A stretch of DNA of 51,921 nucleotides from Tolypothrix carrinoi HA7290-LM1 (GCA_019358935.1 JAHHIK010000059.1:1-51921), one strand, 5' to 3'; shown: positions 1 to 51,921, counted from the stretch's first letter. The notes: generated by a model from the sequence alone, not told the origin. Made by a program: numbers and translations.

Positions 1-110
1 AGCATATATGGAAATTATTTCGTTTAGCATCTAGCCCTCCTTATTTTCTCTTCTTGGAGGGCATTTTATTGCTTTACTGTCCCAAAGCGATCGCCTAAAT
101 CAATAACTAG

Positions 111-662
111 CAACTTAGGTTACTAAATGATTTCACACAACCCTGGTTTATAGCAGGTGGATGGGCAATAGACCTTTTTATAGGAGATGTAACCAGGATA
201 CACAAAGATATAGAAATCGGAATATTTAGGAAAGACCAAAGCAGCCTGCGAAAATATTTATTTGACTGGGAATTTACTAAGATTGTTGATAAAGTAATGC
301 AGCCTTGGAATGAAGATGAATGGCTAGAGTTACCAATACATGAAATCCATGCTTATAGTAAAAATACCGAACTTTCGGAACTAGAGATTCTCTTGAATGA
401 GTCTTCACTCTTCGAGTGGAGGTTTCGTAGAAATCTAGATATTGTGTGTCCACTGTCAGCGATCAAGTTAAATTCTAATATCGGCGTACCCTTTCTTGCG
501 CCGGAAATTGTACTCTTGTACAAAGCCAAGAATCCCAGGTCTAAGGACGAAGATGATTTCAATCATGTATGCGGGTTACTGGACGAAGAACGTCGAGTTT
601 GGCTCAAGCAAGCAATAGCAGCGTGTCACCCCGGACACTATTGGTTTGCAAAACTTTGTTAG
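111..662 (+). pseudogene. Nucleotidyltransferase of the aminoglycoside 2''-adenylyltransferase/LinA-like type, apparently lacking its start
   Basis: Frame of ORF 297..662 is open back to a TAG at 108-110 and encodes WFIAGGWAIDLFIGDVTRIHKDIEI (GGW..D...DxE NTase motif); C-terminal LAPEIVLLYKAK..R.KD..DF. No in-frame ATG/GTG/TTG before the motif. Confidence 0.6.
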
Positions 663-699
663 AACTTAGGCATTAGAAAATTCAGATATTTCAGGCTAA

Positions 700-789
700 G
701 AACAAGCGCTGCGAAGACAACTTGAGAAACGTGCTGAACGCTTGGCTGCTAGATTGCGCGAAATAGGTGTAGATCCAGATACGATCTAA
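700..789 (+). pseudogene. C-terminal remnant of a Uma2-family endonuclease gene
   Basis: Reads EQALRRQLEKRAERLAARLREIGVDPDTI*, the characteristic cyanobacterial Uma2 tail; preceded by in-frame TAA. Confidence 0.65.
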
Positions 790-824
790 TTAACAGCAAA
801 TAACACTTTTATTTTTAACCACCG

Positions 825-2294
825 ATGATTATCGAAGATAAACAACAACGCAACTGGAAACCGATTATTAAGCAATTTGAGGCTGTACTGGGCAAAAATG
901 GGGTAGTACAGCGTCGAGAAGAACTGATTACTTATGAGTGTGATGGTTTGACTAGCTATCGTCAACGTCCAGCGGTGGTAGTTTTGCCAAGAACTACAGA
1001 ACAAGTTGCCCAAGTCGTGAAGATATGCGATCGCTATTCTATCCCCTTTATCGCCCGTGGCTCTGGCACCGGTTTATCTGGTGGTGCTTTGCCAATTGAA
1101 GATTGTGTTTTAATTGTCACTTCTTTAATGCGGCAAATACTCAGCGTCGATTTAGATAATCAGCGCGTAGTCGTTCAGCCTGGGGTAATTAACAATTGGG
1201 TAACACAAACAGTTTGTGGTGCTGGATTTTACTACGCTCCCGATCCTTCGAGTCAAATTATCTGCTCAATTGGTGGCAATGTCGCAGAAAATTCTGGGGG
1301 TGTGCATTGCTTGAAGTACGGTGTCACCACTAACCACGTTTTAGGATTGAAAATTGTCACCCCTGATGGTTCAATTGTCGATATTGGCGGACAAATTCCA
1401 GAAATGCCTGGTTATGATTTAACAGGTATATTTGTTGGTTCCGAGGGCACGTTAGGAATTGCTACAGAAATTACTTTGCGAATTCTCAAAAGCGCAGAAT
1501 CAATTTGCGTCCTTCTAGCAGATTTTACCACAGTTGAAGCAGCAGCGGAAAGTGTTTCTGACATCATCAGCGCCGGCATTATTCCCGGTGGGATGGAAAT
1601 GATGGATAATATCAGCATCAATGCTGTTGAAGATGTTGTGGCTACAAATTGTTATCCCCGCGATGCAACGGCAATTTTGTTAGTAGAAATCGACGGTTTA
1701 GAAGTTGAAGTTACAGCAAATAAACAGCGCGTCGCCGAAATTTGTCTAAAGAATGGTGCGCGGAACATTACATCTGCTAGTGACTTAGAAACGCGATTAA
1801 AATTGTGGAAAGGACGCAAAGCCGCTTTTGCCGCTGCGGGAAATTTAAGTCCTGACTATTATGTTCAAGATGGCGTAATTCCCCGCACGCAATTACCTTA
1901 CGTTTTGCAAGAAATTCAGGCATTAAGTAAAAAATATGGTTATCAAATTGCGAATGTATTTCACGCCGGAGATGGCAATCTTCACCCGCTGATTTTATTT
2001 GATAATTCCGTCGAGGGAGCATTAGAAAAGGTAGAAGAAGTCGGCGGAGAAATTCTTAAACTTTGTGTGAAAGTAGGTGGGAGTATTTCTGGTGAACATG
2101 GCATTGGTGCAGATAAAAAATGTTATATGCCAGATATGTTTAGCGAAATCGATTTAGAAACTATGCAATGGGTTCGGCAAGTTTTTAATCCTCAAGGTTT
2201 AGCAAATCCTGGAAAGATTTTTCCCACCCCGCGTACTTGTGGTGAAGCTGCTTCTGCAAGTAAGCAGCAGTTTGAAGGTGTAGAACGCTTTTAA
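825..2294 (+). CDS. glcD: Glycolate oxidase/dehydrogenase FAD subunit GlcD
   Basis: 489 aa; ARGSGTGLSGG, APDPSS, GSEGTLG, HAGDGNLHP, GEHGIG and NPGKIFP motifs of FAD-linked oxidases. Confidence 0.92.
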   Translation: MIIEDKQQRNWKPIIKQFEAVLGKNGVVQRREELITYECDGLTSYRQRPAVVVLPRTTEQVAQVVKICDRYSIPFIARGSGTGLSGGALPIEDCVLIVTSLMRQILSVDLDNQRVVVQPGVINNWVTQTVCGAGFYYAPDPSSQIICSIGGNVAENSGGVHCLKYGVTTNHVLGLKIVTPDGSIVDIGGQIPEMPGYDLTGIFVGSEGTLGIATEITLRILKSAESICVLLADFTTVEAAAESVSDIISAGIIPGGMEMMDNISINAVEDVVATNCYPRDATAILLVEIDGLEVEVTANKQRVAEICLKNGARNITSASDLETRLKLWKGRKAAFAAAGNLSPDYYVQDGVIPRTQLPYVLQEIQALSKKYGYQIANVFHAGDGNLHPLILFDNSVEGALEKVEEVGGEILKLCVKVGGSISGEHGIGADKKCYMPDMFSEIDLETMQWVRQVFNPQGLANPGKIFPTPRTCGEAASASKQQFEGVERF

Positions 2295-2328
2295 ATTTTG
2301 CGCCTTGGCGTAATACAATACAGATACC

Positions 2329-2360
2329 GTAGGGTGCGTTATAACGTAGTTTAACGCACC
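2329..2360 (+). repeat. GTAG-type REP palindrome (second copy at 31449-31501)
   Basis: GTAG-GGTGCGTTA...TAACGCACC hairpin downstream of glcD; same arms at 31449-31501. Confidence 0.7.
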
Positions 2361-2637
2361 ATTAATGGTTTAAGGTATCGTATTTTCGGCGGTAACACAG
2401 CTTCTTAGTGGTTTTATTAAAAAAGGCTTTTCAGAAAGAAACGAACCGCAGAGACACAGAGAACACAGAGGAAGAGTAAAAAAGAGTTTCACGTTCTCAT
2501 TTATTAGAAAAATCTACTTTAAATGTATTTTCAACCACAGACAAATTTGGGAATTTTTTTATCTGTAAAAAAATCCGGATTGAGAATATTTTAGTTTGTA
2601 GTTTACAATAGCCGAGAACTGTTAGTCAAAGCCACAA

Positions 2638-3864
2638 ATGAATCGCTTTGCTCGTCGTTGCCTATTTTACTTATTATATTTAGGATTAATACTCAATTTA
2701 ACAGTATTTTCGCTACCTGTACCTGTTAATACTCAAAGTATAAATTCACCGGAAATAGCAGAAATTCGTGGGGTTTGGCTGACTAATGTGGCAAGTGGTG
2801 TGCTATTTGTTCCTTGGGGTATCAATCGCGCTTTAAATCAACTATCAAGGCTCAATTTTAATACAATTTATCCTGTAGTTTGGAATCGAGGATATACTTT
2901 TTATAAAAGTCTTGTTGCTAAACAAATTACAGGTTCAGATTCTCAACCTTTGCTGAAATTCATGCACGGGGGACGAGATGCTTTAACAACCTTAGTCAAG
3001 CTTTCTCAAACTAAAAATTTGAGTGTGATTCCCTGGTTTGAATATGGGTTGATGATACCCCATAATTCACAATTGGCAAAAAGTTATCCAAACTGGTTGA
3101 CAATTGGGCAATCGGGTATTAAATCTATTCAAGAAACTCCTCCGGAAGAAATCAACAACGGTGTAAATAAGGTGGCTTGGCTGAATCCTCTCCATCCGCA
3201 AGTTCAAGAGTTTATTAAAGCGTTAATTCTGGAAATTGTTAGTAATTACAATGTCGATGGCATTCAGCTTGACGACCACTTTGCGATGCCTGTACAGTTC
3301 GGTTATGATGCTTTCACCATCAAAGTTTATCAACAAGAACATCAAGGTAAAAGTCCCCCTACAGATTGTTTTAACTCAGAATGGATGCGTTGGCGAGCGG
3401 ATAAAATTACAGATTTTATGGCGGAAATTTATCAAGCTGTCAAAGCAGTTAAACCGAATGCCAAAATATCTCTATCGCCGAATTCTCAAGCTTTTGCTTA
3501 TAAATATTACTTGCAAGATTGGGAAAGCTGGGTAAAAAAAGGTTTGGTGGATGAGTTGGTTTTGCAGGTATATCGAGACGATCCAGACAGTTTTATGGCG
3601 GAAATCAGCGCACCAGCGGTACAATTTGCGCTGAGTCAAATACCTGTAGTCATCGGGATATCAACAGGTACTTTACGCGATTCGGTGGAAATTGCCCAAA
3701 TTAAAGAACAAGTGAGAATGGTACGCGATCGCCATTTTGATGGTATCTCTTTTTTCTACTGGGAAAGTTTATGGGGTTACATCGCACCCGAATCCCCTAA
3801 ACAACGGCGTCAGGGTTTTAGTGAGATTTTCAACGCCACAGCTAAGAAATCATTGCTGCCTTAA
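2638..3864 (+). CDS. Glycoside hydrolase-like family 10 (DUF187/GHL10) protein
   Basis: N-terminal hydrophobic segment; EIRGVWLT, IPWFEYG, WLNPLHPQVQ, DGIQLDDHF, QDW motifs. Confidence 0.85.
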   Translation: MNRFARRCLFYLLYLGLILNLTVFSLPVPVNTQSINSPEIAEIRGVWLTNVASGVLFVPWGINRALNQLSRLNFNTIYPVVWNRGYTFYKSLVAKQITGSDSQPLLKFMHGGRDALTTLVKLSQTKNLSVIPWFEYGLMIPHNSQLAKSYPNWLTIGQSGIKSIQETPPEEINNGVNKVAWLNPLHPQVQEFIKALILEIVSNYNVDGIQLDDHFAMPVQFGYDAFTIKVYQQEHQGKSPPTDCFNSEWMRWRADKITDFMAEIYQAVKAVKPNAKISLSPNSQAFAYKYYLQDWESWVKKGLVDELVLQVYRDDPDSFMAEISAPAVQFALSQIPVVIGISTGTLRDSVEIAQIKEQVRMVRDRHFDGISFFYWESLWGYIAPESPKQRRQGFSEIFNATAKKSLLP

Positions 3865-3869
3865 AAATA

Positions 3870-4445
3870 ATGGTACCAAAACCTGTAAAATCTAAACTAG
3901 GGTTCACTTTGCTGTGGACTGTAACTACTGTTAGCGGCTTTCTGCTCAGTTTGCTTTTTGTTGAAATTGGCGAAAAGGCTGATGTGGGAATTTTACAAGC
4001 TGCTATCGGCTCAAGTGCGATCGCACTTCCTCAAAGTTTCATTCTCAGACAACGCATCTTCTCAAAGATGTGGGTGTTATCAACTGTTTTCGGTTGGATT
4101 GTCATCACGGCTATCAGTGTTGGTGCTATGGGTTGGATCGTCTCTACGAGTCAATTTTTACCCTTTCGAGTCGTTTATGGCTCAGTTTATGCCGCAATTG
4201 GCGGTTTTGTTATCGGATTCTTTCAATGGCTGGCGATTTCTCCCTCTGTTCCCTCGGCTTGGCGATGGATATTTATTAGTTCTTTCAGTTGGGCGATCGC
4301 TATACCTGTAGGTTCTATCTTTGGTATGCTTTTGTACCGTCTATCACGGGTATTTTTAGGCGAAATTGTCGGTTTAGCTATTAGTTGGCTTTTAGTTGCT
4401 ATTATTACAGGTATCAATGCTGACAAAATTTTTAGGGAAGTCTGA
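3870..4445 (+). CDS. Integral membrane hypothetical protein
   Basis: 191 aa, about six hydrophobic Gly/Trp-rich helices; 5 nt downstream of GHL10 gene. Confidence 0.75.
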   Translation: MVPKPVKSKLGFTLLWTVTTVSGFLLSLLFVEIGEKADVGILQAAIGSSAIALPQSFILRQRIFSKMWVLSTVFGWIVITAISVGAMGWIVSTSQFLPFRVVYGSVYAAIGGFVIGFFQWLAISPSVPSAWRWIFISSFSWAIAIPVGSIFGMLLYRLSRVFLGEIVGLAISWLLVAIITGINADKIFREV

Positions 4446-4764
4446 AGCTCAACAAATTGTAAAGAATTATAAAAATATAATTGATTTATAATTAAGTCTA
4501 TGCAAAGATTTGAAAAAAGTATTAAAAATAACATTTACTAAATTTACTTTAACCTGCAAATGCATTTTCGCCTTTAAAAAGCAGGATTTTTTCAACTGAT
4601 ACCAATTAGGCTTCAAAGCTTGGCACGAAAAGTCGAGAAAGATATAAACATCGCTCTCGTAAACGCGCTGGAATACATTGTTTGCCGGGGAGTGAAGAAT
4701 TTATCTAAATATTATATATATAACACGCTGTGAGTTGAAGAAAGCAAAACTAGACAAAGATCGC

Positions 4765-6966
4765 ATGAATATTAATCCATTGGAATCAACCGCAGAGTTG
4801 ATACAAGTATCACCATCGGGTGCGATCGCACACACAGAAGAAAGTACTAGCGAGCAGCTTCTACTAAGCATGTATGATTCTGTTGAAGCATCAATCTTTG
4901 TAGTAGATGTTTTAGAAAATGGGGATTTTCGGTATGTCGGGTTAAATCCAACTCACGAAAGATGGACTGGTATTCGTTTAGAAGATTTGAGAGGGAAAAC
5001 ACCAGAAGAAATTCTCTCCCCAGTCGATGCGGCAAACGTGCGTCAGCATTATAGTGAGTGCGTGCGATGCAGCAAAACTATTTGCTACGAACAATGCTTG
5101 CAATTCCAGGGAATTCCTAGTTGGTGGAAAACAACGCTAACACCATTGCGAAATAGTAATTCCCGGATTTATCGATTAATTGGCACTAGTAAGAATATTA
5201 CCGATATCAAACAAGCAGAAGCTGCGGGAATTGACGCGCAGCGTGAGGAACTTTTAGAAGCGATCGCCAAAAAAATTCACTCTGGTGTAGAATTACAGAT
5301 AATTATTAATCAAACAGTAAAGAGAATTCGCTTTTTTTTAGAGAGCGATCGCGTCATCATTTATCGCTTCCAAGTCGATTGGAGTGGGATTATAATTGCC
5401 GAATCAACCGTTGTTCCTGGTACTTCTCTTTTAGGAACAAACATCAAAGATGCCTGTTTTAGTGAAAAATATATAGAACGTTACAAACGTGGTGGAATTC
5501 AAGTTTTAGAAGATATTTACGCGGCTGGTTTGCATCCTTGTCAAATTGACTTACTTGCCTCTTTCCAGGTTAAAGCCTACGTCGTCGTGCCGATTTTCTT
5601 AAAGCAGGATTTGTGGGGCTTACTGATTGTTCACCATTGCCGATCGCCACGTCAATGGCAGCAGACAGAAATTGATTTGCTCAAACTAATAGCTACCCAA
5701 TTAGGAATTGCCGTACAGCAAACAGAACTTCAGCAACAAATAGAAAATCTCAAAGCACAGTTTAACTCGCAGATGCAGTTAATTTTCAACTATGAAGCAG
5801 TTGTGCGCCGAATTACCGAAAAAATCCGCGACAGTTTAGATGAAACACAGCTTTTGCAAACAGTAACTCAGGAATTAGCAAAAGTCCTGAAAGCTGATTC
5901 TTGTCAAATTGAATTTTATAACAATTGTTGTAATGTGGCAACAGTTGCCTATGAATATACTACTAGTAAATTTCCCTGCCAAGAATCAAGCAGACAGATT
6001 GCAGACTTTCCAGAAATTTATCAGAAATTGTTGCAAAAAGAGCCTTTACAATTTGTCCAAGTTGTGGGTGTGAATCCTCAAGCTGTAATGACATTAGCTT
6101 GTCCAATATTCGACGCGCAAAGGATTTTAGGAAATCTCTGGCTGACAAGACAAACTCAAGAAGCTTTTGCAGAATTTGAAATTCAACTAGTACAGCAAAT
6201 AGCCAACGAATGCGCGATCGCCATTTGTCAAGCGCGACTTTACAAAGCTGCACAAGCACAAGTTAAAGAACTAGAAAAACTCAAACATTTGAAAAACGAC
6301 TTTTTGCGAACCCTTTCTCATGAATTGCGAACCCCGATAACCAGCATCAGTCTTGCAGCGCAAACATTAGAAAGTGTTCTCCAGCAAGAAGGAGTATTAG
6401 AAATAGAATTAGTTCCGCAACTGTTCGGGATACTTGAAAACGAATGTGAACGAGAAAGCAAATTAATTAACGATCTACTTACATTAACATACCTCGAAGC
6501 CGACATTGAGCCAATGACTTTAATAGCCATTGACTTACAAACCTGGCTTCCTTCTATTGTCGAGCCTTTTCGAGAACGTATTTACTGCCAGCAGCAACAA
6601 TTAAGTTTAAGTATTGCGAAAGAACTGCCATCTTTACAAATAGATATCACAGATTTGGAGCGTATTATCACTGAATTGTTAAATAATGCTTGCAAATATA
6701 CACCTGGTGGTGAAGCGATCGCAGTTTCAGCTTACTTGAAAGCAGACACAGTATGCCTTAGCGTTAGCAACACCGGCGTTGAGATACCCTCAGATGAACT
6801 TTCACGCATTTTCGATCCATTTTACCGCATTCCCAAAAATGACCTCTGGAAATACGGTGGAACTGGATTAGGATTAGCATTAGTGAAGAAAATGGTCAAA
6901 CATTTAAAAGCCACAATTGATGTAGAGAGTGCTGACAATAAAACCACCTTCACCATCCAATTTTAG
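4765..6966 (+). CDS. PAS-GAF-GAF sensor histidine kinase, cyanobacteriochrome-like
   Basis: PAS (LRGKTPEE), GAF1 with DRVIIYRF/DACF/PCQ/LWGLLIVHHC, second GAF, H-box SHELRTP, NACKYT, GGTGLGL. ATG at 4765 preferred to TTG at 4735. Confidence 0.88.
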   Translation: MNINPLESTAELIQVSPSGAIAHTEESTSEQLLLSMYDSVEASIFVVDVLENGDFRYVGLNPTHERWTGIRLEDLRGKTPEEILSPVDAANVRQHYSECVRCSKTICYEQCLQFQGIPSWWKTTLTPLRNSNSRIYRLIGTSKNITDIKQAEAAGIDAQREELLEAIAKKIHSGVELQIIINQTVKRIRFFLESDRVIIYRFQVDWSGIIIAESTVVPGTSLLGTNIKDACFSEKYIERYKRGGIQVLEDIYAAGLHPCQIDLLASFQVKAYVVVPIFLKQDLWGLLIVHHCRSPRQWQQTEIDLLKLIATQLGIAVQQTELQQQIENLKAQFNSQMQLIFNYEAVVRRITEKIRDSLDETQLLQTVTQELAKVLKADSCQIEFYNNCCNVATVAYEYTTSKFPCQESSRQIADFPEIYQKLLQKEPLQFVQVVGVNPQAVMTLACPIFDAQRILGNLWLTRQTQEAFAEFEIQLVQQIANECAIAICQARLYKAAQAQVKELEKLKHLKNDFLRTLSHELRTPITSISLAAQTLESVLQQEGVLEIELVPQLFGILENECERESKLINDLLTLTYLEADIEPMTLIAIDLQTWLPSIVEPFRERIYCQQQQLSLSIAKELPSLQIDITDLERIITELLNNACKYTPGGEAIAVSAYLKADTVCLSVSNTGVEIPSDELSRIFDPFYRIPKNDLWKYGGTGLGLALVKKMVKHLKATIDVESADNKTTFTIQF

Positions 6967-6973
6967 CCTAACT

Positions 6974-6999
6974 CGTTCCCAGCACGACTGCTGGGAACG
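6974..6999. repeat. REP-like hairpin, possible terminator
   Basis: CGTTCCCAGCA-cgac-TGCTGGGAACG, perfect 11-bp stem just after the kinase stop, followed by T-rich sequence. Confidence 0.6.
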
Positions 7000-7110
7000 C
7001 TTTCTCTGGTTCTTAATACTTATGTACTAAATATGGCGATCGCCTTGTGCCAAAAGAATATCGACGATATTAAGGTTGGCGATGTTAGATCGGTAGATAT
7101 AGTTACAGTT

Positions 7111-7575
7111 ATGAAACAGATAATAGACAATATCAAACAAAGTATAACGCAAAAAAGCATACTTTGGGCTTATCCAATTGCACTCAAATTACAAAAATAT
7201 CACTATAGTTTGGCAATTCAATGGGCAGTAGAATGCATACAAATATATTCATCCGAGATTAAATCGGACAAACTCTACAAGCTTAATAAATATATTCAGC
7301 AAGCAATGGAAGAGCAAAATGTTTTAACTCCTTTACAGTGTAATGAAATTAGTCGAGAAATATGGTATTTGCCTGAAAGGGAAGAAGTTCAAACTGCAAT
7401 AGCTCGACTGTGGTGGTCTATCGCAGCTTTTAAAGCTGGAGAAGAGCATGGTGGAGTAATGGAAGCCACTATGACTGTTGAATTAGTATTACCTGATACA
7501 TCCAATCGTCGTCTATTAGATCGATACCTAGAAGCTGCTGTAAGAATTTGTGAAGAATACGAATCACAAAACTAG
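7111..7575 (+). CDS. Hypothetical all-helical protein
   Basis: Open frame 7033..7575; ATG at 7111 chosen tentatively as start; AT-rich, no recognised catalytic motif. Confidence 0.6.
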   Translation: MKQIIDNIKQSITQKSILWAYPIALKLQKYHYSLAIQWAVECIQIYSSEIKSDKLYKLNKYIQQAMEEQNVLTPLQCNEISREIWYLPEREEVQTAIARLWWSIAAFKAGEEHGGVMEATMTVELVLPDTSNRRLLDRYLEAAVRICEEYESQN

Positions 7576-7687
7576 GCGTGTGAGTAGTAGAATCGCATCG
7601 ATTCGTAGGTTGGTGAAAGCGAAAGTGGGGGGGTATTGTAAGAAAGCTCACAAGGCTTATGCTGAGATTTGTAGATAGCAGTACCTT

Positions 7688-7836
7688 GTGAGTAAATCAC
7701 CCGCATCATATCAAGCGCAACCTGACATGGGAACAGTGGGAATTAATTGCAGAAATGTTTTCAGCAAGCTTTACCAGGTGGTCGCCCGCGCACAGTAGTG
7801 ATCTACCCTGCGATCAATGCGATTTTTTATGTACTC
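7688..7836 (+). mobile_element. IS5-family transposase N-terminal remnant (frameshifted, truncated)
   Basis: NLTWEQWELIAEMF / QALPGGRPRTVVIYPAINAIFYVL in two frames; matches the LT..QW.LI...GGRPR....NAIFYVL pattern. Confidence 0.75.
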
Positions 7837-7865
7837 TACAAGTATGCTATTATTAGTAATTGCGT

Positions 7866-7937
7866 GGGTGACTAGCTCAATGGTAGAGCATCAGACTCTT
7901 AATCTGCTGGTTCTGGGTTCGAGTCCCAGGTCACCCA
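7866..7937 (+). tRNA. trnK: tRNA-Lys, anticodon CTT
   Basis: GGGTGAC/GTCACCC acceptor stem, GCTC/GAGC D-stem, CT-CTT-AA anticodon loop, CTGGG-TTCGAGT-CCCAG T-arm; no encoded CCA. Confidence 0.95.
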
Positions 7938-8031
7938 TTGAATAAAATAAAACTCTACATTATAGCTGCGGGCTATATTCGTAGATCCAAATAGCCTTTA
8001 GAGACGTTACAAAGGCAGTTTACAAGCTCTT

Positions 8032-8781
8032 TTATGGTTTAGGCGCAACCATATATTTTTCAATAACTGTCTTCCAAACTAAATATGCCTGACCATTTAA
8101 ATGTAGCCCATCCACTGTATATTGAGCATCTAATTGGTTTTCTGAGTCTAATAAAAGAGAAAATATATCTATATATTCATAATTAAATTCTTTCGCTAAG
8201 TTTTTCAAGCCGGAATTAATTTTTAACACGTTATTATTATCTTGCCAATATAGATAAACTTTATTGTTGACAGGTAAGACACTTTGCACAAATACTTTTG
8301 TGTTTGGTGTTTTTTCTTTCAATTCACGTAAGATATTTTTATATTGTTCTAAAGTTGCTGTTACCGATTTACCATCATTGATTAAATCGTTAATACCTAT
8401 CATTAAGAATATTTGTTTTGGTTTGGATTCTAATATGGTATTTAAACGATGTAATATTCTCTCTGTGGTATCACCAGAAATACCCCTGTTTTTTACATTT
8501 AATCCTAATAACTCTGTCCACTCACCTTCATCGGTGATACTATCACCCAACATAATGATATCCGATTCAGATTTAGGTAGTTTTTCAAATTGGCTTTTTT
8601 TATGCCAATAGTAAGGCGGATAGTCAAAATGTTTACTCTTATTTTCGGGAAAAATATGCAATAATTTCTTAAATAAATATGATAAACCACCTTTTTTTGC
8701 AATAAATAAAGCGATAGCTATAAAAAATAAAATATTGAAAATACAGGAAAGTAGTAATAAATTTTTAGTTTGATTAATCAT
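8032..8781 (-). CDS. GDSL/SGNH hydrolase with N-terminal membrane anchor
   Basis: GDSIT, NRGISGD, IGINDL and DGLHLN blocks. Confidence 0.9.
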   Translation of the reverse strand: MINQTKNLLLLSCIFNILFFIAIALFIAKKGGLSYLFKKLLHIFPENKSKHFDYPPYYWHKKSQFEKLPKSESDIIMLGDSITDEGEWTELLGLNVKNRGISGDTTERILHRLNTILESKPKQIFLMIGINDLINDGKSVTATLEQYKNILRELKEKTPNTKVFVQSVLPVNNKVYLYWQDNNNVLKINSGLKNLAKEFNYEYIDIFSLLLDSENQLDAQYTVDGLHLNGQAYLVWKTVIEKYMVAPKP

Positions 8782-8810
8782 ATTTTTAAATTAAATATTA
8801 CAGATGTAGT

Positions 8811-9716
8811 TTATTGTTGAGAATTCGTTAAAAAAAGCTGCACTCGCTGCCATACTTGTTCTAATAAATTAGGATTATCTGCATCAAACCACTCAATCTT
8901 TGGAGATGCCTGAAACCATGTGCGTTGACGTTTGGCAAATTGTCGCGTATGCAAAATTGTTAATTTTTGAGCTTTATCTAAAGATATCTCACCTGCTAAA
9001 TATTGTTTTATTTCTTGATATCCTAATGTATTTAACAAAGATAAGTCAGCACCATATTTATGACAAAGATATTCTACTTCAGCTACTAAACCATTTGCGA
9101 TCATTTGCTCTGTGCGCTTTGCAATACGCTGGGTTAAGTAGTGAGAATCGCAATTTAAACCAATTTGCAAAATTGGATAATTTGGTGGATTCTCTCCTTG
9201 CTGTTCGGAAATAGGGCGACCAGTGACATAAAATACCTCTAATGCTCTTAAGGTTCGCACTGGATCGTTAGGGTGAATTTTTTGTGCTGCAACTGGATCA
9301 ACTTGTTGCAACATGATGTAGAGTTGCATTTGACCGAAAGATTCGAGATGCGATCGCAATTCTTTCTGCGGTGCAACTCTGGGAATTTTCATTCCTTGTA
9401 CAATAGAACGTATATATAAACCGGTACCACCAACTAGCAATAGTGGACGAAGATCAACAGAAGCAATTAAGGCTTGTGCTTGCTGTTGGTAATCTGCTAC
9501 CGTCATAATGTCTGTGGGAGCGCAAATATCTATTAAATAGTGTGACACCAACTTTTGTTCAGCCGTTGTTGGTTTAGCCGTACCAATATCAAACTCGCGG
9601 TACACTTGACGAGAATCTGCACTCAAAATTACAGAATTCAACTTTCTCGCTAAAGATAACGCTAACCCCGATTTACCCGTTGCGGTCGCTCCACAAATTA
9701 CAATTAATTTCGTCAT
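8811..9716 (-). CDS. miaA: tRNA dimethylallyltransferase
   Basis: GATATGKS, DSRQVYR, DIGTAKP, VGGTGLY, AKRQRTWF. Confidence 0.96.
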   Translation of the reverse strand: MTKLIVICGATATGKSGLALSLARKLNSVILSADSRQVYREFDIGTAKPTTAEQKLVSHYLIDICAPTDIMTVADYQQQAQALIASVDLRPLLLVGGTGLYIRSIVQGMKIPRVAPQKELRSHLESFGQMQLYIMLQQVDPVAAQKIHPNDPVRTLRALEVFYVTGRPISEQQGENPPNYPILQIGLNCDSHYLTQRIAKRTEQMIANGLVAEVEYLCHKYGADLSLLNTLGYQEIKQYLAGEISLDKAQKLTILHTRQFAKRQRTWFQASPKIEWFDADNPNLLEQVWQRVQLFLTNSQQ

Positions 9717-9729
9717 TGGTCAAAGTAGG

Positions 9730-9995
9730 TCATTGGGCATTGGTAATTGGTAATGGGGAATTAAGCATGGGGCATAGGGCATAGGGCATAAGGCATTGGG
9801 CATGGGTAATTCCTCCAAGTCCAGTGGACACGTTCCACGGGCGGGGACGCCACATGCTTCAACGTTCGTGACCTCCTTTGGGCGCAGTGGCGAGTGGAAA
9901 ATACGCACTCGCGCTCGTCCTCCCCTTGTCTCCCCACGCCAGTCGCCTCAACAGGACTCCACCCCCGCACAGCGCTGGCTCCTCTCCCCATCTCC
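9730..9995. repeat. Heptamer tandem repeats (TGGGCAT-like) plus small dispersed hairpin repeats
   Basis: Degenerate (T/A)GGGCAT run 9733-9805; CGCCAGTCGCCTCAAC..GCGCTGGCTC element near 9937-9981 related to copies at 19867-20073. Confidence 0.75.
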
Positions 9996-10307
9996 CCCTC
10001 ATCTTCTCTAGCAAGGGTTTTATGCTAGAATTTTGAAGCCTTTTCGCTTCTTTTTCCGCTAATGTAATTTTGGCACAAGCGATACTCACTGTTGAGAGTT
10101 CCTGCGCGATCGCTCATCACATCGATAATATATTAATCGCACTCAAAGCCAATCCATAAAGTAAACTAAGCCAGCTACATCCCCTATATAAACTTATCAT
10201 CTAATTGCCCTACAGTCGCCTCTAACCCTTTTGTGTTAGAATTTTGGAGTGATTTGACTTTAGTTTGTGTTTTAGCGAATTCACCCCCACGAATCAGGAG
10301 AAATTTC

Positions 10308-13300
10308 ATGACGAGCAGTTACAGTGCCGATCAGATTCAAGTTCTGGAAGGTCTGGAACCCGTCCGCAAACGACCGGGGATGTACATCGGTACCACTGGT
10401 CCAAAGGGACTTCATCATCTAGTTTACGAGGTGGTGGACAATTCCGTTGATGAGGCTTTGGCTGGGTACTGTACCCATGTGGAGGTGGAAATCAATGCCG
10501 ATGGTTCTGTGACGGTAACAGATGACGGTCGCGGTATTCCCACCGATACTGTCTCTAAGACGGGAAAATCAGCACTAGAAACGGTGATGACGGTACTCCA
10601 CGCTGGAGGTAAATTTGGCGGCGGTGGTTACAAAGTTTCTGGGGGATTGCACGGAGTTGGTATTTCTGTTGTCAACGCTCTATCTGAGATGGTTGAAGTT
10701 ACAGTTTGGCGAGATAAAAAAGTCCATGTCCAACGCTTTGAACGCGGTATTCCGGTTACTGAAATGAAAGTGAAGCCGTTGAAAGAAGCAAGAACCGGAA
10801 CTTCTATCACCTTCAAGCCAGATGAGCAAATCTTCACTACGGGTATTGAGTTTGATTACATCACTTTATCAGGTCGTCTGCGGGAATTGGCATATCTGAA
10901 TGCAGGTGTGAAAATTACCTTCACCGATAACCGTTTAGAATTACTTAAAAGCGATACCCCCAAGGTAGAAACGTATGAGTATAAGGGCGGTATCAAAGAG
11001 TATATCGCCTATATTAACCGCGATAAGCAGCCACTGCATGAAGAAATTATCTTTGTGCAGGGGGAACGTAACAACGTGCAAGTCGAGGTGGCTTTGCAAT
11101 GGTGTACAGATGCCTACACGGATAACTTGTTAGGATTTGCGAATAATATTCGCACGGTTGATGGTGGTACGCACCTTGAGGGTTTGAAGACGGTTCTGAC
11201 TCGCACCTTGAATGCGATCGCCCGCAAGCGCAATAAAATTAAAGACAACGAACCAAACCTCAGCGGTGAACACGTCCGTGAAGGTTTAACAGCGGTAATT
11301 TCCGTCAAAGTCCCCGAACCGGAATTTGAAGGACAAACTAAAACCAAACTCGGTAACACCGAAGTCCGGGGAATTGTCGATTCTCTTGTAGGTGAAGTTC
11401 TCACCGAGTACTTAGAATTTCGCCCTGGTGTTGCCGATGCTGTTTTAGATAAAGCCATCCAAGCTTTCAAAGCCGCAGAAGCAGCGCGTCATGCACGGGA
11501 ATTAGTCCGCCGCAAATCAGTACTGGAATCGTCGCCATTACCCGGTAAATTGGCAGATTGTAGCTCCAGAGATCCCGGTGAATCGGAGATTTTCATCGTC
11601 GAAGGCGATTCAGCCGGTGGATGTTTTTATTTATACACAAGAATTTTACTTACTGATGGACGTGTACTTACGCTAAAAGAGATTATAGACGAGCAAGAAC
11701 AAGGTAAACAGAACTTCTGTTACACCATTAGGGAGAGTGGCAACATAGGTGTAGAACGGATTATTAATGCCAGAAAGACTAAGGAAAATACGGAAGTTGT
11801 GAAACTGACCTTGGACAACGGCGAAACAATTATCTGCACGCCAGATCATCCCTTTATGTTGCGAGATGGTAGTTATAAAGCAGCAGAATTACTGACTCCC
11901 CAAGACTCGCTGATGCCCATACATCGCAAAATTTCCCAGAAAAATGAACGAGGAACTGGGCTGAATGGCTACGAAATGGTTTGGAATCCGTTGAAAGATA
12001 CATGGATTTACACCCATTTATTAGCAGATTTCTATAACCTTGAGCATGGTGTTTATCAGTCTTCAGGTAGATGTCATCGTCACCATGTCGATTTCAATAA
12101 ACTGAACAACAATCCGACAAACATCAAGCAAATGTCGCCGGAAGCGCACTTAGAACTGCATCGGCAAAACTTGGAAAAGACATTACATCGACCAGATGTA
12201 ATTGAAAAAAGCCGCCAAATTCATCAAAGTGAAGAATTTCGCGCTTTTATGAGCGAACGGATGCAGCAAGAACAAACGCGGCAAATTCTCTCAGAACAAG
12301 CGAAAGCGCAGTGGGAAGATGAAGTCTACAAGGCTTATATGCTTGCTAAATGGCGTGAATTTTATGAAAGTAATGAGACTTATCGGCAAGAAAATAGCGA
12401 GCAACTCAATCGAGCGCAACAAGAGTATTGGAGTGATGAAGCAAATCGTCTAACTCAATCTCAACGAGTGCGCGAGTACTTTGAAAATAATCCGATAAGA
12501 AGAAAGGTACTTTCGGAATTAGCGAAAAAACAATGGGAAGACAAAGATTTGTTAGATTGGCGGCGAGAAAAAACTAAGGAACAATGGACGTGGGAATTTC
12601 GCCTGCAACGTCGTGAAGCGTTAGAGAAAACCTACTATTTCAAAACTATTGCTGCTTTGAAGGAAGTAGAACTGCAACTTGGCTGTTTGGATTTGGAAGC
12701 TTATCAGTGTTATCGGAAGCGAACACGCGACAAATCTATGCTGCGTTGGGAGACTTTTTGCGATCGCTATTTTCATGGTAATCGCAGCCGAGCGCGTGAA
12801 GCCGTGAAAAATTATAACCATCGCGTTGTTTCTATCGAACGCTTGGAAGAAAGAATGGATGTTTACGATATCGAAGTTCCTAACTCTCACAACTTTGCTT
12901 TGGCAAGTGGTGTGTTTGTGCATAACAGCGCTAAACAAGGACGCGATCGCCGAACTCAAGCCATCCTTCCCCTACGTGGTAAAATCCTGAATATCGAAAA
13001 AACCGACGATGCCAAAATCTACAAAAACAACGAAGTTCAATCGTTGATTACGGCGCTTGGTTTGGGTGTAAAAGGTGATGAATTCGACTCTAGCCAACTG
13101 CGTTATCACCGCATAGTCATCATGACAGACGCTGACGTAGATGGAGCGCACATCCGAACACTGTTGTTAACTTTCTTTTATCGGTATCAGCGATCGCTTA
13201 TCGAACAGGGTTTCATATATATTGCTTGTCCGCCACTATATAAAGTAGAGCGGGGACGCAATTATTACTACTGTTATAGCGATCGCGAACTGCAACAGCG

Positions 13301-13550
13301 CATTGCCGAGTTTCCCGAAAATGCCAACTACACCATCCAACGGTTCAAAGGTTTGGGGGAAATGATGCCAGAACAACTCTGGACAACAACAATGAACCCA
13401 GAAACCCGCACCTTCAAACAAGTGGAAATTGAGGATGCAGCCGAAGCCGATCGCATTTTCACTATTTTAATGGGCGATCGCGTCGCACCGAGGCGTGAAT
13501 TCATTGAAACCTACGGTTCTAAACTTGACCTCACAGATTTAGACATCTAA
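10308..13550 (+). CDS. gyrB: DNA gyrase subunit B, intein-containing
   Basis: AGGAG RBS before ATG 10308; VRKRPGMYIG, GGLHGVG, EGDSAGG/SAKQGR split by an intein, MTDADVDG, QRFKGLGEM. Confidence 0.97.
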   Translation: MTSSYSADQIQVLEGLEPVRKRPGMYIGTTGPKGLHHLVYEVVDNSVDEALAGYCTHVEVEINADGSVTVTDDGRGIPTDTVSKTGKSALETVMTVLHAGGKFGGGGYKVSGGLHGVGISVVNALSEMVEVTVWRDKKVHVQRFERGIPVTEMKVKPLKEARTGTSITFKPDEQIFTTGIEFDYITLSGRLRELAYLNAGVKITFTDNRLELLKSDTPKVETYEYKGGIKEYIAYINRDKQPLHEEIIFVQGERNNVQVEVALQWCTDAYTDNLLGFANNIRTVDGGTHLEGLKTVLTRTLNAIARKRNKIKDNEPNLSGEHVREGLTAVISVKVPEPEFEGQTKTKLGNTEVRGIVDSLVGEVLTEYLEFRPGVADAVLDKAIQAFKAAEAARHARELVRRKSVLESSPLPGKLADCSSRDPGESEIFIVEGDSAGGCFYLYTRILLTDGRVLTLKEIIDEQEQGKQNFCYTIRESGNIGVERIINARKTKENTEVVKLTLDNGETIICTPDHPFMLRDGSYKAAELLTPQDSLMPIHRKISQKNERGTGLNGYEMVWNPLKDTWIYTHLLADFYNLEHGVYQSSGRCHRHHVDFNKLNNNPTNIKQMSPEAHLELHRQNLEKTLHRPDVIEKSRQIHQSEEFRAFMSERMQQEQTRQILSEQAKAQWEDEVYKAYMLAKWREFYESNETYRQENSEQLNRAQQEYWSDEANRLTQSQRVREYFENNPIRRKVLSELAKKQWEDKDLLDWRREKTKEQWTWEFRLQRREALEKTYYFKTIAALKEVELQLGCLDLEAYQCYRKRTRDKSMLRWETFCDRYFHGNRSRAREAVKNYNHRVVSIERLEERMDVYDIEVPNSHNFALASGVFVHNSAKQGRDRRTQAILPLRGKILNIEKTDDAKIYKNNEVQSLITALGLGVKGDEFDSSQLRYHRIVIMTDADVDGAHIRTLLLTFFYRYQRSLIEQGFIYIACPPLYKVERGRNYYYCYSDRELQQRIAEFPENANYTIQRFKGLGEMMPEQLWTTTMNPETRTFKQVEIEDAAEADRIFTILMGDRVAPRREFIETYGSKLDLTDLDI
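11622..12926 (+). mobile_element. GyrB intein (435 aa) with HNH homing endonuclease
   Basis: Begins CF after EGDSAGG; block B CTPDHPF; HHVDFNKLNNNPTN..H; block F VYDIEVPNSHNF; ends VHN followed by Ser. Confidence 0.95.
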
Positions 13551-13589
13551 AAAGTGTGAAGGGTAAGGATTAAGAATGAGTAACTTCTT

Positions 13590-14810
13590 TTACCTTGAGA
13601 TGAGGTGTTGCCAAGTCCAAGTCGCGATCGCCCAATCTTCTTGAGTATGTATCACAAGTACCCGCACACCCGATTCAGTGGTAGCAATATCCTCATCAAT
13701 CGGTTTGCGGGTATTTTTTTCTGGGTCAATTTTCATACCCAAAAATCCAAAGGCATCACAAGCAGCTTGGCGAATTGCTGGAGAATTTTCACCTACACCG
13801 GCGGTAAACACCAAAGCATCTAATCCCCCCAGACTGGCAAGCATTGCCCCAATCCCAGAACGCAAGCGATGTACGTACATATTCCAAGCTAGTTGGGCGC
13901 GATAATTGCCTTGGGCGATCGCCTCCATAACTTGCGGCAAATCGCTGGATACACCCGAAATTCCACGCAAGCCCGAAGCTTTATTTAAAACATAATCTAA
14001 GCGCTCGGCAGAGTAATTTGATTGCCGCAACAGATGAATCAAAATGCCCGGATCGACCGAACCAGAACGGCTGCCCATCATCAATCCATCCAGGGGTGTA
14101 AACCCCATTGTCGTATCAACACTGCGACCGTTTTTAATTGCTGCCAAAGAGCAACCATTGCCTAAATGACAGGTGATTATCCGTAAAGAAGCTAAATCTC
14201 GATTGAGAATCCCAGCCGCACGTTTAGAGCAGTATTCGTGACTGATACCATGAAAGCCGTAGCGACGGATACCTTGTTCTATCCATTCGTAGGGACCGGG
14301 ATAAATTGCCGCTGCATCGGGGATATGCGAATGAAAACCCGTATCAAAAACTGCCACTTGGGGTATATTTCCCAAGCTTTTCTCAATCGCTTCTATTCCT
14401 TCCAAAGCGGCTGGATTATGTGCCGGAGCGAGGTTAGAAAGACGAGCGATCGCCTTTTTCACTTCATCAGTAATTACCACACTAGCACGGTAATCTTGCC
14501 CACCATGTACCACCCGATGTCCCACCCCGTCGATCTCTGAAAGCTGACTAATCACCTTCGTGGAACCGCGAGTCAAGGTATGAAGCATATAAGCGACGTG
14601 TGCAGGTCGCGAATCAGCGTAGATTTCTTCCTCCAGCACCCCACCCGTAGCTGATTTCACGTTGATTTCTGCCACACCGCGATCTTGAGTCCATTTAACT
14701 TTACCTTCCCAAAGCGGTTCGAGTGGTTCTGTAGGCAAAGCTGATTCTGTTATTTCATACAGACAACTCTTTTGGCTGCTAGATCCGGCATTCAGTACCA
14801 ATATTTTCAT
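13590..14810 (-). CDS. ackA: Acetate kinase
   Basis: VLNAGSSS, GHRVVHGG, RRYGFHG, HLGNG, TMGFTPL, FTAGVGEN. Confidence 0.96.
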   Translation of the reverse strand: MKILVLNAGSSSQKSCLYEITESALPTEPLEPLWEGKVKWTQDRGVAEINVKSATGGVLEEEIYADSRPAHVAYMLHTLTRGSTKVISQLSEIDGVGHRVVHGGQDYRASVVITDEVKKAIARLSNLAPAHNPAALEGIEAIEKSLGNIPQVAVFDTGFHSHIPDAAAIYPGPYEWIEQGIRRYGFHGISHEYCSKRAAGILNRDLASLRIITCHLGNGCSLAAIKNGRSVDTTMGFTPLDGLMMGSRSGSVDPGILIHLLRQSNYSAERLDYVLNKASGLRGISGVSSDLPQVMEAIAQGNYRAQLAWNMYVHRLRSGIGAMLASLGGLDALVFTAGVGENSPAIRQAACDAFGFLGMKIDPEKNTRKPIDEDIATTESGVRVLVIHTQEDWAIATWTWQHLISR

Positions 14811-14914
14811 CGCTTTTTGTTGCCAGCAAGGTTTGTGAGCTATAGTTAGCGGTTCTCGAAGCTGCTTGATAAACTCTCTGTTAAAAGTTTAGTCAAAGGC
14901 AAAAGATAAAAGCT

Positions 14915-15180
14915 ATGAAGAAGCAATTATTATTGGCTCTGATGTTATTTGCTTTTATTTTTCCATCGTCCATTGCACAAAGCGAAAGATACAAGTCTTA
15001 ATTCTTTACAACAAGAAGCTACAACCGGACAGCTTTTACTTGCTAGATGGCGATTGACTCCACGACGGCAAAATCAACGGCGGATTGGCAAACGACGGGG
15101 TATAAAACGATTAAATCTCCGGCGACTGATTCCAAGACGAAGTGTCAAAAAACAAAGCCGGATGAGAATAAATCTCCTAA
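14915..15180 (+). pseudogene. 5' part of a small secreted Arg-rich protein gene, interrupted by the composite element (3' part at 18183-18241)
   Basis: Signal peptide MKKQLLLALMLFAFIFPSSIAQ, one extra A near 14981, then AKDTSLNSLQQE...RLTPRRQNQRR...RLNLRRLIPRR; continues in frame after 18182 as RFSPRKLIQRRVRRQKKGD*. Confidence 0.7.
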
Positions 15181-15360
15181 GCTCGACAAAATCCAAAATT
15201 CAGAACTCGGTTTTCTTTATCCAGCAAAAAGCTGGCAGTGAAGTGCAAATACTTTTTCTACGTCACAGATTATTGATGAAGTTCAAAAAGTAAAACTACC
15301 GTCCCACAGTGGTTTCAGTGATAGCGATCGCGTTGCGAAAAAAAATGGATTTTGTCGAGC
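15181..15360. mobile_element. MITE copy 1 (180 bp)
   Basis: Perfect 15-bp TIR GCTCGACAAAATCCA / TGGATTTTGTCGAGC; interior homologous to 18001-18179. Confidence 0.88.
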
Positions 15361-15467
15361 TTAGATGAGGCCATTACAAATGCCCTTAATGCAGTCACCA
15401 AAAAAGACATTATTGGATGGTTCACCCACTGCTGTTACTATATTTCACCCAACTGAGAATCGCTATA
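15361..15467 (+). mobile_element. IS630-family transposase 3' remnant with right end
   Basis: LDEAITNALNAVTKKDIIGWFTHCCYYISPN* followed by GAATCGCTATA, typical of cyanobacterial IS630 C-termini and ends. Confidence 0.75.
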
Positions 15468-15769
15468 GATCCACAAGCCCGCAAGAGCCACTCCGCGTTG
15501 CCGCCTCATCGCAACGAGTTGTTAAATCCTGGAAACCCAGATACGGCGTTCAAGAACCATCCATGCAAAAACTTATACTAAGGATACAAAACTCAACCCG
15601 TTAGACCGTAAAAGTAAAATATAATTCAATTGCGTTGATCCAAAAATGGACGGAGTACTTGGTTCTAAATCAATGGCGACTTCACTCAAACTACATCTCT
15701 GGGGAATTTGCGTCTGTTCACTAGAGCTTTAAGTTACTGCTTTATAAATATCAAAAAACTGAGGTCTTT

Positions 15770-17248
15770 ATGGGACAACCCATTTTTTCAAGCGGGCGAC
15801 TTCCAACACATCATGAAGGAATGCTAATTGTAAAGATGCGTTCGTCAGCCAGTCCTAGGGCAGCAATGGCTGTAACTCGAGAAACGGGGAGTTTGCTAGA
15901 ATCGCCGGGCTTGTTTGCTCTCTCGACGTTTGAGCGAGCCGGTTTAATCAAGCAAGTGACTCCTCTTGCTCGTCAGACTGAGGAGGAAATGCCTGCTTTA
16001 GGAATGCGACGCGTGATGACTGCCCTAGCCGCTAGCGCTGAGCGCGTACCTCCCGCAAACTCCAATGCGGGCGTAAGTATCATCGAGTTAGAGCGAGAGC
16101 GTGACGTCCCAGAGCTTCAAATCGCCCTGGCTAAAGATCCGAATGTAGAGTTTGTCTCGCGGGTTCCGGTTCGTTATTTGGTTTCACTAAATGTTCGCCC
16201 AGGACGGGTTCGCCCCAACCCAGTTCCCTCCGACGATCAACCGAGTAGCTCAAGCGCGGGTATTTTGGCTGTACCTCCTTCGACTATGTGGAATCTGAGC
16301 AAGATTAGTTGGGCAGAGGCAAGAGCACTTCAGGGCTTCAAGGAGGCTACCGACATTCGGGTAGCAGTGCTCGATACCGGTATTGATACTGCTCACCCAG
16401 ATTTGAAGGAGCGGGTGAGCAGTTATGTCTTTGAACACCCCGACTTGCCACTTGCTTCAGGTGAACGTGACATCATCGGTCACGGCACGCACGTTGCAGG
16501 TACAATCGCGGCTCTGGTTAATAACGACCTCGGCATTAATGGTATCTGTGAGTGCAAATTGCATATCTGGAAGATCTTCGATGACGAGTCTGATTTCATT
16601 TCATTTCGCGACGGATTTGCGTATTTTGTCGAACCTGTAATGTACCTACGGGCACTCGCTGACTGCTTGGATCAAGGTGTTGACGTAATCAACCTGAGCA
16701 TTGGTGGACCGGGAAGACCTGACGCTCAAGAACAGGCGCTGTTCGATGCTTTACTAGCTAATGGCACAACTATCGTCGCAGCGATGGGAAATGAACGAAT
16801 GGAAGGAAGCCCTACCTCATATCCGGCAGCAATCCCCGGCGTAATTGCCGTTGGTGCTACAAGTATCAACGATACCGTGGCAAACTTCTCAAACCGTGGG
16901 AATCATATCTCGCTCTCTGCTCCTGGCGTAGGGATCTGGTCTACCCTGCCAACTTATCCTGGTCAGTTTGGATTCGAGGCCATTCCAGGAGCAGACGGTC
17001 GCCCAATTGAGGGTAAACCGCTCCGCCGCGAAACGGATTATGATGCATGGAACGGCACCTCAATGGCTACTCCCAACGTTGTCGGTGCGGTAGCCCTGCT
17101 GCTGGCTAACAAAGGTAAGATGAGCGCTGATTCAGTGCGAATTCAGCTGACGAACACTGCGGACAAGGTGGCGGGGATGAGGGGCAGGAACTTTTCTCCT
17201 GATTACGGTGCAGGGAGACTAAATTTACTCCGCCTCTTGAGTGAGTAA
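15770..17248 (+). CDS. S8 subtilisin-like serine protease with N-terminal prodomain
   Basis: Catalytic motifs VAVLDTG, GHGTHVAG, GTSMATP and oxyanion AAMGN; GAGG RBS; no obvious signal peptide. Confidence 0.93.
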   Translation: MGQPIFSSGRLPTHHEGMLIVKMRSSASPRAAMAVTRETGSLLESPGLFALSTFERAGLIKQVTPLARQTEEEMPALGMRRVMTALAASAERVPPANSNAGVSIIELERERDVPELQIALAKDPNVEFVSRVPVRYLVSLNVRPGRVRPNPVPSDDQPSSSSAGILAVPPSTMWNLSKISWAEARALQGFKEATDIRVAVLDTGIDTAHPDLKERVSSYVFEHPDLPLASGERDIIGHGTHVAGTIAALVNNDLGINGICECKLHIWKIFDDESDFISFRDGFAYFVEPVMYLRALADCLDQGVDVINLSIGGPGRPDAQEQALFDALLANGTTIVAAMGNERMEGSPTSYPAAIPGVIAVGATSINDTVANFSNRGNHISLSAPGVGIWSTLPTYPGQFGFEAIPGADGRPIEGKPLRRETDYDAWNGTSMATPNVVGAVALLLANKGKMSADSVRIQLTNTADKVAGMRGRNFSPDYGAGRLNLLRLLSE

Positions 17249-17254
17249 GATTAT

Positions 17255-17683
17255 TCAGAGCAATCGACGCTCCGCTGGAGTAGATGCAGATTCAATCTCC
17301 GGCAGTGCTGACAAGCGCTTTAGTAGCGCTTCTATATCCATGTTGTTACTAACATATGCATAGCACATCCGGAGAATTTCAGGACGTTTGGCGTCAGGCT
17401 TGAGGCGTGCCGTTTTGCTGATTCCATCCCAGGTTTCAATCTGCGCCAGAATGGCATCTTGCCGTTCTGGCGACACATTAGGTCGGAAATTGAACATCAC
17501 TGAACGCATTGGAATAACCTTCTTGTAGGGAACATTCCTAACAATGAGTGGATTTTCTACTGCAAGGAACCCAGCTAGCTGCAATGTTAAGTTGGCAGCA
17601 GTAGCAGTATGAGTCCATTTGAATAGGGCTGGGTAAATGGCTAATAAGCTTATTAAACTTAGGCAGCAGATCAGGCGTTTCAT
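17255..17683 (-). CDS. Secreted protein resembling a stand-alone subtilase propeptide (candidate protease inhibitor)
   Basis: Signal-like N-terminus; VMFNFRPNVSPERQDAIL...DIEALLKRLSALPEIESA..RRL pattern resembles S8 prodomains. Function inferred. Confidence 0.6.
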   Translation of the reverse strand: MKRLICCLSLISLLAIYPALFKWTHTATAANLTLQLAGFLAVENPLIVRNVPYKKVIPMRSVMFNFRPNVSPERQDAILAQIETWDGISKTARLKPDAKRPEILRMCYAYVSNNMDIEALLKRLSALPEIESASTPAERRLL

Positions 17684-17790
17684 AACGCTATCTCAAACCT
17701 ATACATAGTAGTTACGTAATTAAGCAGTGTTGAAAACTTTAACTGATCTAATTTTTATTGATGATTAACTTTAATCTAACCTAGGTTTGG

Positions 17791-17985
17791 TGTAGAGCGA
17801 CAGATTATTTGACCGCAGCGACAAATTACAAGTCAACTTCTTTGTGCTTGTAAGCTTTACTGTAGGGGAGTTTGATTTTTAGAGTTTCTGACATGAAGTT
17901 GTAGAAATTGCAAAGAACAGATGCAGAAGGATTTAGATGGAGACAAACAATCTGACGCTCTGGTCAAATAATTCGTCGCTCTACA
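17791..17985. mobile_element. Miniature Tn7/CAST-like element consisting of paired TnsB-type ends
   Basis: TGTAGAGCGACAGATTATTTGACC ... GGTCAAATAATTCGTCGCTCTACA; TGT/ACA termini, two repeated GACA.ATTATTTG.C-like sites per end. Confidence 0.75.
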
Positions 17986-18000
17986 ATAGCCTTTAGCTTA

Positions 18001-18179
18001 GCTCGACTTTATCCAAAATTAACAACTCGGCTTTCTTTATCCGGCAAAAACCCTAGCAGTGAAGTGCAAATACTTTTTCCATGTCACTGATTCTCGATAA
18101 AATTAAAACACTAAAACTACCGTCCTACAAGGGTTTCAGCGTCAGCCTTTAGGTTTCGTAAAAATGGATTTTGTCGAGC
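18001..18179. mobile_element. MITE copy 2 (179 bp), same orientation as copy 1
   Basis: GCTCGACtttATCCA ... TGGATTTTGTCGAGC; shares GCAGTGAAGTGCAAATACTTTTTC and TAAAACTACCGTCC with copy 1. Confidence 0.88.
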
Positions 18180-18232
18180 TAAGGTTTAGCCCGCGAAAGC
18201 TGATTCAACGACGAGTTAGAAGACAGAAAAAA

Positions 18233-18612
18233 GGCGATTAAAATCGCGACTACACAGACAAAACCCACCTGCGTGGGTTTGAAAGCATTCATTTTTTCTT
18301 AAGTCCGCGTAGGCGGTGAGTCCAGCGCTCCTGGTTTCCCTCTTTTTGCAAAGACGCTGCTTTGTGAACGTGCCGGCAAGTCGCGAGGAGCGAAGGGACT
18401 TTGTTTGTATAGCCAAGCCAGTGCGTTGGTGAAGCAGCGCGGTCTTGGGGAGGCAGTGCGTTGGGGAGGCAGTGCGTTGGACGGGTTTCCCGGCTTGAAG
18501 CATCTGCCGTCGGCGGAGCCGACAGTCACGCACCTGCCGTGGTTTCCCCCATGAGCGACTGCACCAAAGGGTTTCCCGGCTTGAAGCATCTGGCGCGCGA
18601 ATTCTATTCGCC
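18233..18612. repeat. Cluster of REP-like and nested small dispersed repeats
   Basis: AAACCCACCTGCGTGGGTTT hairpin; repeated GGCAGTGCGTTGG starts and GGGTTTCCCGGCTTGAAGCATCTG ends. Confidence 0.8.
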
Positions 18613-18652
18613 AGGGCTTGGTATCTTTTACTCTTTAGCTTGAATAACTATC

Positions 18653-19660
18653 CTAAGCGGCGCCGACTTTAACGTTTGCTTCTAGAGTAGTTAATCTTTC
18701 GGCAAGTAGTTTTTCTAGGCTTTCCAATGCTTTGGTGAAGCCTTCGATACCTTCTGCTAGTTTATCGAATGCCATGCGATCGCTCTTGTGCATTTTTTCA
18801 AAGATACCTTTGTCCATCGGTGTTTTTTCGATATTCATCTTCGGTGCATTCTTCGGATCGAGTTTGCGTGGCAATGCGTTTGTAGTCGATTGCAACTCAG
18901 TCAAAAGTGCCGGAGAAATCGTCAACAAATCACAACCAGCTAATTCAGTAATTTCACCAATGTTACGGAAACTAGCTCCCATAACTTCAGTTTTGTAGCC
19001 GAACTTCTTATAGTAGTTGTAGATTGTTGTCACAGACAAAACACCGGGGTCTTCGTGTGCGGGATAGCTATCGCGTCCGGTGTCTTTCTTGTACCAGTCG
19101 AGAATCCGCCCGACAAACGGAGAAATTAGAGTAACACCAGCTTCTGCACAAGCGATCGCCTGATGAATCCCAAACAATAAAGTCAGGTTACAGTGAATAC
19201 CTTCTTTCTCCAAAATTTCCGCAGCGCGAATGCCTTCCCAAGTAGCGGCTATTTTGATGAGAACGCGATCGCGTCCAACTCCAGCGGCTTTGTATTGAGC
19301 AATCAATTCCCGCGCTTTATTCACCGTCGCCTCAGTATCATACGACAAACGCGCATCTACTTCCGTAGACACCCGACCGGGAATGATTTGCAAAATCTTC
19401 AATCCAAACGACACCGCCAAACGGTCAAACGCCATCATGACTATTTGCGCTTGGCTTGCGCTCGATCCTGCATCTTTCTTTGCTTGGAGTAATGTCTGAT
19501 CGACAATTTCCTGATATTCTGGCATCTGTGCCGCAGCAGTAATCAGGGATGGATTTGTCGTCGCATCTTGGGGCTTAAACTTCTCAATTGCCTGAATATC
19601 TCCCGTATCTGCCACGACAACGGTCATTGACCGCAATTGTTCCAGTAAATTTTTAGACAT
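18653..19660 (-). CDS. tal: Transaldolase
   Basis: [52 protein letters not shown]. Confidence 0.97.
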
Positions 19661-19774
19661 ACATACTCCGTGAATGTTGTTTGCTTAGGATTTACTCATT
19701 CCCTTTTTCTTGACATCCTTCGCTGCACCTTCAATTCCAATTGTGGCAACTTTTCTTCACAATTGCCCATATCG

Positions 19775-20092
19775 GGGAGAGGGGGGAGTGGGGGAGTGGG
19801 GGAGTGGGGAGACAAGGAGGATAAGGGGGACAAGGGAGAAATTTTTCCAAGGAGTCCTCCTTGTCCACGCCAGTCGCCTCAACGGAGGGAACCTCCGCAC
19901 GGCGCTGGCTCCCCTTGTCCCCCTTATCCTCCTTGTCCACGCCAGTCGCCTCAACGGAGGGAACCTCCGCACGGCGCTGGCTCCCCTTGTCTCCCTTATC
20001 CTCCTTGTCCTCCTTGTCCTCCTTGTCCACGCCAGTCGCCTCAACGGAGGGAACCTCCGCACGGCGCTGGCTCCCCTTGTCCCCCTTATCCT
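19775..20092. repeat. 7-/9-mer tandem repeats with three identical 45-bp hairpin elements
   Basis: ACGCCAGTCGCCTCAACGGAGGGAACCTCCGCACGGCGCTGGCTC at 19867, 19939 and 20029, each inside CCTTGTCC-type 9-mers. Confidence 0.9.
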
Positions 20093-20119
20093 TTGTAAGC
20101 CTCAGCCTATTCTACGGGG

Positions 20120-21550
20120 TCAGGCAGAAATTGGCTGTCCAATTGTATGCACTTTAATTAAACTGGTTGTGCCTGATTTACCAACTGGTACGCCGGAAGT
20201 AATCACAACTTTATCGCCGTCGTTTGCCAAACCCATGTCTACAACGCTTTTTACCACATTCGTAAACATTTCTTCGGCGTTGTGGACTGGGGGAATTAAG
20301 CAAGGAACTACACCCCAGGAAAGTGCAAGCTGACGGTAAGTGGTTTCCTCTGGTGTGAGAGCGATAATTGGGGTTGTCGGACGATATTTGGAGACTAATT
20401 GCGCCGTACTTCCAGAAGAAGTGTTGCAGAGAATTGCTCTTGCACCTGTTTCGTAAGCGACGCGACAAACGGCTTCGGCAACAGATTCAGTTACGCTGAG
20501 ACTACCGCCCTTGTGAGTCCAAGAATGTCTGGCACCTTCTTGTAGAGATTGTTCTGTCCGCACGGCGATATTGTGCATCATCTCAACTGCGGCGATCGCA
20601 TATTGTCCGACGGCAGTTTCTCCAGAAAGCATCACGGCATCCGTACCATCCAGGATAGAGTTTGCAACATCCGTTGCTTCGGCGCGGGTGGGATCGGGAG
20701 CGCTAATCATCGACTCTAACATTTGTGTGGCAGTAATTACAGGCTTGCCGGCTTGGTTGCAGCGGCGTGTAATTTCTTTTTGAATTAGGGGGACTTCATA
20801 AATGGGCATTTCTACCCCCAAATCGCCACGGGCAATCATAATTCCGTCGGCAACTTTTAGGATGCTATCTAAATCTTCTACTGCTTCTCGTCTTTCGATT
20901 TTGGCGATGATGCGAATGTTAGCACCTGCTGCTTCAATCATTCGTTGGGCGGGTTCTAAATCTTGAGCCGATCGCACAAACGAAACCGCTACCCAATCTA
21001 CACCCAACTGAATGCCAAAGCGCAAATCGAGCAAGTCTTTTTCGGTAATCGAACTGACGGGTAAACGAGTTTCTGGCAAGTTTACACCTTTGCTGGTAGA
21101 AATAACTCCACCAATTTTCACCATAGCTCGAATTTTATCGGCATCGCGATCGCTTACAATCAACTTCACCCGACCATCGTTGATTAAAATTGGTTCACCA
21201 GGTCGCACCATTGCAAATAAAGTCGGCAATGGTAGCGGCAATTCGTCGATACTGCTACCTTGTTCTTGCAGCACAAAAGTTACTTCTTGTCCAGCCTCTA
21301 CAGTTAGTCCTTCTGGTGGCAAAACTCCCAAGCGAATCTTTGGACCGCACAAATCTTGCATAATTGCGATCGGCTTTTGCGTATCTGTGCCAATCTTTCT
21401 TAGATGATGAAGCGTTTGCGCGTGAAATTCATGCGCCCCATGAGAGAAATTCAACCGCGCTACATTCATTCCCGCATCTACCAACGCTTCCAGCCGTTCG
21501 GGTGCAGATGTAGCAGGTCCTACAGTACAAATAATCTTGGTTCGACGCAT
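20120..21550 (-). CDS. pyk: Pyruvate kinase
   Basis: RRTKIICTVGPA, ARLNFSHG, IAKIE, MIARGDLG, ATQMLESM, MLSGETA. Confidence 0.97.
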   Translation of the reverse strand: MRRTKIICTVGPATSAPERLEALVDAGMNVARLNFSHGAHEFHAQTLHHLRKIGTDTQKPIAIMQDLCGPKIRLGVLPPEGLTVEAGQEVTFVLQEQGSSIDELPLPLPTLFAMVRPGEPILINDGRVKLIVSDRDADKIRAMVKIGGVISTSKGVNLPETRLPVSSITEKDLLDLRFGIQLGVDWVAVSFVRSAQDLEPAQRMIEAAGANIRIIAKIERREAVEDLDSILKVADGIMIARGDLGVEMPIYEVPLIQKEITRRCNQAGKPVITATQMLESMISAPDPTRAEATDVANSILDGTDAVMLSGETAVGQYAIAAVEMMHNIAVRTEQSLQEGARHSWTHKGGSLSVTESVAEAVCRVAYETGARAILCNTSSGSTAQLVSKYRPTTPIIALTPEETTYRQLALSWGVVPCLIPPVHNAEEMFTNVVKSVVDMGLANDGDKVVITSGVPVGKSGTTSLIKVHTIGQPISA

Positions 21551-21675
21551 AAAGTTTAGGGGTTCGGAGTTTAGGAAAGCAAATACTCAGACAGCGCGTA
21601 AAAAAATAACTGTAATGCACCCTGATTTGCTGCGTGTGCGGATTACGCTACCCCTCAGAAATACGACGATTATGT

Positions 21676-21828
21676 TACAGCGATTTTCAGGTAAATGAAC
21701 CACATTATTTTTATCTCACGCAAAGGCAAGGCAGCGCGTTGCGGGGGTTCCCCCCGTTGTAGCGACTGCCGCGCAGAGGCGCAAAGGAAGAAACAAGAGT
21801 GTGGTCTAAATACATGAAAATTGCTGTA
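21676..21828. mobile_element. MITE-like element with TA ends and a nested small repeat
   Basis: TACAGCGATTTTCAGGTAAATGAACCACA / TGTGGTCTAAATACATGAAAATTGCTGTA imperfect 29-bp inverted repeat; internal GGCAGCGC...GCGACTGCC hairpin. Confidence 0.7.
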
Positions 21829-21897
21829 AGTCAATAGTCATTAGTCAAAAGTTCTCAACTAATCACTAATGACTATTGACTATTGACTAATGACTAA

Positions 21898-23256
<1,359 letters not shown>

Positions 23257-23470
23257 TCATCCCCCTTTTGAAAAGGTCTACTTTTTATTCTTCACATAAC
23301 GATCCTGACAGTCGCAGTGGGTTATGGCATATTTACTTGGCAAATTTTAAGGTTTTGAGCAGACTGAGTGTTTTGATGAGATTTTAATCACCAGCGGACA
23401 ATTAAAGTAGAACTCGCTAAAAATAACACTATAGTAAAGTTAGTCGTCCTGACTCTACTGTTGAATTTTT

Positions 23471-23800
23471 ATGGACACCAGCACATCTGAAGGTAGAAAT
23501 AGTGAGTCTAAAGTGCTTGATGAGTTTAAAGAGGCACACGCAGAAGAAATACAAGCGATCGCTTCAACCTTAGTCAAGATCGCAAACTTATCAGAGTCAG
23601 CAGTAAAACCTCATCTTGATGCGATGCTTGAGCAGTTGGTGAAGTCTAAACAAAAGCCTTTATTTTATGAAACCGCTAGCGCTGAAGAATGGATTCAAGC
23701 GCTGAAAGATTGGAGCATAAGCCACAGACGAGATACACCACTTCTTTCCGACTATGCTGTAAGTCGGGCAGGTATATATGAGGATGATGAGGAAATTTAG
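23471..23800 (+). CDS. Putative antitoxin
   Basis: Acidic; ends PLLSDYAVSRAGIYED, a tail commonly seen upstream of cyanobacterial PIN genes; stop overlaps the toxin start. Confidence 0.7.
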   Translation: MDTSTSEGRNSESKVLDEFKEAHAEEIQAIASTLVKIANLSESAVKPHLDAMLEQLVKSKQKPLFYETASAEEWIQALKDWSISHRRDTPLLSDYAVSRAGIYEDDEEI

Positions 23801-24249
23801 TGGCGTATCTGGTTGATACAAATATCATACTGCGAATGGCACAGCCAGATCGCCCAATGTGTGCTTCGGCATTAAACGCACTTGGGATACTCCGACACCA
23901 ACAAGAAGAATGTTACCTTACACACCAAAATCTAGTTGAGTTTTGGCGAAGTGCTACCCGCCCGATTGAGAAAAATGGACTTGGGTTAGCTATACTTGAA
24001 GCTTCAGCAGAACTACAGCGTTTGGAAACGCTTTTTCTCATACTACCGGATGTGCCTGAGATTTATCCGGAATGGAAACGATTAGTTTTAGAGTACGGGG
24101 TGATGGGTGTAAATGTCCATGATGCAAGACTTGTTGCAGTAATGCTTGTTCATAAAGTAACTCACATTCTTACATTTAACACCAAAGACTTTAGGCGATA
24201 CTCTGCTCTCATTACTCCTGTCGATCCAGCAAGCCTCACCTCAGCTTAA
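23800..24249 (+). CDS. vapC: PIN-domain (VapC) toxin
   Basis: YLVDTNI, EF, HDARLVA, ILTFNTKDF acidic PIN motifs. Confidence 0.88.
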   Translation: MAYLVDTNIILRMAQPDRPMCASALNALGILRHQQEECYLTHQNLVEFWRSATRPIEKNGLGLAILEASAELQRLETLFLILPDVPEIYPEWKRLVLEYGVMGVNVHDARLVAVMLVHKVTHILTFNTKDFRRYSALITPVDPASLTSA

Positions 24250-24382
24250 AGTAGCACAAGCAATGGCGATCGCACTTCATGACTCGAAACTTCGTGTTTG
24301 GAACAAAATATCATCTAAAATATTATACAAATTTCAGTGATAAAATCCTGATTGTGTCGCAGTTTATAGTTATGAAAACTAC

Positions 24383-24583
24383 ATGACAATCAATCTTCAA
24401 ATCGACGAAGCCTTAATTAAAGAAGCTTTAGCCCTTGGCAATCAACAAACAGAACGTGATGTAGTTGAACAGGCTTTGCGTGAATATGTGCAACGTCGCA
24501 AGCAACAAATGGTAGTTGATTTGTTTGGAACAATTGACTATGAAGAAGATTACAACTACAAACAGCAGCGACAAAAGCAGTGA
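24383..24583 (+). CDS. vapB: VapB-type antitoxin
   Basis: TINLQIDEALIKEA...VEQALREYV RHH-like pattern; GTGA overlap with the toxin. Confidence 0.82.
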   Translation: MTINLQIDEALIKEALALGNQQTERDVVEQALREYVQRRKQQMVVDLFGTIDYEEDYNYKQQRQKQ

Positions 24584-24981
24584 TTGTTGTAGATACCTCT
24601 GTCTGGTCATTAGCGTTGAGACGGAATACTCCTATACAAGCAATATCTGTTGTCAATCTGTTGCGTGATTTGATTGTTGATAATCGAGTAGTATTATTAG
24701 GAGCTGTGAGGCAAGAGGTGCTTTCAGGAATTCGTTATGCTGAACAGTTTACCAGACTTAGAGACTATCTCCGCGCTTTTCCTGACTTAGAGTTGACAAC
24801 TGAAGACTACGAACTGGCTGCTGAGTTTTACAATACTTGTCGCACAAATGGTATTCAAGGAGCCAACACAGATTTTTTACTTTGTGCAGTTGCTCATCGT
24901 CGTGGTTGGTGCATTATGACAACTGATAAGGATTTTGAGAGTTTTCAAGCGTATATTCCTGTCAGTTTATTGGAGGAGTAA
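24580..24981 (+). CDS. vapC: PIN-domain (VapC) toxin
   Basis: IVVDTSVWS, QEVLSG, DFLLCA, TTDKDF. Confidence 0.9.
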   Translation: MIVVDTSVWSLALRRNTPIQAISVVNLLRDLIVDNRVVLLGAVRQEVLSGIRYAEQFTRLRDYLRAFPDLELTTEDYELAAEFYNTCRTNGIQGANTDFLLCAVAHRRGWCIMTTDKDFESFQAYIPVSLLEE

Positions 24982-25057
24982 CCCAACTTCTCTTGTGCAG
25001 AGTTATCTAACATGTTTTTGCGACGTTTCAGCGGATTTACGTGAGATATTGCCCCGA

Positions 25058-25288
25058 AAACTCGAAACTTCGTGTTCAGAACTCGAAACTTGATGTTCAG
25101 AACTGGAAACTTCGTGTTCGGAACTGGAAACTTGATGTTCGGAACTGGAAACTTCGTGTTCGGAACTGGAAACTTCGTGTTCGGAACTCGGAACTTGATG
25201 TTCGGAACTCGAAACTTCGTGTTCGGAACTCCAAAATTTAAGCTTTGAACTCGGAACTTCGTGTTCAGAACTTGGAATGTCAAGTTTT
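25058..25288. repeat. Tandem array of about 11 x 21-bp units
   Basis: Consensus GAACT(C/G)GAAACTT(CG/GA)TGTTC(G/A), head-to-tail with no spacers; partial solo copy at 24281-24304. Confidence 0.92.
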
Positions 25289-25315
25289 ACAGGAGCATTC
25301 TAATTTTGGAAGCAA

Positions 25316-25426
25316 CACCCTAGAAGGGTGCTACTATACGAACAAAGCCCACCTGCGTGGGCTAAAAGCTAGAAGCCCACGTAGGTGGGCTTTGTATGTA
25401 TAGCCCCAGGCTTATAGCCTGCGGGC
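25316..25426. repeat. Inverted pair of REP-like repeats (similar pair at 26016-26135, single interrupted copy at 45474-45572)
   Basis: CACCCTAGAAGGGTG..CTATAC.AACAAAGCCCACCTGCGTGGGCT followed by an inverted counterpart. Confidence 0.75.
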
Positions 25427-25440
25427 AACGAGTTTTTGTT

Positions 25441-25914
25441 TTAAACTGCCGACGTTTGCGGCTGTGTTTTGCGAGATTTTCGGGTGAACCTGCGTCCCAA
25501 GTCATCAATCACCGTATCTAAACCAGCTACATCACCGCTAGCCTTGGCATAATTGTAAACTGCAAGAGCTGCTATATAAGCTTCACTGCCAGTTGCAATC
25601 AAGGTATCATCGACCAATTCTTGCAATTGCGTTAGAGATAGCAGCACAGGATACAACGCCTCAAATAATTCTACATCTAAGCGCATTTCATTTACATTAA
25701 ACGACCTAGGCAGAAAATCCGGGTTTTGTGTGGCTACTTCTAAGGCTTTGCTTACAAAAGCTTGACTTTTGTCACCTAGTTTCGGCAAGTATTTACGCTC
25801 ATTTGCCGTCAAATCAATTAAAAACGGCAGCTTTTCTTTGATAGTAGCGATCGCTTCCATCACCGCTTCTCGGTCTTTTTGGGAAAAACTAGCACTGATA
25901 CGATTATTCGCCAT
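25441..25914 (-). CDS. Conserved hypothetical helical protein
   Basis: AGGAG RBS before ATG 25914; LPFLIDLT..ER..LPKLGDKS..FV, GSEAY.AAL..Y motifs of an uncharacterised family. Confidence 0.8.
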   Translation of the reverse strand: MANNRISASFSQKDREAVMEAIATIKEKLPFLIDLTANERKYLPKLGDKSQAFVSKALEVATQNPDFLPRSFNVNEMRLDVELFEALYPVLLSLTQLQELVDDTLIATGSEAYIAALAVYNYAKASGDVAGLDTVIDDLGRRFTRKSRKTQPQTSAV

Positions 25915-26155
25915 ATTTATCACTCCTAAGGGTGTTCTTATTTCAGTATTCCCAAAGTTATGAAGGCGATCGCACTTCATCTTCATCTAAAATGAATGCG
26001 ATCGCCTCTCATGCAGCACCCTACCCTAGAAGGGTAGGGCTATACGTACAAAGCCTGCCTTCGCAGGCTAAAAGTCCTAAGCTTTATAGCCTGCGAAGGC
26101 AGGCTTCGTTCGTGTAGCCGCACCCTTCAGGGTGTCGGGGAAGTGAGTAATATGC

Positions 26156-28573
26156 TTAACTCCCCTCGTGACCGACATCAGTGTTCTTACCTGAATCCTG
26201 CCATTTCCAGTGGAGAATTTCTGGCATATCTTCGCCGTGCTGAGTAATGTAAAGCTTGTGTTCAATTAACTTGTCGTGCATCATCTGCTTGACATAAGCA
26301 GCTTTATACCCTAGTTTTGGCACTCTGTCAATCACATCATCCACTAAACTAAAGCGGTCTAACTCGTTGAGAACGACCATATCAAACGGTGTGGTAGTCG
26401 TTCCTTCCTCTTTATAACCGCGCACATGAAAGTTATCATGGTTAGTGCGACGATAAGTGAGGCGATGAATTAACCAAGGGTAGCCATGAAAGGCGAAAAT
26501 TACAGGTTTGTCAGTAGTAAAGAGAGTGTCGAAGTCTTTATCGCTCAACCCGTGCGGATGTTCGCTTGTTGGTTGTAGTGTCATCAAGTCTACCACGTTG
26601 ATCACGCGCACCTTCAAGTCGGGGAAGTTCTGACGGAGAATATCTACTGCCGCTAAAGTTTCCAGCGTCGGAATGTCTCCCGCACAAGCCATCACCACAT
26701 CCGGTTCAAAGCCTTTGTCATTGCTTGCCCATTCCCAAATGCCGATACCAAAGGTACAATGCTTAATTGCAGCTTCCATATCAAGATACTGCAACGCGGG
26801 TTGTTTGCCGGCGACGATGACGTTGACATAATTGCGGCTTCGCAAACAGTGGTCTGTGACTGATAGCAGCGTGTTGGCATCGGGGGGTAAATATACGCGA
26901 ATGACTTCAGATTTTTTGTTGACTACATGATCGATAAAACCTGGGTCTTGATGAGAAAAGCCGTTGTGATCTTGTCGCCAAACGTGGGAAGTTAGGAGGT
27001 AGTTGAGAGAAGCGATCGGTCGGCGCCAAGGAATGTGACGAGTAGTTTTCAACCATTTTGCATGTTGGTTGAACATCGAGTCAACTATGTGGATAAACGC
27101 TTCATAGCAGGAGAAGAAACCGTGACGACCGGTGAGGAGGTATCCTTCTAACCAACCTTCACAAGTATGTTCGCTCAAAATTTCCATTACACGTCCATCG
27201 GGGGACAGCTTTTCGTCTTCTGGGAGTATTTCGGCATCCCAAGTTCTGGTTGTAACTTCAAATACAGCGTCCAAACGATTCGATTGAGTTTCATCGGGTC
27301 CAACGATGCGAAAGTTGCGGCGTTCGGAGTTTAGTGTTATCACATCCCGCAGGAATTTACCCATTACCTTGGTAGCTTCGGCAACAACTGCGCCCGGTTT
27401 GTCAACTTCAACAGCGTAATTGCGGAAGTCAGGCATTTTTAAATCACGCAGCAAAAGACCACCGTTAGCGTGGGGATTATCTCCCATGCGACGCTGACCT
27501 CTGGGGGCGAGTTCGGCTAATTCCGGAATTAGTGTACCATTAGTATCGAAGAGTTCTTCTGGTTTGTAACTTCGCATCCACTGTTCCAGGAGTTTGAGGT
27601 GTTCTGGTTTGGATGCGATTTCTCCAAAAGGAACTTGATGCGATCGCCAAAAGTTTTCTGTCTTTTTGCCGTCAACTTCTTTTGGTCCAGTCCAACCTTT
27701 AGGAGTTCTCAGGATAATCATCGGAAAAGGCGATCGCTCAGTATTACCATTATTCCGGGCATCTTCTTGAATCTCTTTGATTTCCCGAATTACAGTATCT
27801 AGCGTTGCCGCCATCAATTGATGTACAATTTCTGGATCGGAACCTTCGACAAAGTAAGGTTTATAACCGTAGCCGACAAATAAACTTTCTAACTCTTCAT
27901 GGCTGATTCGTGCTAACACCGTTGGGTTAGCAATTTTGTAGCCGTTTAGGTGTAAAATTGGCAATACAGCACCATCATGCACCGGATTGAGAAACTTGTT
28001 TGAGTGCCAGCTAGCTGCTAAAGCTCCGGTTTCTGCTTCACCATCGCCAATCACGCAAGCAACAATCAAGTCAGGATTATCAAAAGCTGCACCGTAAGCG
28101 TGAGATAAAGCATAGCCGAGTTCACCACCTTCGTGAATCGATCCCGGAGTTTCTGGTGCAACGTGACTGGGAATACCCCCAGGAAAAGAAAACTGTTTGA
28201 AGAGTTTCTTCATCCCCTCCGCATCTGGGGAAATATTCGGGTAATATTCGCTGTAAGTGCCTTCGAGGTAAGTGTTAGCGACCAATCCAGGACCACCGTG
28301 ACCGGGACCTGCAATATATATTGTGTTCAGGTCATTTTTTTTGATAACCCGGTTCAGGTGAACGTAAATAAAGTTAAGACCCGGAGTTGTCCCCCAGTGA
28401 CCGAGAAGTCTGGGTTTGACATGTTCTTGCTTCAGCGGTTCTTTGAGTAGGGGATTGTCTAGTAAATAGATTTGTCCAACTGAAAGATAATTAGCCGCAA
28501 GCCAATAAGCGTTGATTTTACGCAGTTCTTCATCAGTTAAAGGCTTTGATTGGGTCGGGGTTGCTAATATCAT
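26156..28573 (-). CDS. xfp: Phosphoketolase
   Basis: [54 protein letters not shown] before ATG 28573. Confidence 0.96.
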
Positions 28574-29023
28574 ACCGAACTCCATTACTTTCGTGATTTT
28601 GACCAACTTACAAGTATGCAAGTTTAGTTAACTTGAAAATGATGGTCATCTTACTTATGACCAGTCTTTACACGTACAAGCTGAAAAAATTGGCAGTTAT
28701 GGCTATCAGCCACTCGATTATTTGCTCAAATCTCAGAGAAATATCAAGATTATGACCTTTATCAGAGGTTATCAAACAAGATAACAAATTGGATATTATT
28801 TAATTTTAATTTTCTTTAATTGCTAAAAGTTAAATGTTGTTTAATATATGTGTAAGAATTAATTATGGTTAATGAAAAATCTATCCTTTGGTAGAGGTTT
28901 CATATATAAGTAGCAAATAATACTACATTTAGCTTGTATTATCTGTTTAATCTGGAAAAAACGTAGATGCAGATTACTTTGTTGTCAAACATTGCTTTAC
29001 TCTTAAATAAACATCTAACTGCA

Positions 29024-29434
29024 TTAAACTGCGTCCTCTTGCTGAACCTTGGATTCATCATTTAAGCCTTTCAATACAAGTTTGTTCGCGTTAAGTGTCA
29101 TTTGATCAACTCTATGAGATTCTAAATTATTACCCCGTGCCAAAAACTCATCAAGTAACTTAAAGAAACTCTCAAATCCTTCCTTTTCATTCACACAGTA
29201 GAGCATGATAATGTTTGCCCAAGAATTTGAAGTTGATACATGATACTTTTGTTGCAACCAAGGCTGGAACTCACGATAAAAATCCATTTCCTCCTGAGTT
29301 GATTCAATCTTCAATTCTCTTAAAGCGGTTTTATAACCTACTAAAAACATAAAAAGGTCGCTAACTGAAGCTCGTCCTATATACATACCTGGTTTCGCCT
29401 TAATTTTTTGTAAAATTTCAAATAATCTACTCAT
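29024..29434 (-). CDS. Hypothetical protein, candidate immunity partner of the upstream toxin
   Basis: IK.KPGMYIG..S..DLF.FL.GY...FQPWLQ..W..II...FF.LLDEF; directly downstream of the toxin-domain gene. Start could be 29464. Confidence 0.65.
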   Translation of the reverse strand: MSRLFEILQKIKAKPGMYIGRASVSDLFMFLVGYKTALRELKIESTQEEMDFYREFQPWLQQKYHVSTSNSWANIIMLYCVNEKEGFESFFKLLDEFLARGNNLESHRVDQMTLNANKLVLKGLNDESKVQQEDAV

Positions 29435-29506
29435 ATTACCTATCTCACTTTGTTCCAGGTTCATAATTTATTTTACAACTCATTTAAATAGTCAATCAAA
29501 AACTCT

Positions 29507-29830
29507 TCACTGGCACATAGCCAAATCATTTAGCCAATCCTCCCTAAGTAATCCCTCTGTGGAAAGATTATCAAAGACTCTTTCTTTAACCTCTACCCCG
29601 TAATGAATCCCATTGAGTGTAATTGAATCGATTATTCCCTGACTTTCTAAGCGTGTACTAATTATATAATCTTCACCATATGCAGTTTGAATTTTAATAA
29701 TGCCCTCAATATTATTTTCTGCCAACCATTGCATCACAGCTTGAGCGCATTCATCGCATTTAAGGATTCTAAAGTTGGCGACTATTTTACCGACTTCTTG
29801 ATAAATGTCATCATCAGATAATTGACTCAT
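29507..29830 (-). CDS. Papain-fold toxin domain protein (Tox-PL-2-like), C-terminus probably frameshifted
   Basis: CDECA, NGIHYGVEV, VFDNL give a Cys-His-Asp set. Confidence 0.7.
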   Translation of the reverse strand: MSQLSDDDIYQEVGKIVANFRILKCDECAQAVMQWLAENNIEGIIKIQTAYGEDYIISTRLESQGIIDSITLNGIHYGVEVKERVFDNLSTEGLLREDWLNDLAMCQ

Positions 29831-29985
29831 GTCACCACAAATATAAAATAATATACTTTGAAGCGATCGCTTCTGCTCTATGTATCTCAAAACACATAAC
29901 TCCAGATACATTTAGCAAAAATTAATTTTACATAGAGTTAGTTATATTACTATTCACTAAGCGAACTCTAAACTTGACAACGAAA

Positions 29986-30954
29986 ATGACTTATTTAGAA
30001 GCAGCAGCGCAATTCTACAGCGAAGTCGCGCAAACACCGCAAGTTGGACTTTGTTGCGTCCAAAGTTCATCCTTGCAGTTGCCAGGATTGCATATTCCCT
30101 TGCAAATGCAGGAAATGAACTATGGTTGCGGTACTACGGTTCACGCTGCTGAACTCGCAAACCAACCTACAGTCTTGTATGTTGGTGTTGGTGGTGGGTT
30201 AGAAGCATTGCAATTTGCTTATTTTTCTCGTCGTCAGAGTGCTGTAATTGCAGTCGATCCGGTTGCAGCGATGCGTGAAGCTGCTACACGCAATTTAGAA
30301 ATTGCCGCAAAAGAAAATTCTTGGTTTGATACCAGCTTTGTAGAAATTCGTGAAGGTGATGCTTTTAACTTACCAGTTGATGATAATTCTGTCGATGTAG
30401 TAGCGCAAAATTGCCTTTTTAATATCTTTGAACCAGAAGATTTAACTCGTGCTTTAAAAGAAGCATATCGAGTCTTAAAACCAGGTGGACGCTTGCAAAT
30501 GAGTGACCCGATCGCTACTTCTCCAATTCCGCTTCATTTACAACAAGATGAGCGATTACGAGCGATGTGTTTATCAGGCGCACTCACTTATGAAGAGTAT
30601 ACTCAACGTATCATCCAAGCTGGTTTTGGTCAAGTTGAAATTCGTGCCCGTCGTCCTTATCGTCTTCTAGATTCTCAAACTTACAATTTAGAAGATAATT
30701 TACTTTTAGAAAGTCTCGATTCTGTCTCTTTTAAAGTTATCATTCCCGAAGATGGTGCTTGCATCTTTACAGGGAAAACAGCAATTTACGCAGGTGCAGA
30801 AGAAATTTTTGACGATTCAGCCGGACATATTCTGCAACGTGGAGTTCCAGCGGCAGTGTGTGATAAAACAGCCGCGAAACTTGGCGGATTAATGCCAAAA
30901 GAGATAATAATTACTGACTCTACATGGTATTATGACGGCGGCGGTTGTTGTTAA
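29986..30954 (+). CDS. arsM: Arsenosugar-pathway arsenite methyltransferase
   Basis: LCC, MNYGCG, YVGVGGG, QNCLFN, RAMCLSG, C-terminal GGGCC; adjacent to arsS. Confidence 0.85.
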   Translation: MTYLEAAAQFYSEVAQTPQVGLCCVQSSSLQLPGLHIPLQMQEMNYGCGTTVHAAELANQPTVLYVGVGGGLEALQFAYFSRRQSAVIAVDPVAAMREAATRNLEIAAKENSWFDTSFVEIREGDAFNLPVDDNSVDVVAQNCLFNIFEPEDLTRALKEAYRVLKPGGRLQMSDPIATSPIPLHLQQDERLRAMCLSGALTYEEYTQRIIQAGFGQVEIRARRPYRLLDSQTYNLEDNLLLESLDSVSFKVIIPEDGACIFTGKTAIYAGAEEIFDDSAGHILQRGVPAAVCDKTAAKLGGLMPKEIIITDSTWYYDGGGCC

Positions 30955-30967
30955 AAAGTGATAATAA

Positions 30968-31447
30968 ATGTTATTAGGTGCATTGTTTGTAGTTACGCTT
31001 TTTTTAGCTTACTCCAATGGAGCAAATGACAACTTCAAAGGTGTAGCAACGTTATTTGGTAGCCAAACAGCGAGTTACAAAACAGCAATTTGGTTAGCAA
31101 CGATTACAACTTTTGCGGGTTCCGTGGCTTCGATTTTTCTTGCGGAAGCATTAATTAAAAGCTTTTCTGGGAAAGGACTGGTTCCGGATGCGATCGCACT
31201 CCGCAGCAGATTTACCTCCACGCAGTAGCGATCGCTGCGGGTTTAACTGTGATTATCGCTACTGTAGCAGGATTTCCTATTTCCACAACTCACGTTTGGT
31301 GTCGGTTCAATTTTTGGTGTTGGACTTATTTCCAAAACAGCGAATGCGCGTGTTTTTTCTCAAATTCTGCTTTCGTGGATTTTAACATTACCTACTGCCG
31401 CAATTCTTAGTGGAATTTCTTACGGATTATTGCACAGTATATCTTAG
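30968..31447 (+). pseudogene. PiT/PHO4-family phosphate (arsenate) transporter, frameshifted and internally deleted
   Basis: NGANDNFK motif, then GFPISTTH, then VGSIFGVG...SWILTLP in three frame segments; only 480 bp in total. Confidence 0.85.
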
Positions 31448-31528
31448 GGTAGGGTGCGTTACGGCGCAAAAATTTAAATATTGATAATAGCCTAACGCAC
31501 CTTCGGTTGAATGGCACTTACTTAAATC

Positions 31529-32515
31529 ATGCTTCAAACAACAATAACACCTTTCAAACAGAAACTAAGTTCTCCCTTGACAAAAAAGGGAATTAATGTA
31601 TTACAAATTAACTTGGGTAAGCGCTGCAACCTCGCTTGTACGCACTGCCATGTGGAAGCGGGACCCAAACGCACAGAAGAACTTACCCCGGAAATTTGCG
31701 AACAGTTAATCAAGTTAATTCATCAATTTCCAGAAATTAAAATTGTTGACTTGACAGGTGGTGCCCCTGAGATGAATTATGGATTTAAGCCACTAGTAGA
31801 AGCCGCAAAAGCAACAGGTAAACAGGTAATTGTCCGGTCGAATTTGACAATTTTCTTTGAAGATGGTTTTGATGATTTACCAGAATATTTTGCGAAACAT
31901 CAAGTGAGAGTTGTTGCTTCTCTGCCTTGCTATTTAGCAGATAATGTTGATAAAATGCGAGGTCTTGGTGTTTTTGATGATTCGATTCGCGGCATACAAT
32001 GGTTGAACAAAGTCGGCTATGGAAACAAGCCAGATTTAATTTTGGATTTGGTGTATAATCCCCAATTACCTACAAGCGAAAAATTCTCCTTAACTCCCGA
32101 ACAGAATAAGCTGGAACAGAATTACAAAACGTTCTTATATGAACATTTTGAAATTGTGTTTAACAACCTATTCACAATCACAAATATCCCAGTAGGTCGA
32201 ACTAAAATGCATTTAGAACGTAAGAAGCTTTACGCACCCTATTTGCAGTTCTTAGAGTCGCATTTTAATGGTAGTACAATTGAAAATTTGATGTGTCGTG
32301 ATGAGCTTTCAATTGACTATTTGGGTAATGTTTATGATTGTGACTTTAACCAAATGATGAAGCTACCTGCGAAAACTCGCAATGGGGAAACCTTGACAGT
32401 TGCTAAGTTGTTAGAAGCTGGTAGTTTAGACTTAATTGATGAGGTACAAACTGCTGCTTATTGCTATGGTTGTACCGCAGGATGTGGTTCGAGTTGTGGT
32501 GGTGCTTTGGTGTAA
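31529..32515 (+). CDS. arsS: Arsenosugar biosynthesis radical SAM protein
   Basis: CNLACTHCH, DLTGGAPE, ASLPCY, YDCDFNQ, CYGCTAGCGSSCGG. Confidence 0.9.
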   Translation: MLQTTITPFKQKLSSPLTKKGINVLQINLGKRCNLACTHCHVEAGPKRTEELTPEICEQLIKLIHQFPEIKIVDLTGGAPEMNYGFKPLVEAAKATGKQVIVRSNLTIFFEDGFDDLPEYFAKHQVRVVASLPCYLADNVDKMRGLGVFDDSIRGIQWLNKVGYGNKPDLILDLVYNPQLPTSEKFSLTPEQNKLEQNYKTFLYEHFEIVFNNLFTITNIPVGRTKMHLERKKLYAPYLQFLESHFNGSTIENLMCRDELSIDYLGNVYDCDFNQMMKLPAKTRNGETLTVAKLLEAGSLDLIDEVQTAAYCYGCTAGCGSSCGGALV

Positions 32516-32728
32516 AGTCAATTAATTTTAGATGAAAGGATTTTAAACCGCTTCTTGACGCGGATAAACGCAGATAATAATTAATTATCCGCGTTCATCT
32601 GCGTTCATCTGCGGTTGTAATTTTAAATTGATGCGGTTCTATCAACCTAACCGTTTATATAAGCGTAATAATAAATACCAAATATTAATTGTTTTTGTTG
32701 AAAACACGCAGTAAGGAGGAAAACCCAA

Positions 32729-33433
32729 ATGACTGAAGATAATAAGATCCGCACTTTATCTGTTGATATTGGTGGCAGTGGTGTCAAGGTTCTGCTTTTG
32801 GATAGTAAGGGTAATCCCTTAAGTGAAAAAGTGCGAAAAGAAACACCGCAGCCAGCTAAACCCGAACCGGTGATAAATGCAATTGTTGAGTTAGCAGCGA
32901 CTCAAGCTGAATTCGATCGCGTTTCGGTAGGTTTCCCCGGTGTGGTGCGTGATGGAGTGACGGAAACGGCGGTAAATTTGCATCCAGATTGGATTAAGCT
33001 TGATTTGGCAAAGGAATTGTCACAGCGTTTAAACAAGCCTGTGCGGGTGATTAATGATGCTGATATGCAAGGTTTGGGAGCAATTGTAGGTAAGGGTGTA
33101 GAATTGGTGATTACCTTGGGTACTGGCTTTGGTTCGGCTTTGTTTGTAGATGGGAAATTAGTGCCGAATTTGGAAATGGGGCATCATGAGTTTAGAAAAG
33201 GCGAGACTTATGAGCAACAATTGGGACGTGCAGCTTTAGAAAAGGTTGGTGATAATAAATGGAATAGGCGTTTAGAAAAGGCGATCGCTTCTCTGCAAAA
33301 TCTATTCAATTATAATTACCTTTATATCGGCGGTGGTGAAGCTACAAAAGTCAAAATTCAGCTACCTGAAAATGTGAAACTCATCCCAAATATTACTGGT
33401 TTACTCGGTGGAATTGCTTTGTGGCGAGATTGA
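32729..33433 (+). CDS. ppgK: ROK-family sugar kinase, probably polyphosphate glucokinase
   Basis: VDIGGSGVK, VGFPGVV, NDADMQG, TLGTGFGS, NLEMGH; short PPGK-like length. Confidence 0.75.
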   Translation: MTEDNKIRTLSVDIGGSGVKVLLLDSKGNPLSEKVRKETPQPAKPEPVINAIVELAATQAEFDRVSVGFPGVVRDGVTETAVNLHPDWIKLDLAKELSQRLNKPVRVINDADMQGLGAIVGKGVELVITLGTGFGSALFVDGKLVPNLEMGHHEFRKGETYEQQLGRAALEKVGDNKWNRRLEKAIASLQNLFNYNYLYIGGGEATKVKIQLPENVKLIPNITGLLGGIALWRD

Positions 33434-33434
33434 G

Positions 33435-33565
33435 GGTTGTTAGTTGTTAGTGGTTAGTGGTTAGTTGTTGGGCATTTATCCCCCTTGTCCCCCTTGTCCC
33501 CCTTGTCCCCCTTGTCTCCCACTCCCCCACTCCCCCACTCCCCCCTCCCTACTCCCCACTCCCCT
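33435..33565. repeat. 7-/8-/9-mer tandem repeats
   Basis: GTTAGTG runs, CCCCTTGTC x4, CCCCACTC runs. Confidence 0.85.
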
Positions 33566-33645
33566 TCCTTACTCAGTCTTGCGAAAGATGTCGCGAGGCT
33601 TAATAAAAATTATTAATTGGAAGGAGAGGGTAGGGATGATTAATC

Positions 33646-34662
33646 ATGCAATTGAAGCCGATAAATCAGCAAGTGGTAGCCATCGTTGGGGCTTCCAGTG
33701 GAATTGGACGGGAAACAGCGCTTTTGTTTGCGCGACGCGGTGCAAAGGTAGCAGTAGCAGCGCGGAGTGAATCAGGGTTAAATTCCTTGGTGAACGATAT
33801 TCAAAGCTTTGGTGGTGAAGCGATCGCTATTGTTGCAGATGTAAGTGACTTTGAACAGGTAAAGGCGATCGCCGATCAAACTGTGGCACAATACGGAAGG
33901 CTTGATACTTGGGTTCACGCTGCTGCTACAGGTATACTCGCACCTTTTGAAAAAATCACACCCGAAGAGTTTCAACGAGTTATTGATGTAACTTTGATGG
34001 GACAGGTTCACGGTGCAATGGCAGCATTACCCTACCTGAAACAAGAAGGACGCGGGGCATTAATTCATATTTCTTCAGTGGAAGGTAAGCGCGGTTTACC
34101 GTTGCAAAGTCCTTACTCTGCGGCAAAGCATGGTTTAGAAGGTTTCTTAGAAGCGCTGCGGGTAGAGTTGCAGCATGAAAAGTTGCCTATCAGCGTTACC
34201 TCAATACTGCCTTCTGTTATTAACACACCTTACTATAATAAAGTTGCTACCAAATTAGGGGTGAAACCGACAGGGATACCACCATATTACGATCCTAGCC
34301 TTGTTGCTGAAGCGATTCTTTATGTTGCCGAACATCCAACTCGTGATTTTATCGTTGGGGATGTGGGTAGAGTGTTAGATGTGCTACAAAGAGTTTCGCC
34401 TCCTTTAGTGGATTCAGTCTTGACGGCAATTGGTATTCCGGGACAGCGTACCAACGAACCGAAGTCAGAAGACGCACCAAACAATCTTTTTGAACCGATT
34501 TCAGGTTATGACAAAGTTAAGGGAGACTTTGGCAAGCTTGAAATCCCAAGTTTCTTAGATTGGTTCGATATGAACCCGCCGGTTAAGTGGGGTGCTTTAG
34601 CGGTTGCAGCTTTGGGTGTTGCAGCGTTTCTCGGTGGGTGGTGGAATGGGAATGATGTTTAA
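33646..34662 (+). CDS. Short-chain dehydrogenase/reductase
   Basis: GASSGIG and YSAAK motifs; C-terminal hydrophobic tail. Confidence 0.92.
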   Translation: MQLKPINQQVVAIVGASSGIGRETALLFARRGAKVAVAARSESGLNSLVNDIQSFGGEAIAIVADVSDFEQVKAIADQTVAQYGRLDTWVHAAATGILAPFEKITPEEFQRVIDVTLMGQVHGAMAALPYLKQEGRGALIHISSVEGKRGLPLQSPYSAAKHGLEGFLEALRVELQHEKLPISVTSILPSVINTPYYNKVATKLGVKPTGIPPYYDPSLVAEAILYVAEHPTRDFIVGDVGRVLDVLQRVSPPLVDSVLTAIGIPGQRTNEPKSEDAPNNLFEPISGYDKVKGDFGKLEIPSFLDWFDMNPPVKWGALAVAALGVAAFLGGWWNGNDV

Positions 34663-34780
34663 GGAGTTTTAGCTTTGGGGTGAACGAGCGATCGCATTTA
34701 CTGATTGTAGAAGAGTGCGATCGTCTTCAGCATAACAATCGTGTTATGTTGCGTCGATGATGTGCAAATAAAGCAACTCC

Positions 34781-35314
34781 CTAAACTACCTGATTTTTCA
34801 CGCGATAAAAAAGCAACACAACACCGTTTTTGTAAATCTTGCTGTTGGTAAGTTCCAGATCAGTCTGCTTGACGACTCCGGAAAAAAGTGGAATTCCTGA
34901 GCCGAATAGTAAAGGATTTAACTTCAAGATTATCTCGTCAATCAAGTTTTCGGCAAATAGCATTGTAGCTAAATCAGCGCCACCGCAGAGGTATATGTCT
35001 TTGCCCGTTTCATCCTTCAACGCTGTGACAAATTCAACAATCTTCTCGGAAACGATCGCCACATTCTCATCCGGACTTTCTTTCATCGTGCGGGAGATAA
35101 CATACTGCTTCATAGTTGGGTAAGGATTGGTTACACCTTCTTTTAATCCCACCTCGTATGTCTTGCGTCCCATCAAAACGACATCAAACCACTTGAAAGA
35201 CTCTAAATAATCAGTTACATGCTCACCTTCAAAAAGAAAACCGTCAAATGAGCCGTCTTGGTGGGCAATAAACCCATCAACGGTGCAAGCTACGTAATAC
35301 TTCAGTTTTCGCAT
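34781..35314 (-). CDS. Dihydrofolate reductase/RibD-C-like protein
   Basis: VACTVDGFIA, LMGRKTYE, GGADLA, LIDE, GSGIPLF; GGAGG RBS. Confidence 0.88.
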   Translation of the reverse strand: MRKLKYYVACTVDGFIAHQDGSFDGFLFEGEHVTDYLESFKWFDVVLMGRKTYEVGLKEGVTNPYPTMKQYVISRTMKESPDENVAIVSEKIVEFVTALKDETGKDIYLCGGADLATMLFAENLIDEIILKLNPLLFGSGIPLFSGVVKQTDLELTNSKIYKNGVVLLFYRVKNQVV

Positions 35315-35422
35315 ATCTAACCTCCTGGTTCGTAGTGAGCGGTTTACCGCTCAGATCAACAGTTTTATAGGAATAGAGCCGCTTACTACCTTAAAAAGCG
35401 TTTATTTATGCCCATCCAGATT

Positions 35423-35463
35423 CCCGCGCTAACCCAAACTGCTCAATTACCGCCGCATTTGTC
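35423..35463 (-). repeat. Duplicate of the rtcA 3' region (36981-37021)
   Basis: CCCGCGCTA(A/G)CCCAAACTGCTCAATTACCGCCGCATTTGTC, 40 of 41 nt identical. Confidence 0.9.
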
Positions 35464-35539
35464 CTCAAATAATGTGAATTGTAACTCTTTTATTCTTTTC
35501 CAGATAATATTATGATGAAATAAAAAGGTAGGTTCATGT

Positions 35540-35836
35540 GTGAAATCAACTTTGTATTTGACAGCAAAAGTCTTACCGGGAAATAAAATTGAGATTCAAA
35601 ATTTAAACCTAACAGAAGGACAAACAGTTGAGGTCATAATTATAATTTCCGAATCTAATACTTCTATTGACTCTGAAAACAACCAGTCTCCTTCTTTACA
35701 GGAACGTCAAGCTTTCCTCAAACTACCTCTTAGCGATCGCAGACGAATTCTGGAAACTCAAGCCGAAACAATGCTGTCTCACTACCAGCAAGATTCTGAG
35801 TGGCAATTAATGGCGGGTGACATAATTGACTACTAA
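35540..35836 (+). CDS. Putative antitoxin
   Basis: KVLPGNKIEI...GQTVEVII beta-rich N-terminus, FLKLPL..RRRIL; overlaps the mazF-like gene. Confidence 0.65.
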   Translation: MKSTLYLTAKVLPGNKIEIQNLNLTEGQTVEVIIIISESNTSIDSENNQSPSLQERQAFLKLPLSDRRRILETQAETMLSHYQQDSEWQLMAGDIIDY

Positions 35837-36191
35837 TCCTGACATGCCTAAGCGTGGGGAAATTTGGTTAGTTAATTTTGACCCCACAATAGGTGCAGAA
35901 ATCAAAAAAGTACGCCCCGCAATAGTTATTAGTTCTGATGCTGTGGGTAAATTACCTATTAAATTGATTGCTCCAATTACAGATTGGAAACCTTCTTTTG
36001 CCCAAAATATTTGGCACGTCAAAATCGAGCCAGATACTAGCAATTGTTTGACGAAAGTTTCCGCAATTGACGCATTGCAATTAAGAGGAGTAGACTTGCA
36101 ACGATTCATTCACAAGTTAGGTATTATCTCAGATATTACCATGTCAGCAATTTAAATTGCGATTGTGACTATTATTGAAGCGGAAATATAA
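35826..36191 (+). pseudogene. mazF: PemK/MazF toxin with probable premature stop at 36153-36155
   Basis: RGEIWLVNFDPTIGAEIKKVRPAIVISSD; after TAA the frame continues IAIVTIIEAEI*. Confidence 0.7.
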
Positions 36192-36291
36192 TATAAATAT
36201 AATATTTTTGACTGCGAAAATAGACAACAATTACTCGTAAATCACGATAAGCATGTTGATTTAAGCTATGCTTAAGCGCGATCGCCTTTCA

Positions 36292-36379
36292 GCATAACGG
36301 CGCTCATTGAGCGGTGACAGAACATGAAAGCATTACCACCAATATTTTTTCATCAATCCGCTCCAATGCGTTGTTATGT
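36292..36379 (-). other. attC-like integron cassette recombination site
   Basis: Minus strand: ACATAAC-aacg-CATTGGAGCGG ... CCGCTCAATG-agcgcc-GTTATGC; outer AAC/GTT boxes and inner arms with one unpaired G; 10 nt after a stop codon. Confidence 0.75.
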
Positions 36380-36389
36380 CGCGCAAAGG

Positions 36390-36755
36390 CTAGAATGAGG
36401 CGCTGATTATCTCACTAGATGCTGAAAAGTATTCTCGCGTGAAGTCAATAGCTGCTTGTTCATTAAAACCTTTGCAAGTGTAGATCACAATCGAGAAAAA
36501 CTTAGCACTGCTCCAAAAATAGGCTGATATACCAGAGTCAATAAGCGGCAGGAAGGCATCATACCCTGCATTTTCCTCTCGCCCCATGCCCGAAGCCGGC
36601 GCAAAAATAATAGGTTCGCCATATGTGCTAAGGCTTAAATGTCCAGCAACATTGAGAAGATATTTTTCTAATAGCTCCTTGTTTATGTCAATGGTGTAGA
36701 AGCCCTCAATGAGCAATCGCTGCCGAAAAATATCTGGTGCAAGATTCTTTATCAT
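36390..36755 (-). CDS. S-adenosylmethionine decarboxylase-like protein on a putative gene cassette
   Basis: GYDAFLPLIDSGISAYFW....SIVIYTCKGF resembles the SpeD G.....L.ESH.S.H.W....D..TC pattern. Confidence 0.6.
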   Translation of the reverse strand: MIKNLAPDIFRQRLLIEGFYTIDINKELLEKYLLNVAGHLSLSTYGEPIIFAPASGMGREENAGYDAFLPLIDSGISAYFWSSAKFFSIVIYTCKGFNEQAAIDFTREYFSASSEIISASF

Positions 36756-36927
36756 GTCCGTTTACTTCGTGATTTTTCCTACGCTTTGCAGTCTAACAAA
36801 TTCAACCGAGAAACAATAAACTCCCATAATCTAAAGATTACAAATGCTCATGCGATCGCTGTTTACCTCAAAATATGCTGATAATTTTGATACTGTGGCG
36901 TAAGAAGCGATAAAGTGCGATCGCCCC

Positions 36928-37974
36928 TTATCTTATCATCGGTTCCACCACCACTATCTTATCAACTTGATCCACCATTACCCGCGCTAGCCCAAACTGC
37001 TCAATTACCGCCGCATTTGTCGTTAAATGCATACTTACCTCAGCTACGCGATACTCACTTTTCTCACCAGCTAATACAGCCGGTAACAATAACTGATCCG
37101 CCAAATGTTCATCTACTGGTGCGCTTGTTTGATGAAACTTCAGCAATTCCTCACAAGCGATTTCGGCAACTTTTTCTGATGACAACCGCTTCTCTCCCAA
37201 CCCACTAAACCCAGCTAAACTATTTTTATATTTAGCGGTGAGAAACAAACCAGCCCCAGGTGCAATACCCTTTTCTCGCAATGCTTGCACAGCTACTTTT
37301 AATTTGGCTTCTTGCAATAAATTCTCAGCACGATTTGCCATTCTTTGGGGAATATTGGCAGGTAATTCTGTTACCACTGCTAGTCCCCGCACTTGTTGTA
37401 AGTCACCGCGTTCGAGCAATTTGATACCAGTGGGTTTTTTACCGCCGCTTACACGCAATTGCACTTCTCCCCCACCTTGAGGATACCATCCCCAAGCGCC
37501 AAGTTTTACTTGAGCTTCCACGCCCATTTGCTGTAACATTGGCAGATAGACTTGCTCAATGTAGGTCGTTGAAGGGCTAAAAGCAACGTGAGTTCCACCT
37601 CGTAGCGTTACTTGGGAATCACCATCAGCTAGCGCCAAAGCTAAGAGGATAGTCTGCAATACTAAAGTAACCGCACCAGCAGAACCACCTTCTCGTGCTT
37701 GGCTGACATCAAAGGTGTAATTTCCCGCTTGCACGGAACTACCGGGAGTGAATTCTAGCATCATTGAACCGAAAGCATCACCCCGCAGTTTGGCATGACA
37801 AATTGCCGCAGCAGCGCGAACTGATGTCAAGTGTTGTGCTGCTAATCCCGGCTTTTTGCGTTTAGCGCGAATGTTGTAAATGCGTATGGGTTCACCTGTG
37901 ATGGCAGCGAGACTTAAGGAGGTGCGGAGAACTTGTCCACCTCCTTCTCCATATGAACCGTCAATTTCAATCAT
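36928..37974 (-). CDS. rtcA: RNA 3'-terminal phosphate cyclase
   Basis: IDGSYGEGGGQVLR, PGLAAQH, GGTHV, YPQGGG, VDEHLADQL, HLTTN. Confidence 0.95.
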   Translation of the reverse strand: MIEIDGSYGEGGGQVLRTSLSLAAITGEPIRIYNIRAKRKKPGLAAQHLTSVRAAAAICHAKLRGDAFGSMMLEFTPGSSVQAGNYTFDVSQAREGGSAGAVTLVLQTILLALALADGDSQVTLRGGTHVAFSPSTTYIEQVYLPMLQQMGVEAQVKLGAWGWYPQGGGEVQLRVSGGKKPTGIKLLERGDLQQVRGLAVVTELPANIPQRMANRAENLLQEAKLKVAVQALREKGIAPGAGLFLTAKYKNSLAGFSGLGEKRLSSEKVAEIACEELLKFHQTSAPVDEHLADQLLLPAVLAGEKSEYRVAEVSMHLTTNAAVIEQFGLARVMVDQVDKIVVVEPMIR

Positions 37975-38140
37975 GCGGTGCAATACTTTTGTATTATTAT
38001 AGTACTACAAGGCTACAATCTGTAGGGATAGTTTGTCATGCTGTTAACTACTAAGAATTATTGGCGTTGCATATTAACATGATGATTTGACGTATTGTAG
38101 AGACCTTCCGTCGTCACGTCTCTACGATTCATCCAAAGGA

Positions 38141-38719
38141 TTATGCAAAAATTAATTGTAAATCTAACACAAAACCACGAAGAATATCCTCACCAGATAA
38201 ACTACTAGGAGATTGTAAAACTTCTACTTCTACCAAAGGTCGATAAATTTCTACTTGTTTCTTTTTAGGATTAATCAACCAACCCAAACGCAAACCATTT
38301 TCTATATATTCCTGCATTTTGGCTTGAGTTTCTTCTAAATCATCACTTTCAGATATCAATTCCACTACAAAATCAGGACACAAAGGTAAAAACTTCTTTC
38401 GTTGACTTGAAGTGAGTGCATCCCATCTTTCTATCTTTACCCAAGACGCATCGGGGGAACGAGTTGCACCATTTGGAAGTTTAAAACCTGTGGAAGAATC
38501 AAAAGCTTTTCCGAGATGATTTTGACGGTTCCAAAACCATATTTGACCTAATAAATCAAAGTTACGGTTTCCCGTTTCTCCCCCAGTGGGTGACATAATA
38601 ACTAATTCCCCATATTGCGTTAATTCCAGTCGTAATTCTTTGTTAAAAAGAACAACTTGTTCAAATTCTTCATCTGTAAATTTAAGATTTGGGGGTAACT
38701 GTAAAGTTAAGGCACTCAT
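38141..38719 (-). CDS. Uma2-family (DUF820) endonuclease-fold protein
   Basis: MSPTGGETG, DSSTGFKLPNGA.RSPDASW, PDFVVEL, KMQEY..NG.RLGWLI. Confidence 0.93.
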   Translation of the reverse strand: MSALTLQLPPNLKFTDEEFEQVVLFNKELRLELTQYGELVIMSPTGGETGNRNFDLLGQIWFWNRQNHLGKAFDSSTGFKLPNGATRSPDASWVKIERWDALTSSQRKKFLPLCPDFVVELISESDDLEETQAKMQEYIENGLRLGWLINPKKKQVEIYRPLVEVEVLQSPSSLSGEDILRGFVLDLQLIFA

Positions 38720-38969
38720 CGTTAATTCTCCAGAAAATGTGAGATTAGGCTGATAGAAGCTTGCTTTTACCAGGATTCATCAAATTGTAGGGGTCAACCA
38801 TTTCCTTAAATTTTAGATTACGGCAATGCGATCGCTCTCCTCCTCTCTTCTTCTATAAAATAGGAATGGGATTGGCAATAAATACGTTTTTCTCTTCGTG
38901 ATAGCGTATAATCTCATTGAGGCGTTCTTCGCGCTCTTAACCGCACCAGTTGCATTCCTAGGAGGCGCG

Positions 38970-39039
38970 GTAGAGACGTTCCATTGTCACGTCTGTACCA
39001 GGAAAAGCGGTAGAGACGTGACAATGGAACGTCTGTACA
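38970..39039. repeat. Pair of GTAGAGACG REP palindromes (another at 38097-38125)
   Basis: GTAGAGACG-ttccattgtca-CGTCTGTAC followed by a copy whose loop is the reverse complement. Confidence 0.75.
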
Positions 39040-39255
39040 AAAGTCAGAATTGCATTTTGTGCAAAGCTACGCGGACTGTATAAACGGTATTTTTGCATCT
39101 TTGCTTGCAACGTTCTTCACCCTGAGTAGCGGTGTAAAATCCAACAAGCATTACATTCTGACTTTTGAATTCTTCTTTATCGGCGCTTTCATGCCATTTC
39201 TTTAATATAAAGTTATATAAGGCACTCAAAAAGAAAAATTACAGCGCCTACATTT

Positions 39256-39726
39256 TTAGCTGATTCGCAGTGTACATTCTAAAATTAACTTTTGATTTAC
39301 CAAAGAATATGGTTGAATTTCTAAAGCGCGTTGAAAAGCTTTGATTGCTTCACCGTACTCGCCAAGTGCGGCATAACACAAGCCCATACCGTGAAGTGCG
39401 CCAAAATGTACTGGTATTATTTCCACAACTTTCTGACAATCTGCTAGCGACTTATAATATTTGCGGCTGCTGTAGTAAAGAAAAGCGCGACGATTCCAAG
39501 CTTCAGCAAAATCTGGTTGTTCTTTGATCAGTTGGTTCAGCACTGTTTCGGCTTCGTCTAGTTCCCCAGCGTCTAGTAGCTTTTGACTGCGGTCAATGGT
39601 TTCTAGCCCAGAAATTCCCTTTTGCTTGAACCAGATGCGCCAAAGTTTCCTAGTCGCGTGTTCGCGCACTGTTTCGTCAGGATTTTTCAAATCTTCAAGT
39701 AAGGAATTGATTGATAAAGAATCCAT
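39256..39726 (-). CDS. Tetratricopeptide-repeat protein
   Basis: PDFAEAWNRRA, HFGALHGMGLCY, A...FQRALEIQP. Confidence 0.88.
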   Translation of the reverse strand: MDSLSINSLLEDLKNPDETVREHATRKLWRIWFKQKGISGLETIDRSQKLLDAGELDEAETVLNQLIKEQPDFAEAWNRRAFLYYSSRKYYKSLADCQKVVEIIPVHFGALHGMGLCYAALGEYGEAIKAFQRALEIQPYSLVNQKLILECTLRIS

Positions 39727-39847
39727 GAATTTGAGGTTTGGGATTGTATATTAGTAATTTCGCACAAAACTATTCAATTAAATCACTTTTAAAGGCATCT
39801 TTAAATTGGGGCAATTGCAATGCTCGGCAATTATCATGCTATTTGTT

Positions 39848-39861
39848 GTAGTCAGTAATAC
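39848..39861. promoter_or_regulatory. Possible NtcA-binding site
   Basis: GTA-GTCAGTAA-TAC (GTA-N8-TAC) about 130 nt upstream of the URC1-like gene; no canonical -10 at the usual spacing. Confidence 0.4.
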
Positions 39862-39990
39862 TGTTAGTGCGTTTACGCAATATATCAAGTCATTAGCACA
39901 AACTTTATAAAAGTGAAAAGGGTGTCTTGGCAGTTGACAAAACCCTAGGAAATAATAGTTGATAAAAAGATAACAAAAAATAAATTGACT

Positions 39991-41247
39991 ATGCCAAAAC
40001 AAAACAGCGTTTCTCGGCATATTGTTCTGACTTCTCATCCCAGTCGTTCTGGTCCCAAACCGATCGCGATTAACTGGGGAGCTGCTGACCCGATGCAACG
40101 AGGTCCAGTGATTGCTACTTTAACAAAGTCGGCGCACCGCAATGTCATAGGCACTCATTCGGGTGGTTATGCGGTTTATCGCGCTTTAGCAGTGGCTAGC
40201 GGATCGCTGCAATCAGATCATATAGCGGATTTAACCAACACGTCTCCAACAGAGCGCATTGGACCATATCCAAGCTGGTCTGACCCTGATAAAATCGTCT
40301 CGCTTGACCCTTATGGAGCGATCGCTTCGGAGGTGTTTGCATCATACTACGAACAGGGATATGATATCCGTCCGACGATCGCCATCACCAAAGCTCACAT
40401 TAATATGCCCGAACTGCAAGAAGCGATCGCCAAAGGACGCTTGCAAGTTGATGGTAAAATTATGAAACCCGGTGGCGATTTGGTGGTAACAAAAGCCGCA
40501 ATTGAGCCGGTTTGGTATTTACCAGGACTTGCCAAGCGGTTTAATATCACCGAAGGCGAATTGCGTCGCGCTTTATTTGAACAAACTGGGGGAATGTTTC
40601 CAGAATTGGTGACTAGATCGGATTTGGAGGTGTTTTTGCCGCCAATTGGAGGTTTGACGGTGTATATTGTCGGTGATTTAGAAGCGATCGCCGATCCGAA
40701 TAAGCCTTTAGCTGTCAGAGTACATGATGAGTGCAACGGTTCCGATGTCTTCGGTTCAGATATCTGCACTTGTCGTCCTTATCTGGTACACGGAATTGAG
40801 GTGTGCGTGCAAACAGCACAAGAAGGTGGTGCTGGGGTAATTGTTTATTGTCGCAAAGAGGGTCGCGCCCTTGGTGAGGTTACGAAATTCTTGGTTTACA
40901 ATGCTCGCAAGCGTCAAGAAGGAGGCGATCGCGCTGATGCCTATTTTGAGCGTACTGAATGTGTGGCAGGTGTCCAAGATATGCGCTTCCAAGAATTAAT
41001 GCCGGATGTACTGCATTGGTTGGGCATTACCCGCATTGACCGCATGGTATCTATGAGTAATATGAAGTTCGATGCCATAACTCAGTCGGGAATTGAGATT
41101 GTGGAGCGAATTGCGATTCCCGATGATTTGATTCCTCAAGATGCGCGGGTGGAAATTGAAGCGAAGAAAGCTGCCGGGTATTATACCACAGGGGATGTGT
41201 TAGATGCAAACAGTTTAGCTGATGTGAAGGGACGAGCTTTGGAGTAG
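39991..41247 (+). CDS. GTP cyclohydrolase II-like protein, URC1 type
   Basis: Long N-terminal domain (WGA.DPM.RGPV, RNVIGTHSG) plus VRVHDECNGSDVFGSDICTC, EGRALGEV; followed by URC4-like gene and upp. Confidence 0.88.
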   Translation: MPKQNSVSRHIVLTSHPSRSGPKPIAINWGAADPMQRGPVIATLTKSAHRNVIGTHSGGYAVYRALAVASGSLQSDHIADLTNTSPTERIGPYPSWSDPDKIVSLDPYGAIASEVFASYYEQGYDIRPTIAITKAHINMPELQEAIAKGRLQVDGKIMKPGGDLVVTKAAIEPVWYLPGLAKRFNITEGELRRALFEQTGGMFPELVTRSDLEVFLPPIGGLTVYIVGDLEAIADPNKPLAVRVHDECNGSDVFGSDICTCRPYLVHGIEVCVQTAQEGGAGVIVYCRKEGRALGEVTKFLVYNARKRQEGGDRADAYFERTECVAGVQDMRFQELMPDVLHWLGITRIDRMVSMSNMKFDAITQSGIEIVERIAIPDDLIPQDARVEIEAKKAAGYYTTGDVLDANSLADVKGRALE

Positions 41248-41253
41248 GTTGGA

Positions 41254-41500
41254 TTGGGCAATGGGCAATGGGCAATGGGCAATGGGCCCTATCGCAATGG
41301 GCAATGGGCAATGGGCAATGGGAATTAAAGACGCTCGATTTTTAATGCGCGTTCTATTCTAATAGCATTCTTTCCATGCCCAATGCCCCATGCCCCATGC
41401 CCCATGCCCAATGACGGCAGATGCTCTCGCGTAAGTCCGACACCAAGACCGCACAGCCAAACCTATGCCCCATGCCCAATTCCCAATGCCCCATTCCCAT
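41254..41500. repeat. Inverted heptamer arrays (TGGGCAA / TGCCC(C/A)A) with an inserted dispersed repeat
   Basis: TGGGCAA runs 41254-41322, complementary runs 41376-41500, GACGGCAGATGC.. insert at 41413. Confidence 0.85.
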
Positions 41501-41526
41501 TATTTACGGAGATACGAACCGCCAAG

Positions 41527-42762
41527 ATGCCAAGAACGCCAAGTTTAGAGGGGAAGGAGTTGATTGCATATCTTCGTTCTGCTTACGCTATTCGGGAACG
41601 TTGTATGCAATTGTTTGTATTGGCGACTGAAGATAAGTTGCCAAATTTTGGTTGTGATTTGATGCAGTTGGATAAGGTAGCAGATTATGTGATTTCGGTG
41701 ATGCGGGGTGAGTACCCAAATTTGGATATTCCGTTTCACAGTCGTTGGCGACATTTTGAGGCTGGAGGTGTGCAACGTTTAACTCAGTTGGATGAGATGT
41801 TGGTGGGAATGACACCGCTGCAAAAAGCGGCTGCGAAGTTTGATTTGGCGATTCTTAGTGTTTTGCTGGATGCGGGAGCGGGGAATAGCTGGGGTTATTA
41901 TGAGCAGGAGACTAATTTGGGTTTCCGGCGAAGTGAAGGTTTGGCTGTGGCTAGTTTCCGGATGTTTTGTCAAGGTGCTTTTTCTAGTGAGGAAGGCAGT
42001 GTTTTACAAGCGGATGCTCAAAAGTTGCAATTATTAACAGAAGAAGAATTAGCGGATGGGTTTCAGGTAAATGCCGAAAATCCTTTGGTGGGGGTTTCTG
42101 GGCGGTTGAAGTTGTTGCAGAAATTAGGACAAGCTTTAGTATCTTCTCCTGATTTATTTGGCGAAGTAAATCCGCGTCCGGGAAATATGGTAAATTACTT
42201 AATGGGAAAATCTGAGAATCAGGCGATCGCGACAACTACAGTTTTTGATGCAGTTCTTGAAGGACTGAGTGATATTTGGTCTGGACGAGTTGAAGTTGCT
42301 GGAGTTAACTTGGGGGATGTCTGGTTTCACTCGGCTGTTGGTGATGATGGTTTAGTGCCATTTCATAAATTGTCTCAATGGCTTACGTATTCTTTGTTGG
42401 AACCATTACAGGAACTCGGTTTAGAAATTACTAATTTAGATGCGCTGACTGGTTTGCCAGAATATCGCAATGGAGGGTTGTGTCTGGATTTGGGACTTAT
42501 CAAGGTTAAAGATTCGCAGATTTTGCGATCGCCTCATCCAGTATCATCAGAAGTTATAGTTGAATGGCGTGCTTTGACGGTGATTTTGTTGGATTGCATT
42601 GCGGTTAGAGTGCGCCAGAAGTTGGGTATGAGTGCTTCAGAATTGCCTCTGGTGAAAATTCTCCAAGGTGGAACTTGGACAGCAGGACGAAAAATTGCTG
42701 CCGAACTCAGAACAGGTGGTGTCCCCCCTATACAAATAGAAAGCGATGGGACTGTATTCTAA
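41527..42762 (+). CDS. URC4/Urg3-family (DUF1688) protein
   Basis: IPFHSRWRHF, SVLLDAGAG, RSEGLA, FHKLSQWLTYSL, GLPEYRNGGL, SDGTVF. Start uncertain (41527 or TTG 41560). Confidence 0.88.
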   Translation: MPRTPSLEGKELIAYLRSAYAIRERCMQLFVLATEDKLPNFGCDLMQLDKVADYVISVMRGEYPNLDIPFHSRWRHFEAGGVQRLTQLDEMLVGMTPLQKAAAKFDLAILSVLLDAGAGNSWGYYEQETNLGFRRSEGLAVASFRMFCQGAFSSEEGSVLQADAQKLQLLTEEELADGFQVNAENPLVGVSGRLKLLQKLGQALVSSPDLFGEVNPRPGNMVNYLMGKSENQAIATTTVFDAVLEGLSDIWSGRVEVAGVNLGDVWFHSAVGDDGLVPFHKLSQWLTYSLLEPLQELGLEITNLDALTGLPEYRNGGLCLDLGLIKVKDSQILRSPHPVSSEVIVEWRALTVILLDCIAVRVRQKLGMSASELPLVKILQGGTWTAGRKIAAELRTGGVPPIQIESDGTVF

Positions 42763-43017
42763 TTGTAAGTAGTTAGAGTTAGTTTGAATTAAGGAACGAG
42801 TTATGAGTCAGCGATCGCATTTGGTTGCTGATAATTGTTTTCTTTGTTTTTTTAATATACGGGAATGAGCGCAGAATTAATGGAGAACGAACCGCAGAGG
42901 ACACAGAGAACACAGAGTTTGGAAGAGTTTTTGCGTAAGTTTTAGAAGTAATAAAATCTGTCTTCCCCATTCCCCATTACCCATTCCCCATTCCCCATTC
43001 CCACTTTATATAAAAAT

Positions 43018-43650
43018 ATGACAAAAGTAACATTGATTGACCATCCGTTGATTCAGCATAAACTAACGCTGATGCGTAAGGCTGAAACTAGTACGGCAAA
43101 ATTTCGCGTTCTTCTGAAAGAAATTAGCTTGTTGTTGGCTTATGAAGTGACGCGGGATTTACCGCTGAAATATGAAGTGATAAAAACGCCATTAGCGCCA
43201 ATGAATGCACCAGTGCTGGCACCGGAAAAAAAGCTGGTGTTAGTTTCGATCATGCGGGCAGGACAGGGCATTTTAGATGGAATGCTGGAGTTAATGCCAT
43301 CGGTTAGGGTGGGACATGTTGGTTTATATCGCGATCCAAAGACGTTGATTCCGGTGGAGTATTATTTTAAGATTCCCGATGACGTGGATAAGCGAGATAT
43401 GCTGGTGGTCGATCCGATGTTGGCTACTGGTAATTCAGCGGTGGCAGCGGTGGAAAGACTGAAATCAACTAATCCGATGTCGATTCGGTTTGTCTGCTTG
43501 CTTGCTGCACCGGAAGGTATTGAGCATTTTTGCGCGGTACATCCTGATGTGCCTTTGTATACGGCAGCAATTGATGACCATTTGAATGAACACGGTTATA
43601 TTATACCGGGTTTGGGCGATGCAGGCGATCGCTTGTTTGGTACAAAGTAA
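43018..43650 (+). CDS. upp: Uracil phosphoribosyltransferase
   Basis: [35 protein letters not shown]. Confidence 0.97.
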
Positions 43651-44038
43651 GCCAATAGTCAGATAAAAAAAGGTAAGAGATAAAAAGTAAATTTTGTCTT
43701 CTTCCTTTTTTATGATTTTTTGAGTGTGTCTATTGGGGGAGGCAAAAGGTTATCCTAGCCTTTCATGATATTGTTATGTTCATATTTTGCAATAAAGCTT
43801 GATAAATAATATTCATAGTTATTGCAAACAAATGGGCATTTACTAAACAACAAACCAATAATTTTTAAACCTACATGTGGGTTTTGTCACTGTGACTGTG
43901 AGTTTAATTACCTGAATGCTAGATATCAGAGGTGAAAATTTTTATGAGACTTCATCTGAATTGATAGCAAATACATCATTAATAAAAAAATAACTTTATC
44001 TTTTTTCAAGAGAGTTATCTAAAATTAATAAATTATTT

Positions 44039-44443
44039 ATGGTTAAACCAACGATTGGACAATTAGAACGAGAAATATCACAGCGTATTGGTTCTTTATA
44101 TAATACTCAACTTGGGCTACGTCCTAGTAAAGTTATTTGTCATTGCTTTGATAAAGAAATTGTCGTAACTTTAGAAGATTCTGTTACTTTAGTTGAGCAA
44201 ACTCTTGTTGATGGGAATTATAGGAAATTAGCCGAAGAAGTTAGAGTGAGTTTAAATAAAATAATTAAGCCTCAAATTAAAGCTTTGATTGAGGAAATTA
44301 TTAACAGAAATGTGATAGATATAATTAGCAATTCCAGTTTAGCAACTAATCGGACTGGTATCATTGCTATTTTGGAACAGTCCCCAGCGGTTCGCAATCC
44401 GGAAGCTATTCCGAAAGTTGATTTGAATAGTGTAAGCGACTGA
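44039..44443 (+). CDS. DUF2294 (MpsC-like) protein
   Basis: PTIGQLEREISQ..LG.RPSKV.C, E..L, TGII. Confidence 0.75.
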   Translation: MVKPTIGQLEREISQRIGSLYNTQLGLRPSKVICHCFDKEIVVTLEDSVTLVEQTLVDGNYRKLAEEVRVSLNKIIKPQIKALIEEIINRNVIDIISNSSLATNRTGIIAILEQSPAVRNPEAIPKVDLNSVSD

Positions 44444-44448
44444 GATAT

Positions 44449-45390
44449 TTACTGACGCTGGCGATTTTCGGGAAAATAAGCGATACCCAAAGCTGCCGAC
44501 GGTGTGGATTTTCCTTTTTTGCTAACGAGGGCAAATAAGGCGATCGCGTAAGGTAACATTACCAAAAATTGATAGGGAATATTCGCACCCAATGCCTGTA
44601 TTCTTAATTGTAAAGCTTCTGTTGCCCCAAACAACAAACAAGCTAAGGCTGTACTTACAGGATGCCATCTACCAAAAATTAAAGCAGCGATCGCAATAAA
44701 TCCTTTGCCAGCACTCATCCCTTCCGCAAAAAACTTTATCTGTACTAAAGTTAAATAAGCTCCTCCCAAACTGGCAAGACATCCACTAATTATCACAGCA
44801 GTGTAACGCACAGTTTGCACCGAAATACCAGCCGTATCCGCTGCCCGTGGATATTCTCCTACAGCTCGCAAAGTTAGACCAAAGCTAGTATAAAACAAAA
44901 TGTATGTAGTTAAAGCAACGATTATTAATAATAAATATACTAAAATATCTTGCTGTAACAAAGCGCCAATTAGGGGAATATTGGCAAAACCGGGAATAAT
45001 AATTGCTGCAATTCCGGGCAATTGTTGAGCTATACCACCACTAAATATTAGCCGTGCTAAAAAAGATGTTAACCCAGCTGCGACAAGATTAATTGCTAAC
45101 CCAGATACCAACTGATCGACGCGCAAAGTTACACATAAAAAAGCATGAAGTAAACCCACGATTCCCCCAGCAATCAAGGCAGCGATTACACCAATCCACG
45201 GATTATCTGTGTAAAAGGTGGCAGCAGCACTGGTGAAAGCACCTGTAAGCAACATTCCTTCTAAGCCAATATTTAGAACTCCTGAACGTTCAGAATAAAG
45301 TCCTCCCAAAGCAGCGAATGCGAGGGGAACAGCTAAACGTAGGGTAGCAACGAGGTAATCAAAGAAGAAGTTAAGATTGTCATTTGTCAT
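44449..45390 (-). CDS. Nucleoside/sugar ABC transporter permease
   Basis: SERSGVLNIGLEG, GLTLRAVGE.P.AA, GKGFIAIAALIFGRW. Confidence 0.92.
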   Translation of the reverse strand: MTNDNLNFFFDYLVATLRLAVPLAFAALGGLYSERSGVLNIGLEGMLLTGAFTSAAATFYTDNPWIGVIAALIAGGIVGLLHAFLCVTLRVDQLVSGLAINLVAAGLTSFLARLIFSGGIAQQLPGIAAIIIPGFANIPLIGALLQQDILVYLLLIIVALTTYILFYTSFGLTLRAVGEYPRAADTAGISVQTVRYTAVIISGCLASLGGAYLTLVQIKFFAEGMSAGKGFIAIAALIFGRWHPVSTALACLLFGATEALQLRIQALGANIPYQFLVMLPYAIALFALVSKKGKSTPSAALGIAYFPENRQRQ

Positions 45391-45604
45391 TTGTTGGTTG
45401 TTGGTTAGTTGTTATTTGTTGGTGGTTGGTGGTTGGTTGTTATTTGTTGGTTGTTGGTTGTTATTTGGGCACCCTCACCCTAGAAGGGTGGACGGCAGAT
45501 GCTTCAACGCGGGGAACCCGCGCAACGCACTGCCTCGGCTATACAAACAAAGTCCGCGATTAGGCGGACTAAAATGATTTTTGTTGGAATCTTACGTAAA
45601 GATG

Positions 45605-46669
45605 CTAAAAAAATCTTTGCGTCTTTGTGCCTTGGCGTGAGATTATTATTTTCTTTTCCATCGCTAGACTAATGGCAATAAACAGCACAGTCAAACCTTG
45701 AATAGCATAAACCACAGTCACGGGTACACCTGCGCTGCGTTGCATGACATTCGCACCACTACGTAGAGCCGCGAAAAATAGAGAAGTTAATATTACACCG
45801 AAAACACTACCGCGACTGAGGAAGGCGATCGCGATCGCATCAAATCCATAACCTGATGATACTTGTTCAAACAAGCGATATTTCAACCCCATCACCTCAG
45901 ACGCACCCGCTAAACCAGCTAAACCACCGGCTAACGCCATTACTAACATAATCGTGCGTTTGACGGAAATACCAGCGTAACGGGCAGCGATAGGGTTGAA
46001 TCCGACGGCGGTGATTTGATATCCTAGAGGCGATCGCATCAACAATACCCACAATATCCCCGCCGCGATTAATCCCAACAAAATTCCTGCATGTGCCAAA
46101 CTTCCTGGTAAAATAATCGGTAACTGTGCAGATTTGGCTATTAATGGCGAATATGGACTAGGCGCGTTTGCTGCTTTCAACGGATTCTGCACCAGATAGC
46201 TGACTAAGTTGATGGCAATGTAGTTTAGCAGTAACGTGGTGATTACCTCATTCACTCCGCGCACCGCTTTCAGATAACCGGGAATCCAACCCCAAACTCC
46301 ACCAAAAACAAACCCTGCCAAAAGCGCTAAAGGTATGTGAATAAATGCGGGTAAATTTTGCACATATAACCCTATTAAAGCACTTCCCAACGCACCGAGA
46401 TAAATTTGTCCTTCTCCACCAATATTAAATTGACCGGCACGCAACGCGACTAGTACGCCTAAACTAGTTAATAACAGCGGTGCCATTTTGGTAAGCGTGT
46501 TACCAAAGCCAAAGTAAGTTGAGAGAGATTCTTGAAATAGTGCAGTGTATGCAGCGATGGGGTTAGCATCGGCGAGTAAGATGAGAATTGCACCGACAAT
46601 GAGAGAAGATGCGATCGCAATTAGCGGTGAGAGAATTGGTAGCAATTGGATACGGTTAGTTGCAGTCAT
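45605..46669 (-). CDS. Nucleoside/sugar ABC transporter permease
   Basis: FNIGGEGQ, NEVITTLLLNY, GFNPIAARYAG, GYGFDAIAIA; ATG 46669 preferred. Confidence 0.92.
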   Translation of the reverse strand: MTATNRIQLLPILSPLIAIASSLIVGAILILLADANPIAAYTALFQESLSTYFGFGNTLTKMAPLLLTSLGVLVALRAGQFNIGGEGQIYLGALGSALIGLYVQNLPAFIHIPLALLAGFVFGGVWGWIPGYLKAVRGVNEVITTLLLNYIAINLVSYLVQNPLKAANAPSPYSPLIAKSAQLPIILPGSLAHAGILLGLIAAGILWVLLMRSPLGYQITAVGFNPIAARYAGISVKRTIMLVMALAGGLAGLAGASEVMGLKYRLFEQVSSGYGFDAIAIAFLSRGSVFGVILTSLFFAALRSGANVMQRSAGVPVTVVYAIQGLTVLFIAISLAMEKKIIISRQGTKTQRFF

Positions 46670-46705
46670 TATGGGACATAGATTAGGGCAATGCGATCGC
46701 ACTCA

Positions 46706-46897
46706 TTAGCTTTTGTTTTCAAAGTGTTGTGACTGAATCGTTGGTATCTCCTCAGCGGTTAAAGTGACGATTTTCCCATCTTGCATAATACTAATAGATT
46801 GACCCAGCTTGCGATGTCGTTCAATCGCTTCTGCAATTGCTGCTTTTACTCCAACATTAATTTTACTGTGTAAGGTTCTCATTTCTTCTTCAGTCAT
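46706..46897 (-). CDS. Small partner protein of the zeta-like ATPase
   Basis: GV..AIA.AIERH.KLG.SI...DGKIV; start overlaps the stop of the upstream gene. Confidence 0.7.
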   Translation of the reverse strand: MTEEEMRTLHSKINVGVKAAIAEAIERHRKLGQSISIMQDGKIVTLTAEEIPTIQSQHFENKS

Positions 46898-47454
46898 TGA
46901 TTTCCCTCCAAATTTCATCTATATAAATTATAGGTTGCTGATTAATAATACGTTCAGCTACTAACCTGGGATCTGACTTGGAGTTGTTATAAACCATCCA
47001 GCCATCACATAGCGGTAAATACAAATCAATCAGATTTCTTCGTCCCCTTTCATAGCGTCTGCGAATCACCTCTTCTGGAATTGAGTGTCCCCCACTAGCA
47101 ACCCGTCTGGCTACCCTTTCGATTGCCAAATCAGCGCTTTGCAGCCAAAAATAAATTAAGTTAATCGTGTAACCTTTTGTTTTACAATCAATTAGAAAAG
47201 GTGCAAAAGTTCTAGCTGCTAGTGTGGTTTCAAACGCAAAATCACTTCGCAAATTAGATAATATCCGCAGTCGCTGAATCATCAAACGTCCTGCCTCAAT
47301 TAGCCATAGACTCTGGATTAAATGGAGAAAGTCCAGCCGCGATCGCATCTGCATTCACATATTCAAAGCAGTCAAGAAAATTCGGCAGCAAACTCATAGA
47401 AACAGTCGTTTTACCTGAACCATTCGCACCACCAATAACGTATATATTCGGCAT
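46890..47454 (-). pseudogene. Zeta-toxin-like P-loop ATPase/kinase, frameshifted
   Basis: MPNIYVIGGANGSGKTT..NADAIA stops at GCT AAT TGA near 47300; one base less restores AIEAGR..FAFETTL..RV..GGH.IP. Confidence 0.85.
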
Positions 47455-47510
47455 ACTAATTATAAAAGTTAGCAGTTAATAGTTAGGAGTTAAGAGTTAA
47501 GAGTTAGGAG

Positions 47511-49061
47511 TTAGAAGTTAATTATCCCCTTGTCCCCCTTGTCCCCCTTGTCCCCCTTGTCCCCCTTGTCCCCCTTGTCCCCCTTGTCCCCCTTGTCCCC
47601 CTTGTCCCCCCCTCCCCCTGCCATCAACAAACCCACCTCCTCGACTGTCGCTGTTGCTGCATCTAAAATATCCAGAAACTCACCTCTGTAAATTACCGCA
47701 ATGCGATCGCTCATTGCCATCACTTCCTCTAACTCAGTAGAAATATACAAAATTGCCGCACCGCGTTTTCTTTCTGCCAACAAGCGAGAATGCACTGCTT
47801 GAGTTGCCCCTACATCTAATCCCCTTGTCGGTTGCATTGCGACAATTAATAGCGGTTCCCCCGTCAATTCTCGCGCTAACACCACCTTTTGTTGATTTCC
47901 TCCCGACAAGTGACTTACCTTCACATCTTCCCCCGTTGCCCGAATATCAAACTCTTGCATTGCAGACTTAGCGTGATTTTTAATTGCTTCTTTCTGTAAT
48001 AAAAAGCGACGAGAAAAAGGCAACTTTTTAAAAGTCTTTAAAATCAGGTTTTGGGCAATACTAAATTGCAATACCAAACCCATTTTTTGCCTATCTTCCG
48101 GAATGTAACCGATATTTTTGACGGCAAACTCGATTTTACCGCTTTTAACAAATTGTAAATTTGTTATGGCATCTGCTAATTCACGCTGTCCGTTGCCATC
48201 AACACCCGCGATTCCTAAAATTTCTCCGGCTCTAAGTTGAAATGAAACATCACGCACAGCAGTAAGATTTCTCTCATCTACAACTTGCAAATTCTGCACC
48301 GATAAGACAACTTTACCAGGTGAAACTGCTGATTTATTTAACTGTAAAACAACTTCACGTCCCACCATCAATTCTGCTAATTGTTGAGGTGTAGCTTGTT
48401 GAGTATTTGTATTTGCTACTACCTTTCCCCGTCGCAACACCGTTACTGTATCGCAGAGATTCATCACTTCATCAAGCTTGTGACTGATAAAAATAATTGT
48501 GTTTCCATTTGCTGCAAGTTGGCGGAGAATAGCAATTAAAGATTTCACTTCGGGGGGTGTTAATACTGCTGTCGGTTCATCCAAAATCAACAATTTTGCT
48601 TGGCGGTAAAGAACTTTAAGAATTTCTACTCGCTGTTGCGCTCCTACTGGTAAATCAGCTACTCTCATACTGGGGTCAATTTCTAATTTATAAGCTTGGG
48701 ATAAAGCAGCTATTTCTTCTTGTTTTTGCCGCAGATTTAAACGCCAGCTTTTCTCAGTTCCCAGAATGATATTTTCGGTGACGGTTAACTGAGGTACAAG
48801 CATGAAGTGTTGGTGAATCATGCCGATACCTTGATTAATTGCGTCTTTTGAAGATGCAAAATTTACTGCTTTATCTTGGAGATAAATTTGACCTTCGTCA
48901 GGTTGATATAAACCACTAATGATGTTCATTAAAGTGGTTTTTCCGGCTCCATTTTCACCTAAAATTGCATGAATTCCAGGTTCAATACTTAGGCTAATAT
49001 TATCGTTAGCAATAAATGAACCGAAGCGTTTGGTGATTTTTTCTAAACGTAAATATGACAT
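47511..49061 (-). CDS. Nucleoside/sugar ABC transporter ATPase (two ABC domains)
   Basis: GENGAGKT, ILDEPT, LSGGNQQK, QPTRGLD; repeat-derived (GDK)9 tail. Confidence 0.94.
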   Translation of the reverse strand: MSYLRLEKITKRFGSFIANDNISLSIEPGIHAILGENGAGKTTLMNIISGLYQPDEGQIYLQDKAVNFASSKDAINQGIGMIHQHFMLVPQLTVTENIILGTEKSWRLNLRQKQEEIAALSQAYKLEIDPSMRVADLPVGAQQRVEILKVLYRQAKLLILDEPTAVLTPPEVKSLIAILRQLAANGNTIIFISHKLDEVMNLCDTVTVLRRGKVVANTNTQQATPQQLAELMVGREVVLQLNKSAVSPGKVVLSVQNLQVVDERNLTAVRDVSFQLRAGEILGIAGVDGNGQRELADAITNLQFVKSGKIEFAVKNIGYIPEDRQKMGLVLQFSIAQNLILKTFKKLPFSRRFLLQKEAIKNHAKSAMQEFDIRATGEDVKVSHLSGGNQQKVVLARELTGEPLLIVAMQPTRGLDVGATQAVHSRLLAERKRGAAILYISTELEEVMAMSDRIAVIYRGEFLDILDAATATVEEVGLLMAGGGGDKGDKGDKGDKGDKGDKGDKGDKGDKGIINF

Positions 49062-49129
49062 TGCGTGTTGTAGTTGTGTTAAATTTCACGCAGAGACGCA
49101 GATAAAAACTTTGCGTGAGGCTTTAATTT

Positions 49130-50176
49130 TTAAGCTGTCGCTTTTTTTGCACAGCGCGTATCTTTATTACCGTCTTTGCAATTTTCAAATGTGATTTTTT
49201 TATCAACAATTTCTTGTTTTGTATTTAATGCCTTTTGTTTAATTGCTGCTGGAACAATTTCGTTAAAGTTTCCCAAGTTTAAAATATCTGGTCTTTCTAA
49301 ACCAATTGTATATATTTGCCCTTTTAATTGTTTCTGTTTTGCTAATTCTGCTAGATATGCGATCGCTAAATCCATTCGCTTCACAGCACTGGTTAAAACG
49401 GCTTTTGGGGCTACTTCTAGTTGGTCTTTGGTATTCCCAAAAGCATAAATACCTTTATCTGCGGCTGTTTGTAGCACGGCAGGAGAGGAATTATCTAACC
49501 ATTGATAGATGACATCAGCGCCAGCAGAAATCAATGCTAAAGTAGCTTCTTTACATGAAGCAACATCATTCCAATCACCTGTAAAAGTAGGGATAATTTG
49601 TATATTTGGTTTAACTGATTTTGCCCCTAATTCAAATCCGCGTAATTCATCTTCAGTAGCGGGGAATTTTTCGCCAGCAATGTAAGCCATTTTGTTAGAT
49701 TTGGTTAGGGAAGCGCCAATAATTCCACACAAATAGCTGACTTGCAGATGATCTATTCGCAAAGCGGCAATATTTTCTCCTTTAAGATTACCATTGACGC
49801 AGACAAAAAACGTGTTGGGAAATTGGGCAGCGATTTGTTCTACAGATGCGTCAAATTGTCCGCCGTGGGCGAATATTATATTGTAGCCCCTACGAGCGAA
49901 ATCACTTAAAGTTTCGGCTTGGTCTGCTTGCGCTACCTTTTCGACAAAGTTAACTTCTGCACCCAGCTTTTGTTTGGCAAGGTTGACACCTTCGTAACCG
50001 AATTGATTCCAGGCTTTGTCAGTGATGGTACCAGGAAGTGCGATCGCTATCTTAAATTTTTCACCACCACCTGCCGTGGGTGTCGTTGTTTGATTGCTAC
50101 TGCAAGCTTTTAGCAGTAAACTGGTGCTAAAGGCAACTGAACTATATAGAAATTGACGCCGATTCAATACCGCCAT
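49130..50176 (-). CDS. BMP-family nucleoside-binding lipoprotein
   Basis: RRQFL twin-Arg-like signal with LKAC lipobox; DKAWNQ.GYEG, G.W.D, GADVI, TSAVKR.D. Confidence 0.9.
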   Translation of the reverse strand: MAVLNRRQFLYSSVAFSTSLLLKACSSNQTTTPTAGGGEKFKIAIALPGTITDKAWNQFGYEGVNLAKQKLGAEVNFVEKVAQADQAETLSDFARRGYNIIFAHGGQFDASVEQIAAQFPNTFFVCVNGNLKGENIAALRIDHLQVSYLCGIIGASLTKSNKMAYIAGEKFPATEDELRGFELGAKSVKPNIQIIPTFTGDWNDVASCKEATLALISAGADVIYQWLDNSSPAVLQTAADKGIYAFGNTKDQLEVAPKAVLTSAVKRMDLAIAYLAELAKQKQLKGQIYTIGLERPDILNLGNFNEIVPAAIKQKALNTKQEIVDKKITFENCKDGNKDTRCAKKATA

Positions 50177-50309
50177 ACACTAGCCCTGAGATTGTTAGTT
50201 AATCAATGTGAAAGTCCGCACAGGCAAACGCGAATTTTCCAACTCTTGACTGAAGACATTGTGACATACAGCAAGGAAACTGAAAGAGTAAGCTCAAACA
50301 TATACCCAA

Positions 50310-50759
50310 ATGCAATACATAAAAAAGAACAAAGAACTTTTACGTGTCATCCTTGCAGTATGTCTCATCATAGTCGGAATAACGCACTTTACCGTTGCCG
50401 ATCAATATGCAAGAATTGTACCGCCGCAACTCCCCAATCCTTTAGGATTAGTTTATCTGAGTGGTTTTTATGAAATTTTGGGTGGTATCGGTTTATTAGT
50501 TCCCCCTCTAAGTCAACCTGCTGCTTGGGGTTTAATTGCTCTTTTTATTGCGGTTTACCCAGCTAATATCAACATGGCGGTTAATCACATTAAAATAGAC
50601 CATGTACCAGATTCAAACTTGTTACAAGCGATAAGACTGCCCTTACAAGCAGTTTTAATTGCATGGGCTTGGTGGTATACAAAACCTTCAGAGCGAGAAA
50701 AACAAGCTTCAATTATTCCTAAGTCTCTTATTCCTAAAGAACTGGAATTGTTAGAGTGA
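50310..50759 (+). CDS. DoxX-like membrane protein
   Basis: GITHF, IVPP.LP, SGFYEILGG, AVYPANINMA, RLPLQ. Confidence 0.85.
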   Translation: MQYIKKNKELLRVILAVCLIIVGITHFTVADQYARIVPPQLPNPLGLVYLSGFYEILGGIGLLVPPLSQPAAWGLIALFIAVYPANINMAVNHIKIDHVPDSNLLQAIRLPLQAVLIAWAWWYTKPSEREKQASIIPKSLIPKELELLE

Positions 50760-51047
50760 GTTTTTGACATACCTCTTGTTAACCCTCTCCTAAAAGGCTT
50801 GTCATTACCAACATGATTTAAAAACGTGAATTTGTCTAAAGCTTTGTTACACCTCAGACTTAAGTAGTATCGGCTAAACGGACTATTAAATAATTAGAGT
50901 CGGATTTATCCGACTTCAGCTGTTAGGCTGGGACTTAAGTCCCAGACGGGATACTTCACAACCGATGATTTAGAGATGTTGGTAATAGTAAGTCCTAAAA
51001 AAAGACGGTTTCAGGAGTAAAATAATTAGGGAGCAAGCAAGTTTGAT

Positions 51048-51542
51048 ATGAACACATCAAAGACAGTACAACAATTGCAGGCGCAATGGGTAACACCAGA
51101 AAATTTTCGTCGTTACGGGCAAGTTATTTTTGCCAGTAAGGACGGGAAAGCTTACGATACTAAAGATGCCCAGTTAAATTTGCAAAATGGAATTCCCCGC
51201 TTTTATATTATGCGGTTGCAACGCCGAGGGCGGAAGTTTTACACAATTACTCGGCATATGCAATGCACTCAATGTTTGGGTTCTTTGTCAGGAAAGGATT
51301 GGTTAATTGCGGTTTGTCCTCCTGATAATAATGTTGATGAACCAGCTTTAGAAGAGATTGCAGCTTTCCGCATTCCGGGAAATTGTTTTATTAAGTTAGA
51401 GGTGGGAACTTGGCACGCAGGACCATATTTTGAGCATGAGTTTGTCGATTTTTATAATTTAGAATTGAGTGATACGAATGTGGTGGATCATTTCACTCAT
51501 GATTTTGTTAAGAGTCATCAGTTAGAGTTTGAGATGGTCTAG
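51048..51542 (+). CDS. Ureidoglycolate lyase-like cupin protein
   Basis: TPENF..YGQVI, ITRH..CTQ, GTWHAGP. Confidence 0.8.
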   Translation: MNTSKTVQQLQAQWVTPENFRRYGQVIFASKDGKAYDTKDAQLNLQNGIPRFYIMRLQRRGRKFYTITRHMQCTQCLGSLSGKDWLIAVCPPDNNVDEPALEEIAAFRIPGNCFIKLEVGTWHAGPYFEHEFVDFYNLELSDTNVVDHFTHDFVKSHQLEFEMV

Positions 51543-51688
51543 TTTAATCAGTAGGACGAATCCCCAGACTTCAACTGGCACATTGTTAAGCTCTCCGGCG
51601 GGGTAAAAACGCACTACAAACTCAACGAGTTATCAGCCGCCCTGCTTGTCACATACGACTTACAACTGGCACAACGCTTAACAGTTCT

Positions 51689-51883
51689 TTACAGTGAATC
51701 CCCAGAGCGCTTATTCACCTCAGGCAGCAGTTGACCCAAATACCCGCCAACGCCGACTTTAGCCAAGTCCCCAAAAGTTGGGCGGAAGTTGTGATCTGCG
51801 ATCGCCAACACTAAAGCCCCAATTACCAAAATAATTACGACCACGGATCTAACGGTGAGACGTGACAGCATTTTAACCCTCAT
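51689..51883 (-). CDS. Small membrane hypothetical protein
   Basis: One strong hydrophobic helix then F.DLAKVGVGGYLG; start may be the second ATG. Confidence 0.5.
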   Translation of the reverse strand: MRVKMLSRLTVRSVVVIILVIGALVLAIADHNFRPTFGDLAKVGVGGYLGQLLPEVNKRSGDSL

Positions 51884-51921
51884 CGATGTGTGAAAAATGC
51901 TTTAGTTGCAGTTTGAGTTCT

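Follow-up and report, generated by a model that had tools for sequence, protein, structure and literature searches.

The 51,921-nt window analysed here, the whole stretch of DNA taken from Tolypothrix carrinoi HA7290-LM1, contains two MITEs in the same orientation that bound a 2,999-bp insert. The features at the locus, in window coordinates, are as follows.

14915..15180 (+): 5' part of the target gene, a small Arg-rich protein with a signal-peptide-like start, ~105 aa in congeners; its own frame stops after 28 aa
15177..15181 (+): duplicated target site on the left, CTAAG (TAA core 15178-15180)
15181..15360 (+): MITE1, 180 bp, with the minority AAA-type TIR at both ends and a perfect 15-bp TIR (15/15)
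15361..15467 (+): 3'-terminal stump of an IS630-type element, right end included, 83-86% to contigs C78 and C96 of the host assembly (G000)
15468..15719 (no strand): spacer with a 72-bp match in G019
15770..17248 (+): subtilase (Peptidase_S8), 492 aa, with catalytic motifs D202, H238 and S431
17255..17683 (-): 142-aa ORF with an 84-aa core of ferredoxin-like fold, a conserved neighbour of the subtilase family
17791..17985 (no strand): third MITE-like element, unrelated, ~195 bp with ~35-bp imperfect IRs; homologs in G021 and G005
17997..18001 (+): CTTAG at the inner side of MITE2, a presumed remnant of an earlier MITE2 insertion
18001..18179 (+): MITE2, 179 bp, with a TTT-type left TIR and an AAA-type right TIR (TIR match 12/15)
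18179..18183 (+): duplicated target site on the right, CTAAG (TAA core 18180-18182)
18183..18241 (+): 3' remainder of the target gene, carrying the third copy of its Arg-rich motif

The two direct-orientation elements of ~180 bp lie where a first-pass annotation had placed them. Both are short (180 and 179 bp), TIR-bounded and free of transposase, and are classed as type II MITEs because their likeness to an IS is confined to the TIRs; the MITE hairpin is stable (z -4.7). The TIR that the annotation described as shared is exact at three ends, where the AAA 15-mer GCTCGACAAAATCCA occurs and which are its only sites in the 7.96-Mb assembly, but the fourth end, on the inner side of MITE2, has the TTT form. 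The outer TIRs of the insert form a perfect 15-bp pair, and both insert limits fall on TIRs. The final 20 bp are identical between MITE1 and MITE2, and over their length 146 of 178 aligned bases agree (82%; 18% diverged). MITE1 has its best relative in G064 (87%). The two copies are not twins made by the insertion event, because their 82% likeness compares with 89% identity between MITE2 and a copy in G005 and 91% between the left flank of the insert and G001; the closest relative of MITE2 has a TTT-type right end. An origin as a replicative cointegrate was ruled out on the same 18% distance. When nearest relatives of the MITE bodies were assigned by thirds, reciprocal chimerism was absent, and no crossover within the bodies was seen.

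Neither MITE has matching flanks of its own (TAA-MITE1-TTA and TTA-MITE2-TAA), and the outer TAA triplets match, as the annotation had pointed out. All four junctions are CTWAG, a motif with a frequency of 0.0012 per base in the window, and both inner junctions are target sites of the MITE family. The G000 assembly contains no third full MITE and no further TIR pair, and its other traces of the family are a decayed piece on C41 and a mini remnant on C118. In a wide collection the exact 15-mer was found in at least 120 stretches; with one match per locus and nearly all of them non-cyanobacterial among the 80 matches listed, these were taken as chance.

The cargo between the MITEs lacks a transposase, its only trace of one being the IS630-type stump of 31 codons. 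This 107-bp stump starts exactly at the TTA beside MITE1, the TTA being a Leu codon of the transposase frame; its 5' part is missing, and the same edge at 15361 is present in run X3. The IS630 assignment was made by reading the C78 frame rather than by a profile search. The subtilase, a foreign gene in this host, appears intact from its sequence and has a GC content of 52% vs 42% for the genome. Its best homologs reach 74%, and the few close ones that carry a name are from Acidobacteriota, Pontibacter and Xanthobacteraceae, with Sinorhizobium plasmids at 53%. A search at E<=1e-80 did not find the gene in 250 genomes of the host's taxonomic family, and the core of the 142-aa ORF was likewise not found in 400 genomes of the phylum. 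HIP1 sites number 0 in the cargo vs ~2.6 expected. In five of six metagenome loci the 142-aa ORF lies behind the subtilase and shares its strand; here it is inverted, and the two genes are convergent. Run X4 holds the subtilase, the ORF and the third MITE at ~92-97% over 15720-17985, with no pieces of MITE1 or MITE2 among the matches listed, which hints at a cyanobacterial intermediate host for the cargo.

A role of the 142-aa ORF as a free inhibitor resembling a subtilase propeptide was considered and set aside, the profile comparison being non-significant (probability 0.1-1%); Foldseek returned generic ferredoxin-like folds, with no propeptide among the matches listed. One atlas cluster set has a Fervidolysin_NPro-like domain in 10% of its members. 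Scans for promoters (3 vs 4.1) and terminators (3 vs 3.3) were at chance level, and no RNA holder of the element appeared among the matches listed.

An empty site was sought in 40 relatives, including 10 congeners, all of which have ackA and tal close together. The segment between these two genes measures 216-1,110 bp in the 10 congeners vs 3,843 bp here, and none of the 10 has the TIR in it. When the 2,999-bp insert and one TAA are removed from our allele, it aligns with 0 gaps to G001, G003, G005 and G010, whereas the length controls, in which both TAA copies or neither were kept, leave 3-nt gaps in the alignment. A short deletion crosses the site in G002, and the five other congeners lack that part of the gene. 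The flanks are thus contiguous in four of ten congeners, and the uninterrupted allele that the annotation anticipated exists in relatives, but its exact predicted 12-mer was not seen. TAA is absent at the empty site of every spanning congener, and the target triplet therefore arose in this lineage. Readings of the duplication as 3 bp or 5 bp give the same empty allele in the window.

Deletion of 15181-18182 reopens the Arg-rich frame, with a stop that ends at 18241, and restores the third motif copy, just as the annotation had proposed for excision of the unit with one TAA. G003, G005 and G010 have this ORF uninterrupted at ~105 aa, third motif copy included. The window has a +1 frameshift in common with G001, which makes it probable that the insertion struck an already dead gene.

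The TIR pattern matches 164 of 300 genomes of the host's taxonomic family, with a reversed control at 0 in every listed genome; further MITE copies, which the annotation proposed to seek in the host genome, are plentiful among relatives but not in the host assembly itself. Among plasmid records, MITE2 matches 17, which belong without exception to Nostoc, Calothrix, Trichormus or Aulosira. A set of 77 loci gave 57 copies, 53 of them distinct. TTT at both ends (47/53) is the family consensus; AAA ends are a minority form that is also present in G001 and G009 of the same genus. G009, G169 and G188 contain solitary copies with a TTT left end and an AAA right end, and the identical 20-bp right end recurs in G001. 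The family is apparently unnamed and linked to IS701_3, and may already be catalogued; a literature text search found the TIR string in 0 papers.

Flanks of the 53 distinct copies comprise 40 with matching TWA, 6 with a middle-base mismatch and 7 that are otherwise irregular (one with TCA on both sides). The middle-base mismatch affects 6 of 46 lone copies and 11 of the 75 complete pairs counted by hand in ten MITE-rich genomes. From this background, a mismatch at the own flanks of both MITEs has a probability of ~0.15 squared, and at these rates the unmatched flanks are suggestive only as evidence for a composite. A second set was compiled for duplication length (74 sites at 133 loci, after removal of 12 of 87 elements that lacked T-N-A on both sides); it includes 8 loci chosen for mismatch, and its 21/74 is not a rate. 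Position 1 or 5 of CTWAG carries a non-consensus base in 35 cases among the 74 sites. The odd base is on both sides in 17, outside with an inner consensus base in 13, and the reverse in 5; edge bases vary in the full-length elements L214 and L216 as well. Because odd edge bases are so often shared or outer in these cases, the terminal G is often target-derived. From these sites the duplication is better read as 5-bp CTWAG, with an element that starts at CTCGAC, which retains the invariant TWA core of the annotation's TWA-duplicating transposase but not its duplication length. Donor flank bases may sometimes be carried into the new site, and later rearrangement could be another source of flank mismatches. 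The context is CTC-TWA or TWA-GAG at 46 of 74 sites, which often abut other elements.

The route to a partner IS leads through a 437-bp AAA-type element in G214 (L175) that retains the 3' end of a transposase; this fragment matches 24 of 200 genomes of the host's taxonomic family. Full-length IS elements with the family TIR (L213, L214, L219 and L225) occur in relatives. L213 has 1,477 bp, perfect TTT-type TIRs and matching flanks, L214 has 1,550 bp and matching flanks, and L219 shows a middle-base flank mismatch. The transposases are 451-452 aa long (L213, L214). All three examined score 357-366 bits on NF049999 IS701_3 (cut-off 170) and match PF13546, and they reach 52-60 bits on the main IS701 model NF033540 (cut-off 150). 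As read from the translation, Phe replaces Tyr before R-x3-E, leaving YREK incomplete. By eye, the IS ends agree with the consensus in Table 1 of PMC2266710 at 5/7 positions when counted from CTCGAC and at 3/7 when counted from G; the part of that source available here states that the consensus does not cover the whole family.

The search for an autonomous IS proposed by the annotation therefore succeeded in relatives and not in the host assembly: protein and profile searches found no cognate transposase in G000 (no contig <10,054 bp) or the 10 congeners, while all four genomes of the taxonomic family used as positive controls matched. The profile search of G000 gave 8 weak family matches, 0 above the cut-off, and the best of them, on C82, was rejected as a helper because its IRs are different. 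Run X1 holds a further end of the family on a 1,110-bp unitig at chromosome depth.

These data lead us to consider it likely, from the sequence comparisons, that the 3-kb MITE-cargo-MITE unit moved in one step by its outer ends, and that it is a non-autonomous composite transposon, probably fossilised by now. Two copies from a single MITE family would first have inserted independently at CTTAG sites ~2.6 kb apart in an earlier locus, with one copy landing in an IS630-type transposase gene. An IS701_3-type DDE transposase, supplied in trans from a full-length IS with the same TIR family, would then have acted at the two outer MITE ends and transferred the 3-kb piece as a whole to a CTAAG site within the already frameshifted gene between ackA and tal, duplicating that site. 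The annotation had claimed such an entry of the whole unit; the insert limits, the empty allele and the duplication in net length agree with it. The cut of the IS630 stump at the inner edge of MITE1 is as expected if the donor DNA was cut at the MITE. It is the empty site that carries the case for a composite, because ~15% of lone copies have mismatched flanks and two control pairs with matching outer TAA were unsupported as second composites. In one of these, on C3 of G282, the inner genes stand beside the left flank in G071, G177 and G234; in the other, on C109 of G005, G000 shows synteny of the inner edge with the left flank, and no empty allele was found in 5 congeners. An outer-flank match amounts to one bit and is weak evidence. 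Searches for the unit at another site or at its donor locus gave no match, and its cargo is rare in the collections covered.

An unlikely alternative, though the likeliest of the rivals, would reach the same end sequence from a solo MITE1 that occupied CTAAG first, with a MITE-cargo-MITE block recombined in later, either by two crossovers, one within the body of MITE1 and the other in the short right end common to both MITEs, or through a circle with one hybrid MITE. In its favour, one contig of run X3 joins the MITE1 body (15254-15341) to the right TIR and flank (18160-18230). This could be a solo-MITE1 allele, a collapse between the identical 20-bp ends or a library chimera, and the join is seen in a single contig at depth 2.3; the run also has cargo pieces at this depth. 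Also in its favour, the last 20 bp are the same in both MITEs, yet the closest relative of MITE2 is TTT-type at its right end. Nonetheless, the right end of MITE2 needs no special event, because TTT/AAA copies that stand alone and the 20-bp end exist elsewhere, and the recombination would have to cross over within 10-20 bp. For MITE-flanked integrons, transposition and homologous recombination are both proposed in the available part of PMC3934969.

Local accretion is strongly disfavoured and in our estimate highly improbable. Here the foreign DNA would have come in differently, with the IS630 element, with the third MITE or through illegitimate recombination; the MITEs would have inserted independently, and later adjacent deletions would have trimmed the island exactly to the TIRs. 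The cargo is indeed pieced together from mobile remnants, many family sites lie next to other elements (46/74), run X4 has the cargo without listed MITE1 or MITE2, and a second X3 contig (depth 2.4) connects 15142 with 15720 by way of 23 other letters similar to the end of the third MITE. Both deletions, however, would have to spare host DNA to the base and leave a net 3-bp duplication. An assembly artefact or chance repeat has next to no probability: the assembly is fragmented (184 contigs, the smallest at least 10,054 bp), but a single continuous unitig in the likely source run covers 14300-18095 with 0 differences, a contig from an independent air metagenome (14905-16360, depth 2) bridges the left junction with 0 differences, and the empty allele is gap-free.

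In a broader proposal, the MITE family, widespread in heterocystous cyanobacteria, would be a portable gene-capture system that pairs copies 18% apart and imports foreign genes. Its transposase would make a 5-nt staggered cut at CTWAG and, in a piggyBac-like manner, sometimes bring bases of the donor flank along to the new site. We regard this proposal as doubtful. Carried donor bases would explain the frequent one-sided mismatches at middle and edge bases.

MITE-bounded composites are an already described kind. In the available parts of the sources, transposition of a TIME-COMP has been trapped experimentally (PMC4133298) and further TIME-COMPs have been mined from databases (PMC13367494). 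As in these, including the IMU-bounded blaGES-5, two transposase-less MITEs surround a cargo of 2-4 kb, direct repeats lie outside the outer IRs, and a transposase is needed in trans (PMC4133298, PMC13367494). TIME-COMPs differ, as far as those parts go, in their 38-bp Tn3 IRs, where ours are 15-bp IS701_3-type TIRs, and in identical or near-identical copies with a proposed replicative movement, where ours are 18% diverged; a specific CTWAG target, a cyanobacterial host and a subtilase cargo further set our element apart. By analogy, it would act like a TIME-COMP but is not one.

Class 1 integrons bounded by a 439-bp MITE in Acinetobacter likewise have directly oriented non-Tn3 MITEs and 5-bp direct repeats, lie inside an ORF and have cargo truncated at the MITE edge (PMC3934969, PMC10969869). 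Their MITEs are identical, with no known parent IS in the portions available, several sites and resistance cargo, whereas here the parent IS type is identified and there is one site only. The partner IS agrees with the IS701 family as given in PMC2266710, again in part, in its length of 1,477-1,550 bp (criterion 1,400-1,550), its single DDE_5 transposase and a YREK signature without the Tyr, but the duplication there is 4 bp and here 5-bp NTWAN with an invariant 3-bp core. The available text of PMC8944449 adds nothing further on this fit. Finally, the cyanobacterial MITEs Nezha, Muzha, MaeMITE and those of Anabaena are similarly AT-rich elements of 130-230 bp with TIRs, a stable hairpin, filled and empty sites and a cognate IS in another species; unlike here, no composite is described in the available parts of those sources (PMC3184786, PMC3542288). 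No cyanobacterial or IS701-type MITE composite was found in the literature covered.

The importance of the finding is moderate, because it concerns a single, probably inactive insertion into a gene that was broken beforehand, and no benefit from the protease cargo is in evidence. Within those bounds, the locus would be a clear example from nature of MITEs importing a gene outside the setting of clinical resistance, and it is directly testable because a filled site, an empty site, a target rule and a candidate helper transposase are in hand. For an IS701 subgroup that has received little study, the flank statistics yield a prediction of the cutting geometry that can be put to the test. For the Nostocales, import of this kind would be one route of horizontal gene gain that transposase-based annotation misses.

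The insert and its surroundings, together with two contigs elsewhere in the assembly (G000), contain the following features.

Window 10233-13550: gyrB-like ORF of 1,105 aa
Window 14915-15180 and 18183-18241: two parts of a small gene, located between ackA and tal, whose Arg-rich product looks secreted
Window 17255-17683, minus strand: subtilase partner ORF
Window 17791-17985: member of a third MITE-like family with IRs of ~35 bp
Window 25017-25310: 21-bp tandem array of ~10 overlapping units
Window 19774-20092, 22950-23280, 33439-33564, 45379-45464 and 47468-47654: tandem repeat tracts of 7-9 bp
G000 contig C78, 12500-14770: nested transposase remnants
G000 contig C82, 27070-28510: DDE transposase frame of 455 aa

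Of the 10 congeners compared, three have an intact copy of the gene that is split here, G002 has an altered one, and in the others it is either broken or absent. Within the insert, the partner ORF is inverted relative to its metagenome homologs. It carries an N-terminal extension of 58 aa, at full or near-full length in 13 of the 22 relatives listed, and the predicted structure of its core (pLDDT 90) is a ferredoxin-like domain. Any role as a propeptide-like inhibitor is at present a guess that these data do not support. The third MITE-like element is single-copy in G000, with homologs in genome G021, the congeners G005 and G010, and sequencing run X4.

Elsewhere in the window, an insertion in the gyrB-like ORF (approximately CFYLYT to VFVHN) has the appearance of a putative intein. 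Tandem repeat tracts like the several 7-9-bp ones are typical of Nostocales.

On contig C78, a different DDE transposase is followed in an in-frame fusion by an IS630-type 3' part, and a third transposase adjoins. The DDE frame on C82 has its own long IRs, unrelated to the MITE-family TIR.

Mini-elements at three relatives' loci (L170, L171 and L174, in genomes G169 and G100) are 26-bp palindromes formed by two overlapping AAA-type TIRs, with TWA flanks that are inverted rather than direct in all three. A degenerate copy lies near position 15826 of G000 contig C118.

Among the 74 MITE-family sites compared, 46 lie in a CTC-TWA or TWA-GAG context, and in many cases this is where a different repeat element, one starting GAGGATG, has its end. 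Insertion at such sites gives rise to MITE clusters, both tandem and inverted (loci L249, L250 and L251).
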